In this document: piece by piece, positions 1 to 16,276 of the stretch
How the letters are laid out: every line of letters starts with the position of its first letter
How positions within the stretch are numbered: the first letter of the stretch is position 1
UHGV virus genome: UHGV-0160852
Source of the DNA: a virus
Direction: 5' to 3' (one strand)
Length of the DNA: 16,276 bases
Translations under genes and position numbers: made by a program
The notes under the pieces: model-generated
Database searches by the model: none
What the model was told of the DNA's origin: nothing
Seen by the model: the letters and a program-made list of their open reading frames with translations, nothing else

Positions 1-835
1 AAAACTGAACAGGCTTATGAGTCCAGACGTCGGTATATGGCACTGTGACCGATACGCTGAATGGTCGCCGTAAACGGTAATACTCCTGCTGGAGTTCAGA
101 ATATTTTCTGCTCAACGATTGCCAGGTAGCGACAAGCTGGTGGTGAGGTTTTCCCAGTTCGTTGCGTGAGTGCTTATCCATGGCGATTTTTTGAAACAGA
201 GCCTGCAACTTCAAATAATCGGCTTCATTCGGCAGTTGCCACTGGCTAAGGCCAAACCAGTGGGAAACCATATTTTTTTTACCCGTGGCTTCTGCAATCT
301 GGGCCGACGTCACGCCAAGAGATTCCCGGGCATCCCGGAAGTAAGAAATTAAAGGCGTCATGACGTGTTGCTTTAACTCATTACACTTTGCGGCATATCC
401 ATCGTCTTTGGGCCTGTATGGCCCCTGATAATGGTCGGCAAAAATGATACGCTCAGTGGCCGGGAAATAAGCGCGTAAGCTCTCCTTATTGCAGCCGTTC
501 CATCGCCCTGATGGCTTAGCCCAGATGATATGGTTGAGCAGGTTAAACCGCTCTCTCACCAACAGCTCAATATCCGCTGCCAGGCGGTGCCCACAGAACA
601 GATACATGCTGCCGGCAGGTTTTAACACTCGCCAGAACTGTGCCAGACAGCTATCCAGCCAACGTAAATAGTCCTCGTCCCCCTTCCATTGGTTATCCCA
701 GCCGTTTGGCTTCACCTTAAAATAAGGCGGATCGGTAACAATAAGATCAATGGAGTTATCGGGTAGCGATGGGAGGTATTGCAGGCAATCAGCATTGATT
801 AATTCAATACTGGATATTTTTACAGTATTTTTCAT
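1..835 (-). CDS. DNA N6-adenine methyltransferase (DPPY motif), 3' end truncated by window edge
   Basis: Minus-strand ORF open from ATG (complement of 833-835) to window start; translation begins MKNTVKISSIELINADCLQYLPSLPDNSIDLIVTDPPYF, i.e. the DPPY catalytic motif of N6A/N4C methyltransferases in the position typical of phage Dam-like enzymes. Not in the ORF track because it has no in-window stop. Confidence 0.85.
   Translation of the reverse strand, partial: MKNTVKISSIELINADCLQYLPSLPDNSIDLIVTDPPYFKVKPNGWDNQWKGDEDYLRWLDSCLAQFWRVLKPAGSMYLFCGHRLAADIELLVRERFNLLNHIIWAKPSGRWNGCNKESLRAYFPATERIIFADHYQGPYRPKDDGYAAKCNELKQHVMTPLISYFRDARESLGVTSAQIAEATGKKNMVSHWFGLSQWQLPNEADYLKLQALFQKIAMDKHSRNELGKPHHQLVATWQSLSRKYSELQQEYYRLRRPFSVSVTVPYTDVWTHKPVQF
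808..827. promoter_or_regulatory. LexA-box-like near-palindrome TACTGGATATTTTTACAGTA
   Basis: Matches the enterobacterial SOS box pattern CTG-N10-CAG with AT-rich spacer (consensus TACTGTATATATATACAGTA); lies over codons 3-9 of the methyltransferase gene. Single site, could be chance. Confidence 0.3.
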
Positions 836-975
836 AGATCAGTAAGCGTAACTCTGATAGGCTCACTTTGCTTTTGCGCTAAAGCAGTGGGCCGTGGTTA
901 GCTTGTGACCTGAAAGCATGAGCTGATGGCTGGTCGGGTGCTACAACACCCACCAGCCGCCCATTTTCACAGCAA

Positions 976-995
976 AAGCCCCCATTACTGGGGGC
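976..995 (-). terminator. GC-rich hairpin (GCCCCCA/TGGGGGC) followed by T-run on minus strand
   Basis: Perfect 7-bp stem with 4-nt loop at 978-995; minus-strand reading continues TTTTGCTG. Overlaps the stop codon of the 985..1176 ORF. Confidence 0.4.
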
Positions 996-1176
996 GCTTA
1001 TAACATCCGAACTGATAATCAGATAACCCCGCCATTACCAGCTGCGTAAGTATGAGCTGGCAGCGTTCGCGGCTCAGGTGAGTATTCTGAGCAATCTCCC
1101 CAGCCGTAGCCGGTTTGTCACTTAACTCATCAAAAACAGCCTTGGCTGTTTCCGTCATATTTTGCTGATTTAGCAT
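985..1176 (-). CDS. small hypothetical protein (63 aa), possible winged-helix-like
   Basis: ORF track 985..1236; start trimmed to the ATG at 1176 (MLNQQNMTETAK...), which has GAGG 7 nt upstream. No recognisable family. Confidence 0.5.
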   Translation of the reverse strand: MLNQQNMTETAKAVFDELSDKPATAGEIAQNTHLSRERCQLILTQLVMAGLSDYQFGCYKRPQ

Positions 1177-1278
1177 GTCTTTTACCTCAAATAAGTGGTG
1201 TGACATACAGATAACTCTGGTGACGGTATCCAGCAAGAACTAATTGAAAGAGAAGAAGATTTTATCGATTTTAGCCCA

Positions 1279-1304
1279 TAAAAAAACCCGCTCGCTGGCG
1301 GGTT
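1279..1304 (-). terminator. rho-independent terminator (tR'-like) downstream of Q
   Basis: Minus-strand stem AACCCGC / GCGGGTT with 6-nt loop followed by a run of 7-8 T; located about 85 bp downstream of the Q stop codon. Confidence 0.7.
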
Positions 1305-1342
1305 AATCAACGTTGAACATACAAAGCCCATCGTTATAGATA

Positions 1343-1370
1343 AAATTACACAAAAACGGCAACTTTGCAA
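1343..1370 (-). promoter_or_regulatory. candidate late promoter (PR'-like): -35 TTGCAA, 16-bp spacer, -10 TAATTT
   Basis: Hexamers read on the minus strand between the Q stop (1387) and the terminator at 1279-1304; arrangement mirrors lambda Q-PR'-6S-tR'. Predicted transcript to the terminator is roughly 65-70 nt. Confidence 0.45.
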
Positions 1371-1386
1371 GTAACGTGTCGCTAAA

Positions 1387-2217
1387 TTATGCGATATTTA
1401 TCAAATCAGACACATTTGTCACACGTTTAAGCTGTGAGTCGGTATAACTCTCTTCCTCAAAGCATTTTGTAACAAGACTTTCATAGAAAGGTTTCCAGCT
1501 GTATCGCCAGGTTCGTTCTGGCAGACCAGGCAGCTCAGAGAGCATACCCCTGTAAGCATTTGAAGACTTAGGACGACTATAACCGCGGCCTTCACAACGT
1601 TTACATACTTTGTAGACAGGCACTCCCTGCAGCTCTGACTCTTTACGGTCCAGGGTTTTTCCCGTACCACCACACTGGCATCGCTTGCTGATTTTCCCGG
1701 TGCCGCCGCATTTGAAGCAGAGAACATGGTCAATCTCTTCCACCTGACGTTTCACTTCAAAATCCGAAGGTGACTGCCCGAGGTCTTTTGCCCATTGCGG
1801 TAATCTCATTTTGTAGTGGCTTTTTTCCACCATTGAGGTGTTTTTTATGAAGCCGGAACCAGAACACTTCCTGCAATCTACGCTGTCAGCTGCAGACGAG
1901 GCATAGTCGTTATAAGCGAACCGAGCTATTATCAGCATACACAGCGGGAACTTCTTCCCTGCTGCTTTTCTTATCGATCGAGGCGCTTTTGATTTTGCAT
2001 ATTCAGCCAACCAACTGACGGATGCCTTTCTGTCGTGTTCGCTGATTCCAGCTTTACCCAAAAACATTGACAGGCCTATTCCTGCCTCTGCCTGTGTCAT
2101 CCCCAATGCGGCCATTACATCTGTCACAGTGAGTTGCTCGCTGGCGGTTGCACGACCGCTATCGGAAATATGCATTCCTTTGGGCGCGAAAAATTTGGGA
2201 ATTGATTCTATATTCAT
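1387..2217 (-). CDS. Q: late-gene antitermination protein Q (lambda Q family) with an internal Cys-rich insertion
   Basis: N-terminus MNIESIPKFFAPKGMHISDSGRATASEQLTVTDVMAALGMTQAEAGIG and C-terminus CKRCEGRGYSRPKSSNAYRGMLSELPGLPERTWRYSWKPFYESLVTKCFEEES closely parallel lambda Q as I recall it (MRLESVAKFHSPKSPMMSDSPRATASDSLSGTDVMAAMGMAQSQAGFG ... GRCKGVGYSRMPASAAYRAV...). Start set at the ATG at 2217 (GGAG 8 nt upstream); the track start at 2235 is GTG. Confidence 0.9.
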   Translation of the reverse strand: MNIESIPKFFAPKGMHISDSGRATASEQLTVTDVMAALGMTQAEAGIGLSMFLGKAGISEHDRKASVSWLAEYAKSKAPRSIRKAAGKKFPLCMLIIARFAYNDYASSAADSVDCRKCSGSGFIKNTSMVEKSHYKMRLPQWAKDLGQSPSDFEVKRQVEEIDHVLCFKCGGTGKISKRCQCGGTGKTLDRKESELQGVPVYKVCKRCEGRGYSRPKSSNAYRGMLSELPGLPERTWRYSWKPFYESLVTKCFEEESYTDSQLKRVTNVSDLINIA

Positions 2218-2235
2218 GCTCAGTACTCCATACAC

Positions 2236-3291
2236 TCAAGCTTTTACAATGACGCCGATACCCATTACCCGATCCAGAAAACGAGCCCACAGCTCTAACT
2301 GAGTGCCATATTTCTTTTCGAACGCTGATGTATTGGCGTGTAATTCATCGTGATGCACTCTGCACAGTGGTATCACGAAGAGATCATGGGCCTTGGTGCC
2401 AGTTCCCCCCAGACCATTCCCTATTATATGGTGTGGATCGTCTGATGGTTGCCTACAGCATTCACATGGCTGAGTTTTAACCCAACGTGTGTAAACTTCG
2501 CAGGTCCAGCGCCGGCGCTTCGGGCGGCGCATAAATGATTCGGGGCTGTTCGGATCGACACTAAGCCTCAGAATGGGTTTACTTTCAATCTGAGGTTGCT
2601 CAATGAGTACGCTGGCGTCCGCCAGGTCTATGCCCTCAACAAGATCCTGAAGGATTTCACCTGCAGCAAATGACGGGACAATATCGCTATCCTTATAAAC
2701 GGACAGGAAAGGTTCCTCAGGCAGTCTTAAGGCCTGTTGCGCCATCGTCTCGGTTATTGCGTCAGCAATGCCGGATTTCACAGCCCACCAGCAGAGCTCC
2801 GCCATCGATAATTCTCGCTCCTTATTGTATCCAAGGCTGATCAGCACCCTTTCAATCACCCACTGAACCAGATTCTGATAAGCCAGCTCTGACAACATTT
2901 CGGTGGTCTGCTCACGTAATTCATTATCACAATGCCAGCAGACAACCATGGCGCCAGGCGGATGCCGCATAGTCACTAATTCATGGTGGTGATAGTGGGA
3001 ATGCGGGTACTGGCACTCTCTGACATGTCGTAGAAGCCAGGCCTCAAGAGCGTTAATTCCACCAGCTGCGTTAATAACCCTCTCATCCCTCATGAAAAAA
3101 CGCAGAATGTCCATTTCTGCAAGGGGCTGACGTGCATCGGCGATCCGCCCAGTGGGCAGTGTTTTCATCTTCTCTGGCTGACGTTCTATCAGGACACGGC
3201 CGCCGGTAAAGAGAGACATCAATTCGCGGCCTGGTTTGAAAAGAACAACGCCCAGGCGCGGCACAATTTCCGGAGTAAGCAATGCTCGCAC
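2236..3291 (-). CDS. DUF968 / YdfU-like phage protein with C-terminal Cys/His (HNH-like) cluster
   Basis: 351-aa ORF immediately upstream of Q, the position of ydfU-type genes in lambdoid prophages; C-terminal CECCRQPSDDPHHI...LCRVHHDELH resembles a zinc-stabilised HNH-like motif. GTG start at 3291 preceded by GGGGGG; an alternative ATG lies at 3219. Confidence 0.75.
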   Translation of the reverse strand: MRALLTPEIVPRLGVVLFKPGRELMSLFTGGRVLIERQPEKMKTLPTGRIADARQPLAEMDILRFFMRDERVINAAGGINALEAWLLRHVRECQYPHSHYHHHELVTMRHPPGAMVVCWHCDNELREQTTEMLSELAYQNLVQWVIERVLISLGYNKERELSMAELCWWAVKSGIADAITETMAQQALRLPEEPFLSVYKDSDIVPSFAAGEILQDLVEGIDLADASVLIEQPQIESKPILRLSVDPNSPESFMRRPKRRRWTCEVYTRWVKTQPCECCRQPSDDPHHIIGNGLGGTGTKAHDLFVIPLCRVHHDELHANTSAFEKKYGTQLELWARFLDRVMGIGVIVKA

Positions 3292-3299
3292 AATCCCCC

Positions 3300-3824
3300 C
3301 TAAACAGTCAGATCTTTAAGCTTCTGCACGGCTTTACCAACTTCAGCCATAGCATCTACGAACTCGTCAAACTTCCTGCTGGCCATTCCATATGCCTGGA
3401 GAATCTCCAACTTCAAGGGATCGAGCTGTTTCTTAATTTCTGCACGATCCCCGGCTTTTTTCTCCGCTTCCTCTGCCGCTTTGATCAAGGCGTCAGCCTG
3501 TTTACGTAATGCTTCCGGAGTTACTTCGAGTTGTTTATTCATTTTGCATTCCATCGTCGGCTGAGGAGGTGTCATTACAGGCGCCACAGATTTGTGACCA
3601 TATTTCGGGTGGTGCAAGGTAGTAGACCTTCCATCATCTATCACGCAGAGCATCCCGCTTTCCCGGATTATTTCGATCAGGGTCTCTTTTTCTTTGCGAT
3701 TGAGCCCACTGTATGCCGCCACTTTGTGCGTCAGGTGGGTTAGCGTTGCGCCTTCTGGTTGCCTCTCTACAAAACGCTTTACCCTGGAAAGCACTGGTTG
3801 CAGGTGTGGGGGAGTCATTCTCAT
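3300..3824 (-). CDS. hypothetical nin-region protein (N-terminal winged-helix-like segment, C-terminal predicted coiled coil)
   Basis: ORF track 3300..3830; start placed at the ATG at 3824 with AAGGGG 5 nt upstream. Contains a duplicated MTPP(H/Q)..QP motif. No family assignment. Confidence 0.65.
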   Translation of the reverse strand: MRMTPPHLQPVLSRVKRFVERQPEGATLTHLTHKVAAYSGLNRKEKETLIEIIRESGMLCVIDDGRSTTLHHPKYGHKSVAPVMTPPQPTMECKMNKQLEVTPEALRKQADALIKAAEEAEKKAGDRAEIKKQLDPLKLEILQAYGMASRKFDEFVDAMAEVGKAVQKLKDLTV

Positions 3825-3833
3825 GTTCACCCC

Positions 3834-4664
3834 TTACTGCGTGACAACGCCAATGAGCTTTAAAAGCTCAGGAAATTTCGATTCGAAGAAGTGCGGTTGC
3901 GTCTCACGTGGATTTGCCGGGCTGGTGATGTTTTTACCGTACAGACAACCTTTTGCCGTAACAGACCAGAATCTTTTCACGCCATTGATACCCGTTCGGC
4001 TGCGGCGCTCCTTCTGCTCGACTATGCCGTGACCAGCCATAAGGTGATAAGCCTGGTTCGCGGTCATTCTGATGTTGTTAGCTTTAAGCAAAGCGCTAAG
4101 AGACAGCGTTGGTCTGCTGGAACCATCCTGCGCGCCAGCTGGTGCATCAATGGCATATGAAGGCATTAAATCAGGCAGCCCTGCTACCTGCTGAAGCTTC
4201 TGATATGCTCCGAGCTTTGACGAATTAGAGAGATTGAGCATTTTGGCTGCAGATTCCAGGAGGATTATGCCAGCCTGAATGCGATCGGTATTGACGGTTG
4301 CAGCCCCAGCAGTGTGGAGCGCGTCAAACGTTCTGATGACCTTCAGATTAAAAACAGCGCTGATCCACATCGCGTAGGCATACACCAACTCACGGCAAAC
4401 ATAGGTACCTTGCTCATTTCCGCCGCGGATGACACTTACAGGTTCTGAAATATCCGAGTTGCTATTTTGCAACTCGCCTATCAATTGCGCAGTTTGTTCG
4501 TTACGTAGCCAGAATGCAGGCTTATGGCGGTCAAGGGAGCCGGAAGCACGATGGAGATCGTTTAGGCAATAACGACCAAGGACATCACGACGAACAGAAA
4601 TACCATCAATAACAAAAAAAGTGTGATTATTGGATGCAGCAGCACCCATGACGTGGTTAGTCAT
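3834..4664 (-). CDS. KilA-N domain protein (antirepressor-like)
   Basis: N-terminal FFVIDGISVRRDVLGRYCLNDLHRASG...KPAFWLRNEQTAQLI...GTYVCRELVYAYAMWISAVFNLKV fits the KilA-N/APSES fold signature. Start placed at the ATG at 4664 with GGAG 6 nt upstream. Confidence 0.8.
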   Translation of the reverse strand: MTNHVMGAAASNNHTFFVIDGISVRRDVLGRYCLNDLHRASGSLDRHKPAFWLRNEQTAQLIGELQNSNSDISEPVSVIRGGNEQGTYVCRELVYAYAMWISAVFNLKVIRTFDALHTAGAATVNTDRIQAGIILLESAAKMLNLSNSSKLGAYQKLQQVAGLPDLMPSYAIDAPAGAQDGSSRPTLSLSALLKANNIRMTANQAYHLMAGHGIVEQKERRSRTGINGVKRFWSVTAKGCLYGKNITSPANPRETQPHFFESKFPELLKLIGVVTQ

Positions 4665-4752
4665 AGCTTTCTCCATACATTTTTATGTGACGAAGGGCCT
4701 GCACGCCCGTTTCGTTTGCACTCTTTGACATTACTGCCATATCGGCGAACTT

Positions 4753-5151
4753 TCAACCCACAGCTGTACATGTATCCACCACTTTTTGATAGCAGACTAT
4801 GGTGATTTCTACCCTGCCTCCTTTGACGATTTCACCCCATTCAATAGCCATACGCTTAACCTGGTTGTCGTCCTCCCAGATACCGGCATAAGTCAAAGCA
4901 TCAAGAAGTGCCTTGTTGTAATTGTCCAGGTCACGCCGGCGATAGTCTGGCGGATAGAGAATAATTTCTACCGCTGCTGGCGCAGTAGATGGTTTTGGTA
5001 TTGCACGCAGTTGCTCAATGATCGCTGACCGTACTGCATGTTTGAATTTACGGCCGGCTGCGCTGACAAGATGTTTACCTTTTGCGGGCCCCTTATTTGG
5101 GGACCGCCAGTAGGTGTTCACGCTGGGTGGGAATGGAAGAATAAATTTCAT
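4753..5151 (-). CDS. rusA: crossover junction endodeoxyribonuclease RusA (Holliday junction resolvase)
   Basis: MKFILPFPPSVNTYWR... and PPDYRRRDLDNYNKALLDALTYAGIWEDDNQV match the RusA family hallmark (RRRDLDN catalytic region); 4-bp ATGA overlap with the upstream gene. Confidence 0.93.
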   Translation of the reverse strand: MKFILPFPPSVNTYWRSPNKGPAKGKHLVSAAGRKFKHAVRSAIIEQLRAIPKPSTAPAAVEIILYPPDYRRRDLDNYNKALLDALTYAGIWEDDNQVKRMAIEWGEIVKGGRVEITIVCYQKVVDTCTAVG

Positions 5152-5624
5152 TCTGCCTCCAGCACTATTTTCAACTCAAACGGAACATCTCCTCCGCAAT
5201 AGCAGAGCGGGCCAAGGTCAGACATGAGGCTCCACAGGGTCATTGACGTATAGCCATTTTCGTCTGTTACCGGGGGCGAAAAGTCCCCGAAGATCCCCGG
5301 GTGCTGGATTCGATTCTGCTCGTGTTGTTTTTCCAAATGTCTGAGGGAAACTTCATTAAGTTTCACTTTTACGATGCTGTTGAGATTGACCGATATTTCT
5401 CTGGCCAACAGCGAAGGGGTGATACTGATACCGCGAGAAACCCCGCGGGTGATTGTGATAACACCCTTTTTCTCCAACGCCTTGAGGTGCGTTGCTGCTG
5501 CATTGGGGGACCGGCACCCCAGCATGCCGGTCAGTTCGTAAGTTGTAGGCGGAAAACCATGTATACGCTGATATTCGATCAGGAGGTCCAGTACCTCCTG
5601 CTGCCTTAAGGTCAAGGAAGTCAT
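5148..5624 (-). CDS. LexA N-terminal DNA-binding-domain homolog lacking the S24 peptidase domain
   Basis: MTSLTLRQQEVLDLLIEYQRIHGFPPTTYELTGMLGCRSPNAAATHLKALEKKGVITITRGVSRGI parallels E. coli LexA residues 1-70 ([66 protein letters not shown]); the C-terminal ~85 aa has no Ser/Lys peptidase signature. Start at the ATG at 5624 (GAGGAG upstream, ATGA overlap with the MTase stop); alternative ATG at 5651. Confidence 0.8.
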   Translation of the reverse strand: MTSLTLRQQEVLDLLIEYQRIHGFPPTTYELTGMLGCRSPNAAATHLKALEKKGVITITRGVSRGISITPSLLAREISVNLNSIVKVKLNEVSLRHLEKQHEQNRIQHPGIFGDFSPPVTDENGYTSMTLWSLMSDLGPLCYCGGDVPFELKIVLEAE

Positions 5625-7591
5625 GCTGCCTGCTCCTCTCTGTTCACGCACATTTCGGGTAAGTTGGCGCGAACCAGCGCTTCGGCGAACGGCGGCGGGA
5701 CGGCATTGCCACAGCGCGCAACCTGCTTATCTTTCGCGTATTTCACGCCGCGGTAATCCTGGTCAATGATGTACCACTCGGGGAAGCCCTGCGCCCGGTA
5801 AAGTTCGTGTGGCTGCAGCATGCGCATGCCGATATCAACGATGCGGTAAGTCACTCCGCCGATTTCCACCAGACCGGTGCATTCCTCTCCGCAGTATTCC
5901 TGCAGGAACGACAGCACCTGCTGCGCTCGCTCTTCGTCATAGTCCTCGACTGCCAGAGTCGTTTTAACCTCGCCTACGTGCTGGCCACCAGCAGTGATAG
6001 TCGGCATCGGCTCGTCAGTGCGCTGGCCATCGCGGCATGTACCACGGAGCTTGATCAGATGAGACGTAACCATTGCGGCATCAGCCTTTGTCGTCATGGT
6101 TTGCAATGGCTCGCTAACGTCACGTGGCCTGCTCTGCCCAGCGCGACCGCCAACACCAACAATCTGAGCAGTAACCAGCGCATGATGATCGACGGTAGTA
6201 ACTGAATGAGCTGGTTCATCCAAGTCAATACCGGCGCCCTGATAATTCCCGCCATAGTGTTTCGCCAGGAATGCGGATACCAGTTGCGATTTACCGCCGC
6301 CGCCCGCGGTGATTGTTGCGCTAGGTTCATCCGCCCGGTGTCCGATGCTTGCGCCGAACTGCCGGGCGATAACCGGAGCGACGACACAGGCGCGCGATTC
6401 TTTCAGGATGGTGTGAGCGGGTTTATCGAGAGGGCGTGGTTTAGCCTGGTACTCGCTGCCGCCATTGCCAGCCAGGAACGGCGCCAGCTCTGCTTCAACA
6501 ATACCCAGAGCGTGACCATTCCCGCCCGGGCGTTTTGCGGTACCGGCCGTCACCGTCGGCAACGGATCGGTGACTTCCTGCCCGGTAGCTCCGGTTCGGA
6601 ATTTTGTCAGATGAGGTACCGCAATTGCGTAGCCGTGGGTTTTCGTAATCGTCTGTAGCGGATCGTCCAGCGCCTGTCCCCGGAAACAGTCGTAATTGCC
6701 ACGTGTCGTTGTGTGATTGCACTTCACAATGAATGGCGAAGCACTTTCGATAACAAAGCGCTGAATGCCGCGGGCAATCCGTTTTAGCGTATTCTCAGCC
6801 AGTGACTTTTTGCGACCGAAGATGCTCGGCGCGGGGATTGACCAGTCTATGCATTCCGCAGCTGTACGCCACGGCTCAAGCTGGCCCGCCAGCACGGCGG
6901 CAGACTTCGGATCCCCGTGCGTGGCTTCCGGCCAGACTATCGGTTTCCCGTCCCGGCGCATCACCATGAAGAACCGCTTACGGATGGTCGGCGCGCCATA
7001 ATCGCAGGCGCGCAGCTCGCGAAAATCGACGACATAACCCAGCCCGGCAATTAAGCGCTGGGCCTGCTCGCTATCCGGTGAAAACTCCAGAAACTCGCAA
7101 CACTCCACCAGTGCAGGATGATCTGCTGGAATACCGGTGGTAAGCATCCCGACAAATGCATTGAAAGTTTCACCGATGCGTGCCGGATCCGGGCGCATTT
7201 CTGCCGCGAGTAACGGGCCCCACGTTTTAAACTCTTCGACGTTTTCCAGCATCATGACTCGCGGGCCAACATCCAGCGCCCAACGAATGACGATCCATGC
7301 CAGCCCTCGAATAGCTTTCTCTACTGGTTTAGCACCTTTCGCTTTAGAAAAGTGACGACAGTCAGGCGAGAACCATGCCAGGCCGACAGGCTTGCCACTG
7401 GTAGCGGCTAATGGGGATACATCAAACACACTTTCGCAATAGTGAAGCGTGTCGGGATGGTTAGTGCGGTGCATAGCAACGGCGTTAACATCGTGGTTAA
7501 TAGCAATATCAACACTGCGCCCTATTGCCAGTTCAATACCTGTACTGGCGCCACCGCCGCCAGCGAAATTATCGACAATAATCTCACGCAT
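5621..7591 (-). CDS. DNA cytosine-5 methyltransferase with an unusually long, internally repetitive variable region
   Basis: Motif I FAGGGG, PC motif FSPDCRHFSKAKG, ENV motif MMLENVEEF, motif VIII-like TIRKRFFMV and C-terminal motif X CGNAVPPP. Between the catalytic halves about 350 aa carry seven repeats of (D/E)-x-P-x-x-T-[IVM]-T. Confidence 0.93.
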   Translation of the reverse strand: MREIIVDNFAGGGGASTGIELAIGRSVDIAINHDVNAVAMHRTNHPDTLHYCESVFDVSPLAATSGKPVGLAWFSPDCRHFSKAKGAKPVEKAIRGLAWIVIRWALDVGPRVMMLENVEEFKTWGPLLAAEMRPDPARIGETFNAFVGMLTTGIPADHPALVECCEFLEFSPDSEQAQRLIAGLGYVVDFRELRACDYGAPTIRKRFFMVMRRDGKPIVWPEATHGDPKSAAVLAGQLEPWRTAAECIDWSIPAPSIFGRKKSLAENTLKRIARGIQRFVIESASPFIVKCNHTTTRGNYDCFRGQALDDPLQTITKTHGYAIAVPHLTKFRTGATGQEVTDPLPTVTAGTAKRPGGNGHALGIVEAELAPFLAGNGGSEYQAKPRPLDKPAHTILKESRACVVAPVIARQFGASIGHRADEPSATITAGGGGKSQLVSAFLAKHYGGNYQGAGIDLDEPAHSVTTVDHHALVTAQIVGVGGRAGQSRPRDVSEPLQTMTTKADAAMVTSHLIKLRGTCRDGQRTDEPMPTITAGGQHVGEVKTTLAVEDYDEERAQQVLSFLQEYCGEECTGLVEIGGVTYRIVDIGMRMLQPHELYRAQGFPEWYIIDQDYRGVKYAKDKQVARCGNAVPPPFAEALVRANLPEMCVNREEQAA

Positions 7592-8537
7592 GAGCGGTCC
7601 CCCTCATGCTGCCGACCAGCCCACCAGCAACGGTGATGATTTCGCTGGTGGGCACCCGCTCCAGCCACAACTGGTTAATGTGGGCCTTCAGCTTGTTCTG
7701 CTGGGAGAATTCCAGATCCCCTGCGCCTTGTACCTGTCCGAAGATGAGACCAACTTCCAGTGGCCAGATCCGGGATTCAGCCTCAGCTAATGATGCAACC
7801 GCATCGGGGATGATCACTTCAGGAGACTGAACTGGCGAAGCTGGTGGCAGGAATTTTGCTGCAGCAAACTCAGCCAAAGCCATACTTGCGCGCCCTTTCG
7901 CCTCAAGCTCTATACGATCGATATAGCTAAAGCGCTCTCCGCACCATGTCTTATCAAATATCACGATTGCACCAGCAAAGAAGGCGCTGGTGGGTTTCTG
8001 TTTATCATCCGCCGGCACAAACCAGGTCGGGAGATCGAAACCAATACGACCACGGATAAAACACACATGATCGGCATCTTCTGGCCACCATGTCTCGCTT
8101 GTCGCTGACTTCAGCAGGAAAACATAGCGCCCGCCCTTTTCTCGCTGCTCAGATGCATAACTCATGATGTGAGTCATGCCGGTGACTGCCTGTTTTTCGT
8201 GGTACTGAGAACGGCTATACGGTGGATTACCAAATCCTGCGCCACCAAGTTCTTCAAGGCGAGCGGACCAGTCCTGTGTTAAAGCGTTATCTTCAGCGGT
8301 ATACCATGCGGGGCATTTTGCATTGCTGTCGTCTGCAAACAGGTCCAGTACAAGCGGGCCAAACATAGCGTTAACGCCCCAGAACAGCAGATCAGGGGTA
8401 CGCCATTGATCCCCGACTTCTTTTAAATAATGCGCACTACGCTGGCGCTGTTCCTCAAGTGCCAGGCAATAAGGGCTGACGGTTTTTGTTAAAGTTTGCT
8501 CTTCTGCGGTCATAGCTTCTTGTACTTCCTGACTCAT
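7584..8537 (-). CDS. phage Dam-like DNA N6-adenine methyltransferase (NPPY motif) with C-terminal extension
   Basis: WRTPDLLFWGVNAMFGPLVLDLFADDSNAKCPAWYT and GFGNPPYSR match the phage N6-adenine methyltransferase (Dam) family; 8-bp overlap with the C5-MTase start. Confidence 0.8.
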   Translation of the reverse strand: MSQEVQEAMTAEEQTLTKTVSPYCLALEEQRQRSAHYLKEVGDQWRTPDLLFWGVNAMFGPLVLDLFADDSNAKCPAWYTAEDNALTQDWSARLEELGGAGFGNPPYSRSQYHEKQAVTGMTHIMSYASEQREKGGRYVFLLKSATSETWWPEDADHVCFIRGRIGFDLPTWFVPADDKQKPTSAFFAGAIVIFDKTWCGERFSYIDRIELEAKGRASMALAEFAAAKFLPPASPVQSPEVIIPDAVASLAEAESRIWPLEVGLIFGQVQGAGDLEFSQQNKLKAHINQLWLERVPTSEIITVAGGLVGSMRGTAHA

Positions 8538-8728
8538 AGTTTTCCCCTGCGCTGATCAGCATCAACAAGTGCTCTCAGTAACCAGTAACGGCGATCAAAG
8601 CTGAAAAGGTCATTTCTGAGGAGTGCATATTTTCTGCGAAAAATAACGTCGTGCTGCCACCAGTAACGCCAGTGATGCAAACGCACAAGGCGCCGGAGAC
8701 TTATCAAAACCTTCTTCAATCGGAGCAC
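8534..8728 (-). CDS. possible small Arg/Trp-rich ORF (64 aa)
   Basis: Fills the gap between the PerC-like and Dam-like genes with an ATGA overlap, but the composition is unusual and there is no family support. Confidence 0.25.
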   Translation of the reverse strand: MLRLKKVLISLRRLVRLHHWRYWWQHDVIFRRKYALLRNDLFSFDRRYWLLRALVDADQRRGKL

Positions 8729-9174
8729 AAGTCACCTCCACAGTAATTTCCGGCCAGATAGCATGACCCGGCGGAATCATTCATGTTTCTGGCGTTTCGA
8801 ACAGAAGCATTCTTAAGACGCAGGTATCGCTCTCTTGCTTTAGCCGTACAGTTGCTGTCACAAAGTTGCTGCCATACCGTCGCCGCACGGCGGTAATAGC
8901 GTTTCTCTTCCAGCTTTTTGGCTGTCGCTTCAAGGGCAAGAATCTCCCCCGAAAGCCCACCAGGCAGGTACTCTTCAATATCGATGGATCCCGCTACGAA
9001 GTAGATAAACCCACCAGTAACTTCAACGCTGGCAAGTTCCCCGTCGTAGTAAAGGCGATGAACAGCGCTCTTCACTGTTACCGGTTTGGTTCCAGGAAAT
9101 GCAGCAGTGATATCGCGCAGCATTTTGCCGGGATTCTTCTCAATAAATTCAAAGATCGACTTGGCTATGTTCAT
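8716..9174 (-). CDS. PerC-like transcriptional regulator (N-terminal winged-helix-like segment)
   Basis: Segment AKKLEEKRYYRRAATVWQQL resembles the conserved RRAA-x-x-W core I recall for the PerC/Pch family; ATGA overlap with the replication gene stop. Confidence 0.55.
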   Translation of the reverse strand: MNIAKSIFEFIEKNPGKMLRDITAAFPGTKPVTVKSAVHRLYYDGELASVEVTGGFIYFVAGSIDIEEYLPGGLSGEILALEATAKKLEEKRYYRRAATVWQQLCDSNCTAKARERYLRLKNASVRNARNMNDSAGSCYLAGNYCGGDLCSD

Positions 9175-10082
9175 CCCCGGAACCCCCGTGGAATTGTGGT
9201 TTGTACTGGACTAATTGAATTAACATCCCGCGGTCTGGTTTTGTCCCACGACTCCCTTGGCGGGCGGCCTTTAGCATCCCAGCGGATAGCGCTTTGCAGA
9301 TATCCCTCGAATTTTTTAGGGCCGAAAAGTGTCTCGGGTCGCATGTACTGGTATTGCTCGTCGTTGCCATGCCAGTGCTCATGCTTGACGTCGATTACCA
9401 GTTTCAAGTCGCTAACGGTATGACCTTCGCGGAGGCGGGCGCGAATGTTCTCCAGTGAGGTCTTAGATTTCTGGTAACGGGAACCGCTGACCAGATTCAG
9501 GTGTGCCAGAACTTCGATCGCGTTATCGGTAATAACAACTTCATGATCCGGCTTATCGTCGGGTTCCGCTGGAGCCCGACAAGAAGGTTTTTTAGATGAC
9601 GGATCTAATGACGGATCTAATGACGGATCGCCTTCAACCATTGAGGGGTCCTCCCGCAATATTTGAGGGGGTACAGACCCATTATTTGAGGCATCAGAAT
9701 TTGACCCCTCAAATTTTGAACCCTCAAATTCTGAGGCATCAAATTTTGATTGTTCACGTGGCGTTGCGTAGAAGATTTTTGCTTCAGCTGCTGCACGTTC
9801 AAGCATGTCCACATTGAGTTTATAAACGTTCGAATTATTCTTTCCGCCAACGCGCCGTTCCTGCTTCTTCAGCCAGCCTTTAGCCTGAAGCTTTTTGATA
9901 GCGCTGCGGACAGTATTCTCGCTCTTGGCGCCGATCTGTCGCTGAATAGTGGTTACCGCTGGCCATGACACCCCTTCGTCATTACTGAAGTCTGCCAGGC
10001 GAGCCATGACCGCTATTTCAGAGATTATCAGCCCTTTGAAAGCGCATGCTTCCCATACGAGGCCGTGTAATTTACTGCTCAT
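9171..10082 (-). CDS. replication initiator / replisome organizer (O-like: N-terminal HTH, repeat-encoded linker, conserved phage C-terminal domain)
   Basis: N-terminal winged-helix region (VSWPAVTTIQRQIGAKSENTVRSAIKKLQAKGWL), low-complexity linker (SKFDASEFEGSKFEGS...DPSLDPSLDPSS) encoded by DNA repeats, and a C-terminal block (NLVSGSRYQKSKTSLENIRARLREGHTVSDLKLVIDVKHEHW) typical of phage replication proteins. Sits in the lambda O position after cro and the cII-position gene. Confidence 0.85.
   Translation of the reverse strand: MSSKLHGLVWEACAFKGLIISEIAVMARLADFSNDEGVSWPAVTTIQRQIGAKSENTVRSAIKKLQAKGWLKKQERRVGGKNNSNVYKLNVDMLERAAAEAKIFYATPREQSKFDASEFEGSKFEGSNSDASNNGSVPPQILREDPSMVEGDPSLDPSLDPSSKKPSCRAPAEPDDKPDHEVVITDNAIEVLAHLNLVSGSRYQKSKTSLENIRARLREGHTVSDLKLVIDVKHEHWHGNDEQYQYMRPETLFGPKKFEGYLQSAIRWDAKGRPPRESWDKTRPRDVNSISPVQTTIPRGFRG
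9596..9750. repeat. candidate origin of replication: GATC-bearing 12-bp tandem repeats plus direct and inverted ATTTGAGG iterons inside the O-like gene
   Basis: About 2.9 copies of GACGGATCTAAT at 9598-9630 (three GATC sites); ATTTGAGGGGG, ATTTGAGGCATCAGAATTTGA, then inverted CCCCTCAAATTTTGAA and CCCTCAAATTCTGAGGCATCAAATTTTGA at 9661-9749. Same placement as ori-lambda in the interdomain linker of O. Confidence 0.6.
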
Positions 10083-10091
10083 GGCTGCCCT

Positions 10092-10418
10092 CTACTTCCC
10101 TGAACTTGCGTTGAAACTGATCGAGTGGGCTAAAGCACTCGTGGGAATAGCCTTCCCGCAGGTAGATGACGCGACGTGTCTCAGACTCCCAGCGGATAAC
10201 TCTGACTGGATTGCCATAGTGGTCTTTGAACTTCCGGTTAACTTCTCGCATAGCGCTTTAGCCCTCCGGTTAAAGACCCCCACAACTCCGCGTGCCCGAC
10301 TGTGGTTACACTCGACCCATTTACCGCATACCATGCGCTCATACCGAAACGACGAAACGCCCGGGATCGGGTACATCCGTAGTTGCGGTAATTGAAGATT
10401 TACGATTAAATTGCTCAT
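10092..10418 (-). CDS. hypothetical protein between the cII-position gene and the replication gene (gene model unresolved)
   Basis: Only open frame covering 10252-10418 on the minus strand (ATG at 10418, MSNLIVNL...). Its C-terminal third is Ser/Thr/Ala-rich and overlaps an alternative 59-aa ORF (10072..10251, MREVNRKFKDHYGNPVRVIRWESETRRVIYLREGYSHECFSPLDQFQRKFREVEGSHEQ) that looks more protein-like. Confidence 0.35.
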   Translation of the reverse strand: MSNLIVNLQLPQLRMYPIPGVSSFRYERMVCGKWVECNHSRARGVVGVFNRRAKALCEKLTGSSKTTMAIQSELSAGSLRHVASSTCGKAIPTSALAHSISFNASSGK

Positions 10419-10423
10419 GCGGA

Positions 10424-10975
10424 TTATTTCTCCATACACAAAGATTTATTCGCCACGACGCCCGGAGCTGCACACTCGCGGGCGTCACTCTTTTCTGGCT
10501 GACAAAAGACACGGAACAGTAACGTTAAATGTTCCTGCCATTTCGCCATCACCTGATAGCTGTTCTCCTCAATTTGCTCGCGTTCTGCCTGGTCAATTAC
10601 CCCATCAGCTGTAGCTTTACGCAGGTACTGCGAGTGTTTTCCTATCCACTCAATGGACTCCATAAGACGCTGGTTAATATCTGCGTTGTCCACGTCTTCA
10701 ATATCTGCCAACGGAACAAAAACGCCGTTCGAGTGACGCGCTATAGCATTGGCAATATGATTTGACCCACCAGCACGCTGCAGCACCATTGCCCAGCCGA
10801 GAGGGAAAATCTGATCACCATCGGCACGTAAACGGTTAAACAATGCGTTTTCAGTAACGCCCAGCCACTCCGCAGCTTCCACGTAACCACCGTCCAAATC
10901 AGTGATAGTTTTTTTGATAGCGGCCACCAGCCATGCCGGCTGCTTATCTACTTTCCATTCAGGTTCGATACCCAC
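10424..10975 (-). CDS. cII-position regulatory protein (possible CII/CP76- or YdaT-like), HTH-like segment
   Basis: 183-aa ORF between cro and the replication gene; GTG start at 10975 with AAGGGG 6 nt upstream; segment AAEWLGVTENALFNRL is HTH-like. Family assignment is by position and size only. Confidence 0.6.
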   Translation of the reverse strand: MGIEPEWKVDKQPAWLVAAIKKTITDLDGGYVEAAEWLGVTENALFNRLRADGDQIFPLGWAMVLQRAGGSNHIANAIARHSNGVFVPLADIEDVDNADINQRLMESIEWIGKHSQYLRKATADGVIDQAEREQIEENSYQVMAKWQEHLTLLFRVFCQPEKSDARECAAPGVVANKSLCMEK

Positions 10976-11019
10976 GGCTTACCCCTTACTTCTGTGGTTA
11001 ATGCACCCCAAAACAATTG

Positions 11020-11220
11020 TTATTGTTTGGAATAGATATCAGGTCGAAGCTCATACTTGGTGATCGCGCCCGAGGTGTTTTTTTCCAGTTTTTTAGCCAG
11101 ATCAAACCCGGCTTTTTTGTAACCGTTGAAAACCAGACGTAGATAACCGGGAGTAGACCCAACCTTTTCAGCTAATGTGCTCTGTTGCTCTTTGGTTAAT
11201 GAATCCCAGAATTCTTTCAT
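11020..11220 (-). CDS. cro: Cro-like / YdaS-family HTH repressor
   Basis: 66 aa from the ATG at 11220 with AGGAGG 8 nt upstream; LAEKVGSTPGYLRLVFNGYKKAGFDLAKKLEKNTSGAITKYELRPDIY is a Cro/YdaS-type HTH; transcribed divergently from the repressor gene. Confidence 0.8.
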   Translation of the reverse strand: MKEFWDSLTKEQQSTLAEKVGSTPGYLRLVFNGYKKAGFDLAKKLEKNTSGAITKYELRPDIYSKQ

Positions 11221-11223
11221 GTA

Positions 11224-11301
11224 TGTACCTCCTGTGTACATATTACACGAAAGCAATGAACCTTCAAGGTACTTGTACCTTTAAGGTACATGCGGTTAAA
11301 T
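11224..11301. promoter_or_regulatory. OR-like operator/promoter region: three 17-bp TGTACC-N5-GGTACA-type operators with divergent PR and PRM
   Basis: Operators TGTACCTCCTGTGTACA (11224-11240), TGAACCTTCAAGGTACT (11257-11273) and perfect TGTACCTTTAAGGTACA (11274-11290). Minus-strand PR: -35 TTGAAG, 16-bp spacer, -10 TAATAT, then the cro SD. Plus-strand PRM: -35 TTGTAC (11273-11278), 17-bp spacer, -10 TTAAAT (11296-11301), implying a leaderless cI mRNA starting at the ATG at 11308. Confidence 0.7.
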
Positions 11302-11307
11302 TTCAAT

Positions 11308-11982
11308 ATGAAAACAATCCAGGAAATCAGGCGGTTAAACGCCAGAAAATTGCGCGATGGTGTAGGCGGGAATATCTTCTTCGCCAACATGATTGATCGT
11401 GAGCCGACTCAAACAAGCCGGTTCATGGGTGACGGTGCGACAAAGAACATTGGTGATGCTATGGCAAGACACATTGAAAAATGTTTCGACTTGCCAACTG
11501 GTTGGTTAGATCAGGAGCACCAAACTACCAATGTAGCTAAAACTCCTGACGTCTCTGATACAAGCAGGGACATCACCATGGTTCCGGTAATATCCTGGGT
11601 ACAAGCAGGAGCATGGACAGAAGCTGGCTATGCTGAGGTTGATTTGAATAGTACAGAAAACTATCCCTGTCCTGTCCCCTGTGGGCCAATGACATATATT
11701 CTTCGTGTTATTGGTGATTCAATGATCGATGAATACAGGCCTGGAGATATGATTTTTGTTGATCCAGAGATAGCTGCAGTACACGGAGATGATGTCATTG
11801 CATTGATGCATGATTCTGGTGAGACGACATTTAAGCGGCTTATTGAGGATGCAGGACAACGTTACCTTAAAGCTCTGAACTCGAACTGGCCAGAGCCGTA
11901 CATTAAAATTAATGGCAATTGTTCAATTATTGGTACTGTGATTTTTTCTGGTAAACCCAGGCGGTATAGAACAAAAATTTGA
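11308..11982 (+). CDS. cI: CI-like prophage repressor with C-terminal S24 (LexA-like) autopeptidase domain
   Basis: C-terminal RVIGDSMIDEYRPGDMIFVDP (catalytic Ser in GDSM) and ETTFKRL (Lys) are the S24 dyad; divergent from cro across operators. Start at 11308 preferred (leaderless from PRM); track start at 11290 lies inside an operator. Confidence 0.9.
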   Translation: MKTIQEIRRLNARKLRDGVGGNIFFANMIDREPTQTSRFMGDGATKNIGDAMARHIEKCFDLPTGWLDQEHQTTNVAKTPDVSDTSRDITMVPVISWVQAGAWTEAGYAEVDLNSTENYPCPVPCGPMTYILRVIGDSMIDEYRPGDMIFVDPEIAAVHGDDVIALMHDSGETTFKRLIEDAGQRYLKALNSNWPEPYIKINGNCSIIGTVIFSGKPRRYRTKI

Positions 11983-11996
11983 CCGTTAACAACAGA

Positions 11997-12019
11997 CCTG
12001 CTTCGGCAGGTTTTTTTAT
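11997..12019 (+). terminator. rho-independent terminator after the repressor gene
   Basis: Stem ACCTGC / GCAGGT with TTCG tetraloop followed by TTTTTTT, 15 bp after the cI stop. Confidence 0.8.
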
Positions 12020-12022
12020 ACT

Positions 12023-12056
12023 TGACAATGTACCCATTCGGTACATAATGTACCTA
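12023..12056 (+). promoter_or_regulatory. PL-like early promoter with OL operator: -35 TTGACA, 16-bp spacer, -10 CATAAT, overlapped by TGTACCCATTCGGTACA
   Basis: Near-consensus sigma70 hexamers at 12023-12028 and 12045-12050; the 17-bp palindrome at 12030-12046 has the same TGTACC-N5-GGTACA architecture as the OR sites, plus an extra GTACC half-site at 12051-12055. Confidence 0.65.
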
Positions 12057-12117
12057 AAAGAAACAGCGGACAGGTAGGATGATTCGCTAAGCAACATACC
12101 AGTAGAGGTATCTCAAG

Positions 12118-12207
12118 ATGGACAAAGCATACGAAGAATATTTTGAAGGTCTGGCGGAAGGTGAAGAAGCTCTGAGCTATGCCGAATTCGTCGAAGCACT
12201 TTCCTAA
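12118..12207 (+). CDS. possible 29-aa acidic peptide (MDKAYEEYFEGLAEGEEALSYAEFVEALS)
   Basis: First ATG after the predicted PL start site, with AGAGGT about 9 nt upstream; below the ORF-track length cutoff. No family support. Confidence 0.2.
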   Translation: MDKAYEEYFEGLAEGEEALSYAEFVEALS

Positions 12208-12921
12208 ACATGGCGAAAGCCGACAGCGTTGAAGGCGATTTTCTCGGTTTGCGCGCTAAACAATAGCGGGGGTGAAATCGGGGCGGAGAAGCAGAATCCG
12301 CGATGTCGGGACTTGATACTTCCGGCCATACCAACAAGCCGAATGATCGCGTAACGATCCTTTGCATCTGCCCCGGCGAGGTGGCGCCGCCGGACCGGGG
12401 TAGATGAATCGTAAACAACATGAAAGCGCATTCCATCTTCCATCGGTCGTGGGGATCGGTTTGTAACTGAAGGAGTGCGCTTCCAGTTGTGAACGGCAAT
12501 ATTCACAACCGTTGTATGGCACATGCAGCGTTAGCAGCCCGGATGGTTCCCTTGAAGTTCCATGCGCTATCCGGACAACTGGAATGTGCAAGCCAAGTGT
12601 TTCAGGCACGACGTGCGCCCCACCAGCGCGGCGAAATGGTGTGACGCCCGGGAAGAGTCCGGGACACAACAGGTAAGAGCACTCCCGCCACACGATGCTG
12701 AAACCCAAGCGCCATGTGGATGCGCCGAAAAGCTACGACGGGGCGTTGGTAGAAGATCGGAGTGCTCTTTCCGTTGTGGTAATTGCGGCTATGCGCACGT
12801 GACGAGCTAACCCGTTCATGGAATGCGTTTCCGGGCAGTGTGACGTCGTCGGTTATTGGCTAAACCCGGCAGGTGGAGGCACCACCGCCACAACTTAGTT
12901 AACTGTGCTGTGTGTAGTCTT

Positions 12922-12991
12922 GGCGGTTATCCAGTTTTCCACTATCCAAAGGAGGAAGAGGATAACGTTCTGATGGATAACCGCCCTTTTT
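12922..12991 (+). terminator. long hairpin (11-bp stem GGCGGTTATCC / GGATAACCGCC) followed by CTTTTT; possible attenuator
   Basis: Perfect 11-bp inverted repeat with a ~42-nt loop; the loop holds a second copy of GGATAACG that could pair with the 5' arm instead, giving mutually exclusive structures. Confidence 0.35.
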
Positions 12992-13096
12992 ACACAATAC
13001 AAAAGAGCATCACCGGGCGACGGGCTCATTACCCAATCCACCCGGGCGGCATCCAAACCGCAGGTGCTCTTCTGTGTTGTGTACGGAGAAATTCCC

Positions 13097-13115
13097 GGCG
13101 GTGGCAGCCGCCTTT
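13097..13115 (+). terminator. short GC hairpin (GGCGG-TG / GGCA tetraloop) followed by TTT, about 15 nt upstream of the first early gene
   Basis: 6-bp G/C stem with only three trailing T; a weak terminator or structural element overlapping the approach to the gene's ribosome-binding site. Confidence 0.3.
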
Positions 13116-13130
13116 CGAGAGGGTAAAACC

Positions 13131-13502
13131 ATGAGTAATGATCGCATGACAGTCGTGCCCGATTTCCTGGGTGAACTGGACGCCGGCGTATTCATGAACA
13201 AGATTGCGGCGGCTCTTAATACCACCGCGCTCGGCGTTCTGAACAATGGCAACAAAGGCAAGGTTGTCCTCACCTTTGATTTTGAGCGTATGGGCAACTC
13301 TGTTGAAGAGAAGCGCGTCAAGATCAAGCACAAGCTGAACTACAGCACCCCAACTCCCCGCGGCAAAGCGTCGGAAGAGGACACCACCGAAACACCAATG
13401 TGGGTTAACAAAGGCGGCAAGCTCACAATCCTGCAAGAGGATCAGGGGCAACTCTTCGGTATCACCGGCGCGGTGGACGGAAAGCTTAAAGCGGCTCAGT
13501 GA
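13131..13502 (+). CDS. hypothetical early protein (123 aa), first gene of the PL operon
   Basis: ATG at 13131 with GAGAGGG 7 nt upstream; protein-like composition. Size and position resemble yfdP of the E. coli CPS-53 prophage, from memory only. Confidence 0.75.
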   Translation: MSNDRMTVVPDFLGELDAGVFMNKIAAALNTTALGVLNNGNKGKVVLTFDFERMGNSVEEKRVKIKHKLNYSTPTPRGKASEEDTTETPMWVNKGGKLTILQEDQGQLFGITGAVDGKLKAAQ

Positions 13503-13558
13503 ACCGCACGTACAAATTCACTGATACCACTTCGCTAATCAGTTAATAAGGAATTTTT

Positions 13559-14386
13559 ATGTCTCAGTTAGACAGCGGTACTTTTCAGCAGGTTAAAGAC
13601 CTCGTGCTTTCCGGGTATCACCTGAACGATATCCACGGCCTGGCCTGTCCAACCGCCCTGCTACCGCAGAATACCAACGTTGAAAGCCTGGAGCGTTTTG
13701 CTCTTGAGCGTTTCCGTTTCCGCGGTGCCATGGACACGACCAGCATTGATGATTTCGTTCGCTATTCTGTCGCTTATGCCCAGGAAGAAGAAAAAGCACG
13801 TTGCTTTATTGATGCCGATAACATGCTGGCTCGTTCTATCTTCAATATCGGCACGTTGGACAACCCAGGCCACGCTGATAACGTCGCCTCGATCAAGCTT
13901 AAGAAGACAGCGCCCTTCCGCGCGTTACTGGCGATCAACGGCGATCACCTTAATCAGAAGCAAATCGCCGAATGGCTCGAAGACTGGAGTGACTATCTCA
14001 CTGCGTTCGATTCCGACGGACAGACAATGAAAATTGCACAGGCAGCGCAGGCGGTTCGCCGTGTCACTATCCAGCAAACTAATGCCGCCGATCATGAAGA
14101 CGGTGATTTCAGCGGCAAAAAATCGCTGATGCAAAGTATCGAAGCCAGCAGTAAAGATGTTATGCCGGTCGCGTTTGAGTTTAAGTGTGTACCCTATGAA
14201 GGCCTGGGCGAACGTCGTTTCAGTCTTCGCAATAGCCTGCTCAAAAGTAGCGATCCGGTATTCGTCCTGCGTATCGTCCAGCTGGAAGCCCTGGAAGAAG
14301 CGATCGCCAATGAGTTCCGTGATCTGCTGGTTGGCAAGTTCGACGGCAAGCCGGTAGAAACCTTTATCGGCAACTTCAAGGCCTGA
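13559..14386 (+). CDS. YfdQ-like (DUF2303-type) prophage protein
   Basis: 275-aa ORF with AAGGAA about 7 nt upstream; sits immediately before an HD-domain gene, matching the yfdQ-yfdR order and sizes I recall for the CPS-53 prophage. Not verifiable without a search. Confidence 0.8.
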   Translation: MSQLDSGTFQQVKDLVLSGYHLNDIHGLACPTALLPQNTNVESLERFALERFRFRGAMDTTSIDDFVRYSVAYAQEEEKARCFIDADNMLARSIFNIGTLDNPGHADNVASIKLKKTAPFRALLAINGDHLNQKQIAEWLEDWSDYLTAFDSDGQTMKIAQAAQAVRRVTIQQTNAADHEDGDFSGKKSLMQSIEASSKDVMPVAFEFKCVPYEGLGERRFSLRNSLLKSSDPVFVLRIVQLEALEEAIANEFRDLLVGKFDGKPVETFIGNFKA

Positions 14387-14515
14387 TTGCTCTCCATTAA
14401 ATCCCCGTCGTTGAGGGGATTTATTAAAGCGTAATCCTGTAATTAATCGCCACCTGGCGAGGGATTCCTACACCCAAAAAACAGCGCTGTGCAGGCGTAA
14501 AGTATGGAGAAAATA

Positions 14516-15043
14516 ATGAGCTTTATTCAAACCTTTTCAGGCAAACATTTTAACTATCTCGACATCCAGCAAGACGCCATCGAGATCGAAGATATTGCTA
14601 ATGCACTCTCGAACATCTGCCGCTTTGCCGGTCACCTGCCTGAGTTCTATAGCGTCGGCCAGCACAGCGTTTTAACAAGCCAACTGGTACCTCAAGAATT
14701 TGCGCTTGAAGCGCTGCTGCATGACGCCGCCGAGGCATATTTGCAGGATATCCCTGCCCCATTAAAACGCCTTCTTCCTGACTACCGCGCAATTGAAGAT
14801 CAGGTTGATGCAGCTATTCGCCAAAAATTCGGCCTGCCGGCTGTGCAGCACCCGACCGTTAAATATGCCGACCTGGTGATGCTGGCCAGCGAACGTCGCG
14901 ACTTTGAGATCGACGACGGCACCCACTGGCCGATGCTCGACGGCGTCATTCCTACTGACCAGTTTGTGATTAACCCCGTCCGCCCGGGCCAGTCTTACGG
15001 CATGTTCATGAACCGCTTTAACCAACTGATGGAGCGGCGCTAA
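14516..15043 (+). CDS. HD-domain phosphohydrolase, YfdR-like 5'-deoxynucleotidase
   Basis: HD-domain metal-binding pattern (CRFAGH...GQHS...LLHDAAEAY...D) in a 175-aa protein beginning MSFIQTFSGKHF; start at the ATG at 14516 with GGAG 6 nt upstream (track start 14504). Confidence 0.88.
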   Translation: MSFIQTFSGKHFNYLDIQQDAIEIEDIANALSNICRFAGHLPEFYSVGQHSVLTSQLVPQEFALEALLHDAAEAYLQDIPAPLKRLLPDYRAIEDQVDAAIRQKFGLPAVQHPTVKYADLVMLASERRDFEIDDGTHWPMLDGVIPTDQFVINPVRPGQSYGMFMNRFNQLMERR

Positions 15044-15243
15044 TGGCACATGTGAAAGTGAAAGAATTAGTTGCTGCAGCATACGCTACAGCACCTGACC
15101 TACCACCAGCAGCAGCACAATTAATGCAAGACATAGCGTCAAGGCTGGATGTGACCTTTGTCGCCCTTACAGAGGCAATGGACCAGAACACCGCTATGGC
15201 CGCGATGATAGCGAACCTGAGCGAGGAAAACAGAAATGGCTAA
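15043..15243 (+). CDS. small hypothetical protein (66 aa), translationally coupled on both sides
   Basis: TAATG overlap with the HD gene stop and an 8-bp overlap with the next gene start; Ala-rich, no family. Confidence 0.55.
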   Translation: MAHVKVKELVAAAYATAPDLPPAAAQLMQDIASRLDVTFVALTEAMDQNTAMAAMIANLSEENRNG

Positions 15244-16021
15244 AAACTCGATCGATGCTTATGGCGCCAGCGGCAAGACAAACGTTCTGATGTTCGAGCC
15301 GGAAAATCTGCATATTGTCACTGACAAGGCCCACCCGCTTTACGATGAGCGAGTCAATCTGCCGATCGATGAAGGGATGGTGTTGAATATCAAAGAGCTG
15401 GGTGTTCTTGAGCCGATTATTGTCTGGAAAGACCCTGAAAAGGGGCTCACCTGTGTGGTTGTCGGTCGTCAGCGCGTTAAACATACGCTGGAAGCCAATA
15501 AGCTCCTGCTGAAAGAAGGCAAAACACCGCTGCTTGTTCCTGGAGTCGTTAAGCGTGGTTCGGCAAACCAAATGGCCAAATATATGGTCAGCGAAAACGA
15601 AATCCGCCGACCTGATACGCCATTAGGTCGAGCTAAGAAAATGTCAGACGCGCTGGATCGTGGTCATGACGAGGACGACCTTGCGGTGTTGTTTGGCTGT
15701 AGCGTTCAGACTGTCCGTGCAACGCTGTCACTACTCGATGCTACCCAGGCTGTTAGGGAGGCGGTAGAGTCTGGCACAGTTACCGTTACCCAGGCGCGTC
15801 AGCTTGGCGCGCTACCACCTGAAGAGCAGCGGGCAAAAGTGGCAGAAATCGAGCTGGCGACAGCTGGAACCAAAGGCCATGAAAAATCCCGTCGGCAGCG
15901 TCAGGTTCTCGGTGAGGCAAAACCGCGCATCAAATCACGTAAGGAAATCACAAAAGCCCTCGAAGATGCCAGCGGCGAATATGCCGAGGCTCTGCTCTGG
16001 GTACTTGGGGAGGCGAAATGA
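15236..16021 (+). CDS. ParB-like N-terminal (ParB/Srx nuclease-fold) domain protein
   Basis: LGVLEPIIVWKDPEKGLTCVVVGRQRVKHTL resembles the ParB box region (QPI-V-R ... GERR-RA), followed by a helical, basic C-terminal half. Confidence 0.75.
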   Translation: MAKNSIDAYGASGKTNVLMFEPENLHIVTDKAHPLYDERVNLPIDEGMVLNIKELGVLEPIIVWKDPEKGLTCVVVGRQRVKHTLEANKLLLKEGKTPLLVPGVVKRGSANQMAKYMVSENEIRRPDTPLGRAKKMSDALDRGHDEDDLAVLFGCSVQTVRATLSLLDATQAVREAVESGTVTVTQARQLGALPPEEQRAKVAEIELATAGTKGHEKSRRQRQVLGEAKPRIKSRKEITKALEDASGEYAEALLWVLGEAK

Positions 16022-16152
16022 ACTTTGAACCTGAAAATTACAGCCGGCGCGCCCTTCTCTGGTTTGCTGCACTGGTCAGTGTTGTCGGGTGGGTTGTAGT
16101 AGTCGCTGTAATCTTGGGCGTATGCATGATGATCGAATGGGTGACGGCATGA
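16018..16152 (+). CDS. possible 44-aa single-pass membrane peptide (MNFEPENYSRRALLWFAALVSVVGWVVVVAVILGVCMMIEWVTA)
   Basis: ATGA overlap with the ParB-like gene stop and a hydrophobic helix of about 22 residues; below the track length cutoff. Another ATGA-coupled tiny ORF starts at 16149. Confidence 0.4.
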   Translation: MNFEPENYSRRALLWFAALVSVVGWVVVVAVILGVCMMIEWVTA

Positions 16153-16276
16153 ACATCGAAACAGTAAACGAGCTCATTCAGTCGCTGGAGTCGGCGGGCC
16201 CATAAAGCAGCGGACCGCTCACAAAATCATAAATGTGTTTCATACCCGACTCACGAACAGCAACCCCCAGGAACAA

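Follow-up and report, generated by a model that had tools for sequence, protein, structure and literature searches.

A probable late-gene regulatory cassette with an ordinary long-form Q antiterminator in a lambda-like Klebsiella prophage

The window analysed here, the whole 16,276-nucleotide stretch of the virus genome UHGV-0160852, contains upstream of its Q gene the genes for CI, Cro-like and CII-like proteins, replication, RusA, KilA-N and DUF968/HNH proteins. The Q gene follows at the end of this early operon, directly 5' of a promoter, a sigma-dependent pause element and a terminator, and we propose that it is the last gene of the rightward early operon, with its cognate pR' immediately 3'. 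Judged from its sequence, the region around 1387-2217 is very likely the late-gene regulatory cassette of a lambda-like (lambdoid) Klebsiella prophage, made up of an ordinary long-form Q and its own pR', pause site and terminator. The nearest relative, 98.3% identical, is phage Kp4866-6, a deposited phage genome of 45.5 kb in which the lysis and terminase genes are located downstream of the Q region. A tRNA search of the whole window found none. The homologies, the architecture and the conservation of each DNA element were observed directly; the elements are as follows.

1387-2217, minus strand: Q antiterminator gene, long form of the Q-lambda family, 276 aa; PF03589, phrog_127 and lambda Q PDB matches
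1365-1370, minus strand: pR' -35 hexamer TTGCAA, invariant in 47 distinct related modules; equivalent in position to lambda TTGACT and phi80 TTGCAT
1349-1364, minus strand: 16-nt spacer AGTTGCCGTTTTTGTG between -35 and -10, putative Q-binding element
1343-1348, minus strand: pR' -10 hexamer TAATTT; most relatives have TAAATT, as in lambda
1327-1335, minus strand: pause element AACGAT plus the discriminator-like triplet GGG, together AACGATGGG; predicted start at or beside 1335
1309-1335, minus strand: initial transcribed region +1 to +27, conserved beyond the Q lineage and able to form a 5'-terminal RNA hairpin
1280-1304, minus strand: intrinsic terminator tR', from a terminator scan; stem-loop 1304-1285, run of seven T 1286-1280
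985-1176, minus strand: first gene of the Q-dependent unit, 63-aa protein, SfV orf47 homologue; phrog_331, E 2.5e-32
978-995, minus strand: second terminator-like hairpin, from the terminator scan, which runs over the 63-aa gene's stop codon; stem of 7 pairs (6 G-C), followed by TTTTGCTG
2-835, minus strand: N6/N4 DNA methyltransferase, truncated at the window edge, with 278 of 359 aa inside; PF01555, E 7e-17

The Q gene starts with an ATG at 2217, with GGAG 7 nt upstream, and its reading frame is intact and retains all invariant family residues. A preliminary description of this DNA had assigned the product to the Q-lambda family of antiterminators, aligning with lambda Q at both ends but some 70 residues longer, and this assignment holds. 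The PF03589 profile matched it with 153.5 bits against a curated cut-off of 26.7 (E 1.7e-45, in two matched stretches), phrog_127 matched end to end (Q residues 1-268 on profile positions 1-252 of 253, E 3.5e-95), and a phmmer search of the PDB placed residues 1-122 opposite 1-125 of lambda Q and 179-267 opposite 117-206 (E 3e-43), so covering lambda Q along its whole length, the C-terminal helix included. The difference in size (276 versus 207 aa) is largely internal, 64 residues within 112-178 standing opposite gaps in lambda Q in the multiple alignment. The AlphaFold2 model (pLDDT 84.6) has lambda Q (7ubn_Q) as its best fold match and predicts a helical body and a zinc-ribbon arm with four Cys ligands, as in the Q-lambda family. 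The best-conserved segment is the N-terminal one, with 28 of 50 residues (56%) identical to lambda Q; in lambda this segment refolds into the nozzle (torus) of the RNA exit channel (PMC9388147), and residues 1-50 of the window Q would be expected to form a nozzle as well. Database pipelines already label relatives of the window Q 'antitermination protein'. The protein is divided as follows.

2068-2217, minus strand: N-terminal segment, residues 1-50, counterpart of the lambda Q nozzle (torus) segment
1681-1875, minus strand: segment missing from lambda Q, residues 115-179; knuckle 1, long beta-hairpin (residues 123-166), knuckle 2
1852-1875, minus strand: knuckle 1, CRKCSGSG, C115, in the extra segment
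1696-1719, minus strand: knuckle 2, CFKCGGTG, C167, in the extra segment
1582-1680, minus strand: lambda-type zinc-ribbon 'arm', residues 180-212, with knuckles 3 and 4
1660-1680, minus strand: knuckle 3, CQCGGTG, C180, in the zinc-ribbon arm
1582-1605, minus strand: knuckle 4, CKRCEGRG, C205, in the zinc-ribbon arm

The four Cys motifs are present exactly as the preliminary description quoted them, but its placing of all four in the extra region stands only for knuckles 1 and 2. Knuckles 3 and 4 are lambda Q's own zinc ribbon: they align with the lambda motifs CRDCHGTG and CGRCKGVG (C118/C121 and C144/C147), with 19 of 36 residues identical, while residues 115-179 fall outside both pieces of the lambda Q alignment. 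Nor does this segment appear to be an insertion peculiar to the window Q. Alignment against the Q families showed the four-knuckle layout to be the normal architecture of a large subfamily, comprising 79 database clusters of 250-276 aa from Klebsiella, E. coli, Salmonella, Citrobacter, Cronobacter, Yersinia, Serratia, Pantoea, Photorhabdus, Xenorhabdus and Morganella. The preliminary description had named such a result as one that would overturn its reading, and the alignments essentially gave it. In each of 56 aligned full-length long-form homologues from many genera the four knuckles recur without variation, with fixed spacings of 13 residues from knuckle 2 to 3 and 25-26 from 3 to 4 (the window Q has them at 115/167/180/205), and the same pattern occurs in the Q proteins of phi80 (269 aa), SfV, Gifsy-2, mEp010 and a Proteus phage. 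In an even sample of 250 phage records, roughly one in two is a long form. In the shared core, the Q proteins of lambda, P22 and HK022 are 96-98% identical to one another, whereas the long forms around them are only 35-55% identical. In a small neighbour-joining tree rooted at its midpoint the short form is thus a single tight clade surrounded by long forms that diverged deeply, and the simplest and more likely history is that the lambda lineage lost the block by deletion. As far as these comparisons go, the 115-179 module is a standard part of the family that is absent from lambda Q, and it is probably ancestral.

In the AlphaFold2 model the extra segment is dominated by a hairpin with strands 123-135 and 154-166 and two short helices at its tip (pLDDT 79-92). 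The two halves of the Cys block resemble each other at the level of the motifs only, and their comparison gave no evidence for a recent tandem duplication. We infer that a second zinc site, at the base of the arm, is most likely built by the extra knuckle pair; a pairing of knuckles 1 with 2 and 3 with 4, as opposed to 1 with 4 and 2 with 3 as in DnaJ, is our guess from the topology of the hairpin. The arm of lambda Q touches the QBE, sigma region 4 and the beta' zinc-binding domain (PMC9388147 and its preprint), and the matching region of lambda Q, at the base of the arm, contacts this last domain; the extra module lies beside that region. The extra knuckle pair and hairpin of long-form Q have no counterpart in any solved Q structure.

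At the DNA level, the promoter-like TTGCAA-16-TAATTT noted in the preliminary description is present at 1370-1343. Its hexamers match the consensus at only 7 of 12 positions, and a consensus promoter scan of 700-2500 called no site, yet they are conserved and align with the pR' promoters of lambda and phi80; it is thus homology and conservation that carry the promoter call. Beginning 7 nt after the -10 hexamer, and lending support to the promoter, lies AACGATGGG, a 9-mer identical to lambda pR' +1 to +9 (PMC4005639), which occurs once in the window against 0.13 expected and is 98% conserved across related modules. Among 47 distinct modules, with Q proteins that share 74-99% identity, conservation of the -35 hexamer, the spacer, the pause element and the terminator is 95-100%. 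The spacer, with 95% pairwise identity within this Q lineage, is different in SfV-type modules and in a third lineage. The Q site of lambda sits between -35 and -10 (PMC9388147), where the phi80 GenBank record also annotates one; the 1349-1364 spacer is thus a putative Q site, and its change from lineage to lineage would fit a Q-specific site. With a start at about 1335 and the terminator at 1304-1280, the terminated RNA should be about 55 nt long (53-56 nt), shorter than the 65-70 nt first proposed and, as was also proposed, much shorter than the 194-nt 6S RNA of lambda. The fold of +1 to +60 has a predicted energy of -18.8 kcal/mol, and 43 of 59 related modules have their T run beginning at +49, with identity dropping to about 30% just after it. 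The claim of a compact pR'/tR' module is supported; such a module is not new, being annotated in phi80 as well. The only match to the region 780-1420 in Rfam at permissive thresholds was Trp_leader (26 bits against 41), rejected because it stems from the likeness between tR' and the trp attenuator hairpin.

Three other readings of these data have to be weighed. The preliminary description had seen in the Cys block an inserted DnaJ-like domain, and one might suppose that a lambda-like Q captured a cysteine-rich domain derived from DnaJ and so gained a chaperone-like or new protein-binding activity. The likeness is that of repeated knuckles, three canonical CxxCxGxG and one CxCxGxG, with a sub-threshold match to the DnaJ cysteine-rich profile (PF00684, PDB 1EXK; 28.4 bits against a cut-off of 32.7), and DnaJ cysteine-rich domains are the sole, and weak, fold matches of the isolated Q arm. 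However, knuckle 3 is of the CxC type, the 44-residue hairpin between knuckles 1 and 2 gives a spacing unlike that of DnaJ, and the knuckles sit, unlike those of DnaJ, inside what should be a DNA- and RNA-polymerase-binding protein; no Pfam match to a J domain or to the C-terminal substrate-binding domains of DnaJ was found. With two of the knuckles native to lambda Q and all four invariant across the long forms, such a capture is very hard to credit, and the name 'molecular chaperone' on some long-form Q records, given because of the DnaJ-like motif, is very probably wrong. It seems just as improbable that the cassette is inactive, the 1304-1285 hairpin merely ending the early operon, the hexamers being no promoter, and the late genes being reached in some other way or the prophage being cryptic. 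The poor hexamers missed by the scan would fit this, as would the -10 TAATTT, most relatives having the stronger TAAATT or TATATT. The terminator begins only about 32 nt after the predicted start, much closer than in lambda, which also counts against an active cassette, since Q would have to load and protect the RNA in time. Against it, the -35 hexamer, the spacer, the pause element and the spacing of the terminator are far better conserved than the adjacent coding DNA, AACGATGGG is identical to that of lambda, the Q reading frame is intact with all its invariant residues, and the closest relative was deposited as a phage genome (45.5 kb).

A third possibility concerns the transcript itself, which might be a functional product, a constitutive prophage small RNA acting in trans like StxS, rather than a by-product of antitermination. 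The first 27-30 bases of the leader are 90% identical to those of the SfV module despite Q genes of 58% and promoters of about 50% identity, and the same leader stands behind three Q lineages whose proteins are 33-47% identical. RNAalifold on 30 distinct leaders found the 5' hairpin kept in 29, by one-sided changes (G-C/G-U switches); the strong terminator has a U7 tail with an A/U-rich stretch before it, and the SfV-type module, on which nothing is annotated, occurs in 889 of 5,426 complete E. coli genomes (16%). There is also the precedent of StxS, likewise a short RNA that lysogens transcribe from a constitutive late promoter as far as tR', although StxS is a processed RNA, cut by RNase E from a 258-nt precursor, with Hfq binding and targets shown (PMC7547250), whereas the window RNA is predicted only. 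On the other hand, no two-sided compensatory change was seen among the 30 leaders, so that the RNA structure is not proven; none is possible, because the pause element fixes the 5' arm of the hairpin. In lambda, the 20 bp that follow the pause site influence Q-dependent escape (PMC4005639), which could explain conservation at the DNA level, and a conserved stretch at a mosaic junction may be a mere recombination joint. No Rfam family matched the window at gathering thresholds, and a literature search for this leader RNA found no paper. We therefore regard a small RNA acting in trans as unlikely, and are similarly doubtful that the leader is a widespread unannotated prophage small RNA (about 55 nt, or 65 nt in SfV-type modules) or an RNA element for the loading of long-form Q. 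The 5'-terminal hairpin includes an RNA copy of the pause element, and the leader has stayed almost unchanged although the spacers of the promoters, where the Q sites putatively lie, were exchanged.

Under the preferred reading, that of an ordinary active Q cassette, the sequence of events can be modelled on lambda Q (PMC9388147 and its preprint), from which we infer the biochemical steps. RNA polymerase would start at about 1335, sigma-70 would re-bind the -10-like AACGAT(GGG) at +1 to +9, and the complex would pause at about +16/17; without Q, transcription would end at tR' and release the RNA of about 55 nt. Once made, Q would bind the element between the two hexamers that is specific to its lineage and would dock on the paused complex with its helical body and its zinc-ribbon arm, and the 50 conserved residues at its N-terminus would refold into a nozzle on the RNA exit channel. 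The polymerase so modified could then read through tR' and the second terminator (995-978) to transcribe the 63-aa gene and the DNA methylase, followed by the HNH, TerB-like, lysis and packaging genes that lie outside the window. The 63-aa protein and the methyltransferase named in the preliminary description are both real (phrog_331 and PF01555); the former gave weak Pfam winged-helix matches below the cut-offs, and the full-length copy of the latter in Kp4866-6 matches DNA methyltransferase PHROGs. To say that they stand there in place of a lysis cassette is misleading, since lysis genes follow the methylase in SfV and mEp460 (Q, terminator, 64-aa gene, DNA methylase, holin), and holins, endolysin and spanin lie about 3 kb further on in Kp4866-6.

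The window cassette as such matters little, being a recognizable Q antiterminator cassette that, by its sequence, carries an ordinary phi80/SfV-type Q and no unusual insertion variant. What it brings out is that lambda Q, the only family member with solved structures, appears to be an atypical short form, most of the diversity of the family having one more knuckle pair together with a beta-hairpin whose length varies, so that structural conclusions drawn from lambda may not cover the typical member. The leader common to several Q lineages is in turn a candidate for a common small RNA of prophages or for an element that acts in cis when Q is loaded. With lambda Q (PDB 4MO1, 7UBJ-7UBN) the window Q is homologous over the whole length of the lambda protein and shares the zinc-ribbon arm and helix-turn-helix body; lambda Q is without residues 115-179, that is, knuckles 1 and 2 and the long hairpin. 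At pR', AACGATGGG at +1 to +9 is identical and relatives of the window carry lambda's TAAATT, but the lambda spacer is of 17 nt and different sequence, its leader is of 194 nt against about 55 nt here, and its lysis genes follow directly.

The Q protein of phi80, gp17, was reportedly studied by Guo and Roberts in 2004. It belongs to the same family (GenBank JX871397), with 269 against 276 aa, 41-44% identity and knuckles at 115/169/182/207 against 115/167/180/205. Its pR' has the same layout (TTGCAT, a 17-nt spacer with the annotated Q site, TAGATT, 7 nt, AACGCT-GGG), and the record annotates pR', the Q site and a terminator some 50-80 nt after the -10, compact as in the window. The region transcribed after GGG differs, the terminator is about 18 nt further away, and the lysis genes come about 300 nt later with no intervening methylase; the spacer sequence differs as well, so the DNA specificity presumably does too. 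In SfV (NC_003444) the Q protein has 250 aa and is about 33% identical to the window Q, and the promoter spacer is a different one, TTTTCAAAAAATATGGA, pointing to another Q specificity; identity is, in contrast, 79-88% in the 63-aa gene and the intergenic DNA and 90% in the leader over +1 to +30, and the terminator is of the same type. The SfV late region reads orf45 HNH, Q, terminator, orf47, orf48 DNA methylase, terminator, S, R, which is the gene order of the window from 3291 down to 1, and the mEp460, cdtI and Stx2c phages share this layout. The succession of Q, terminator, small protein, DNA methylase and lysis genes is thus one already annotated in phage SfV.

This stretch of a lambdoid Klebsiella prophage holds a genuine cassette for late-gene antitermination, intact and of an ordinary kind. 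Its Q protein is a Q-lambda family member and has the long form for which phi80 Q is the type. The elements of the cassette, with its predicted late promoter (pR') and its terminator (tR'), are as follows.

1387-2217, minus strand: Q ORF, 276 aa (ATG at 2217, GGAG 7 nt upstream)
1389-1387, minus strand: Q stop codon
1370-1365, minus strand: -35 element, TTGCAA
1364-1349, minus strand: 16-nt spacer, AGTTGCCGTTTTTGTG
1348-1343, minus strand: -10 element, TAATTT
1342-1336, minus strand: TATCTAT
1335-1327, minus strand: pause 9-mer, AACGATGGG
1309-1335, minus strand: conserved leader, the first 27-30 transcribed bases (also at 2233-2262 of L084 and in loci L087-L205)
1304-1285, minus strand: stem-loop of tR'
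1286-1280, minus strand: run of seven T
1176-985, minus strand: 63-aa ORF (phrog_331; winged-helix matches sub-threshold)
995-978, minus strand: second terminator-like hairpin, overlapping the stop codon of the 63-aa ORF
2-835, minus strand: N6/N4 DNA methylase, running into the window edge

Q scores 153.5 bits against Pfam PF03589 (Q-lambda family; cut-off 26.7) and matches phrog_127 ("anti-termination protein Q-like") from end to end; among solved structures, the lambda Q chains are its only significant sequence matches (E 3e-43). The preliminary description of a longer lambda-Q-like protein with an extra internal region is borne out by the alignment, which falls into two pieces (residues 1-122 with lambda 1-125, and 179-267 with lambda 117-206) and leaves Q 69 aa longer than lambda Q, with about 64 extra internal residues. 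All four cysteine motifs that had been quoted, CRKCSGSG, CFKCGGTG, CQCGGTG and CKRCEGRG (here knuckles 1-4), are present and start at residues 115, 167, 180 and 205, the third being CxC and not CxxC as the general label for them implied. The extra region had been said to hold all four. It does hold knuckles 1 and 2, with the intervening 44 residues, whereas knuckles 3 and 4 align with lambda Q's own two CxxCxGxG knuckles, CRDCHGTG and CGRCKGVG, which hold the single zinc of that protein (PMC9388147). Since the first lambda knuckle can be aligned with either knuckle 1 or knuckle 3, any precise boundary set for the extra segment inside the repeat is an arbitrary one.

The extra block had been regarded as an insertion; that it is peculiar to this protein is a view that the wider family does not sustain. 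A homologue search of a large protein collection returned 79 clusters, and every full-length one is 249-276 aa long and carries all four knuckles; the clusters represent Klebsiella, E. coli, Salmonella, Citrobacter, Cronobacter, Atlantibacter, Cedecea, Yersinia, Serratia, Pantoea, Photorhabdus, Xenorhabdus and Morganella. When 56 of these proteins are aligned, all cysteines and, in each knuckle, the first two glycines never vary, so that the cysteine motifs are normal to this Q subfamily. Knuckles 2 and 3 are always spaced by 13 residues, and knuckles 3 and 4 by 25 or 26. For knuckles 1 and 2 the spacing varies from 21 residues in the Q of phage mEp010 (L208, 401-1129; compared with window 1696-1875), through 35-43 in the SfV, Photorhabdus and Xenorhabdus proteins, to 52-57 in the present Q and phi80; the hairpin between these knuckles differs widely in length across the family. 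The phage collection holds a relative in 250 records, including phi80 gp17, Gifsy-2 Q, SfV Q and the Qs of Stx2c phages among the long forms, and an even sample of 60 divides about equally into long (747-830 nt) and short (618 nt) genes.

Over 195 shared alignment columns in 17 representatives, the short-form Qs of lambda, P22 and HK022 are 96-98% identical to one another, whereas identity among the long forms, and between them and lambda, is only 35-55%. The short form is therefore a single shallow clade amid deep branches of long forms. The simplest reading, taken from a small midpoint-rooted tree, would be that the four-knuckle form is the older and that the lambda lineage lost knuckles 1 and 2. 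The supposed inserted DnaJ-like block is thus the family's normal second knuckle pair, probably ancestral, and lambda Q is the exception in this respect. An unrelated curiosity among the homologues is P0056, a 320-aa cluster named 'phage endolysin' and found on 38 contigs in E. coli, which joins a glycoside hydrolase 19 domain (PF00182) to a Q-family match (69% identical over 55% of the window Q); its make-up suggests that a deletion in a defective prophage fused a Q gene to an endolysin gene.

DnaJ-like is fair as wording for the knuckles, but not as membership of the DnaJ domain family: the Pfam score is 28.4 against a cut-off of 32.7, and the Pfam search found no J domain in this Q. Two Xenorhabdus long-form Qs (P0058 and P0063) bear the source name 'molecular chaperone', probably a misannotation and presumably one derived from their DnaJ-like knuckles. 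In an AlphaFold2 model built from the 56-sequence alignment (mean pLDDT 84.6; 79-92 over residues 110-215), the extra segment runs from knuckle 1 to knuckle 2 through a long beta-hairpin, whose strands are residues 123-135 and 154-166 and whose tip carries two short helices, and is followed by a lambda-like arm of knuckle 3, strand, helix, strand and knuckle 4. The hairpin topology of the model would favour zinc pairing of 1 with 2 and 3 with 4 rather than the nested pairing of DnaJ.

In lambda Q, residues 1-44 refold into a nozzle on the RNA exit channel, the Q-binding element is read at positions 1-4 by a helix-turn-helix in the helical body and at positions 11-13 by the zinc-ribbon arm, whose tip contacts sigma region 4, and residues 110-112, 117 and 122-126 at the ribbon base contact the beta' zinc-binding domain (PMC9388147 and a preprint). 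The present Q is most like lambda Q over its first 50 residues (56%) and across the arm (53%), which supports, by analogy, use of the same nozzle mechanism. The extra module is placed at the arm base, adjoining the residues equivalent to lambda's beta' contacts, and so could extend or replace that contact, or reach DNA.

Downstream of Q, the pR' hexamers are weak (7 of 12 consensus positions) and were not called by a consensus promoter scan. The sequence AACGAT followed by GGG is exactly that of the lambda pR' pause, where the sigma-dependent pause element occupies +1 to +6 with a discriminator-like GGG (PMC4005639), and AACGATGGG occurs once in the window against 0.13 expected anywhere there. 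Related modules with Q proteins 74-99% identical to the window Q were compared in pairs, 47 distinct and ungapped ones taken from IMG/VR contigs: identity is 100% in the -35, 95% in the spacer, 98% in the pause element plus GGG and 90% at +10 to +27, and drops to about 30% immediately past the T run. Q thus travels as one unit with its promoter, pause site and terminator, and the mosaic joint lies directly past tR'. The proposal of a compact pR'/tR' module is supported, the phi80 record annotating the same kind; the terminated RNA is predicted at 53-56 nt, with the start taken at about 1335, and not at the 65-70 nt first given. In five loci (L038, L055, L092, L074 and L077), unrelated sequence takes over past the conserved promoter, pause element and leader, and the usual hairpin plus T run at +49 is missing; their terminator is either replaced or further away.

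The 63-aa protein and the methyltransferase were correctly described as first past the terminator, but not as standing in place of a lysis cassette. Klebsiella phage Kp4866-6, an unannotated record to which the window is 98.3% identical, continues past the methylase (359 aa) with an HNH endonuclease, a TerB-like protein, two holins, an endolysin, a spanin and terminase subunits, which puts the lysis genes about 3 kb on, in the same transcription unit and outside the window. The early region is lambdoid-standard, with a CI-like repressor on the plus strand and then Cro-like, CII-like, replication, Dam and C5 methylase, LexA-DNA-binding-domain, RusA, KilA-N, DUF968/HNH and Q genes. Three DNA methyltransferase genes (N6/N4, C5 and Dam types) lie in this one 16-kb stretch, at 2-835, 5621-7591 and 7584-8537, all on the minus strand; the profile match of the 656-aa C5 enzyme is limited to its first ~120 residues. 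The nin-like region also encodes, between the C5 methylase and RusA, a 167-aa protein (5148-5651, minus strand) that contains a LexA DNA-binding domain (E 3e-19). Within 836-1000 (minus strand), the ~140 nt between the second hairpin and the methylase are strongly structured (RNA fold z -4.4; none of 200 shuffles equally stable), and 901-991 shares 88% identity with the corresponding site of the cdtI, mEp460 and Stx2c phages.

The shared leader may be worth more than the Q finding itself. In a scan of viral contigs, AACGATGGGCWTTGTRTGT was found at no fewer than 120 loci, and the leader stands, nearly unchanged, behind three Q lineages (the window type, the SfV type, and a Gifsy-2/phi80-like type of 239-276 aa) that are only 33-47% identical as proteins. 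The spacer between -35 and -10 has its own sequence in each lineage, which fits a putative Q-specific binding site; the shared leader is independent of Q specificity. It can be folded into a 5'-terminal hairpin, AACG.UGGGC...GUUCA.ACGUU, which RNAalifold retains in 29 of 30 distinct sequences, with one-sided G-C/G-U switches at two pairs; two-sided compensation was not seen among these 30, as the pause element leaves the 5' arm no freedom to vary. The lambda leader also has a predicted 5'-end hairpin (bases 2-25), but with a different 3' arm, whereas the predicted fold of the phi80 leader is not 5'-terminal. Conservation could possibly stem from determinants of pause escape, for which 20 bp past the pause matter in lambda (PMC4005639), from a recombination joint, or from a function of the RNA itself, as in StxS, the tR'-terminated RNA of Stx phages whose RNA function has been shown (PMC7547250). 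The SfV-type module is present in 889 of 5,426 complete E. coli genomes, in which it carries no annotated feature, and a search of one literature collection found no paper on it.

The compact pR'/pause/tR' kind of module is already annotated in phi80, whose Q (269 aa; knuckles at 115, 169, 182 and 207) is 41-44% identical to the present one and whose GenBank record sets out its elements in the same way: TTGCAT, a 17-nt spacer containing a Q site, TAGATT, 7 nt and AACGCTGGG, with a terminator annotated 53-81 nt past the -10. The downstream gene order is annotated in SfV (orf45 (HNH), Q, terminator, orf47 (64 aa), orf48 (DNA methylase), terminator, holin, endolysin) and is similar in mEp460, so that the arrangement seen here is not unusual. 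SfV Q is only ~33% identical to the window Q, the Q genes are 58% and the promoter regions about 50% identical, yet the first 30 transcribed bases of the SfV module are 90% identical to those described here.

Follow-up and report, generated by a model that had tools for sequence, protein, structure and literature searches.

The 656-amino-acid (aa) product of the open reading frame on the minus strand at positions 5621 to 7591 of the window, the 16,276-nucleotide (nt) stretch of viral DNA analyzed here as a whole, is a C5-cytosine DNA methyltransferase with all of the catalytic motifs, and between motifs VIII and IX it carries seven modules of 32 to 48 aa, each built on a P-x-x-[TS]-[IVM]-[TL] core. 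Selection on each of the seven modules is purifying and equals in strength that on the catalytic domain, with dN/dS values of 0.044 for the array, 0 to 0.10 for single modules, and 0.047 for the catalytic domain (dS 0.77). By analogy with the multispecific enzymes of Bacillus phages, the modules may act as alternative reading heads through which one enzyme would methylate several targets and evade restriction, a reading to which we give an even chance.

The assignment to the C5-methyltransferases was as expected from the earlier note, which had claimed the full set of canonical motifs. The protein matched PF00145 in three stretches (E 8.2e-19; 68.6 bits versus a curated cutoff of 22) as well as phrog_23072 and phrog_116, both annotated as DNA methyltransferase, and all six motifs were placed in order: I (FAGGGG, aa 9), IV (PDC, aa 76 to 78), VI (ENV, aa 116), VIII (TIRKR, aa 202), IX (RMLQPHE, aa 590), and X (GNAV, aa 628). 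Motif IV is a variant, P-D-C instead of P-C, and residues C78, E116, N117, V118, R204, R206, and N629 were invariant in 109 family members. The Dcm profile NCBIfam TIGR00675 scored 45 bits, below its curated cutoff of 100.65, so the protein is not classified as Dcm. The complete gene ends in a stop codon at 5621 to 5623, its nearest matches were Klebsiella phages, and it was 97.6% identical at the nucleotide level to that of Klebsiella phage Kp4866-6.

The catalytic core lies in two parts, both modeled by AlphaFold2 with pLDDT values above 90. The N-terminal part (aa 1 to 212; 6956 to 7591, minus strand, as are all features of this gene) holds motifs I (FAGGGG), IV (SPDCRHFS), VI (ENV), and VIII (TIRKR), and the C-terminal part (aa 588 to 656; 5624 to 5830) holds motif IX (RMLQPHELYRAQGFP) and motif X (GNAVPPP) and aligns with 3g7u and DNMT1. 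In a Foldseek search of the model against the PDB, the catalytic core matched 3g7u, DNMT1, M.HaeIII (1dct), and M.HhaI with a probability of 1.00, and no match was found outside the core; M.HhaI and M.HaeIII share the catalytic fold (E about 1e-8). The closest solved structure by both sequence (E 7.2e-9) and fold was 3g7u, the DNA methyltransferase of prophage CP-933R of Escherichia coli O157, which is likewise a prophage C5-methyltransferase but has only 376 aa and no module array, and which aligned to the core alone (aa 5 to 91, 175 to 211, and 589 to 641). Between motif VIII and the array lies a conserved region (aa 213 to 308; 6668 to 6955) that includes a helix at aa 266 to 281, had pLDDT values of 86 to 97 up to about aa 290, and was kept in family alignments A2 and A3.

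The span from motif VIII to motif IX is about 380 aa, close to the 350 aa given in the earlier note for the variable region, and it consists of the conserved, confidently folded aa 213 to 308 and the array proper at aa 309 to 545. The array corresponds to nt 5957 to 6667 and its motif cores to nt 5993 to 6661, inside the interval of 5850 to 6700 given previously. All seven repeat strings listed there were found again, starting at aa 309, 341, 389, 421, 458, 493, and 526 with a spacing of 32 to 48 aa. Against an independent profile of 957 modules from other proteins, from which the query and its close relatives had been left out, the seven scored 20.2 to 35.8 bits, while 500 shuffles of the protein stayed at or below 7.3 bits. 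The strict pattern P-x-x-T-[IVM]-T that had been claimed held for five of the seven modules but failed for module 3, which has T-I-L, and for module 5, which has S-V-T. Tandem Repeats Finder detected no repeats in the DNA of the gene, and the repetition exists in the protein only; a diversity-generating or phase-variable mechanism was dropped on the ground that the gene lacks DNA repeats. The net charge of the array was neutral and uninformative.

The modules belong to different types. Module 1 (aa 309 to 340; 6572 to 6667; DDPLQTITK...KFRTGATGQEV; 23.2 bits) is of type D, which is usually first in relatives, and module 2 (aa 341 to 388; 6428 to 6571; TDPLPTVTAGTAKRPGGNGHALG...; 20.2 bits) is of the long-loop type J, which follows D in 11 representatives. 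Module 3 (aa 389 to 420; 6332 to 6427; DKPAHTILK...RQFGASIGHRA; 21.4 bits) is of type L and has related modules in proteins P0243, P0159, and P0161. The highest score, 35.8 bits, belonged to module 4 (type B; aa 421 to 457; 6221 to 6331), in which DEPSATITAGGGGKSQL and VSAFLAKHYGGNYQG meet at a junction that holds one more module of 39 aa in 8-module relatives. Module 5 (type G; aa 458 to 492; 6116 to 6220; DEPAHSVTTVDHHALV...GVGGRAGQSRPRDV; 26.0 bits) has counterparts with 71 to 79% identity at the third to sixth places of the array in proteins that are about 55% identical overall. Module 6 (type A; aa 493 to 525; 6017 to 6115; SEPLQTMTTKADAAMVTSHLIKLRGTCRDGQRT; 27.9 bits) is missing in P0028 and replaced in P0022, and the pair A-C is present in 80 representatives. 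Module 7 (type M with a C-like start; aa 526 to 545; 5957 to 6016; DEPMPTITAGGQHVGEVKTT; 21.0 bits) is 100% conserved in comparison with Klebsiella phage 5 LV-2017. The array is followed by a helical insert and two strands (aa 546 to 587; 5831 to 5956; helix 553 to 567, strands 574 to 583, pLDDT 82 to 92), which stand where the family usually has its last module, F (P-x-H-T-x-T-T-K-D-R-F-G). The distance to motif IX is 59 aa for module 7 and up to 276 aa for the other modules.

Judged by sequence, the module core resembles the TL motif of C5-methyltransferase recognition domains, and it sits at the position of a recognition domain, between motifs VIII and IX. The published motif is (YFW)X(RK)X5P(STCA)PT(ILV)(TASV)X5-16H and lies 10 to 50 aa before motif IX (PMC2413257). 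Its central part, P-x-x-T-[ILV]-[TASV], was fitted by four of the seven query modules and by 69% of 962 family modules, the other three query modules being one residue off, while the full consensus with P-(STCA)-P and the upstream aromatic-x-[RK] was fitted by none of the seven. In M.HhaI and M.HaeIII, DNA is recognized by two loops around a conserved Thr-Leu/Val, and the TL motif sits at the interface of DNA and active site (PMC2790894, PMC2413257). The DNA-reading part of M.HhaI runs from loop 1 (G233 to R240) through T250-L251 and loop 2 to G257, about 25 aa in all (PMC2790894), residues that we confirmed in the M.HhaI sequence; a module of 32 to 48 aa is therefore large enough for both loops. 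The Gly-rich M.HhaI loops GKGGQGER and TLSAYGGG look like the linkers and T-I-T-A-G-G-G-G loops of the query modules, a likeness of motif and position only, and both of these enzymes have a single recognition domain with a single TL motif, unlike the query.

Two checks proposed in the earlier note, comparison of the modules with known recognition domains and structure prediction of the variable region, did not lend support. A module profile (A4, 93 units) gave only chance matches to PDB sequences (best E 0.94, herpesvirus UL34), and hhalign found no match between the module profile and the M.HhaI recognition domain. Module HMMs run on four Bacillus enzymes hit the right motifs (SPT[IL]TT and EPAFTVNTIDRHG) but with nonsignificant E values of 0.08 to 2, and a profile of the constant C-F end found the equivalent EPAFTVNTIDRHG in four of four but at 3 to 4 bits, within the range of 1,000 shuffles. 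AlphaFold2 was unreliable across the array: with a family alignment of 109 sequences the array had pLDDT values of 26 to 70, which makes it unusable, and the array of the 4-module relative P0270 (40-sequence alignment) was also unreliable, with values of 29 to 68.

Natural relatives of the query differ by whole modules. Among proteins more than 85% identical to it, 91 clusters had eight modules, 29 had seven, as in the query, and one had six; P0001 represents the 8-module form with an extra DKPLGTVVAGGGK unit, P0028 is the 6-module form without module 6, and in P0022 module 6 is swapped. The 117-nt indel relative to L008 is in frame, lies at the module 4 junction between genes that are 97% identical, and is flanked in L008 by GGTGGCGG(T/G)AAA. 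In the wider family, proteins carry 0 to 11 modules of about 12 types with a period mode of 33 to 35 aa, on a shared scaffold of strand, turn, strand, and linker in which the type is set by the loops and not by the strands. Module types hold 60 to 79% identity across proteins that are about 50 to 55% identical overall. Among the best 148 representatives, 143 distinct orders of modules were seen, usually with a constant A-C-F core at the end, and both orders occurred for some pairs of types. The last module was of type F in 84 representatives and of type M in seven sequences, of which four were representatives and the rest were the query and its close relatives.

In sequence databases the architecture was found in thousands of prophages of Klebsiella, Raoultella, and other proteobacteria; family hosts also include Escherichia, Pseudomonas, and Burkholderia. 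The family comprises roughly 2,500 representatives. The query allele itself is not from E. coli, because no near match was found in complete E. coli genomes. In Pfam, NCBIfam, and PHROG the repeat is not represented beyond the annotation as a DNA methyltransferase. The open-access literature yielded nothing on this module-array family and described multispecific C5-methyltransferases only for Bacillus phages and M.BssHII; the statement in the earlier note that such an architecture is atypical of described enterobacterial phage methyltransferases thus agrees with the literature searched but not with the sequence databases, where it is very common. A comprehensive review from 2025 credits multi-target cytosine methyltransferases to temperate Bacillus phages only, where one enzyme protects against many restriction systems (PMC12707154). 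The module-array enzyme is a real and, it appears, so far undescribed Gram-negative counterpart of these enzymes.

The closest known systems, M.SPRI, M.Phi3TI, M.Rho11sI, and M.H2I of the SPbeta group, are likewise orphan phage C5-methyltransferases with one catalytic core. They carry two to four T-[LIV]-[TSN] motifs, 30 to 48 aa apart and also between motifs VIII and IX, compared with seven modules in the query and 0 to 11 in its family. In both groups relatives differ in cassette content, and some 20 aa ahead of motif IX both have a constant element, E-P-x-x-T-x-x-T-x-D-R-x-G. A family member aligned with M.Phi3TI by BLASTP (E 2e-8, 24% identity) colinearly through the array region, but only the catalytic cores were detectably homologous. 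The query family differs in its shorter period, in its motif IV variant S-P-D-C-x-H-F-S, and in its mainly proteobacterial hosts. The analogy with SPR and phi3T drawn in the earlier note was borne out for position, resemblance of the core to the TL motif, spacing (32 to 48 aa in the query, 30 to 48 aa in the Bacillus enzymes), and gain, loss, and swapping of modules, but not for significant similarity of the modules to the Bacillus recognition domains. M.BssHII, from a Bacillus restriction-modification system and not phage borne, is likened to the query by description only; reportedly, in work by Schumann et al. from 1996, it is one C5-methyltransferase with several targets.

The protein is an orphan C5-methyltransferase of a Klebsiella lambdoid prophage; in the reading by analogy, it would be cotranscribed with the early-right (replication or nin-like) genes and therefore made after induction or infection. 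Its single catalytic core (motifs I to VIII and IX to X) is interrupted by the seven modules, which would be miniature recognition modules. Within each module, the Pro-x-x-Thr-[Ile/Val]-Thr strand would be the counterpart of the TL motif; it would be followed by a Gly/His-rich loop like loop 2 of M.HhaI, by a hydrophobic strand, and by a Gly/Arg/Gln-rich, loop-1-like linker, probably paired with the TL loop of the module that follows. The modules would be alternative DNA-reading heads serving one active site, and several short sequences would be methylated, shielding new phage DNA from several restriction systems as the SPR, phi3T, rho11s, and H2 enzymes do. We infer the contact of the modules with DNA, the assignment of different modules to different targets, the number of active modules, and the anti-restriction role. 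Several observations stand against this reading. Some proteins contain two modules of one coarse type (30 proteins for A, 23 for B), which would be redundant if type equals specificity; the reading offers no account of how 7 to 11 heads could share one active site in turn; recognition could reside in the constant A-C-F end of most family members alone; and neither the AlphaFold2 models of the array nor the searches against known recognition domains offered help.

The common scaffold, typical of structural repeats, would also suit an array folded into a single structural repeat domain, such as a stack of beta-hairpins that clamps or slides on DNA; the enzyme would then have one specificity, which might be short or relaxed, and module number would tune affinity or processivity. 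Long strands were drawn by AlphaFold2 in most modules of the query and P0270, although with low confidence in the array, and the lack of a significant match to proven recognition domains by module profile, hhalign, or PDB search points the same way, as do the preferred pair orders (AC 80 versus 0, CF 74 versus 0, EB 43 versus 6, and IH 21 versus 0), which suggest that neighboring modules pack or work together. We consider this fairly unlikely: such a rigid domain is hard to square with 143 architectures among 148 representatives and with widespread whole-module loss between 97% identical genes, types defined by loops rather than strands are the reverse of usual structural repeats, and the conserved Pro...Thr corresponds to the TL motif at the interface of DNA and active site in M.HhaI and M.HaeIII.

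It is unlikely, too, that DNA recognition is confined to the one or two modules nearest motif IX, with one or two targets, while those upstream are inactive relics or serve for nonspecific DNA tethering or protein binding. Module 7 alone lies near the published distance of the TL motif from motif IX, most family members combine the constant end with a variable upstream part, and inactive pseudo-domains have been reported in the Bacillus group, in which the rho11s and H2 enzymes carry four TL motifs and are reported to have fewer targets than four. However, purifying selection on modules 1 to 5 too is as strong as on the catalytic domain (dN/dS 0 to 0.10), which is not expected of relics in decay. 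Types found upstream in the array have been kept across deep divergence, and in the Bacillus enzymes the distant recognition domains are the active ones (Behrens in 1987 and Trautner in 1996).

An extension of the multi-head reading, which we put forward tentatively and with some doubt, is that of a very large family of "poly-head" C5-methyltransferases, so far uncurated, in temperate phages, mostly of Proteobacteria, with interchangeable modules of about 35 aa, a dozen types, and arrays of up to 11. A linker and the next TL loop would together read one short target, module order would create specificities, each enzyme would cover perhaps five to ten restriction specificities, and there would be a module-to-sequence code. 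If so, natural variants would allow that code to be deciphered, and m5C targets could then be predicted or designed from it; the natural forms with 8, 7, and 6 modules, together with the swap variants, are a ready-made experiment for matching DNA targets to modules. If the arrays work alike, prophages of Klebsiella, Raoultella, Escherichia, Pseudomonas, Burkholderia, and other hosts would use this strategy widely, in arrays far larger than those of Bacillus phages, and the strategy would influence how well phages and transduced DNA get past restriction in clinically important bacteria. The specificity of m5C is poorly charted because PacBio sequencing detects this modification badly (PMC8936443, PMC11954522). 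Bisulfite methylomes of 14 Klebsiella strains, which may or may not carry the gene, showed only CCWGG and MTCGAK (PMC9684165), and they are uninformative here in either direction, since a gene of a prophage lytic operon is expected to be silent in lysogens.

The locus is the early-right operon of a Klebsiella lambdoid prophage, with cI, cro, cII, an O-like gene, Dam, the C5-methyltransferase, a LexA-like gene, RusA, KilA-N, DUF968, and Q, and no restriction gene or endonuclease partner adjoins the C5-methyltransferase among its prophage neighbors. The upstream gene (7584 to 8537, minus strand) encodes a phage Dam-type N6-adenine methyltransferase of 317 aa (PF05869, E 2.2e-42; phrog_111), its stop overlaps the start of the C5-methyltransferase gene by 8 nt, and the same pair of genes is found in L008 and L009. 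The downstream gene (5148 to 5651, minus strand) encodes a small protein with a LexA-type DNA-binding domain (PF01726, E 3.1e-19); it probably starts at an internal ATG, in which case it would have 158 aa and overlap the methyltransferase stop by 4 nt, and it was called as 158 aa in both L008 and L009.

The single long ORF that contains the repeat array (5621-7591, minus strand) encodes a C5-cytosine DNA methyltransferase of 656 aa. As the earlier note had claimed, this protein carries all of the canonical catalytic motifs: it matched Pfam family PF00145 above the curated cut-off (E 8.2e-19), and motifs I (FAGGGG, aa 9), IV (P-D-C, aa 76-78), VI (ENV, aa 116), VIII (TIRKR, aa 202), IX (RMLQPHE, aa 590), and X (GNAV, aa 628) were present and in order. 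PHROG families labelled "DNA methyltransferase" also matched, the nearest solved chain was the prophage CP-933R methyltransferase 3g7u, and the score fell under the Dcm model cut-off, so the enzyme is not a Dcm equivalent.

All seven of the repeat strings that had been quoted were found, at aa 309, 341, 389, 421, 458, 493, and 526 (spacing, 32 to 48 aa), and the array spans aa 309-545 (nt 5957-6667, minus strand) inside the ORF. When aligned, the modules open with the consensus [D/E]-[D/E]-P-x-x-T-[I/V]-T and continue with a short loop rich in Gly and His, a hydrophobic strand, and a linker rich in Gly, Arg, and Gln. To keep the repeat test non-circular, a profile was built from 957 modules of proteins other than the query; the seven query modules scored 20.2 to 35.8 bits against it, while no match above 7.3 bits was obtained with 500 shuffled versions of the protein. 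The repeats are real. No tandem repeat was detected at the DNA level in the gene, and thus the module copies are old and diverged. In comparison with Klebsiella phage 5 LV-2017 (81% DNA identity over the gene), dN/dS was 0.044 for the array (dS, 0.77), 0.047 for the catalytic N-domain, and between 0 and 0.10 for each of the seven modules, none of which looks like a decaying relic. Module 5 of that phage opens with G-G-P rather than D-E-P, so the acidic pair ahead of the proline is not essential. The deposited CDS in the same phage (2982-5129; 715 aa) has a 60-aa N-terminal extension overlapping the upstream methyltransferase gene and, given this overlap, its start probably was mis-called.

Searched exhaustively, a set of 1.84 billion representative proteins yielded a family of 2,497 representatives at E<=1e-30. 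The best 150 of these relatives were 464 to 1,113 aa long, with 0 to 11 modules per protein by module profiles and a period mode of 33 to 35 aa. Clustering of 990 modules gave about a dozen types, which share the P..T.T scaffold and hydrophobic strand and are set apart mainly by loops and linkers (such as KLRGTCxDGQ, AFLAKHYGGNY, EVRAFLxKYYG, KFRTGxxG, QTGYGEREGQ, GxGGRAGQSRPR, and TEHANASSQR). Among 148 representatives there were 143 different architectures; the array ended in types C-F in 74 and in A-C-F in 53, with F abutting motif IX, and the part upstream of this end differed in module number and order. The type pairs AC, CF, EB, IH, and DJ were strongly directional, and DG/GD, BG/GB, and DI/ID occurred in both orders. 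Module types were 60 to 79% identical at different ordinal places in proteins only about 50 to 55% identical overall. Temperate phages with family members infect Pseudomonas (F116), Pectobacterium (ZF40), Citrobacter, Burkholderia, Aeromonas, Rhizobium, Agrobacterium, and Myxococcus. Firmicutes phages carry them too, including the record KY197768.1, labelled Bacillus phage phi105, in which an unannotated gene (1643-3019) encodes a 458-aa member whose three modules close with A-C-F. Over 56 aa, its A-C stretch shares 63% identity with the Klebsiella protein, which shows the family to be present on both sides of the Gram divide. In four long members, P0137 (1113 aa), P0175 (931 aa), P0261 (938 aa), and P0265 (1007 aa), the C5 domain begins at about aa 450 to 510; their N-terminal extension may have come from fusion of the C5 gene with the gene upstream of it (Dam, or a PAPS-reductase-like gene such as that of phage Flotzy).

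Close relatives differed by whole modules. Among 121 clusters more than 85% identical, the query's included, 91 had eight modules (695 aa), 29 had seven, and 1 had six. The type order was D-J-L-B-G-A-M in the query, DJLEBGAM in the eight-module form, DJLBGM in the six-module form, and DJLBHAM in a relative (P0022) in which module 6 was exchanged for a different module. An eight-module gene with 97.1% DNA identity, from a locus with the same three methyltransferase genes (L008), differed from the query by one in-frame 117-nt block, located at L008 7317-7433 (gene positions 1317-1433) and corresponding to about 6270-6275 in the window. In the longer form this block has GGTGGCGG(T/G)AAA on either side, with flanks GGTGGCGGTAAA and GGTGGCGGGAAA both coding for G-G-G-K. 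Because of these short direct repeats at both edges, the seven-module form looks as if recombination between adjacent repeats had removed one unit. This form is widespread, with one cluster on 279 contigs and another with 1,062 member sequences.

The TL motif of C5-methyltransferase recognition domains, (YFW)X(RK)X5P(STCA)PT(ILV)(TASV)X5-16H(PFYWL), lies near their C-terminal end, 10 to 50 aa ahead of motif IX (PMC2413257). In M.HhaI and M.HaeIII, DNA is read by two loops around this motif, with loop 1 reading the 5' portion of the site and loop 2 its 3' portion (PMC2790894). The M.HhaI elements, confirmed in the PDB sequence, are G233-R240 (GKGGQGER) and T250-L251 on to G257 (TLSAYGGG); this DNA-reading part is about 25 aa, so a module of 32 to 48 aa could hold both loops. 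The query linkers and T-I-T-A-G-G-G-G loops resemble those of M.HhaI. All seven modules fell short of the full consensus, and four of them fitted the core P-x-x-T-[ILV]-[TASV]. The four classical multispecific enzymes of Bacillus phages, M.SPRI, M.Phi3TI, M.Rho11sI, and M.H2I, have two to four T-[LIV]-[TSN] motifs, 30 to 48 aa apart, in the same region, and by BLASTP a family member was colinear with M.Phi3TI (SPTLTTMGGGH...EVRAVLT opposite PMPTITAGGLH..EVRAFLT and, in the same alignment, EPAFTVNTIDRHG opposite DPLHTVTTKDRFG). Module and C-F profiles matched the correct places in the Bacillus enzymes with scores within the shuffle range, and profile searches with the module gave no match to M.HhaI or the PDB. 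The proposed analogy to Bacillus multispecific enzymes holds only at the level of architecture and motif (position, TL-like motifs, and spacing), not as significant profile similarity to known recognition domains. In the structure prediction, a step that the earlier note had suggested, AlphaFold2 modelled the cores of the query and of a four-module relative confidently, but the arrays of both had pLDDT values of 26 to 70, too low to read the module packing. These low values may stem from repeats misaligned in the input or from real flexibility.

The best-supported reading, to which we give an even chance, is that the array supplies alternative mini recognition domains to one catalytic core. 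The support is evolutionary and positional: the array has the right location and a TL-like core, type-defining loops sit on a common scaffold, modules show cassette-like gain, loss, swap, and shuffling, and every module is strongly constrained. The directional pairs AC, EB, IH, and DJ suggest that the working unit combines a linker with the TL loop that follows it. Against it weigh the lack of significant similarity to proven recognition domains, the recurrence of a coarse type in a single protein, the constant A-C-F end, and the difficulty of many heads sharing one active site. It seems unlikely that the array forms one structural repeat domain with a single, or a relaxed, specificity, and more doubtful still that only the last modules recognize DNA while those upstream have another role. 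With alternative domains, the enzyme would be the Gram-negative equivalent, with a larger array, of the multispecific enzymes of Bacillus: several mini domains would serve its single core, and, produced after induction, it would pre-methylate the phage DNA against several restriction systems. Curated libraries (Pfam, NCBIfam, and PHROG) have no model for the repeat. In the open-access literature searched, multi-domain C5-methyltransferases were described only for Bacillus phages and M.BssHII, and an earlier account may exist elsewhere; a 2025 review attributes the multi-target strategy to Bacillus temperate phages (PMC12707154).

The window is a lambdoid prophage of Klebsiella. Klebsiella phage Kp4866-6 is 97.6% identical to it over the C5 gene, and no complete E. 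coli genome gave a near match. Its genes run in the order cI, cro, cII, O-like replication gene, small activator, Dam-type adenine methyltransferase, C5 gene, a protein with a LexA DNA-binding domain, RusA, KilA-N/Ant, DUF968/HNH, and Q, an order that recurs in K. michiganensis. No restriction endonuclease partner was present among the prophage neighbours, so the C5-methyltransferase is an orphan within the early-right operon. The Dam-type gene (7584-8537, minus strand; PF05869) has a stop that overlaps the C5 start by 8 nt, and an N6/N4 methyltransferase (2-835, minus strand; PF01555, TDPPYF motif) after Q begins at 835 and is truncated by the left end of the window. These three DNA methyltransferase genes also occur together in L008, the locus of the eight-module gene, and in a further locus, L009. 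The LexA-type protein downstream of the C5 gene (5148-5651, minus strand; PF01726) comprises only a LexA-type DNA-binding domain and an unassigned C-terminal half and lacks a peptidase S24 domain; the version called in relatives has 158 aa and starts 4 nt ahead of the methylase stop. Of the 273 positions of phrog_29443, the first half corresponds to aa 1-155 of the methyltransferase (nt 7127-7591, minus strand) and the second half to aa 39-167 of the LexA-like protein, and thus some phages seem to carry a fused remnant of the two, with most of the methyltransferase and the whole module array deleted. Among the Bacillus enzymes, the loop after one TL motif (about aa 336-346) reads SPTLTTMGEGH in M.Rho11sI and SPTLTTMGGGH in M.H2I and M.Phi3TI. 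An inactive "pseudo-domain" reportedly exists in this group; if this loop is its site, a single residue after the TL motif would decide activity.

Follow-up and report, generated by a model that had tools for sequence, protein, structure and literature searches.

The segment at positions 9558-9752 is probably the vegetative replication origin of a lambdoid Klebsiella prophage, and it lies within the linker-coding part of the replication initiator gene. The window analyzed here is the whole stretch of 16,276 nucleotides, and all coordinates refer to it. A first-pass annotation of this DNA had as its core idea an iteron-type origin inside the initiator gene. This idea is strongly supported by comparison with related prophages, because the DNA is constrained without regard to codon phase, the repeats are conserved and vary in copy number, and the N-terminal domain and the repeats travel together despite exchange of the C-terminal domain. 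The in-gene iteron origin is a well-supported fresh example of a known design and is no new kind of system. The probable origin of a replication module found widely in Enterobacterales prophages is thereby narrowed to about 200 bp.

The initiator and its neighboring genes

9171-10082, minus strand: replication initiator gene, 303 aa, with a winged helix, a disordered linker and a helical C-terminal domain (ORF and translation)
9765-10082, minus strand: encodes aa 1-106, the N-terminal winged-helix DNA-binding domain that presumably reads the iterons (Pfam and AlphaFold)
9174-9230, minus strand: C-terminal 19 residues (ending in IPRGFRG) that resemble the C-terminus of host DnaT (BLASTP)
7584-8537, minus strand: phage Dam-type N6-adenine methyltransferase gene of the same operon, associated with the origin and outside it (PF05869, TIGR01712)

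The initiator is a phage initiator of the HTH_36 plus Phg_2220_C type (PHROG 428), and both domains were found. Pfam places HTH_36 (PF13730) at aa 22-71 (E 1.1e-8, 35.2 bits against a cutoff of 25) and Phg_2220_C (PF09524) at aa 191-263 (E 3e-23, 82.1 bits against a cutoff of 27), along with a weak match to DnaD_N (E 0.0014). The protein scores 69.6 bits against TIGR02220 (cutoff 66.65) and matches the 'replication initiation protein' family PHROG 428 (phrog_428) with an E value of 2.8e-63. In the AlphaFold model, aa 3-106 form a winged helix and aa 180-270 are helical, and pLDDT is below 50 over aa 107-175, the predicted disordered linker. A fold search returned only generic MarR/Fur-type winged-helix DNA binders and regulators (E 0.014 or worse), and a sequence search of solved structures with the initiator gave no informative relative. 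The first-pass annotation had likened the arrangement to that of lambda, with the origin inside an O-like gene. The in-gene position and the iterons bear this out, while the protein is O-like by analogy only. Membership of the initiator in the lambda O family was rejected, as Pfam gives no Phage_rep_O match in it. Phage 'O' proteins matched by tblastn, such as that of Min27, also belong to the HTH_36 type.

The last 19 residues of the initiator, including the terminal IPxGFRG, resemble E. coli DnaT (primosomal protein I), which works with PriA and PriB in loading DnaB-DnaC (PMC13220808). BLASTP finds 11 of 19 residues identical to E. coli K-12 DnaT, with both stretches at the extreme C-terminus, and P298, G300, F301, R302, and G303 are invariant in 28 homologues. 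The likeness to DnaT is confined to this tail, and the remaining parts of the two proteins give no alignment.

The genes downstream of the initiator encode, in order, a PerC-like protein, a small ORF, Dam, a C5 methylase, a LexA-DBD protein, RusA, KilA-N, a 176-aa ORF with no Pfam match (3300-3830), DUF968, and Q. No gene for a P-like loader or a helicase was found downstream of the initiator by Pfam or PHROG. The two methylases had been taken for two adenine methyltransferases, which proved wrong for one of them. The first is of the Dam type (PF05869, E 2.2e-42; TIGR01712 equivalog, 190 bits against a cutoff of 97) and the second is of the C5-cytosine type (PF00145), its homologue being annotated as 'DNA cytosine methyltransferase'. 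Downstream of the initiator, a Dam homologue is found at a distance of up to 2.5-3 kb in 48 of 50, 26 of 30, and 38 of 80 related loci.

Constraint on the linker-coding DNA

9558-9752, no strand: block under DNA-level constraint, the putative origin as a whole (gene nt 331-525, codons 111-175; codon-position diversity)

The comparison set comprised about 150 distinct relatives overall, with 42 distinct sequences in the closest group. Among these 42, diversity at the third codon position falls tenfold, from 0.289 outside the block to 0.030 inside it, where positions 1, 2, and 3 have diversities of 0.028, 0.033, and 0.030. Within the block, amino-acid changes outnumber silent ones. The diversity dip is repeated at the block in the group at 61-63% identity, and in 91 distinct anchored segments from many genera the three codon positions carry equal information content. 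The 13 serines of the linker are encoded by nine TCA and four TCT codons and nothing else. TCA makes up 16% of serine codons in 14 other ORFs of the window, and family-wide it accounts for 56% of serine codons in the linker versus 14% elsewhere. The constrained block coincides with the predicted disordered linker (aa 107-175). Judged by these comparisons, the repeats are under selection as DNA and not as protein. For annotation, the lesson is that a strong non-coding signal can be hidden in a coding region, and that it is visible as a sharp loss of synonymous variation where the encoded linker is disordered.

A reading with no DNA function would make the linker a low-complexity product of slippage, or would place the source of the constraint in an overlapping gene or a structured RNA. 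The linker peptide is repetitive (SKFEG and DPSL repeats), ORFs are present in other frames (9596-9817 on the plus strand and 9617-9850 on the minus strand), and the region folds well as a single-sequence RNA (z-scores -3.4 and -5.0). Such a reading is barely credible beside synonymous sites that are conserved like the other positions, an excess of amino-acid over silent changes and a fixed choice of serine codons. No alternative frame is open across the block family-wide, the best one being stop-free in 36 of 140 sequences, and an overlapping gene was rejected with the plus-strand ORF 9596-9817 confined to the closest group. A structured RNA was rejected as well, on the lack of an Rfam match for the block and of a consensus structure (about -2.4 to -2.9 kcal/mol) or covariation in the conserved core. 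The strong RNA fold in the window arises because the iteron cores are palindromic. No internal promoter or terminator was found in the block.

Iterons and GATC boxes

9690-9749, no strand: four 15-bp iterons with palindromic 11-bp cores at 9694-9704, 9709-9719, 9724-9734, and 9739-9749 (repeat search and motif match)
9675-9689, no strand: fifth, degenerate unit with the left half-site only, coding strand TCAAATAATGGGTCT (read in register with the array)
9650-9671, no strand: iteron-like copy in another reading frame, coding strand CCCCCTCAAATATTGCGGGAGG, encoding P-P-Q-I-L-R-E (sequence)
9630-9644, no strand: terminal iteron, coding strand TCAATGGTTGAAGGC, directly adjoining the first GATC box (sequence and relatives)
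9594-9629, no strand: three GATC boxes, coding strand GATCCGTCATTA, GATCCGTCATTA, and GATCCGTCATCT, a candidate unwinding and methylation-control element (repeats and conservation)
9576-9593, no strand: A6 tract and CCTTCTTGTCGG, the moderately conserved right-hand border of the block (AAAAAACCTTCTTGT recurs in relatives)

The iteron array has a period of 15 bp (Tandem Repeats Finder, 9684-9746, 4.3 copies) and consists of four well-preserved copies at 15-bp intervals plus three degenerate ones. The 11-bp cores are palindromes of the TCAAAWTTTGA type. Exact matches to TCARAWTYTGA begin at 9694, 9709, 9724, and 9739, and there are none elsewhere in the window. The two direct and two inverted cores of the first-pass annotation were recovered as ATTTGAGG, at 9661 and 9684 on the plus strand and at 9707 and 9722 on the minus strand. 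They are better described as a 15-bp palindromic array, their direct-plus-inverted look arising because each iteron core is palindromic. In the whole window ATTTGAGG occurs five times against 0.69 expected, and none of 200 shuffles reached five. The 15-bp centre-to-centre spacing is tight for winged-helix dimers, so not all units need simultaneous occupancy.

Absence of the repeats from homologous genes had been named as the observation that would speak against an origin, and a comparison of copy number across homologous prophages had been proposed. The repeats are present across the approximately 150 relatives, with 2-9 iteron units per gene. Their cores are kept, and the 4-bp spacers and the spacer amino acid vary. 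The copy at 9650-9671 carries the motif CCCC TCAAATATTGA GGGG, which in relatives from Erwinia, Morganella, and Edwardsiella forms an iteron that is in frame. At the terminal iteron, the window and relatives of its N-domain clade from Erwinia, Mixta, and Edwardsiella share TCAATGGTTGA, then 4 G/C-rich bases and GATCCGTCA, and Morganella has CCAATGGTTGA. The iteron core in the window's N-domain clade is TCAAAnnTTGA with T as the eighth base in 71% of copies, whereas in the other N-domain clade it is TCAnAATCTGA with C at the eighth base in 85%. This clade-specific difference is essentially one evolutionary event.

The 12-bp GATC repeat reported earlier in the linker-coding part is confirmed. 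The unit ATGACGGATCTA is present in 2.8 copies with a 100% match at 9596-9629 (Tandem Repeats Finder), with one GATC site per copy at 9602, 9614, and 9626. On the coding (minus) strand it reads GAT CCG TCA TTA and encodes D-P-S-L. The GATC cluster that had been pointed out is present and conserved, but it does not exceed chance in the window alone. When the 78 GATC sites of the window were placed randomly, three fell within 24 bp in 37% of trials and five fell within 113 bp in 13% of trials, and the cluster was rejected as a statistical anomaly of the window (P ~0.13-0.37). Having three copies is a trivial result of tandem duplication, and the weight of the cluster comes from its conservation in relatives. 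At least two GATC sites are clustered within 60 nt in 146 of 149 distinct relatives, in 143 of them at the same position of the gene, and GATC density is 59.5 per kb in the cluster versus 3.8 per kb in the remainder of the gene. GATCC is near-invariant in the boxes of relatives. The aspartate codon of the neighboring F-D-P motif is GAC in 54 cases and GAT in one, and the boxes keep GAT-CC. Synonymous GAT-to-GAC changes would eliminate the GATC sites, which provides an experimental handle. In a few lineages the second GATC is lost and replaced by GAAC, an Asp-to-Glu change. The boxes were also considered as disguised iterons. This was rejected, and they are treated as a separate repeat class because they share only a TCA half-site with the iteron core.

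It is possible, if somewhat doubtful, that the GATCCRTCA boxes are read by a protein as sequence, through a second specificity of the initiator or by a host factor, so that GATC is incidental and methylation has no regulatory part. The conserved sequence is indeed longer than GATC, covering GATCCGTCA and, in most relatives, GGGGATCCGTCAGTAAAT. The spacing of the boxes differs among relatives (12/12, 18/16, 24, and 24/24), as expected of binding-site repeats, and the GAAC substitutions point the same way. Against this, the GATC bases are among the most conserved positions and a Dam-type methylase gene is commonly linked downstream. Pairs of GATC sites at short distance are what SeqA recognizes (PMC2691817), and V. 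cholerae oriII has GATC origin repeats with a proven methylation requirement (PMC2865523). The conserved GATC sites may serve methylation-sensitive control of the origin, as the first-pass annotation had proposed.

Among 20-bp stretches up to 200 bp away on each side, the one at the GATC boxes has the lowest stability in both clades, at 66-70% AT with flanking stretches of 27-44% AT. The conserved local stability minimum at the boxes spans approximately 40 bp, is 63-70% AT and has GC-rich flanks, and many other spots in the window are far more AT-rich. The AT-rich flanks that had been ascribed to the array are real but modest (60-67% AT, compared with a mean of 49% for the window), and no strongly AT-rich tract like that of lambda is found at the array (maximum 63-70% AT). 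No DnaA box (TTWTNCACA with at most one mismatch) is present at 8644-10992, and no IHF consensus is present at 9000-10100.

Repeats bound by the initiator could serve autoregulation or copy control instead of initiation. In the full form of this alternative, the repeats are initiator-binding sites for autoregulation, copy control, or incompatibility, and the true origin lies elsewhere. The iteron arrays of plasmids and of V. cholerae chromosome II do also give negative control (PMC2865523), and neither a strong AT-rich tract nor a DnaA box stands beside the array in the window. We nevertheless regard it as very unlikely, given the conserved stretch of low stability with GC-rich bounds that follows the array with the polarity of ori-lambda. 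In addition, Tandem Repeats Finder and a search with the core motif revealed no second iteron-type array elsewhere in the window.

Distribution, proposed mechanism and known systems

The arrangement is common to a large uncharacterized prophage family across Enterobacterales. Its members occur, among others, in Klebsiella, Enterobacter, E. coli, Shigella (SfII and SfIV), the Stx2e phage phiP27, Yersinia, Providencia, and Erwinia. The N-domain is kept at 51-71% identity in 80 loci across Enterobacterales, with the repeats always following. The same module, with iterons and three GATC sites, is carried by pKqq_SB1124_5, a 44-kb circular extrachromosomal phage genome for which no plasmid replicon type is listed, which is a circumstantial hint of replication driven by the module. 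No description of the origin of this module was found in the searchable literature, and subscription journals may contain an earlier mention.

At least three different C-terminal regions are found behind the N-domain and the repeats. DnaC-like and helicase genes follow the phiP27 and Providencia forms, which have different C-terminal regions. The type of C-terminal region switches right after the block, and the N-domain and block stay together. This junction would suit a block that is mainly a homology patch for modular exchange of the N- and C-terminal halves of the initiator, its similarity kept by frequent exchange, as would a core with almost no variation among genera that differ by 40-50% in their N-domains. 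We hold a homology patch to be quite improbable as the main role of the block. Recent exchange would not produce a palindromic internal array phased at 15 bp with variable copy number, and it leaves unexplained the conserved cores with variable spacers, the clade-specific core base and the fixed choice between GAT and GAC at codons that lie close together. Recombination at the block more plausibly follows from the presence of a conserved origin, an interpretation that is accepted for lambda. Frequent recombination within the block could nonetheless account for part of its strong conservation.

For the block as an origin, initiator binding, origin activity, the site of unwinding, recruitment of host factors and any role for methylation are inferred from sequence. 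The N-terminal winged-helix domain would bind the palindromic 11-bp cores, probably as dimers, and the clade-specific iteron base would predict initiator specificity. The resulting nucleoprotein array would distort the DNA and open the adjacent least-stable stretch of approximately 40 bp, which carries three GATCCGTCA boxes and has GC-rich DNA at its bounds. The Phg_2220_C domain and the DnaT-like tail may then recruit the host DnaB-DnaC machinery, a step proposed because neither a loader nor a helicase is encoded by the phage, and the tail suggests how a loader-less phage recruits the host helicase. Through the GATC sites, opening or re-firing may respond to Dam methylation and SeqA. A more far-reaching and rather unlikely proposal is that of 'initiator-solo' prophage modules, which would combine methylation-gated GATC unwinding boxes with helicase loading by DnaT mimicry, a route undescribed for phages. 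GATC methylation would be set by host Dam and the downstream-encoded phage Dam, and its state would be read by SeqA or by the initiator itself. The IPxGFRG tail would plug into the restart pathway from PriB/DnaT to DnaC-DnaB and replace a phage loader.

The closest known design is ori-lambda, which lies in gene O of lambda and Stx phages and has four or six iterons and an AT-rich tract (PMC7466680). As in ori-lambda, the putative origin lies mid-gene, between a DNA-binding N-domain and a C-domain that recruits, or in the window would recruit, the helicase machinery. It also has several repeated sites, each with internal dyad symmetry and G/C-rich ends, and copies such as CCCCTCAAATATTGCGGG resemble lambda's TCCCTCAAATTGGGGGA. 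Both share the polarity of iterons, a more easily melted stretch and then a GC-rich border, and in both, related phages differ in the number of iterons, with extra copies lengthening the protein (PMC7466680). The window differs in its HTH_36 plus Phg_2220_C initiator with no Phage_rep_O domain, in having no P-like loader gene, and in an 11-bp core on a 15-bp period compared with the ~18-19-bp iterons of lambda (primer sequences, PMC7466680). Its melting candidate is only 63-70% AT, and its conserved GATC boxes are absent from the ori-lambda elements described in PMC7466680.

The origin of V. cholerae chromosome II contains RctB 11-mers and 12-mers that each carry a GATC, and binding of its initiator needs full methylation (PMC2865523). 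It shares with the window, which has three 12-bp units, short tandem origin repeats that bear GATC. Its initiator is unrelated, and its GATC repeats are the iterons, whereas the main iterons of the window have no GATC and the GATC boxes form a class apart. The E. coli oriC 13-mers and the GATC heptamers of P1 oriR belong to methylation-dependent origins that are sequestered by SeqA. The likeness here is a closely spaced GATC cluster in or beside an unwinding region, which in the window is a candidate, and the GATC spacings of the window are compatible with SeqA binding to pairs of sites (PMC2691817). The window element differs in having no nearby DnaA boxes, in being less AT-rich, and in lying inside coding sequence.

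Replisome-organizer or DnaD-like initiators of Gram-positive temperate phages, such as that of lactococcal TP901-1, also have the origin inside their gene. Phg_2220_C is shared with many 'replication initiation' or 'replisome organizer' proteins of Staphylococcus, Streptococcus, Lactobacillus, and Bacillus phages, whereas the N-domain and the repeats are confined to the group from Enterobacterales. The homology with the Gram-positive phage proteins is limited to the C-domain and amounts to 30-48% identity over approximately 75-90 residues.

Repeats and constraint within the initiator gene

The middle of the initiator gene (9171-10082, minus strand, 303 aa) probably contains the replication origin, as judged by sequence comparison. 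The repeats in it are real. Those described in the first-pass annotation, GATC units included, are all present where it placed them, and its proposal of an iteron-type origin in the initiator gene is well supported by the constraint and conserved repeats across relatives. The repeats are as follows.

9596-9629, 2.8 copies of the 12-bp unit ATGACGGATCTA (coding strand GAT CCG TCA TTA, encoding D-P-S-L)
9630-9644, 9650-9671 and 9675-9689, three degenerate iteron copies between the array and the GATC units
9661-9729, two direct and two inverted copies of ATTTGAGG
9694, 9709, 9724 and 9739, 11-bp iteron cores, the only exact matches to TCARAWTYTGA in the window

The whole window has five occurrences of ATTTGAGG against 0.69 expected. 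An array with a 15-bp period describes these copies better; direct and inverted matches are intermixed because the cores are palindromes (TCAAA-A-TTTGA). For the same reason, the four iterons (9684-9744) together make an imperfect dyad of 61 bp, whose 30-nt arms have 80% complementarity. As a single strand the iteron region folds strongly (z -3.4 and -5.0), and a cruciform or hairpin at the origin is conceivable, this large dyad being a feature read from the window itself.

The comparison covered 80 viral and 80 genomic loci (Enterobacterales-wide), named phages and a 44-kb circular element. Among the 42 distinct closest sequences, third-position diversity is 0.030 inside gene nt 331-525 (window 9558-9752, here called the block) versus 0.289 outside, and codon positions 1, 2 and 3 inside it vary similarly (0.028, 0.033 and 0.030). 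The dip is repeated in the group of 61-63% identity. In 91 distinct segments anchored at the first GATC, a near-invariant core of ~45 nt, TTTGACCCGTCAGAATCTGGnGGGGATCCGTCAGTAAATTCAAAA...GATCCATCA, carries equal information at every codon position. The serine codons of the window's linker (aa 107-175) are TCA (9) and TCT (4) with no others, and TCA accounts for 16% of serine codons in the other ORFs of the window; family-wide its share is 56% in the linker versus 14% elsewhere. Relatives keep the S-K-S-D codons of their iterons unchanged, whereas the spacer codon can encode A, P, V, G, L, Q or T. The window's copy CCC CCT CAA ATA TTG CGG has the motif in another reading frame than TCA AAA TTT GAG GGG does, and that motif occurs as an in-frame iteron in Erwinia, Morganella and Edwardsiella relatives. 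Selection in the block thus acts on the DNA. Recombination alone might keep such a block conserved, but it does not account for phased palindromic repeats or fixed codon choices. An overlapping gene was rejected, as alternative frames are all closed across the block in the family, and so was a structured RNA, the conserved core having no consensus structure, covariation or Rfam match. The array could also be regulatory and not initiating. There is no promoter-like or terminator-like site in the block, and no DnaA box or IHF consensus near it. Read as an origin, the block adds one more case of the lambda design, here in an initiator family that is different and widespread. The searchable literature, which excludes subscription journals, yielded no published description of it.

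The initiator protein and the early region

Pfam places an HTH_36 winged helix at aa 22-71 of the initiator and Phg_2220_C at aa 191-263, and the top PHROG is 'replication initiation protein'. The protein had been called O-like. It does seem to work like lambda O, but it is outside the O family, with no Pfam match to Phage_rep_O and no accompanying P-like gene. In an AlphaFold model built with 28 homologues as input, aa 3-106 form a winged-helix domain and aa 180-270 a helical C-domain, and pLDDT is <50 for aa 107-175 between them; a fold search with this model returned only generic MarR/Fur-type DNA binders. The repeats encode a disordered linker, since they coincide with the low-pLDDT segment, and the protein sequence of this predicted linker would constrain the underlying DNA little.

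The window (16.3 kb) comes from a lambdoid Klebsiella prophage, of which it is the early region, and its initiator gene is 98.8% identical to the counterpart in Klebsiella phage Kp4866-6. A divergent cI-like repressor gene with an S24 peptidase domain precedes a series of minus-strand genes, in this order.

cII-like gene
10072-10251, minus, DUF4222 gene (59 aa), overlapping the initiator gene start
9171-10082, minus, initiator gene
PerC-like activator gene
small ORF
Dam-type methylase gene
5621-7591, minus, C5-cytosine-type methylase gene (656 aa; PF00145 clear only in the first ~120 residues, best at aa 6-122)
5148-5651, minus, LexA DNA-binding-domain protein (167 aa), between the methylases and RusA in the early rightward operon, with no peptidase domain detected
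RusA gene
KilA-N gene
3300-3830, minus, 176-aa ORF with no Pfam match
DUF968/HNH gene
antiterminator Q gene

Downstream of the initiator (window 1387-9174, minus strand) there is no gene for a helicase, helicase loader or primase, which makes the module 'initiator-solo', and the window as a whole lacks a helicase or loader gene. The DUF4222 gene is directly upstream of the initiator in 50 of 50, 30 of 30 and 56 of 80 related loci and may belong to the replication module.

The C-terminal 19 aa of the initiator (9174-9230, minus) share 11 of 19 residues with the very end of E. coli DnaT (RDVNSISPVQTTIPRGFRG versus RDVNTVSEPDSQIPPGFRG). Both end in IPxGFRG, and the terminal P-x-G-F-R-G is invariant across the 28 homologues. 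This tail probably accounts for the 'primosomal protein I' annotations of relatives. DnaT works with PriA and PriB in DnaB-DnaC loading (PMC13220808), and the tail suggests that a phage lacking its own loader could use the host restart-primosome route to load DnaB.

Iterons and modularity among relatives

Relatives carry 2-9 iterons, and among the sequences read the indels are multiples of 15 bp. Iteron type follows the N-domain clade: the window's clade (MSSKLH...) has TCAAAnnTTGA with G/C-run flanks and the larger clade has TCAnAATCTGA. Such a pattern is consistent with a binding domain that co-evolved with its site, though it is effectively one event. With their G/C flanks, the palindromes are similar to iterons of lambda such as TCCCTCAAATTGGGGGA (PMC7466680). 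The C-terminal region that follows the N-domain and repeats is of at least three kinds: 55 of the 80 genomic loci have Phg_2220_C and 23 have a KpF5-type domain, and a third type, in phiP27, Providencia and Citrobacter, is directly followed by DnaC-like and helicase genes. This matches lambda logic, in which N-domain and origin are a single specificity unit and the C-domain suits the helicase-loading partner.

The 44,270-bp circular 'plasmid' pKqq_SB1124_5 of Klebsiella quasipneumoniae (NZ_CP084811.1) is a phage genome that shares this early module. Within 3001-4050 of the locus, its initiator linker has YCRRAATCTGR iterons and three GATC sites, and the element lacks any listed plasmid replicon type; it may represent a phage-plasmid, or else a prophage that has excised and replicates. 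The annotated 'O' of Stx phage Min27 (1438-2106 of the locus) is an HTH_36 protein too, and its repetitive linker, GGAGAARGGAGAALGGGAGAA, might hide a different origin.

GATC boxes and methylases

Of 149 distinct genes, 143 have a cluster of two or more GATC sites in this position. The sites are 24 bp apart in the majority, 12/12 bp in the window's group, 18/16 bp in an Erwinia/Edwardsiella group and 24/24 bp in Providencia, where the boxes are three copies of a clean 24-bp tandem repeat, GATCCATCAGTAAATTCAAAACAT (gene nt ~460-530). The comparison suggests that the window's 12-bp units are a shortened form of an ancestral 24-bp unit. The cluster has 59.5 GATC sites per kb and the remaining gene 3.8 per kb. 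In the neighbouring F-D-P motif, Asp is encoded by GAC in 54 cases and by GAT in 1, whereas GAT-CC is kept in the boxes; in a few lineages the second GATC is gone via an Asp-to-Glu change. In the window alone such a cluster is not improbable under random placement (P ~0.13-0.37). GATC is not avoided by the prophage, with 78 sites in the whole window against 60.6 expected, a count reached by only 3 of 200 shuffles.

When 20-bp stretches within 200 bp on each side are compared, the one at the boxes has the lowest stability in both clades, with 66-70% AT there and 27-44% AT in the stretches that border it. In the window this region is 9581-9620, and it is likely the unwinding element; the lambda tract is much stronger than this candidate. 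Together with the DnaT-like tail, the conserved GATC boxes could be new biology. There are precedents for GATC boxes of this sort: in V. cholerae oriII, 12-mers carry GATC and RctB binding requires their methylation (PMC2865523), and closely spaced GATC pairs are bound by SeqA (PMC2691817).

A Dam-type methylase gene lies at most 2.5-3 kb downstream of the initiator in 48 of 50, 26 of 30 and 38 of 80 loci. The two adenine methyltransferases reported earlier prove to be one adenine methylase (PF05869, TIGR01712) and one of cytosine-C5 type (PF00145). Residues 299-656 of the latter match only PHROG 'DNA methyltransferase' families of unknown type. Its gene overlaps the end of the Dam gene by 8 bp, and the pair is common to many relatives.

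Follow-up and report, generated by a model that had tools for sequence, protein, structure and literature searches.

A probable lambda-type CI/Cro immunity switch of the SfV group in virus genome UHGV-0160852

In phage lambda, the cI and cro genes are divergent, three 17-bp, partly palindromic operators lie between them, and more operators are located at the PL promoter behind cI. Lambda CI combines an N-terminal HTH domain with a C-terminal S24 domain and carries an Ala-Gly site for cleavage as well as a Ser/Lys dyad, the middle operator is placed ~42-43 bp upstream of PRM, and the cI mRNA from PRM is leaderless. Lambdoid CI and Cro share operators, which in lambda are of the TATCACCGC type. 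In phage SfV, the GenBank record (U82619.2) marks positions 26377-26445 as a 'putative operator region', and the PR operon encodes a further immunity system with a P4/P1-like C4 antisense RNA and isrK (the 'orf37 immunity region'). The nearest solved N-terminal DNA-binding domain to the one described below is that of Rep from the Salmonella phage SPC32H (PDB 5D50), which was solved in complex with an antirepressor.

The window, meaning the whole analysed stretch of 16,276 nucleotides from virus genome UHGV-0160852, has the lambda-like arrangement of genes, protein domains and operators set out above, with operators whose sequence is unrelated to those of lambda. We take the region, with a probability of about 85%, to be a lambda-type CI/Cro immunity switch of a lambdoid (SfV/e14/CPS-53-like) prophage, in which the CI-like protein would bind the operators. 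Its genes and terminator are as follows.

10424..10975, minus strand: gene for a CII-like (YmfL/CP76 family) regulator, which follows cro in the PR operon (Pfam PF06892, E=6e-9; PHROG 101 'CII-like transcriptional activator', E=3e-61)
11020..11220, minus strand: cro-like gene for a small HTH protein of 66 aa (Pfam YdaS_toxin/HTH_3; PHROG 35 'transcriptional repressor')
11308..11982, plus strand: cI-like repressor gene, 224 aa, with an N-terminal HTH domain and a C-terminal S24 autopeptidase domain
11994..12020, plus strand: intrinsic terminator after cI, a GC-rich hairpin with an 8-bp stem followed by a T-run, conserved in relatives and annotated as a terminator in SfV

The cro and cI genes diverge from a gap of 87 bp. 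In the C-domain of CI, Pfam finds the S24 family (PF00717, E=2e-25), and a sequence search of the PDB matches it to the C-domain of lambda cI with 36-38% identity. A100-G101 (WVQAGAW), S138 (GDSM) and K176 (TFKRL) are conserved in an alignment of 30 CI sequences, so the protein has the Ala-Gly site and Ser/Lys dyad predicted for self-cleavage of the RecA-stimulated type, and the C-domain would be a RecA-sensitive, self-cleaving one. For the N-domain, Pfam finds no HTH model, even at E=10. In the AlphaFold model of CI (pLDDT 82.7), N-domain helices are formed by residues 4-19, 22-28, 33-40 and 50-59, and Foldseek matches the model with lambda repressor and with the N-domain of SPC32H Rep, the latter over 75-79 residues with 35-36% identity and an rmsd of 2.1-3.6 Å. 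This likeness concerns the N-domain, and the C-terminal part of SPC32H Rep is unlike the S24 domain of the window CI. The model and the ~35% identity to the Rep N-domain point to an HTH formed by helices 22-28 and 33-40.

Five palindromic sites of the type TGTACC-N5-GGTACA accompany these genes.

11224-11240: OR site 1, TGTACCTCCTGTGTACA, TGTACC-TCCTG-TGTACA, 1 mismatch; spans the predicted PR start (~11233) and the DNA encoding the cro Shine-Dalgarno sequence
11257-11273: OR site 2, TGAACCTTCAAGGTACT, TGAACC-TTCAA-GGTACT, 2 mismatches; overlaps the predicted PR -35
11274-11290: OR site 3, TGTACCTTTAAGGTACA, TGTACC-TTTAA-GGTACA, exact palindrome; overlaps the predicted PRM -35 and spacer
12029-12045: OL site 1 (OL1), TGTACCCATTCGGTACA, TGTACC-CATTC-GGTACA, exact palindrome; between the PL -35 and -10
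12049-12065: OL site 2 (OL2), TGTACCTAAAAGAAACA, TGTACC-TAAAA-GAAACA, weak right half; spans the end of the PL -10 to about +10

A first-pass annotation of this DNA had reported three OR sites and a single OL site sharing one palindrome. The four sites are present where they were reported and their type stands, although only two of them are exact (11274 and 12029), and OL2, which is weaker and recurs with unchanged offset in almost every relative, was missed. The central N5 of OR site 1 had been given as CCTCC; the actual N5 is TCCTG, and CCTCC (11228-11232) begins in the final two bases of the left half-site and runs through the first three of the spacer. The claim that the cro ribosome-binding site lies inside an operator is borne out, since the complement of 11228-11232 is the Shine-Dalgarno sequence GGAGG, within OR site 1, the cro ATG (11220..11218, minus strand) being 7 nt away. 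Extension of the consensus to 19 bp (ATGTACC..GGTACAT) was rejected, as the flanks are accounted for by neighbouring promoter hexamers and are asymmetric at OR site 3.

The palindromes are not randomly distributed. With up to two mismatches, five matches are found in the 16,276-nt window against 0.27 expected, a number attained in none of 200 shuffles, and all five are confined to the two intergenic stretches beside the cI-like gene, with none elsewhere in the 16 kb. When three mismatches are allowed the signal drowns in noise (10 matches against 4.2 expected), a lack of enrichment that would suit an origin of the sites by chance. The same sites might instead be a by-product of promoter and Shine-Dalgarno sequences, since the Shine-Dalgarno sequence and the -35 hexamer that OR sites 1 and 2 partly cover would be conserved in any case, or restriction or methylation motifs centred on GTAC, since this half-site core is itself palindromic and two DNA methyltransferase genes are present in the window. 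The count at two mismatches and its confinement to the immunity region speak against chance, as does the constant register and spacing of the operators across more than 100 related loci, which are not independent samples. At OR site 3 and OL1 the arms are invariant across these loci while the spacers vary freely, and no other signal accounts for all 12 arm positions. Chance, by-product and modification motif are together very improbable explanations.

The pattern of conservation is that of half-sites which are fixed and spacers which drift, as seen in 59 distinct, in-register related OR sequences, from which the column conservation was computed; for the PL/OL side, 76 distinct relatives were used. 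The OR sites of the relatives are placed at constant offsets of -84, -51 and -34 from the cI ATG, and the OL sites at +45 to +49 and +65 to +69 after the cI stop. Among the 59 OR sequences, the half-site columns carry 2.0 bits, those of site 3 being at 1.88-2.0 bits against 0.35-0.98 bits for its N5. In site 1, TGTACCTC and TACA are invariant and the next C is retained in 58 of the 59, while in site 2 both departures from the consensus are themselves invariant. Nearly all relatives have OL2 at a distance of 20 bp from OL1; its TGTACC never varies and its (A/C)AACA is conserved. Spacer bases are retained only where they double as another signal: in site 1 as the cro Shine-Dalgarno sequence, which is kept family-wide as far as the Salinicola homologues (53% CI identity), and in site 2 as CAA, the complement of the TTG of the PR -35. 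The proposal that the palindromes are repressor operators is thus supported comparatively: they flank a divergent pair of cI-like and cro-like genes, they overlap promoter-like hexamers, and their half-sites are invariant in the 59 distinct relatives.

The predicted promoter elements are as follows.

11240..11245, minus strand: predicted PR -10, TAATAT; the TTCGTGTAATAT block is strongly conserved outside the operators
11262..11267, minus strand: predicted PR -35, TTGAAG, separated from the -10 by 16 bp; the TTG is never altered in relatives
11273..11278, plus strand: predicted PRM -35, TTGTAC, invariant in relatives, with a 17-bp spacer to the -10
11296..11301, plus strand: predicted PRM -10, TTAAAT (family consensus TTTAAT), at exactly -12 to -7 from the A of the cI ATG
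12022..12049, plus strand: PL-like promoter, TTGACA-16-CATAAT, 11 of 12 matches, directed away from cI, with a predicted start at ~12056

PR has 8 of 12 consensus matches, and both PR and PRM are weak and were missed by a promoter scan at a threshold of 9/12; their hexamers are conserved in relatives. Both PL hexamers are invariant in the 76 distinct relatives. The start of cI had first been placed at ATG 11290, giving an ORF of 230 aa, but this ATG is absent from SfV and most relatives; gene callers in public assemblies choose ATG 11308. Measured from the A of this codon, the PRM hexamers are conserved at -35 to -30 and -12 to -7, where the -10 columns have T in 58 of 59 distinct relatives at -12 and A, A and T in all 59 at -9 to -7. 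The base at -6 is moderately conserved (1.1 bits) and those at -5 to -1 are unconserved (0.1-0.6 bits). No Shine-Dalgarno sequence precedes ATG 11308, and a similar 4-mer occurs in just 4 of 30 distinct cI upstream segments, too distant at -17/-18. The -10-like hexamer in this position and the missing Shine-Dalgarno sequence support, by comparison of relatives, the earlier suggestion that the predicted PRM would yield a leaderless cI mRNA, with transcription probably starting at the A of ATG 11308.

How the switch works is what we infer from here on, and this applies to binding by CI, to the start points of the promoters, to activation and to any looping or cooperativity. A CI dimer would bind the 17-bp operators. 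From OR site 1 on the PR start and OR site 2 on the PR -35 it would shut off the lytic promoter PR, and from OL1 and OL2 it would shut off PL. Lambda CI activates PRM from a position like that of OR site 2, whose centre is ~43 bp upstream of the predicted PRM start, while OR site 3, over the PRM -35 and spacer, is suitably placed for CI autorepression and for shut-off by Cro. The predicted leader of the cro mRNA is merely ~13-15 nt, and because it is so short the DNA encoding its Shine-Dalgarno sequence falls inside OR site 1. This overlap is a matter of sequence economy, as CI binds DNA and not mRNA.

Could the palindromes act in RNA, as attenuator or terminator hairpins, or serve as SOS boxes for host LexA? 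Each site could fold into a 6-bp stem closed by a 5-nt loop, but the predicted transcripts begin downstream of OL1 and of most of OR, the sites are not followed by T-runs, and their stem positions do not co-vary but stay invariant, which is characteristic of contact with protein and not of pairing in RNA. Rfam, applied to the window at the gathering threshold and to 11900-13600 at E up to 5, gave no credible RNA. A match to STnc370 (31 bits vs 54) is explained by the opposite strand of the cI terminator, and one to DicF is weak at 16.5 bits. The thought of LexA comes from public records, in which the repressor is called 'LexA family', a label that reflects the S24 domain only. The LexA box is CTGT-N8-ACAG, a 16-bp dyad, whereas the sites in the window are TGT-N11-ACA and so have the wrong spacing (11 vs 8). 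Neither role is at all likely.

A protein other than CI, whether Cro alone, the CII-like YmfL-family protein or a host factor, might also be the main or only ligand of the palindromes, with CI acting elsewhere. The lack of a Pfam HTH match in the CI N-domain would agree with this, and a homologous 66-aa Cro is found beside the operators at every family locus, so that co-inheritance alone cannot separate Cro from CI. In EcPF16, however, cro is truncated and yet cI and all five sites remain, and sites are also present at the PL-like promoter behind cI, a classical CI target. The CI recognition helix co-varies with the operator: EPTQxSR is invariant at every locus with TGTACC operators and altered in homologues with other palindromes. 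The Kushneria homologue has the helix EPPAASR and a TTAACC-N5-GGTTAA-like palindrome, and the Acinetobacter homologue has GQSQTSQ and a TTACC-N5-GGTAA-like one, both operator motifs being tentative as they come from single-locus palindrome lists. Since CI and Cro share operators in lambdoid phages, binding by Cro would be an addition to binding by CI and not an alternative to it. A non-CI regulator as the principal ligand is therefore improbable, if less so than a role in RNA or for LexA, and CI is retained as the likely one.

Among described phages, SfV is the closest in its immunity module. Its CI is 85% identical to that of the window, as is that of SfIV, and the recognition helix EPTQTSR and the HTH segment IDREPTQTSRFMGDGAT are identical. 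Cro is homologous, the operator half-sites and their offsets from cI are the same, and so are the terminator and the PL/OL layout. The annotated 'putative operator region' of SfV coincides with the three OR sites to within plus or minus 1 bp, so the operator type was already annotated there, a point that the first-pass annotation omitted. Sites 1 and 2 of SfV are further from the consensus (TGTACC..ATACA and TGAACC..GATACT). The first-pass proposal that an immunity group could be assigned holds, and the shared CI type and half-sites support placing the module, from its sequence alone, in the SfV group. C4 (82 bits) and isrK (64 bits) were detected in SfV, and the window has no Rfam match to either; their RNA immunity is an accessory feature of SfV that does not define CI specificity.

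The module with its operators is found also in a Stx2c phage and in Edwardsiella phage EPP-1, which with SfV are the phages whose operators were inspected. The cI type, at 80-85% identity, occurs more widely, in Stx2c-converting phages, in PhiR29/PhiR49 and in SfIV, cdtI, Ayreon, 2H10 and Hafnia phage yong2, the latter five matched by cI alone. At the DNA level the window is absent from the phage collection except for ~100 bp, and a megablast search with the module, run on phages and on E. coli genomes, gave marginal matches only, so that a protein-level search was needed. The searchable literature yielded no operator sequences for any SfV-type member, and likewise no footprints, binding measurements or mapped transcription starts.

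Despite the same parts, the geometry differs from that of lambda. The OR centres are 33 bp (sites 1-2) and 17 bp (sites 2-3, abutting) apart and those of the OL pair 20 bp, against 24 and 23 bp in lambda. Site 1 is placed at +1 and over the Shine-Dalgarno sequence instead of over the -10 and spacer as in lambda, and the exact palindrome at OR is the PRM-proximal site, again unlike lambda. OL has two sites rather than three, the OL-OR distance is ~0.8 kb rather than 2.4 kb, and there is no evident N gene. With this geometry, the affinity order and pairwise cooperativity of lambda are not simply transferable. Three of the features are invariant in more than 100 loci, namely the exact palindrome over PRM and not PR, the abutting sites 2 and 3, and site 1 on the transcription start and Shine-Dalgarno sequence, and for this reason it is conceivable, though doubtful, that the logic of the switch itself differs from that of lambda. 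CI would then regulate its own gene mainly through site 3, and PR would be repressed by a cooperative pair of sites 1 and 2 with a long spacer or by an OR-OL loop over ~0.8 kb. Sites 2 and 3, with centres 17 bp apart, are on roughly opposite faces of the helix, and sites 1 and 2 are three helical turns (33 bp) apart.

The finding is a sound if ordinary one that opens no new question, the region illustrates how codes may overlap, and its value is mainly one of annotation, in that the prophage can be placed in the SfV immunity group without experiment. It also gives, from its five sites, a comparatively validated operator consensus for a repressor type that occurs across Enterobacterales, including medically relevant phages such as the Stx2c-converting, cdtI and Shigella serotype-converting ones. 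If the non-lambda logic were true, the switch would be a distinct and conserved solution to bistability, of relevance to the induction of Stx2c phages, which have the same module.

The palindrome TGTACC-N5-GGTACA, at two or fewer mismatches, occurs five times in the 16.3-kb window and at no other position in it, against 0.27 occurrences expected, and this count was matched by none of 200 dinucleotide-preserving shuffles. When three mismatches are allowed, 10 matches are found against 4.2 expected, which is noise level. A motif search thus recovers the four 17-mers, three at OR and one at OL, proposed in the first-pass annotation, which had overlooked a second OL site at 12049-12065. The three OR sites lie between divergent cro and cI genes and the two OL sites beyond cI:

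11224-11240, OR site 1, TGTACCTCCTGTGTACA, one mismatch to the palindrome
11257-11273, OR site 2, TGAACCTTCAAGGTACT, two mismatches
11274-11290, OR site 3, TGTACCTTTAAGGTACA, exact
12029-12045, OL1, TGTACCCATTCGGTACA, exact
12049-12065, OL2, TGTACCTAAAAGAAACA, two mismatches
11308-11982, plus strand, cI-like ORF, 224 aa, C-terminal S24 peptidase domain (Pfam E=2e-25)
11220-11020, minus strand, cro-like ORF, 66-aa HTH protein (YdaS/HTH_3; PHROG 'transcriptional repressor')
11994-12013 plus T-run, intrinsic terminator after cI

The layout mirrors that of lambda (N<-PL ... cI<-PRM/OR/PR->cro). Genes for a CII-like (CP76/YmfL) protein, for replication and for a Dam-like methylase follow downstream of cro. 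The genes to the right of cI resemble yfdP, yfdQ and yfdR, an arrangement also seen in CPS-53/KpLE1 and SfV. The first ORF past PL (12118-12207) encodes a 29-aa acidic peptide, MDKAYEEYFEGLAEGEEALSYAEFVEALS; several public assemblies of this prophage type likewise annotate it as a gene. The minus strand carries adjacent DNA methyltransferase genes (5621-7591 and 7584-8537), one for a C5-cytosine methylase of 656 aa and the other for a Dam-like N6-adenine methylase. The core of the operator half-site, GTAC, is a 4-bp palindrome in its own right.

Searching with the CI protein provided 57 loci in reference genomes and 80 of more than 587 IMG/VR matches. In every locus whose CI is at least 53% identical, OR sites are located at fixed positions -84, -51 and -34 from the cI ATG, with an upstream shift of one to three bases in a few loci. 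The OL sites are located +45 to +49 and +65 to +69 past the cI stop in most loci and farther downstream in a few. These recurring sites span Klebsiella, Escherichia, Pantoea, Serratia, Rahnella and Proteus. In the Salinicola loci the three OR sites are retained, but a site of OL type was not detected beyond cI. Chance, or an artefact of GTAC motifs, is an unlikely explanation of the sites.

In a stack of 59 distinct in-register sequences upstream of cI, the twelve half-site columns of site 3 carry 1.88-2.0 bits versus 0.35-0.98 bits for its five spacer columns. In site 1, TGTACCTC and TACA are invariant and the following C is kept in 58 of the 59, and site 2 has the pattern TGAACC-nnCAA-GGTACT, in which both non-consensus bases are themselves fixed. 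Conserved spacer bases are restricted to those with a second role: TCC of the site 1 spacer forms the cro GGAGG with the CC before it, and CAA of the site 2 spacer supplies the TTG of the predicted PR -35. The PRM -35, TTGTAC, consists of the final base of site 2 and the first five of site 3. The OL consensus of 76 distinct sequences is TTGACA-A-TGTACC-nnnnn-GGTACA-TAA-TGTACC-nnnAG-(A/C)AACA. The stacked loci are mutually related and their conservation counts are not independent, but the invariance of the arms is meaningful because the freely varying spacers show enough divergence. Fixed arms with free spacers would be the pattern expected from a dimeric HTH protein touching two half-sites. 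Palindromes could also mark RNA hairpins or LexA boxes, both unlikely here; an RNA stem is expected to show compensatory change, whereas the opposite is seen, with invariant arms and free spacers.

The operators overlap the predicted promoters:

11267..11262, minus strand, predicted PR -35, TTGAAG, 16-bp spacer to the -10
11245..11240, minus strand, predicted PR -10, TAATAT, start near A11233
11273-11278, plus strand, predicted PRM -35, TTGTAC, 17-bp spacer to the -10
11296-11301, plus strand, predicted PRM -10, TTAAAT, family consensus TTTAAT
TTGACA(12022)-16-CATAAT(12049), predicted PL, reading away from cI directly past the terminator, 11/12 consensus

The PR-region block TTCGTGTAATAT is strongly conserved in the 59-sequence stack. 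Relative to the predicted PR start, site 1 would cover about -7 to +10 and site 2 about -24 to -40. The predicted cro leader is just 13-15 nt, so the cro Shine-Dalgarno sequence falls within an operator as originally proposed; the minus strand reads TGTACACAGGAGGTACATACATG, with GGAGG inside site 1 and 7 nt ahead of the cro ATG (11220). The N5 of this site was read as CCTCC but is TCCTG, and CCTCC (11228-11232) spans the boundary of half-site and spacer. Since CI works on DNA and not on the mRNA ribosome-binding site, the overlap is a matter of compaction.

The proposed leaderless cI mRNA is supported by the predicted PRM -10 hexamer, which occupies exactly -12 to -7 when the A of ATG 11308 is +1, by the unconserved positions -5 to -1 (0.1-0.6 bits; 1.1 bits at -6), and by the rarity of Shine-Dalgarno-like 4-mers, present in 4 of 30 distinct segments, all at -17/-18. 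An alternative cI start at ATG 11290 was rejected; it is unconserved, for example in SfV, and gene callers choose 11308. The centre of site 2 is ~43 bp upstream of the predicted PRM start, the position that lambda OR2 holds relative to its PRM. Site 3 has its centre near -26 and would block PRM. With a predicted PL start near 12056, OL1 would cover about -28 to -12 and OL2 about -8 to +10. Centre-to-centre distances are 33 bp for sites 1-2, 17 bp for sites 2-3 and 20 bp for OL1-OL2, unlike the 24 and 23 bp of lambda, and therefore the lambda cooperativity scheme cannot simply be assumed.

The AlphaFold model of CI (mean pLDDT 82.7, from a 30-sequence alignment) has N-domain helices at 4-19, 22-28, 33-40 and 50-59, a disordered linker at 74-85 and a beta-rich C-domain. 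The nearest solved structures, matched by Foldseek to the C-domain, are the lambda repressor C-domain (36-38% identity), UmuD and LexA. The N-domain matches no Pfam HTH model, and its Foldseek match is the Rep repressor of Salmonella phage SPC32H (5D50; 35-36% over 75-79 residues). The cleavage site and Ser/Lys dyad of lambda have conserved counterparts here in A100-G101, S138 and K176; CI is therefore expected to undergo SOS-inducible self-cleavage. The putative recognition helix, EPTQ(T/I/V/A)SR, is present in every TGTACC-type locus, including those with 53-57% overall CI identity, while homologues at 39-47% identity have other helices and lack TGTACC sites. In Kushneria (EPPAASR) and Acinetobacter (GQSQTSQ), the upstream dyads are tentatively TTAACC-N5-GGTTAA-like and TTACC-N5-GGTAA-like, retaining the inner ACC/GGT with outer bases changed. 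This co-variation of helix and operator ties the sites to CI as its predicted binding sites. Cro is homologous across all family loci, as expected if CI and Cro read the same sites; the sites are unlikely to be bound by Cro exclusively or by a different regulator.

The ~0.9 kb separating the PL/OL region from the yfdP-like gene (12208-13073, up to ~13130) has no credible ORF and no PHROG match on either strand, and RefSeq E. coli relatives carry no annotation in the equivalent stretch. GC content is 55-60% here versus 40-47% in the immunity region. Its modules (roughly 12207-12415, 12415-12681, 12656-12789, 12758-13048 and 12987-13073) recombine in differing combinations among related loci, and pieces occur at ~80% identity on ~92-kb non-mobilizable E. 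coli plasmids. The stretch may be a long structured leader, or small RNAs and terminators, of the early-left operon. A long stable hairpin at 12911-12996 (GGCGGTTATCCA ... TGGATAACCGCC, then CTTTTT; -36.4 kcal/mol, z = -4.4 against shuffles, 0 of 200 equally stable) overlaps a weak DicF-like Rfam match (16.5 bits, E=2) and is a candidate terminator or small-RNA 3' end in the PL transcript.

A protein search of the phage collection found the CI type of the window at 85% identity in SfV, SfIV, cdtI, about a dozen Stx2c-converting phages, Ayreon, 2H10 and PhiR29/PhiR49, with 80% for Hafnia phage yong2 and 75% for Edwardsiella phage EPP-1. The same sites at the same offsets are present in SfV, an Stx2c phage and EPP-1. 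The SfV record (U82619.2) marks the cI terminator and a 'putative operator region' at 26377-26445, whose bounds agree to within 1 bp with those of the three OR sites; the architecture had thus already been predicted at the time of SfV sequencing. The searchable literature yielded neither binding nor transcription-start data for this operator type. The PR operon of SfV also has a P4/P1-like C4 antisense RNA (82 bits) and isrK (64 bits) in its 'orf37 immunity region' (minus strand, 2070-2258 of locus L139). The window has no C4 antisense RNA, isrK or orf37 equivalent. The two phages thus have CI immunity in common, whereas the second, RNA-based immunity is found in SfV only, and the phage of the window apparently depends solely on CI/Cro.

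In the E. coli EcPF16 prophage (L001, 5979-6047), cro is cut short at ~20 codons, with a KilA-N pseudogene fused to it, and cI and all five operator sites are intact; this looks like a locked-in, defective prophage still expressing its repressor. A prophage of an E. coli ST536 strain (L140, 1719-2660) has another cI/cro cassette, whose products are a LexA-family protein of 208 aa and a Cro of 71 aa, with flanks as in the window (a YmfL-family gene to one side, YfdQ to the other, and part of the non-coding stretch); it is an example of the immunity module being swapped as a cassette.

The original interpretation is supported by strong comparative evidence, and the immunity group can be assigned from sequence as a predicted lambda-type CI/Cro switch of the SfV immunity type. 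The assignment has modest practical value, as Stx2c, cdtI and Shigella serotype-converting phages are under the control of this module and their operators seemingly lack experimental characterisation. The conserved non-lambda geometry, with an exact palindrome on PRM, abutting sites 2 and 3, and 33 bp between sites 1 and 2, is the sole feature that might repay study.

Follow-up and report, generated by a model that had tools for sequence, protein, structure and literature searches.

A conserved intrinsic terminator, a DicF-like small RNA candidate and a tRNAfMet-like three-way junction in the early leader of an ST64B/CPS-53-like Klebsiella prophage

The window, which here denotes the whole stretch of 16,276 nt that was analysed (UHGV virus genome UHGV-0160852), represents the immunity and early-left region of a Klebsiella prophage resembling ST64B and CPS-53, carrying a gene for a cI-like S24 repressor, a cII-like gene and yfdP/yfdQ early genes. 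A PL-like promoter was located directly 3′ of the repressor gene (nt 11290–11982) and of the terminator of that gene (nt 11994–12013). The features bordering the leader were as follows:

nt 12022–12049 (with operator half-sites to nt 12054), + strand: PL-like early promoter, TTGACA-16-CATAAT, 11 of 12 positions matching the consensus
nt 12022–12054, + strand: operator half-sites overlapping the PL-like promoter, ATGTACC-N5-GGTACAT plus a third ATGTACC, seen in the sequence
nt 12118–12207, + strand: 29-codon orf related, by DNA identity, to ydfB of the Qin dicB operon
nt 13117–13123, + strand: Shine-Dalgarno sequence GAGAGGG of the yfdP-like gene
nt 13131–13502, + strand: first early gene, yfdP/sb37-like (PHROG 204, E = 1e-41), ATG at nt 13131

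Nucleotides 12118–12178 shared 84% DNA identity with ydfB of Qin (nt 1684–1744 of locus L128), and the position of the yfdP-like gene matched that in ST64B, phiNP and E. coli prophages. The K-12 cryptic prophage CPS-53 did not possess this leader, and searches of Pfam and PHROG gave no match for any of the leader orfs. A reading of TGGCAC/TTGCA as a sigma-54 promoter was discarded on inspection, the spacing being wrong.

A preliminary description, made from the sequence alone, had paired GGCGGTTATCC (nt 12922–12932) with GGATAACCGCC (nt 12975–12985) in a terminator-like hairpin just upstream of the first early gene. These two arms, termed hairpin 1 with the loop between them, were perfect complements followed by C and TTTTT (nt 12986–12991), and the predicted folding energy was clearly better than that of shuffled sequences (-28.8 kcal/mol versus a shuffle mean of -16.4 ± 3.1, z = -4.0, none of 200 as good), the equilibrium probability of the terminator helix being 0.99. 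A hairpin of -10 kcal/mol or lower that ended 1–2 nt before T5–T7 was present in 70 of the 76 distinct homologous leaders, represented by 43 distinct hairpin sequences. Hairpin 1 (nt 12922–12985 plus U5) is a genuine and widely conserved intrinsic (Rho-independent) terminator, the efficiency of which we infer. The purine-rich AAAGGAGGAAGAGG proved to be no free ribosome-binding site but the 3′ strand of the inner helix of this hairpin. Because no second sigma-70-like site was observed between the promoter at nt 12022–12049, the only good one, and the first early gene, entry into the operon requires read-through of the terminator. The regulated gate that had been proposed for the early operon was borne out as regards this position, the terminator separating the only good promoter from the first early gene, but not as regards regulation of the switch type, for which the following pairing had been put forward:

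nt 12926–12966, + strand: lineage-specific competing pairing GUUAUCC (nt 12926–12932)/GGAUAAC (nt 12960–12966), coaxial with the inner helix UUUUCC/GGAAGA

The internal complement on which the switch had been based does exist, two bases away from the position first given, at nt 12960–12966 (GGATAAC), and pairs over 7 bp with nt 12926–12932. In a riboswitch- or attenuator-like leader, the 5′ arm would pick either GGAUAAC as an anti-terminator or the 3′ arm as the terminator, the choice being set by a ligand or by translation of a short orf, with a second terminator as backup. The competing pairing is rarer than chance would have it, a 7-nt complement of the 5′ arm occurring within the loop in only 0.9% of loop shuffles (p about 0.009), and in folding of the growing transcript it was the minimum-energy structure (-16.6 kcal/mol), and so the predicted structure of the nascent RNA, until the 3′ arm had been made at about nt 12980. 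At equilibrium, however, its probability was below 1e-7, the terminator being more stable than it by about 12 kcal/mol. The 5′ arm keeps its basal GGCG unpaired in this alternative, as a toehold on which the 3′ arm can start to pair. The competing pairing was moreover confined to the Klebsiella lineage of the window, whereas the terminator was kept without it in every other lineage; the other lineages with long hairpins carried AGAUAAUGUUCU with a GGUACC arm, mutually unable to pair. Start and reading frame of the orf varied among the homologues, the U-tract after the second hairpin was not conserved, and Rfam contained no riboswitch or leader match, yielding nothing for the whole window at gathering thresholds and only a weak DicF match for the leader region at E ≤ 10. 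Although transcription attenuators and riboswitches likewise combine a terminator in the 5′ leader with a helix that may compete with it, the competing helix here is weak, belongs to one lineage and has no linked conserved aptamer or leader peptide. A switch is very unlikely, and the GGAUAAC pairing is predicted to form only as a co-transcriptional intermediate, only in the lineage of the window. The gate is probably a constitutive partial terminator with two outputs and not a ligand- or translation-sensing switch.

The first of these outputs would be a small RNA ending at hairpin 1:

nt 12898–12991, + strand: candidate DicF-like small RNA module (model R1), consisting of the conserved single-stranded GCUGUGUGUAGUCUU, the hairpin at nt 12922–12985 and C plus U5 (nt 12986–12991)

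Model R1, a covariance model built from 18 homologues with the window, ST64B and Qin left out, scored 43.2 bits on the window copy (E = 1.3e-7), 41.8 bits on ST64B and 32.7 bits on authentic K-12 DicF over its full length (E = 3.3e-5 in 66 kb). With the Rfam DicF model (RF00039), the window copy reached 16.5 bits (E = 1.5), below the gathering score of 48 bits, versus 76.7 for the K-12 DicF control, and the best homologue, locus L014, reached 30.3 bits over the full length. Common ancestry or architecture was detectable in the R1 match, in the ydfB homologue and in the GGTTGTCAGGTTGACCATACGC... that L014 and L041 have in common with the region upstream of Qin dicF; the setting, a prophage early operon with operon genes behind the terminator, is also that of DicF. 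These similarities point to hairpin 1 as the 3′ end of a DicF-type small RNA in the early operon of a Klebsiella prophage, with a putative trans function and putative targets.

As in the ydfABC-dicF-dicB operon of Qin, the module lies in a repressor-controlled early operon, with a ydfB-like orf and then a long non-coding spacer on its 5′ side; a terminator hairpin of the form UUGGCGG...CCGCCCUUUUU comes after a short single-stranded stretch, the operon genes go on past it, and a 21-bp long-range helix begins right at the end of the U-tract. Authentic DicF was also detected by a family model made from relatives of the window. Unlike Qin DicF, the window copy is sub-threshold in Rfam, contains a 34-nt insertion that pairs to the DicF-type loop, and has GCUGUGUGUAGUCUU in place of UUUCUGGUGACGU as its seed; the gene downstream is yfdP-like instead of dicB, and the downstream helix surrounds a tRNAfMet-like junction that is lacking in Qin. 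Complementarity to ftsZ was not above background either: against nt -60 to +30 of E. coli ftsZ, 90% of shuffled targets were as good for the window small RNA, versus 2.7% for the DicF control, in a crude duplex test that ignores intramolecular structure. Since this complementarity is no better than that to shuffled targets, a DicF-like anti-ftsZ function is doubtful for the window copy. The relative L014 possesses an 11-nt perfect match to ftsZ, AGUUUCUCUCC. In the long-hairpin variant found here, the pyrimidine-rich DicF-type loop is base-paired to the inserted purine-rich strand. No relevant report of an ST64B small RNA was found in the literature searched.

Upstream of the small RNA module, the leader was found to contain two long helices and a tRNA-like domain:

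nt 12413–12491, + strand: S0, a long helix (nt 12413–12434 with 12472–12491) of the family CACAAC...AAGMGCAC / GUGCKCUU...GUUGUG
nt 12664–12781, + strand: S1, second helix of the S family (nt 12664–12685 with 12759–12781), duplex -31.8 kcal/mol
nt 12774–12897, + strand: D element, a cloverleaf-like (tRNA-like) domain closed by GUUGUGGU/GCCACAAC in the RNAalifold consensus

Both the minimum-energy structure and the centroid structure of nt 12400–13135 contained S0. Compensatory variants were listed for the S-helix family, in which S0 was weakly matched by model R2 (14.7 bits), and the S1 helix occurred with compensatory changes also in T1-like KpV2811 and P1-like D6. The D element ends with the terminal hairpin GGUGG-AGGCA-CCACC, and the small RNA comes next. 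Among 100 loci recruited independently through the D core, a DicF-like match was located about 100–170 nt downstream in 74, and the same-strand order of D core, R1 match and R2 match was observed in 74 (R1) and 68 (R2). The related locus L196 contains, likewise after the 3′ strand of an S stem, a sequence with 39.9 bits in the Rfam tRNA model (gathering score 29), situated in the unit that precedes the D element of L196 itself. No tRNA was found in the window by ARAGORN, nor by Rfam even at E ≤ 10 in nt 11900–13200, and tRNA-like features are limited to the layout of the D element and to a 14-nt anticodon-arm match in the region following the terminator, termed module 2:

nt 12991–13083, + strand: module 2, a three-way junction (covariation, RNAalifold, model R2)
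nt 12991–13011 with 13063–13083, + strand: P1/S2 helix of module 2, with an extension of nt 12986–12989 paired with 13085–13088
nt 13013–13017 with 13041–13045, + strand: P2 of module 2
nt 13046–13049 with 13058–13061, + strand: P3 of module 2
nt 13021–13034, + strand: near-invariant hairpin CGGG-CUCAUUA-CCC (CUCAUAA in most homologues), aligned with E. coli metZ

In 71 sequences of module 2, 95.8% of the cells were paired versus at most 57% with the partners slid, 7 pairs had been changed on both sides, and the covariation score was reached by none of 500 shuffles; compensatory variants of P2 were also present in an independent sequence set. Model R2 gave 121 bits on the + strand and 42 bits on the - strand. 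The P1/S2 helix, of 20–21 bp plus the 4-bp extension with one or two interruptions, is supported by covariation and is long enough for an RNase III processing site, which takes about two turns (20 bp or more) of nearly uninterrupted double helix. Against the initiator tRNAfMet anticodon stem-loop, the hairpin at nt 13021–13034 of the window matched at 13 of 14 bases and its counterpart in most homologues at all 14; the hairpin was kept in 20 of the 26 distinct module-2 sequences recruited independently via the D core. A mosaic joint lies exactly at TTTTT|ACACAA, and different phages have different first genes behind module 2. The modules are also present in the sb38-sb37 spacer of ST64B in Salmonella SL1344, the interval of interest in ST64B being nt 26,866–28,053 of NC_004313. 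What lies at nt 12991–13083 is a conserved RNA fold and not a switch of the riboswitch type or a small gene.

The small gene had been suggested by a short orf (MDNRPFYT..., nt 12973–13134), which is present and does overlap the early gene by ATGA at nt 13131–13134 but is not conserved as a coupled gene. The ATG of this 53-codon orf lies inside the 3′ arm of hairpin 1 in the lineage of the window only, and the open frame in homologues ranged from 0 to 101 codons. Module lengths were 104–131 nt, with differences not divisible by 3, and identical conserved blocks of nucleotides fall into two different frames. As a protein-coding gene the orf was rejected, its frame not being conserved and no match being obtained in Pfam or PHROG. 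Between module 2 and the early gene there is one further hairpin:

nt 13097–13112, + strand: HP3, GGCGG-UGGCAG-CCGCC, about 7 nt before the Shine-Dalgarno sequence, found in all 46 distinct homologous tails

This is the second GC hairpin with TTT of the preliminary description, correctly located there but not supported as a terminator, for it is followed by only UUU, with UAAC, AUAAC or CUAAC in homologues, and its folding was not better than that of shuffles (z = -0.63). Across the 46 tails the stems covaried, and the loops mostly contained GGCA, UGCA or GUGCAG. Hairpins of the CsrA type with GGA were ruled out by inspection, the loop being GGCA.

It is conceivable that the whole leader represents a decayed array of phage tRNA genes and processing stems, pieces of which persist as recombination joints without any present RNA function. 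Such an origin is in keeping with the cloverleaf layout of the D element, the tRNA-scored sequence upstream of the D element in a sister locus, the real tRNA-Met nearby in D6, the alignment of module 2 with tRNAfMet via the anticodon arm and possibly the T arm, and the S-helix motif that borders interchangeable blocks. However, the compensatory changes and the G-U intermediates, workable only on the + strand, show that selection for RNA pairing is still at work; hardly any variation is seen in the tRNAfMet-like hairpin amid variable surroundings, and the order of D element, small RNA and module 2 is kept in most loci. A leader without present function is very unlikely.

Alternatively, the terminator might act purely as a transcriptional gate against a leaky PL, overridden after induction by processive antitermination from elsewhere in the leader, through a put-like RNA or a protein bound to the GGCA-loop hairpins as N is to boxB, the terminated RNA being a by-product without trans function. 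A strong terminator does stand between the sole promoter and all the early genes, the masked DicF-type loop of the long-hairpin variant and the absence of ftsZ complementarity would suit a by-product, and three GGCA-loop hairpins come after the three S helices (nt 12510–12530, 12872–12886, and 13097–13112), the HP3 loop being kept while its stems covary, as is the signature of a protein-recognised hairpin. The GGCA hairpin-loop motif is, to our knowledge, unlike known boxB loops. Yet the leader contains no recognisable N-like or other antiterminator orf, none of its orfs being Arg-rich and N-like, and nt 13100–16276 possess no further + strand terminators that would need processive antitermination. 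A NusB/S10 site would not behave like the boxA-like GUGCUCUU, which forms part of a helix and shows covariation (GCGCUU, GCCCUU, GUUCUC), and a lambda-type nut site (boxA GCUCUUUA plus boxB) was rejected on these grounds. The 15 single-stranded nucleotides that precede the hairpin remain conserved from one hairpin type to another, as a small-RNA seed would be.

As for put, HK022 resembles the present case in having a cis-acting structured RNA between the early phage promoter and terminators, and in lacking a recognisable N gene (PMC9378689), and nt 12489–12535 show a patchy likeness to HK022 putL, with shared GAACGGCAAU and CAUGC.GCG. A put RNA was defined by a two-stem fold with essential residues (A3-G7 strand, U28, G35, G45 and A64), and at putL G35 all tested substitutions abolished anti-pausing activity (PMC9378689). 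BLAST gave no significant similarity to HK022; U28-like and A64-like positions were recognised by eye, but there was neither a counterpart of G35 nor an AGACG strand. The triplex-forming 5′ strand was not found, and the put-like stretch is missing in many relatives. An HK022-type put RNA was rejected, and a pure transcriptional gate with antitermination is unlikely, though less so than the readings as a switch or as a relic.

We favour, with moderate confidence, a partial terminator at which transcription from the repressor-controlled early promoter is divided, one part giving a small RNA and the other a processed mRNA of the early genes. On loss of the cI-like repressor, transcription would start from the PL-like promoter and pass through about 870 nt of non-coding structured leader, reaching the strong terminator at nt 12922–12991, which would form the 3′ end of the DicF-family small RNA (about nt 12900–12991). 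Transcripts stopped there would be trimmed at the 5′ side to give the small RNA, by analogy with DicF through RNase E, at a point immediately 3′ of the tRNA-like D domain. In read-through transcripts, the next 93 nt would fold into the three-way junction closed by the 21-bp helix, which would also sequester the U-tract. This helix is most likely an RNase III site, by analogy with the long-range helix directly after dicF in Qin, at which the 72-nt form of DicF is made by RNase III; cleavage would part the small RNA from the early mRNA, and the 5′ end of the latter would come to lie a little upstream of the conserved GGCA-loop hairpin and of the yfdP-like ribosome-binding site.

Both cleavages of the leader are proposed from what is established for DicF, which has a 5′ end made by RNase E, occurs in a terminated 53-nt or an RNase III 72-nt form, is accompanied by read-through into dicB, and binds Hfq (PMC5069750, PMC9438474), the 72-nt form being made by RNase III (PMC5069750). 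In the predicted fold of Qin, an analogous 21-bp long-range helix was observed right after the dicF terminator, with the 72-nt end inside its 5′ strand. Since this helix and S2 share no sequence homology, the assignment to RNase III is drawn from shape and position only. Processing helices for RNase III are found in the lambda N leader and in the metY(tRNAfMet)-nusA-infB operon, where, as here, segments lying far apart form about 20 bp in the interval that separates a stable RNA on the 5′ side from the first coding gene; the stable RNA of metY-nusA-infB is itself an initiator tRNA. The S helices differ from such sites in their conserved ends CACAAC/GUUGUG, present in three copies in one leader, and we know of no RNase III sites with conserved end sequences recurring three times.

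A role in processing does not by itself account for the near-invariant tRNAfMet-like core of module 2. As a tentative idea, which we consider rather improbable, module 2 may be an undescribed phage cis-RNA at the entrance to the early operon in many enterobacterial phages, namely a D-arm-less mimic of initiator tRNA with a hyper-extended acceptor-like helix, the tRNAfMet anticodon arm and a T-arm-like P3. The anticodon arm of such a mimic could be a decoy or sensor for host readers of the initiator anticodon arm (e.g. VapC, the 30S P site with IF3, or MetRS), or it could act as a translational switch for the first early gene. VapC toxins cleave tRNAfMet (PMC7180214). No relevant report of an initiator-tRNA mimic in phage leaders was found in the literature. 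In mRNA leaders, a tRNA mimic is represented by the thrS operator, which mimics the anticodon arm of tRNAThr. Mimics of the thrS type and module 2 both have a copy of an anticodon stem-loop in the 5′ untranslated region near a translation start, but here the initiator tRNA is mimicked, in a phage operon with no aminoacyl-tRNA synthetase gene. If the mimic were real, module 2, the CACAAC/GUUGUG helices, the cloverleaf D element and the GGCA-loop hairpins would make up a modular family of tRNA-derived leader RNAs, common to lambdoid, P1-like, epsilon15-like and T1-like phages and missing from Rfam. A near-exact copy of the initiator-tRNA anticodon arm within a covariation-supported fold leads one to ask whether tRNAfMet mimicry serves phages in the control of early translation or against toxins that target tRNAfMet.

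DicF is a textbook prophage small RNA with a narrow curated family, and the present matches suggest that its kind extends beyond the catalogue. The same architecture, in which a structured spacer is followed by a small RNA with its terminator, a long putative processing helix and the early genes, is seen in Klebsiella, Salmonella, Citrobacter and E. coli, where the ST64B/CPS-53-like prophages that possess it number in the hundreds. For annotation, the "empty" gap of about 1.1 kb after cI in such phages is to be taken as RNA-coding and not as junk. Varied host-directed small RNAs, missed by current annotation, may be released on prophage induction; several different seed sequences were observed among the prophages with this architecture.

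The window comes from a temperate phage of ST64B/CPS-53 type and comprises its immunity and early region, with the following features:

10424–10975, minus strand, cII-like gene
11290–11982, plus strand, cI-like S24 repressor gene
11994–12013, bidirectional terminator after the cII-like and cI-like genes
12022–12049, sole strong sigma-70-like promoter in this region (TTGACA-16-CATAAT), with ATGTACC/GGTACAT operator half-sites overlapping it
12413–12434 with 12472–12491, long helix S0
12664–12685 with 12759–12781, long helix S1
12774–12897, D element, 3′ of S1 and 5′ of the small RNA
within 12991–13083, long helix S2, identical with P1, the closing helix of module 2
13013–13017 with 13041–13045, helix P2, inside the three-way junction closed by P1
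13022–13034, 3-bp hairpin, inside the same junction
13046–13049 with 13058–13061, variable helix P3, inside the same junction
13131–13502, yfdP-like gene, first gene after the leader
13559–14386, yfdQ/DUF2303 gene, after the yfdP-like gene
3′ of yfdQ/DUF2303, nucleotidase gene followed by a ParB-like gene

The closest phage was Klebsiella phage Kp4866-6 (94% identity), and the early genes were common to ST64B, phiNP, Flotzy and E. coli prophages at about 79–81%, with the unannotated gap after cI also shared. This layout is that of lambda from cI to PL and that of the E. coli Qin prophage, in which dicA is followed by ydfABC-dicF-dicB; Qin ydfB was 84% identical to nt 12118–12178. Three ATGTACC/GGTACAT half-sites, presumably operators of the cI-like repressor, were located between the -35 and -10 hexamers of the PL-like promoter region (nt 12022–12054) and beyond them. 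In the 1.1 kb 3′ of the promoter, Pfam and PHROG searches returned no matching ORF. A sub-threshold Rfam match to the Salmonella small RNA STnc370 (nt 11985–12049; 31.2 bits, threshold 54) covered, in minus-strand orientation, the bidirectional terminator that follows cI. C4 antisense and IsrK-like RNAs, both above the Rfam threshold, adjoined an antirepressor-type regulator in the relatives L001 (ST64B, 265–453), L041 (5333–5521) and L195 (4401–4589); the window carried neither.

A regulated gate into the early operon had been proposed in the preliminary description, and the sequence elements named there were all present, namely both 11-nt arms, the C + U5 tail, a purine-rich tract, a short ORF, the ATGA overlap and a second GC hairpin with UUU. 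Hairpin 1 (nt 12922–12985 followed by C and U5) folded with -28.8 kcal/mol (z = -4.0 against shuffled controls), and nt 12900–13140 as one stretch with -93.9 kcal/mol (z = -4.6). Homologues were recruited with a 22-nt motif of the conserved segment, giving 120 IMG/VR loci and 109 distinct leaders. Of 76 distinct upstream sequences, 70 had a hairpin of -10 kcal/mol or lower that ended 1–2 nt before a run of T5 to T7; 43 different hairpin sequences occupied this position and fell into several types (GGCGGUACCAG..., GCGGCAUC..., UGCCCAUC..., CUGGCGGCC..., and long forms of 63–65 nt like that of the window). Since the structure is kept while the sequence changes, hairpin 1 is a real terminator. 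The identical long hairpin was present in Klebsiella spallanzanii SB6411. The proposal thus holds in part: a genuine terminator gates the operon, but no conserved switch, second terminator or leader peptide goes with it.

For the switch, the 5′ arm was thought to pair alternatively with an internal complement. Such a complement exists, at nt 12960–12966 (GGAUAAC), two bases off the position first assigned; a complement of this kind arose in only 0.9% of loop shuffles, so that its presence is rarer than chance. The alternative pairing is the predicted nascent structure until the 3′ arm is made (-16.6 kcal/mol), whereas the finished RNA prefers the terminator (-28.8 kcal/mol), with base-pair probabilities of 0.99 for the terminator and below 1e-7 for the alternative. 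The competing pairing was limited to the lineage of the window; other long-hairpin lineages had AGAUAAUGUUCU at that site, with which the GGUACC arm is unable to pair. The purine tract forms the 3′ strand of the inner helix of hairpin 1 and is therefore not a free ribosome-binding site. The supposed second terminator (nt 13097–13112) was unremarkable taken singly (z = -0.63), recurred in 46 of 46 distinct tails from homologues, its stems covarying (GGCGG/CCGCC, AGCGG/CCGCU, CGACC/GGUCG, GGCGA/UCGCC, GGCUG/CAGCC and others) and had GGCA, UGCA or GUGCAG in most loops; because UAAC, AUAAC, CUAAC or the like follows in homologues, with no U-tract, it is a conserved hairpin and not a terminator. 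The short ORF starts from an ATG inside the 3′ arm of hairpin 1, present in the window lineage only. Among homologues the open frame 5′ of the yfdP start varied between 0 and 101 codons, module lengths differed by non-multiples of three, and the conserved block GGUGCYCUUCUSUGUUGUGU translates as GALLCCV or as QVPFSVVYGE, depending on the lineage; with start, frame and length all varying, a 53-codon leader-peptide ORF was rejected.

Many of the homologous hairpins had a DicF-like appearance (UUUGGCGGUAUCAGUUUUACUCC...GCCGCCCUUUUU). As the Rfam DicF model scored the window (16.5 bits) and the relative L014 (30.3 bits) below its threshold of 48, against 76.7 bits for K-12 DicF, a covariance model of the DicF-like RNA (R1) was built from 18 relatives that did not include the window, ST64B or Qin. 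R1 matched the window at nt 12898–12991 (43.2 bits, E = 1.3e-7), the ST64B copy (41.8 bits) and the full length of authentic K-12 DicF (32.7 bits, E = 3.3e-5), and the sequence immediately 5′ of Qin dicF was also found in L014 and L041. These matches and the shared upstream sequence place the window element, as a divergent representative, in a broader DicF-like group but outside the curated family. A 28.3-bit R1 match was also seen in the epsilon15-like Salmonella phage SPN1S (L134, 1892–1955), in the non-coding terminase-portal gap 3′ of a copy of a conserved leader block. In front of hairpins of several unrelated types a 15-nt single-stranded stretch, GCUGUGUGUAGUCUU, was conserved, which is the pattern expected of a seed. 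In DicF the pyrimidine-rich loop pairs with ftsZ, whereas the long variant of the window engages this loop in a helix with an inserted purine-rich strand. Complementarity of the window RNA to the E. coli ftsZ start region was no better than to shuffled targets, while the DicF control stood out and L014 had an 11-nt perfect match.

Directly 3′ of the small RNA, module 2 (nt 12991–13083) is closed by P1, in which, from alignments, ACACAA...AAGRGCAUC (nt 12991–13011) pairs with GGUGCYCUU...UUGUGU (nt 13063–13083). Among 71 distinct sequences, 95.8% of cells were paired, against at most 57% with slid partners. Seven pairs had changed on both sides, e.g. G-C to C-G (47:23), G-C to A-U (35:32) and A-U to G-C (64:7), the covariation score was reached by none of 500 shuffles, and the G-U intermediates were compatible with the plus strand only. 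An independent locus set, obtained via the upstream D element, had compensatory P2 variants (CCGGG/CCCGG, CCGGA/UCCGG and CCGAG/CUCGG). The mosaic joint between the small-RNA module and module 2 lay exactly at UUUUU|ACACAA. In a few phages the small RNA is missing and module 2 lies directly 3′ of a promoter-like region, and the first gene 3′ of it differs between phages; module 2 thus belongs to the leader of the operon as a whole and not to any one gene.

In Qin, the 5′ end of DicF is an RNase E product, and its 3′ end arises by termination (53 nt) or by an RNase III cut of the read-through dicBF RNA (72 nt) (PMC5069750, PMC9438474). The folded Qin dicF-dicB spacer contained a 21-bp long-range helix beginning directly after the terminator, and we infer that the 72-nt end falls within its 5′ strand. 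The window has the same geometry, a long helix right after the small-RNA terminator, so that RNase III cleavage of P1 would be the most economical reading. Plus-strand scans revealed no other promoter in nt 12050–13130 and no further terminator in nt 13100–16276; for this reason nt 12922–12991 may be regarded as a partial terminator, which would divide early transcription into the small RNA and a processed mRNA whose new 5′ end would lie directly 5′ of the GGCA-loop hairpin and the Shine-Dalgarno sequence. Overall, the locus is best seen as a further form of the DicF arrangement, in which a small RNA inside an operon is followed by a putative processing helix.

The leader consists of repeated units, in which S0, S1 and S2, helices of about 20 bp, share CACAAC-N-AAGMGCAC/GUGCKCUU-N-GUUGUG. 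All three were present in the minimum-energy and centroid folds; over about 110 examples the central bases covaried and the ends (CACAAC...GUUGUG) were conserved. These examples came from related loci, T1-like KpV2811, D6, SPN1S and Qin. A hairpin with GGCA in or beside the loop followed each long helix (nt 12510–12530, 12872–12886 and 13097–13112), and UUGCAG occurred in P3 of many relatives; the GGCA-loop hairpins look like a recognition motif for a putative partner. Nt 12489–12535 and HK022 putL (L131, minus strand, about 6330–6250) had GAACGGCAAU and the hairpin strand CAUGC.GCG in common, and D6 had CGGCG...CAUGCGUCG, closer still to putL stem I; by BLAST the likeness of nt 12489–12535 to putL was not significant, and the essential residue G35 was absent.

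The consensus fold of the D element was a cloverleaf with three arms, closed by a stem of 8 bp against which a 5-bp hairpin abuts. Pieces of it, always unannotated, were found in T1-like KpV2811, P1-like D6, epsilon15-like SPN1S and Qin spacers; the element occurs across very different phages, lambdoid ones included. Its GUUGUGG could pair with upstream CACAAC (S1) or downstream CCACAAC. When 100 loci were recruited through the D core alone, 74 had an R1 match about 100–170 nt 3′ of the core, directly followed in 68 of these by a match to R2, the model of module 2.

The core of module 2, CGGG-CUCAUAA-CCC, was near-invariant, with one U-for-A change in the window (nt 13021–13034). Compared with the anticodon stem-loop of initiator tRNAfMet from E. 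coli, the window core CGGGCUCAUUACCC agreed at 13 of 14 bases and that of most relatives, CGGGCUCAUAACCC, at all 14, the three hallmark G-C pairs included, and P3 may align with the T arm of tRNAfMet. Sequence scoring 39.9 bits with the Rfam tRNA model directly continued the 3′ strand of an S helix in L196. ARAGORN and Rfam found no tRNA in the window, and a literature search returned no report of an initiator-tRNA mimic in a phage leader. Enteric VapC toxins cut tRNAfMet within exactly this anticodon stem-loop (PMC7180214), and one may speculate from this cleavage site that the core acts as a decoy. A modular tRNA-derived leader around a small RNA appears to be undescribed and merits follow-up. 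Equivalent leader arrays (L196, 1116–1241; L214, 5871–5996; L059, 5068–5192) contained tRNA-like sequences whose D and T loops were canonical but whose anticodon region was interrupted by some 60 inserted nt; these scored 32–40 bits with Rfam, with no call by ARAGORN.

Further downstream, the yfdQ-nucleotidase spacer (nt 14398–14470) contained a hairpin, AAAUCCCC/GGGGAUUU, and the motif UCGCC-N4-GGCGAGGGAUUC, which was also located 5′ of the equivalent gene in L011, L046 and L064.

Follow-up and report, generated by a model that had tools for sequence, protein, structure and literature searches.

The yfdPQR cluster is common in the early-left operons of lambdoid phages, and its function is not known (PMC12315714). 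The sole functional lead on these genes comes from Escherichia coli, where YfdR binds domain I of DnaA at Phe46, competing with DiaA and DnaB, and where multicopy yfdQRST inhibits initiation, for which YfdS or YfdT is required (PMC4776307). This binding and the dNMP phosphatase activity are known for E. coli YfdR only; the effect on initiation was seen on overexpression only and may be an artefact according to the authors, and deleting these genes from E. coli was without effect (PMC4776307). A preliminary description of the virus DNA UHGV-0160852 (16,276 nt, one strand; hereafter the window) had stated this YfdR-DnaA binding and the inhibition correctly. It proposed that homologues of these genes, a ParB-like protein and a small membrane peptide form one chain of overlapping genes, which could serve host takeover or anti-defence under the control of a long leader. 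Are these genes indeed one functional unit, and what could they do for the phage?

A putative repressor-controlled early-left operon

On the plus strand, the operon is preceded by a cI-type repressor gene at 11290-11982, whose LexA-like product matches the S24 peptidases (Pfam Peptidase_S24, E = 2.4e-25); the gene at the same position of an E. coli locus (L001) is annotated as 'LexA family transcriptional regulator'. Two exact TGTAC-N7-GTACA dyads at 11224-11240 and 11274-11290, between a cro-like gene and cI, are candidate OR-type operators. Such exact sites occur three times in the window against 0.23 expected, and the third (12029-12045) lies within the spacer of a predicted PL-like sigma-70 promoter (12022-12049, plus strand, TTGACA-16-CATAAT), which is near consensus with 11 of 12 matches. 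This promoter is located just past a predicted intrinsic terminator (11994-12013, plus strand, an 8-bp stem followed by TTTTTAT) that would end the cI transcript. The assignments of promoter, operators and terminator rest on sequence patterns. Because an operator dyad sits in its spacer, the promoter is presumably repressed in the lysogen. The minus strand of the window carries cro-like, CII, replication, Dam and C5 methylase, RusA and Q genes. Among E. coli and Klebsiella relatives, the gene order is repressor, yfdPQR, exonuclease, xis and int, with xis and int ending the same-strand operon. The promoter past cI, the overlapping operator and the co-orientation of the genes agree with a PL-type early-left operon. 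The initially proposed early-left position, here downstream of a repressor, is upheld by the repressor match, the annotation of the E. coli locus, and the predicted promoter and operators. The window ends at 16276, and genes farther downstream lie outside our view; one relative has genes for a dATP/dGTP pyrophosphohydrolase and an Rv2179c-like exoribonuclease there, both nucleotide-handling.

The ORF listing contains the six plus-strand ORFs between 13131 and 16152 at the positions previously described. Of the claimed chain of overlaps, the three named ones are present (TAATG at 15041-15045, 8 nt at 15236-15243 and ATGA at 16018-16021), but they are confined to the last three junctions among the six genes, from 15043 onward, whereas yfdP, yfdQ and yfdR are separated by spacers of 56 nt (yfdP-yfdQ) and 129 nt (yfdQ-yfdR), the latter containing a hairpin. 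Tight co-translation may therefore hold for the last four ORFs only and not for the yfdP/yfdQ part. Another overlap, the fourth, is an ATGA at 16149-16152 that opens an 18-codon plus-strand ORF (16149-16205). This ORF was probably shortened by a mosaic junction near 16200, because the gene at this position in relatives encodes 102-138 aa. Rather than a single unit, the genes constitute three separable modules: the YfdP-YfdQ pair, the HD enzyme YfdR, and a trio of a small protein, a ParB-like protein and a peptide.

The YfdP-YfdQ pair and YfdR

The suspected homology to YfdP, YfdQ and YfdR was confirmed by protein searches. The yfdP homologue (13131-13502, plus strand, 123 aa, PHROG 204) is 59% identical to K-12 YfdP, with similarity over the full length (E = 2e-49). 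The 123-aa proteins at the yfdP position in relatives bear the precomputed Pfam label PF27127 YfdP, and a YfdP profile built from 57 sequences found no Pfam or PDB relative. The yfdQ homologue (13559-14386, plus strand, 275 aa) shares 57% identity with K-12 YfdQ (E = 1e-112) and is a member of Pfam DUF2303 (PF10065), scoring 215.6 bits (cutoff 26.6) over residues 31-273. Its sequence also matches PDB 9o7m, 'YfdQ Protein' (E = 1e-108), the sole deposited YfdQ entry, which consists of 36 chains and for which we found no paper. An AlphaFold2 model of YfdQ reached a mean pLDDT of 87, only with a diverse alignment from a profile of distant phage homologues; an alignment of at least 87%-identical sequences resulted in a pLDDT of 36.5, and a mixed-profile homologue search added little diversity. 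The fold libraries searched, which did not include 9o7m, contained no solved structure resembling the predicted YfdQ fold.

The two genes are found together. In four distant groups, the Pseudomonas, Xanthomonas, Vibrio and Halomonas phages, yfdP adjoins yfdQ on its 5' side, and the two proteins occur in 180 and 181 records, respectively, of the phage collection. A yfdP-type gene before yfdQ, a pairing criterion of the present analysis rather than a published one, is likewise found in the window. YfdP and YfdQ are an obligate pair across proteobacterial phages, from Vibrio to Xanthomonas.

The yfdR homologue (14516-15043, plus strand, 175 aa, with an alternative ATG at 14504) is 66% identical to K-12 YfdR (E = 1e-90) and falls into PHROG 318, deoxyribonucleoside 5' monophosphate phosphatase (E = 6e-97). 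The metal ligands H...HD...D align with those of the Atu1052 structure (2gz4). By sequence comparison, YfdR is a predicted HD-domain deoxynucleotide phosphohydrolase with intact metal-binding residues. We classed it as YfdR-like and not as YfbR, because it scored below the cutoffs of both the Pfam YfbR-like model (21.1 versus 25.9 bits) and the NCBIfam 5'-deoxynucleotidase model (17.9 versus 122). Since YfdR is present in 283 phage records, including Bacillus and Caulobacter phages, it is an independent and widespread module. Between yfdQ and yfdR, a plus-strand intercistronic hairpin (14385-14436; -21.9 kcal/mol, z = -3.25) has a core stem at 14403-14424, in which compensatory changes preserve the pairing in K-12 CPS-53 and phage phiNP.

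In E. coli K-12 CPS-53 (KplE1), yfdP, yfdQ and yfdR have the same order and spacing as in the window, alongside the protein identities given above and the conserved hairpin. Unlike the window, CPS-53 has YfdS (DUF551) and YfdT in place of the 66-aa protein, the ParB-like protein and the 44-aa peptide, and it is a decayed remnant with no repressor gene or leader annotated beside yfdP, whereas the immunity region of the window is intact. [quoted passage not shown] The early-left operons of ST64B (sb35-37), phiNP and LLS (gp37-39) likewise hold the three-gene cluster directly past the repressor and match the window at about 78% nucleotide identity, but they lack the ParB trio and have other downstream genes. 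The yfdPQR homologues in the window are real but ordinary.

The ParB-like trio

The trio starts with a gene for a 66-aa protein (15043-15243, plus strand, PHROG 12248), which shows no similarity to YfdS or YfdT and 32% identity to a 99-aa protein ahead of ParB in the Klebsiella phage KpF5. The second gene (15236-16021, plus strand, PHROG 1033) encodes a predicted ParB/Noc/Spo0J-like DNA-binding protein of 261 aa with a ParB-type helix-turn-helix (HTH_ParB, 40.4 bits, cutoff 22.6). It matches Noc/Spo0J structures with E = 4e-6 and aligns with Noc over residues 44-236. Both results support the initial designation as ParB-like. Like the CTP-dependent clamps ParB, Noc, Spo0J and KorB, the protein has a putative N-terminal ParB-type domain followed by the helix-turn-helix, an ENxxR motif (ENEIRR against ENLQRE in Noc) and the final arginine of a GxxR motif. 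Unlike them, it is encoded in an early operon of an integrating phage, coupled to a membrane peptide. CTP binding is uncertain because GRQR replaces the GERR of Noc and no Pfam ParBc match was found; all NCBIfam ParB matches stayed below the curated family cutoffs. The ParB-like gene overlaps by ATGA with that of a 44-aa hydrophobic peptide (16018-16152, plus strand, PHROG 2936, E = 1e-24), which consists of a single long hydrophobic stretch as read from the sequence, in keeping with the small membrane peptide noted before.

KpF5 and P7641, both Klebsiella phages, share the ParB-like protein (89% identity), the 44-aa peptide (54%, located after ParB in KpF5), a related small protein upstream and short pieces of the leader, but have RdgC in the slot occupied here by yfdPQR. 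yfdPQR and the ParB trio are thereby shown to be exchangeable modules. The suggested functional tie between the ParB gene and yfdQR did not stand, as the trio is an independent module that lies 3' of RdgC in these two phages. ParB-like proteins of about 50% identity occur in Burkholderia phages such as phiE125 and KS9. The identical protein was found in 309 blocks of a public assembly collection, and the gene order was kept at all four places inspected.

A conserved leader upstream of yfdP

The predicted promoter is separated from yfdP by a conserved non-coding leader of about 1.08 kb. Right after the promoter, a possible 29-codon acidic ORF (12119-12208, plus strand) was read from the sequence, an uncertain assignment, and the homology block common to the relatives starts at its stop codon, at 12207. 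From there to 13130 on the plus strand, each block is 92-100% identical in the eight or nine relatives compared, except for a cassette at 12672-12772. The leader is considered non-coding because single-base indels among relatives argue against coding. We also considered a decayed gene, and rejected it on account of these indels and the absence of any trace of the ClpX zinc-finger gene that E. coli has there. Likewise, a known RNA was rejected: no Rfam family matched at gathering scores, with weak DicF matches only, and the folding of the whole leader was not unusually stable (z = -1.6 and -1.2).

Two elements stand out in the leader. The exchangeable cassette (12672-12772, plus strand) is bounded by an inverted repeat forming a closing stem of about 20 bp, CACAAC-GGTAAGAGCACTCC ... 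GGAGTGCTCTTTCC-GTTGTG, and in relatives the same arms flank unrelated inserts. An additional cassette and a tRNA-like gene are present in one relative (L018); ARAGORN found no tRNA in the window or the relatives. The other element (12906-13001, plus strand) is DicF-like, with a single-stranded 5' segment, a 12-bp stem and a terminator-like U-run. It is 100% identical in 8 relatives, folds with z = -4.0, and can be aligned with K-12 dicF and a normal-sized copy in phiNP, where yfdP is likewise preceded by about 1 kb of unannotated sequence and the DicF-like hairpin. Like the window element, the dicF sRNA of the E. coli Qin prophage, located in the dicB early-left operon, consists of a hairpin and U-run with a similar 5' single-stranded segment, and both lie in the leader of an early-left operon under repressor control. 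The window element differs in a loop that is 22 nt longer, and its Rfam DicF (RF00039) score of 16.5 bits, like the 20.5 bits for phiNP, is below the gathering score of 48, which places it outside that family. The middle of the leader (12207-12900) is specific to Klebsiella and sets the window apart from ST64B, phiNP and LLS. Gating of operon expression by the leader, as initially suggested, is plausible.

Possible roles of the operon

We consider it likely that the region is the promoter-proximal part of a repressor-controlled, PL-type early-left operon belonging to a lambda-like prophage that is common in chromosomes of the Klebsiella type, silent in the lysogen, in which YfdR acts against DnaA and the ParB-like protein serves as a clamp. 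The operon would be off in the lysogen and transcribed upon induction or infection, when the terminator-like DicF-type leader hairpin and the hairpin after yfdQ could set the amount of transcript for each module. Early in lytic growth, YfdR, possibly aided by YfdQ, might interfere with host DnaA and the deoxynucleotide pool, as its CPS-53 orthologue suggests. As YfdR is 66% identical to its E. coli counterpart, it may not have retained the binding to DnaA. The ParB-like protein would be a site-binding and probably CTP-dependent DNA clamp or regulator rather than a partition protein.

A stronger version, in which the operon is a full functional equivalent of CPS-53 yfdQRST that takes over the host by blocking DnaA-dependent initiation at oriC while the ParB trio stands in for YfdS/YfdT, seems unlikely to us. 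The orthology of YfdQ and YfdR, the competition of YfdR with DiaA and DnaB at Phe46 of DnaA (PMC4776307), and an early-left position suited to a function needed at lytic onset are all consistent with it. Against this, the 66-aa protein is unlike YfdS and YfdT, both of which are absent from the relatives searched, the ParB trio is found without yfdQR in other phages, and the published effect is the overexpression phenotype that may be an artefact (PMC4776307).

It is rather unlikely that YfdP and YfdQ, occupying the slot of RdgC or a Rec module, are accessories of DNA recombination or repair, or serve superinfection exclusion, by acting on DNA ends or RecA. RdgC does occupy the equivalent slot in KpF5 and P7641, phage LLS has the yfdPQR cluster and no Rec module (PMC12315714), yfdQ was reported to raise resistance to methyl methanesulfonate (PMC4776307), and in Xanthomonas and Vibrio phages the genes downstream include those for a recombinase, exonuclease, SSB or Rad52. 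But the YfdQ and RdgC profiles are dissimilar (hhalign probability 0.1), and the cluster is also present in phages with a complete Rec module (PMC12315714).

Decidedly unlikely, in our estimate, is a reading centred on RNA: the leader would be a modular scaffold that also controls read-through and from which a DicF-type sRNA and exchangeable cassettes (tRNA-like ones in relatives) are processed out of the early-left transcript, while YfdP-YfdQ would form a two-protein machine specific to phages, its fold unmatched by the solved structures of the searched libraries, which together with YfdR would brake DnaA-dependent replication of the host.

Early phage regions often hold counter-defence genes. 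The anti-defence role raised in the preliminary description, in which the HD hydrolase would remove a nucleotide signal or toxic nucleotide of host immunity and YfdPQ or ParB would neutralise DNA-targeting defences, could draw on this and on the relative with the pyrophosphohydrolase and exoribonuclease genes downstream. Yet it found no support and is very unlikely. PADLOC, which covers defence systems and not counter-defence, matched none of the six proteins to a defence model, no sequence or fold link to known counter-defence proteins was found, and YfdR belongs to a deoxyribonucleoside 5'-monophosphate phosphatase PHROG rather than a cyclic-nucleotide phosphodiesterase family, which leaves genome position as the one argument in its favour. 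Finally, that the ParB-like gene is a true partition gene of a prophage able to persist as a plasmid is extremely improbable despite database records labelled 'partition protein', since the window has no ParA-like ORF and no parS-like palindrome near the ParB gene, the protein scores under the cutoffs of all curated ParB families, and the relatives sit integrated within chromosomes of 6 Mb, their xis and int genes ending the same operon.

Implications

The operon in the window is routine prophage content, and its yfdPQR cluster had been noted before as common in lambdoid early-left operons. Nevertheless, YfdP-YfdQ emerges as a widespread, obligately paired phage module with a predicted fold for which the libraries searched hold no solved match. 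The leader with its exchangeable RNA cassette and DicF-like hairpin is the oddest part of the region and merits a separate study; should the RNA-scaffold reading be true, the first products of the operon may be RNAs. For the role of these genes in the phage, an intact inducible Klebsiella prophage that carries the operon would be more suitable to study than CPS-53, which is decayed.

Results

The sequence surrounding the operon at 13131-16152 on the plus strand is the immunity and early region of a lambdoid prophage. The minus strand carries a cro-like gene together with genes for CII, a replication protein, Dam and C5 methylases, RusA, KilA-N, DUF968 and the Q antiterminator, and an S24 repressor gene (11290-11982, plus strand) lies upstream of the operon. 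An E. coli relative has the same gene order as the window and continues to exonuclease, xis and int; Klebsiella-type relatives also share the order and likewise continue. The assembly collection index contains the exact sequence of the ParB-like protein in 309 blocks. All four places inspected were on large contigs, which in two cases were complete 6-Mb chromosomes, and had an identical gene order with differing repressor alleles. The prophage carrying this operon is common. In the related locus L017, the rest of the early-left operon (7303-11923) encodes, listed here by gene order, an Ea22-like protein, an HNH protein, a dATP/dGTP pyrophosphohydrolase (PF04447), an Rv2179c-like 3'-5' exoribonuclease, xis and int, a series of genes for nucleotide handling.

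The first three genes, yfdP (123 aa, 13131-13502), yfdQ (275 aa, 13559-14386) and yfdR (175 aa, 14516-15043), encode proteins 59% (E 2e-49), 57% (E 1e-112) and 66% (E 1e-90) identical, respectively, to those of the E. coli K-12 cryptic prophage CPS-53 in direct comparisons, confirming the homology that the preliminary description had proposed. YfdQ belongs to DUF2303, well over the Pfam cutoff. YfdR falls into the PHROGs family of deoxyribonucleoside 5'-monophosphate phosphatases, and its His, His-Asp and Asp residues align with those of the HD protein Atu1052. An alternative upstream ATG of yfdR at 14504 would be the less likely start, as the MSFI methionine is where K-12 YfdR and the genes called in relatives start. 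Sequence comparison of the 66-aa protein (15043-15243) with YfdS and YfdT revealed no relationship. The 261-aa protein (15236-16021) has a ParB helix-turn-helix domain over the Pfam cutoff, and the Noc and Spo0J structures align to its residues 44-236, including the N-terminal domain. Its motifs are GRQR and ENEIRR, compared with GERR and ENLQR in ParB, and it is under the cutoff of every curated ParB family. The 44-aa product (16018-16152) is essentially a single hydrophobic helix and a member of a phage family without assigned function in PHROGs.

The six genes had been described as a chain of overlaps implying tight co-translation, but this holds for only half of the operon. The TAATG, 8-nt and ATGA overlaps are the last three junctions, whereas the first three genes are separated by spacers of 56 nt (yfdP/yfdQ) and 129 nt (yfdQ/yfdR) without any overlap. 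The latter spacer contains a conserved hairpin, whose stem is preserved by compensatory changes in K-12 and the lambdoid phage phiNP, and which probably gives the two halves of the operon different expression levels. A further ATGA overlap after the 44-aa peptide gene leads into an ORF of 18 codons, which has 102-138 aa in relatives. Past ~16200 the window diverges from all relatives, and a minus-strand ORF (16178-16276) enters from its right end; 16149-16276 probably contains a mosaic junction.

The distribution of the genes among phages is modular. A yfdP-like gene is located 5' of yfdQ in Pseudomonas, Xanthomonas, Vibrio and Halomonas phages, and YfdP and YfdQ are distributed almost alike across the phage collection, with 180 and 181 records. 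The YfdR HD enzyme is distributed differently and more broadly, its 283 records extending to Bacillus and Caulobacter phages. The trio of ParB-like protein and two small partners also occurs in the Klebsiella phages KpF5 and P7641, in which RdgC occupies the place of yfdPQR alongside the trio, and the ParB-like protein alone is found with ~50% identity in Burkholderia phages. The ParB gene thus belongs to a module of its own beside the yfdQR system and does not extend that system.

A YfdQ model from a shallow alignment was useless, whereas a diverse alignment of distant homologues produced a confident model (pLDDT 87, pTM 0.77). A profile comparison for a relationship of YfdQ to RdgC was negative. 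Using the YfdQ family profile (window 13559-14386), we found a sole PDB entry by sequence, 9o7m, entitled 'YfdQ Protein', which is missing from the fold-search libraries and for which our literature search found no publication. It contains 36 chains of the 274-aa E. coli protein in a single entry, suggesting a very large assembly. For YfdP, neither a matching chain in the PDB nor a detectable relative of known function was found.

Between the repressor and the operon, a strong terminator pattern at the repressor gene end (11994-12013) is directly followed by TTGACA-16-CATAAT (12022-12049). Three exact copies of the dyad TGTAC-N7-GTACA are present in the window, where 0.23 would be expected; two of them are situated between cro and cI, and the third falls within this promoter's spacer. 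The placement suggests that 12022-12049 would be a PL-type promoter closed by the prophage repressor. A further dyad, in the opposite arrangement (GGTAC-TT-GTACC, 11266-11281; GGTACA-TAA-TGTACC, 12040-12054), shares positions with the operator dyads, and each operator region (11224-11290 and 12029-12057) may hold overlapping sites. Directly past the PL-like promoter is an acidic 29-codon ORF (12119-12208, MDKAYEEYFEGLAEGEEALSYAEFVEALS) with a GAGG ribosome-binding site; the block homologous to relatives begins at its stop codon.

No credible gene was found between ~12055 and the start of yfdP at 13131. From 12207 onward, this leader is 92-100% identical, block by block, across nine related contigs, and its blocks 12207-12671 and 12773-13130 are conserved at least as well as the genes downstream. 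The relatives are set apart in it by single-base indels, a pattern that speaks against coding. Folding of the whole leader gave no unusual stability. Between the two blocks, an exchangeable cassette closed by a conserved ~20-bp stem (12672-12772) has its contents swapped between phages; in most relatives the insert is unrelated and includes two T-loop-like hairpins (GGTTCGATTCC). The related locus L018 contains one more cassette as well as a tRNA-like gene with an extra arm of ~60 nt, which scores 40 bits, over the Rfam tRNA threshold; ARAGORN called no tRNA, this gene included.

The segment 12906-13001 is 100% identical in eight relatives, compared with 79-99% for the neighbouring genes. It folds into a DicF-like element, with a single-stranded segment, a 12-bp stem and a U-run, and aligns to dicF of E. 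coli as well as to a phiNP copy of normal size. Its Rfam score of 16.5 bits against a threshold of 48 does not assign it to DicF. From the presence of a terminator-like element within a long untranslated leader, we infer that read-through is regulated. Two octamers resemble boxA: TGCTCTTT (12763-12770), identical to the rrn/P22 boxA core, and TGCTCTTC (13066-13073), after which a GGCGG/CCGCC hairpin lies immediately ahead of the yfdP ribosome-binding site. They may be chance occurrences, the expectation for the window being ~0.5 exact octamers.

Discussion

The paper on YfdR and DnaA to which the preliminary description had referred does exist: E. coli YfdR binds DnaA via Phe46 of domain I, and yfdQRST in multicopy inhibits initiation (PMC4776307). 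Host takeover is a plausible role, but it is weakened by the absence of YfdS and YfdT, neither of which was found in the window or its relatives, so that the replication phenotype is not simply transferable. The suggested anti-defence role has no support. Defence-system models did not match the operon proteins, and none of these proteins could be linked to known counter-defence families. A 2025 survey reported the three-gene cluster as fairly common in lambdoid early-left operons, with unknown function, and found distant ParB relatives in such operons as well (PMC12315714).

The best reading of the region is an early lytic operon of three modules. The HD enzyme, perhaps together with YfdQ, would target host replication and deoxynucleotides, and the ParB-like protein could be a regulator or a clamp binding DNA; to the third module, YfdPQ, we assign no role. 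The operon is a real but ordinary find: it adds one more example, with its own specific mosaic combination, to a known prophage gene cluster that is widespread. The part best deserving separate study is the conserved non-coding leader.
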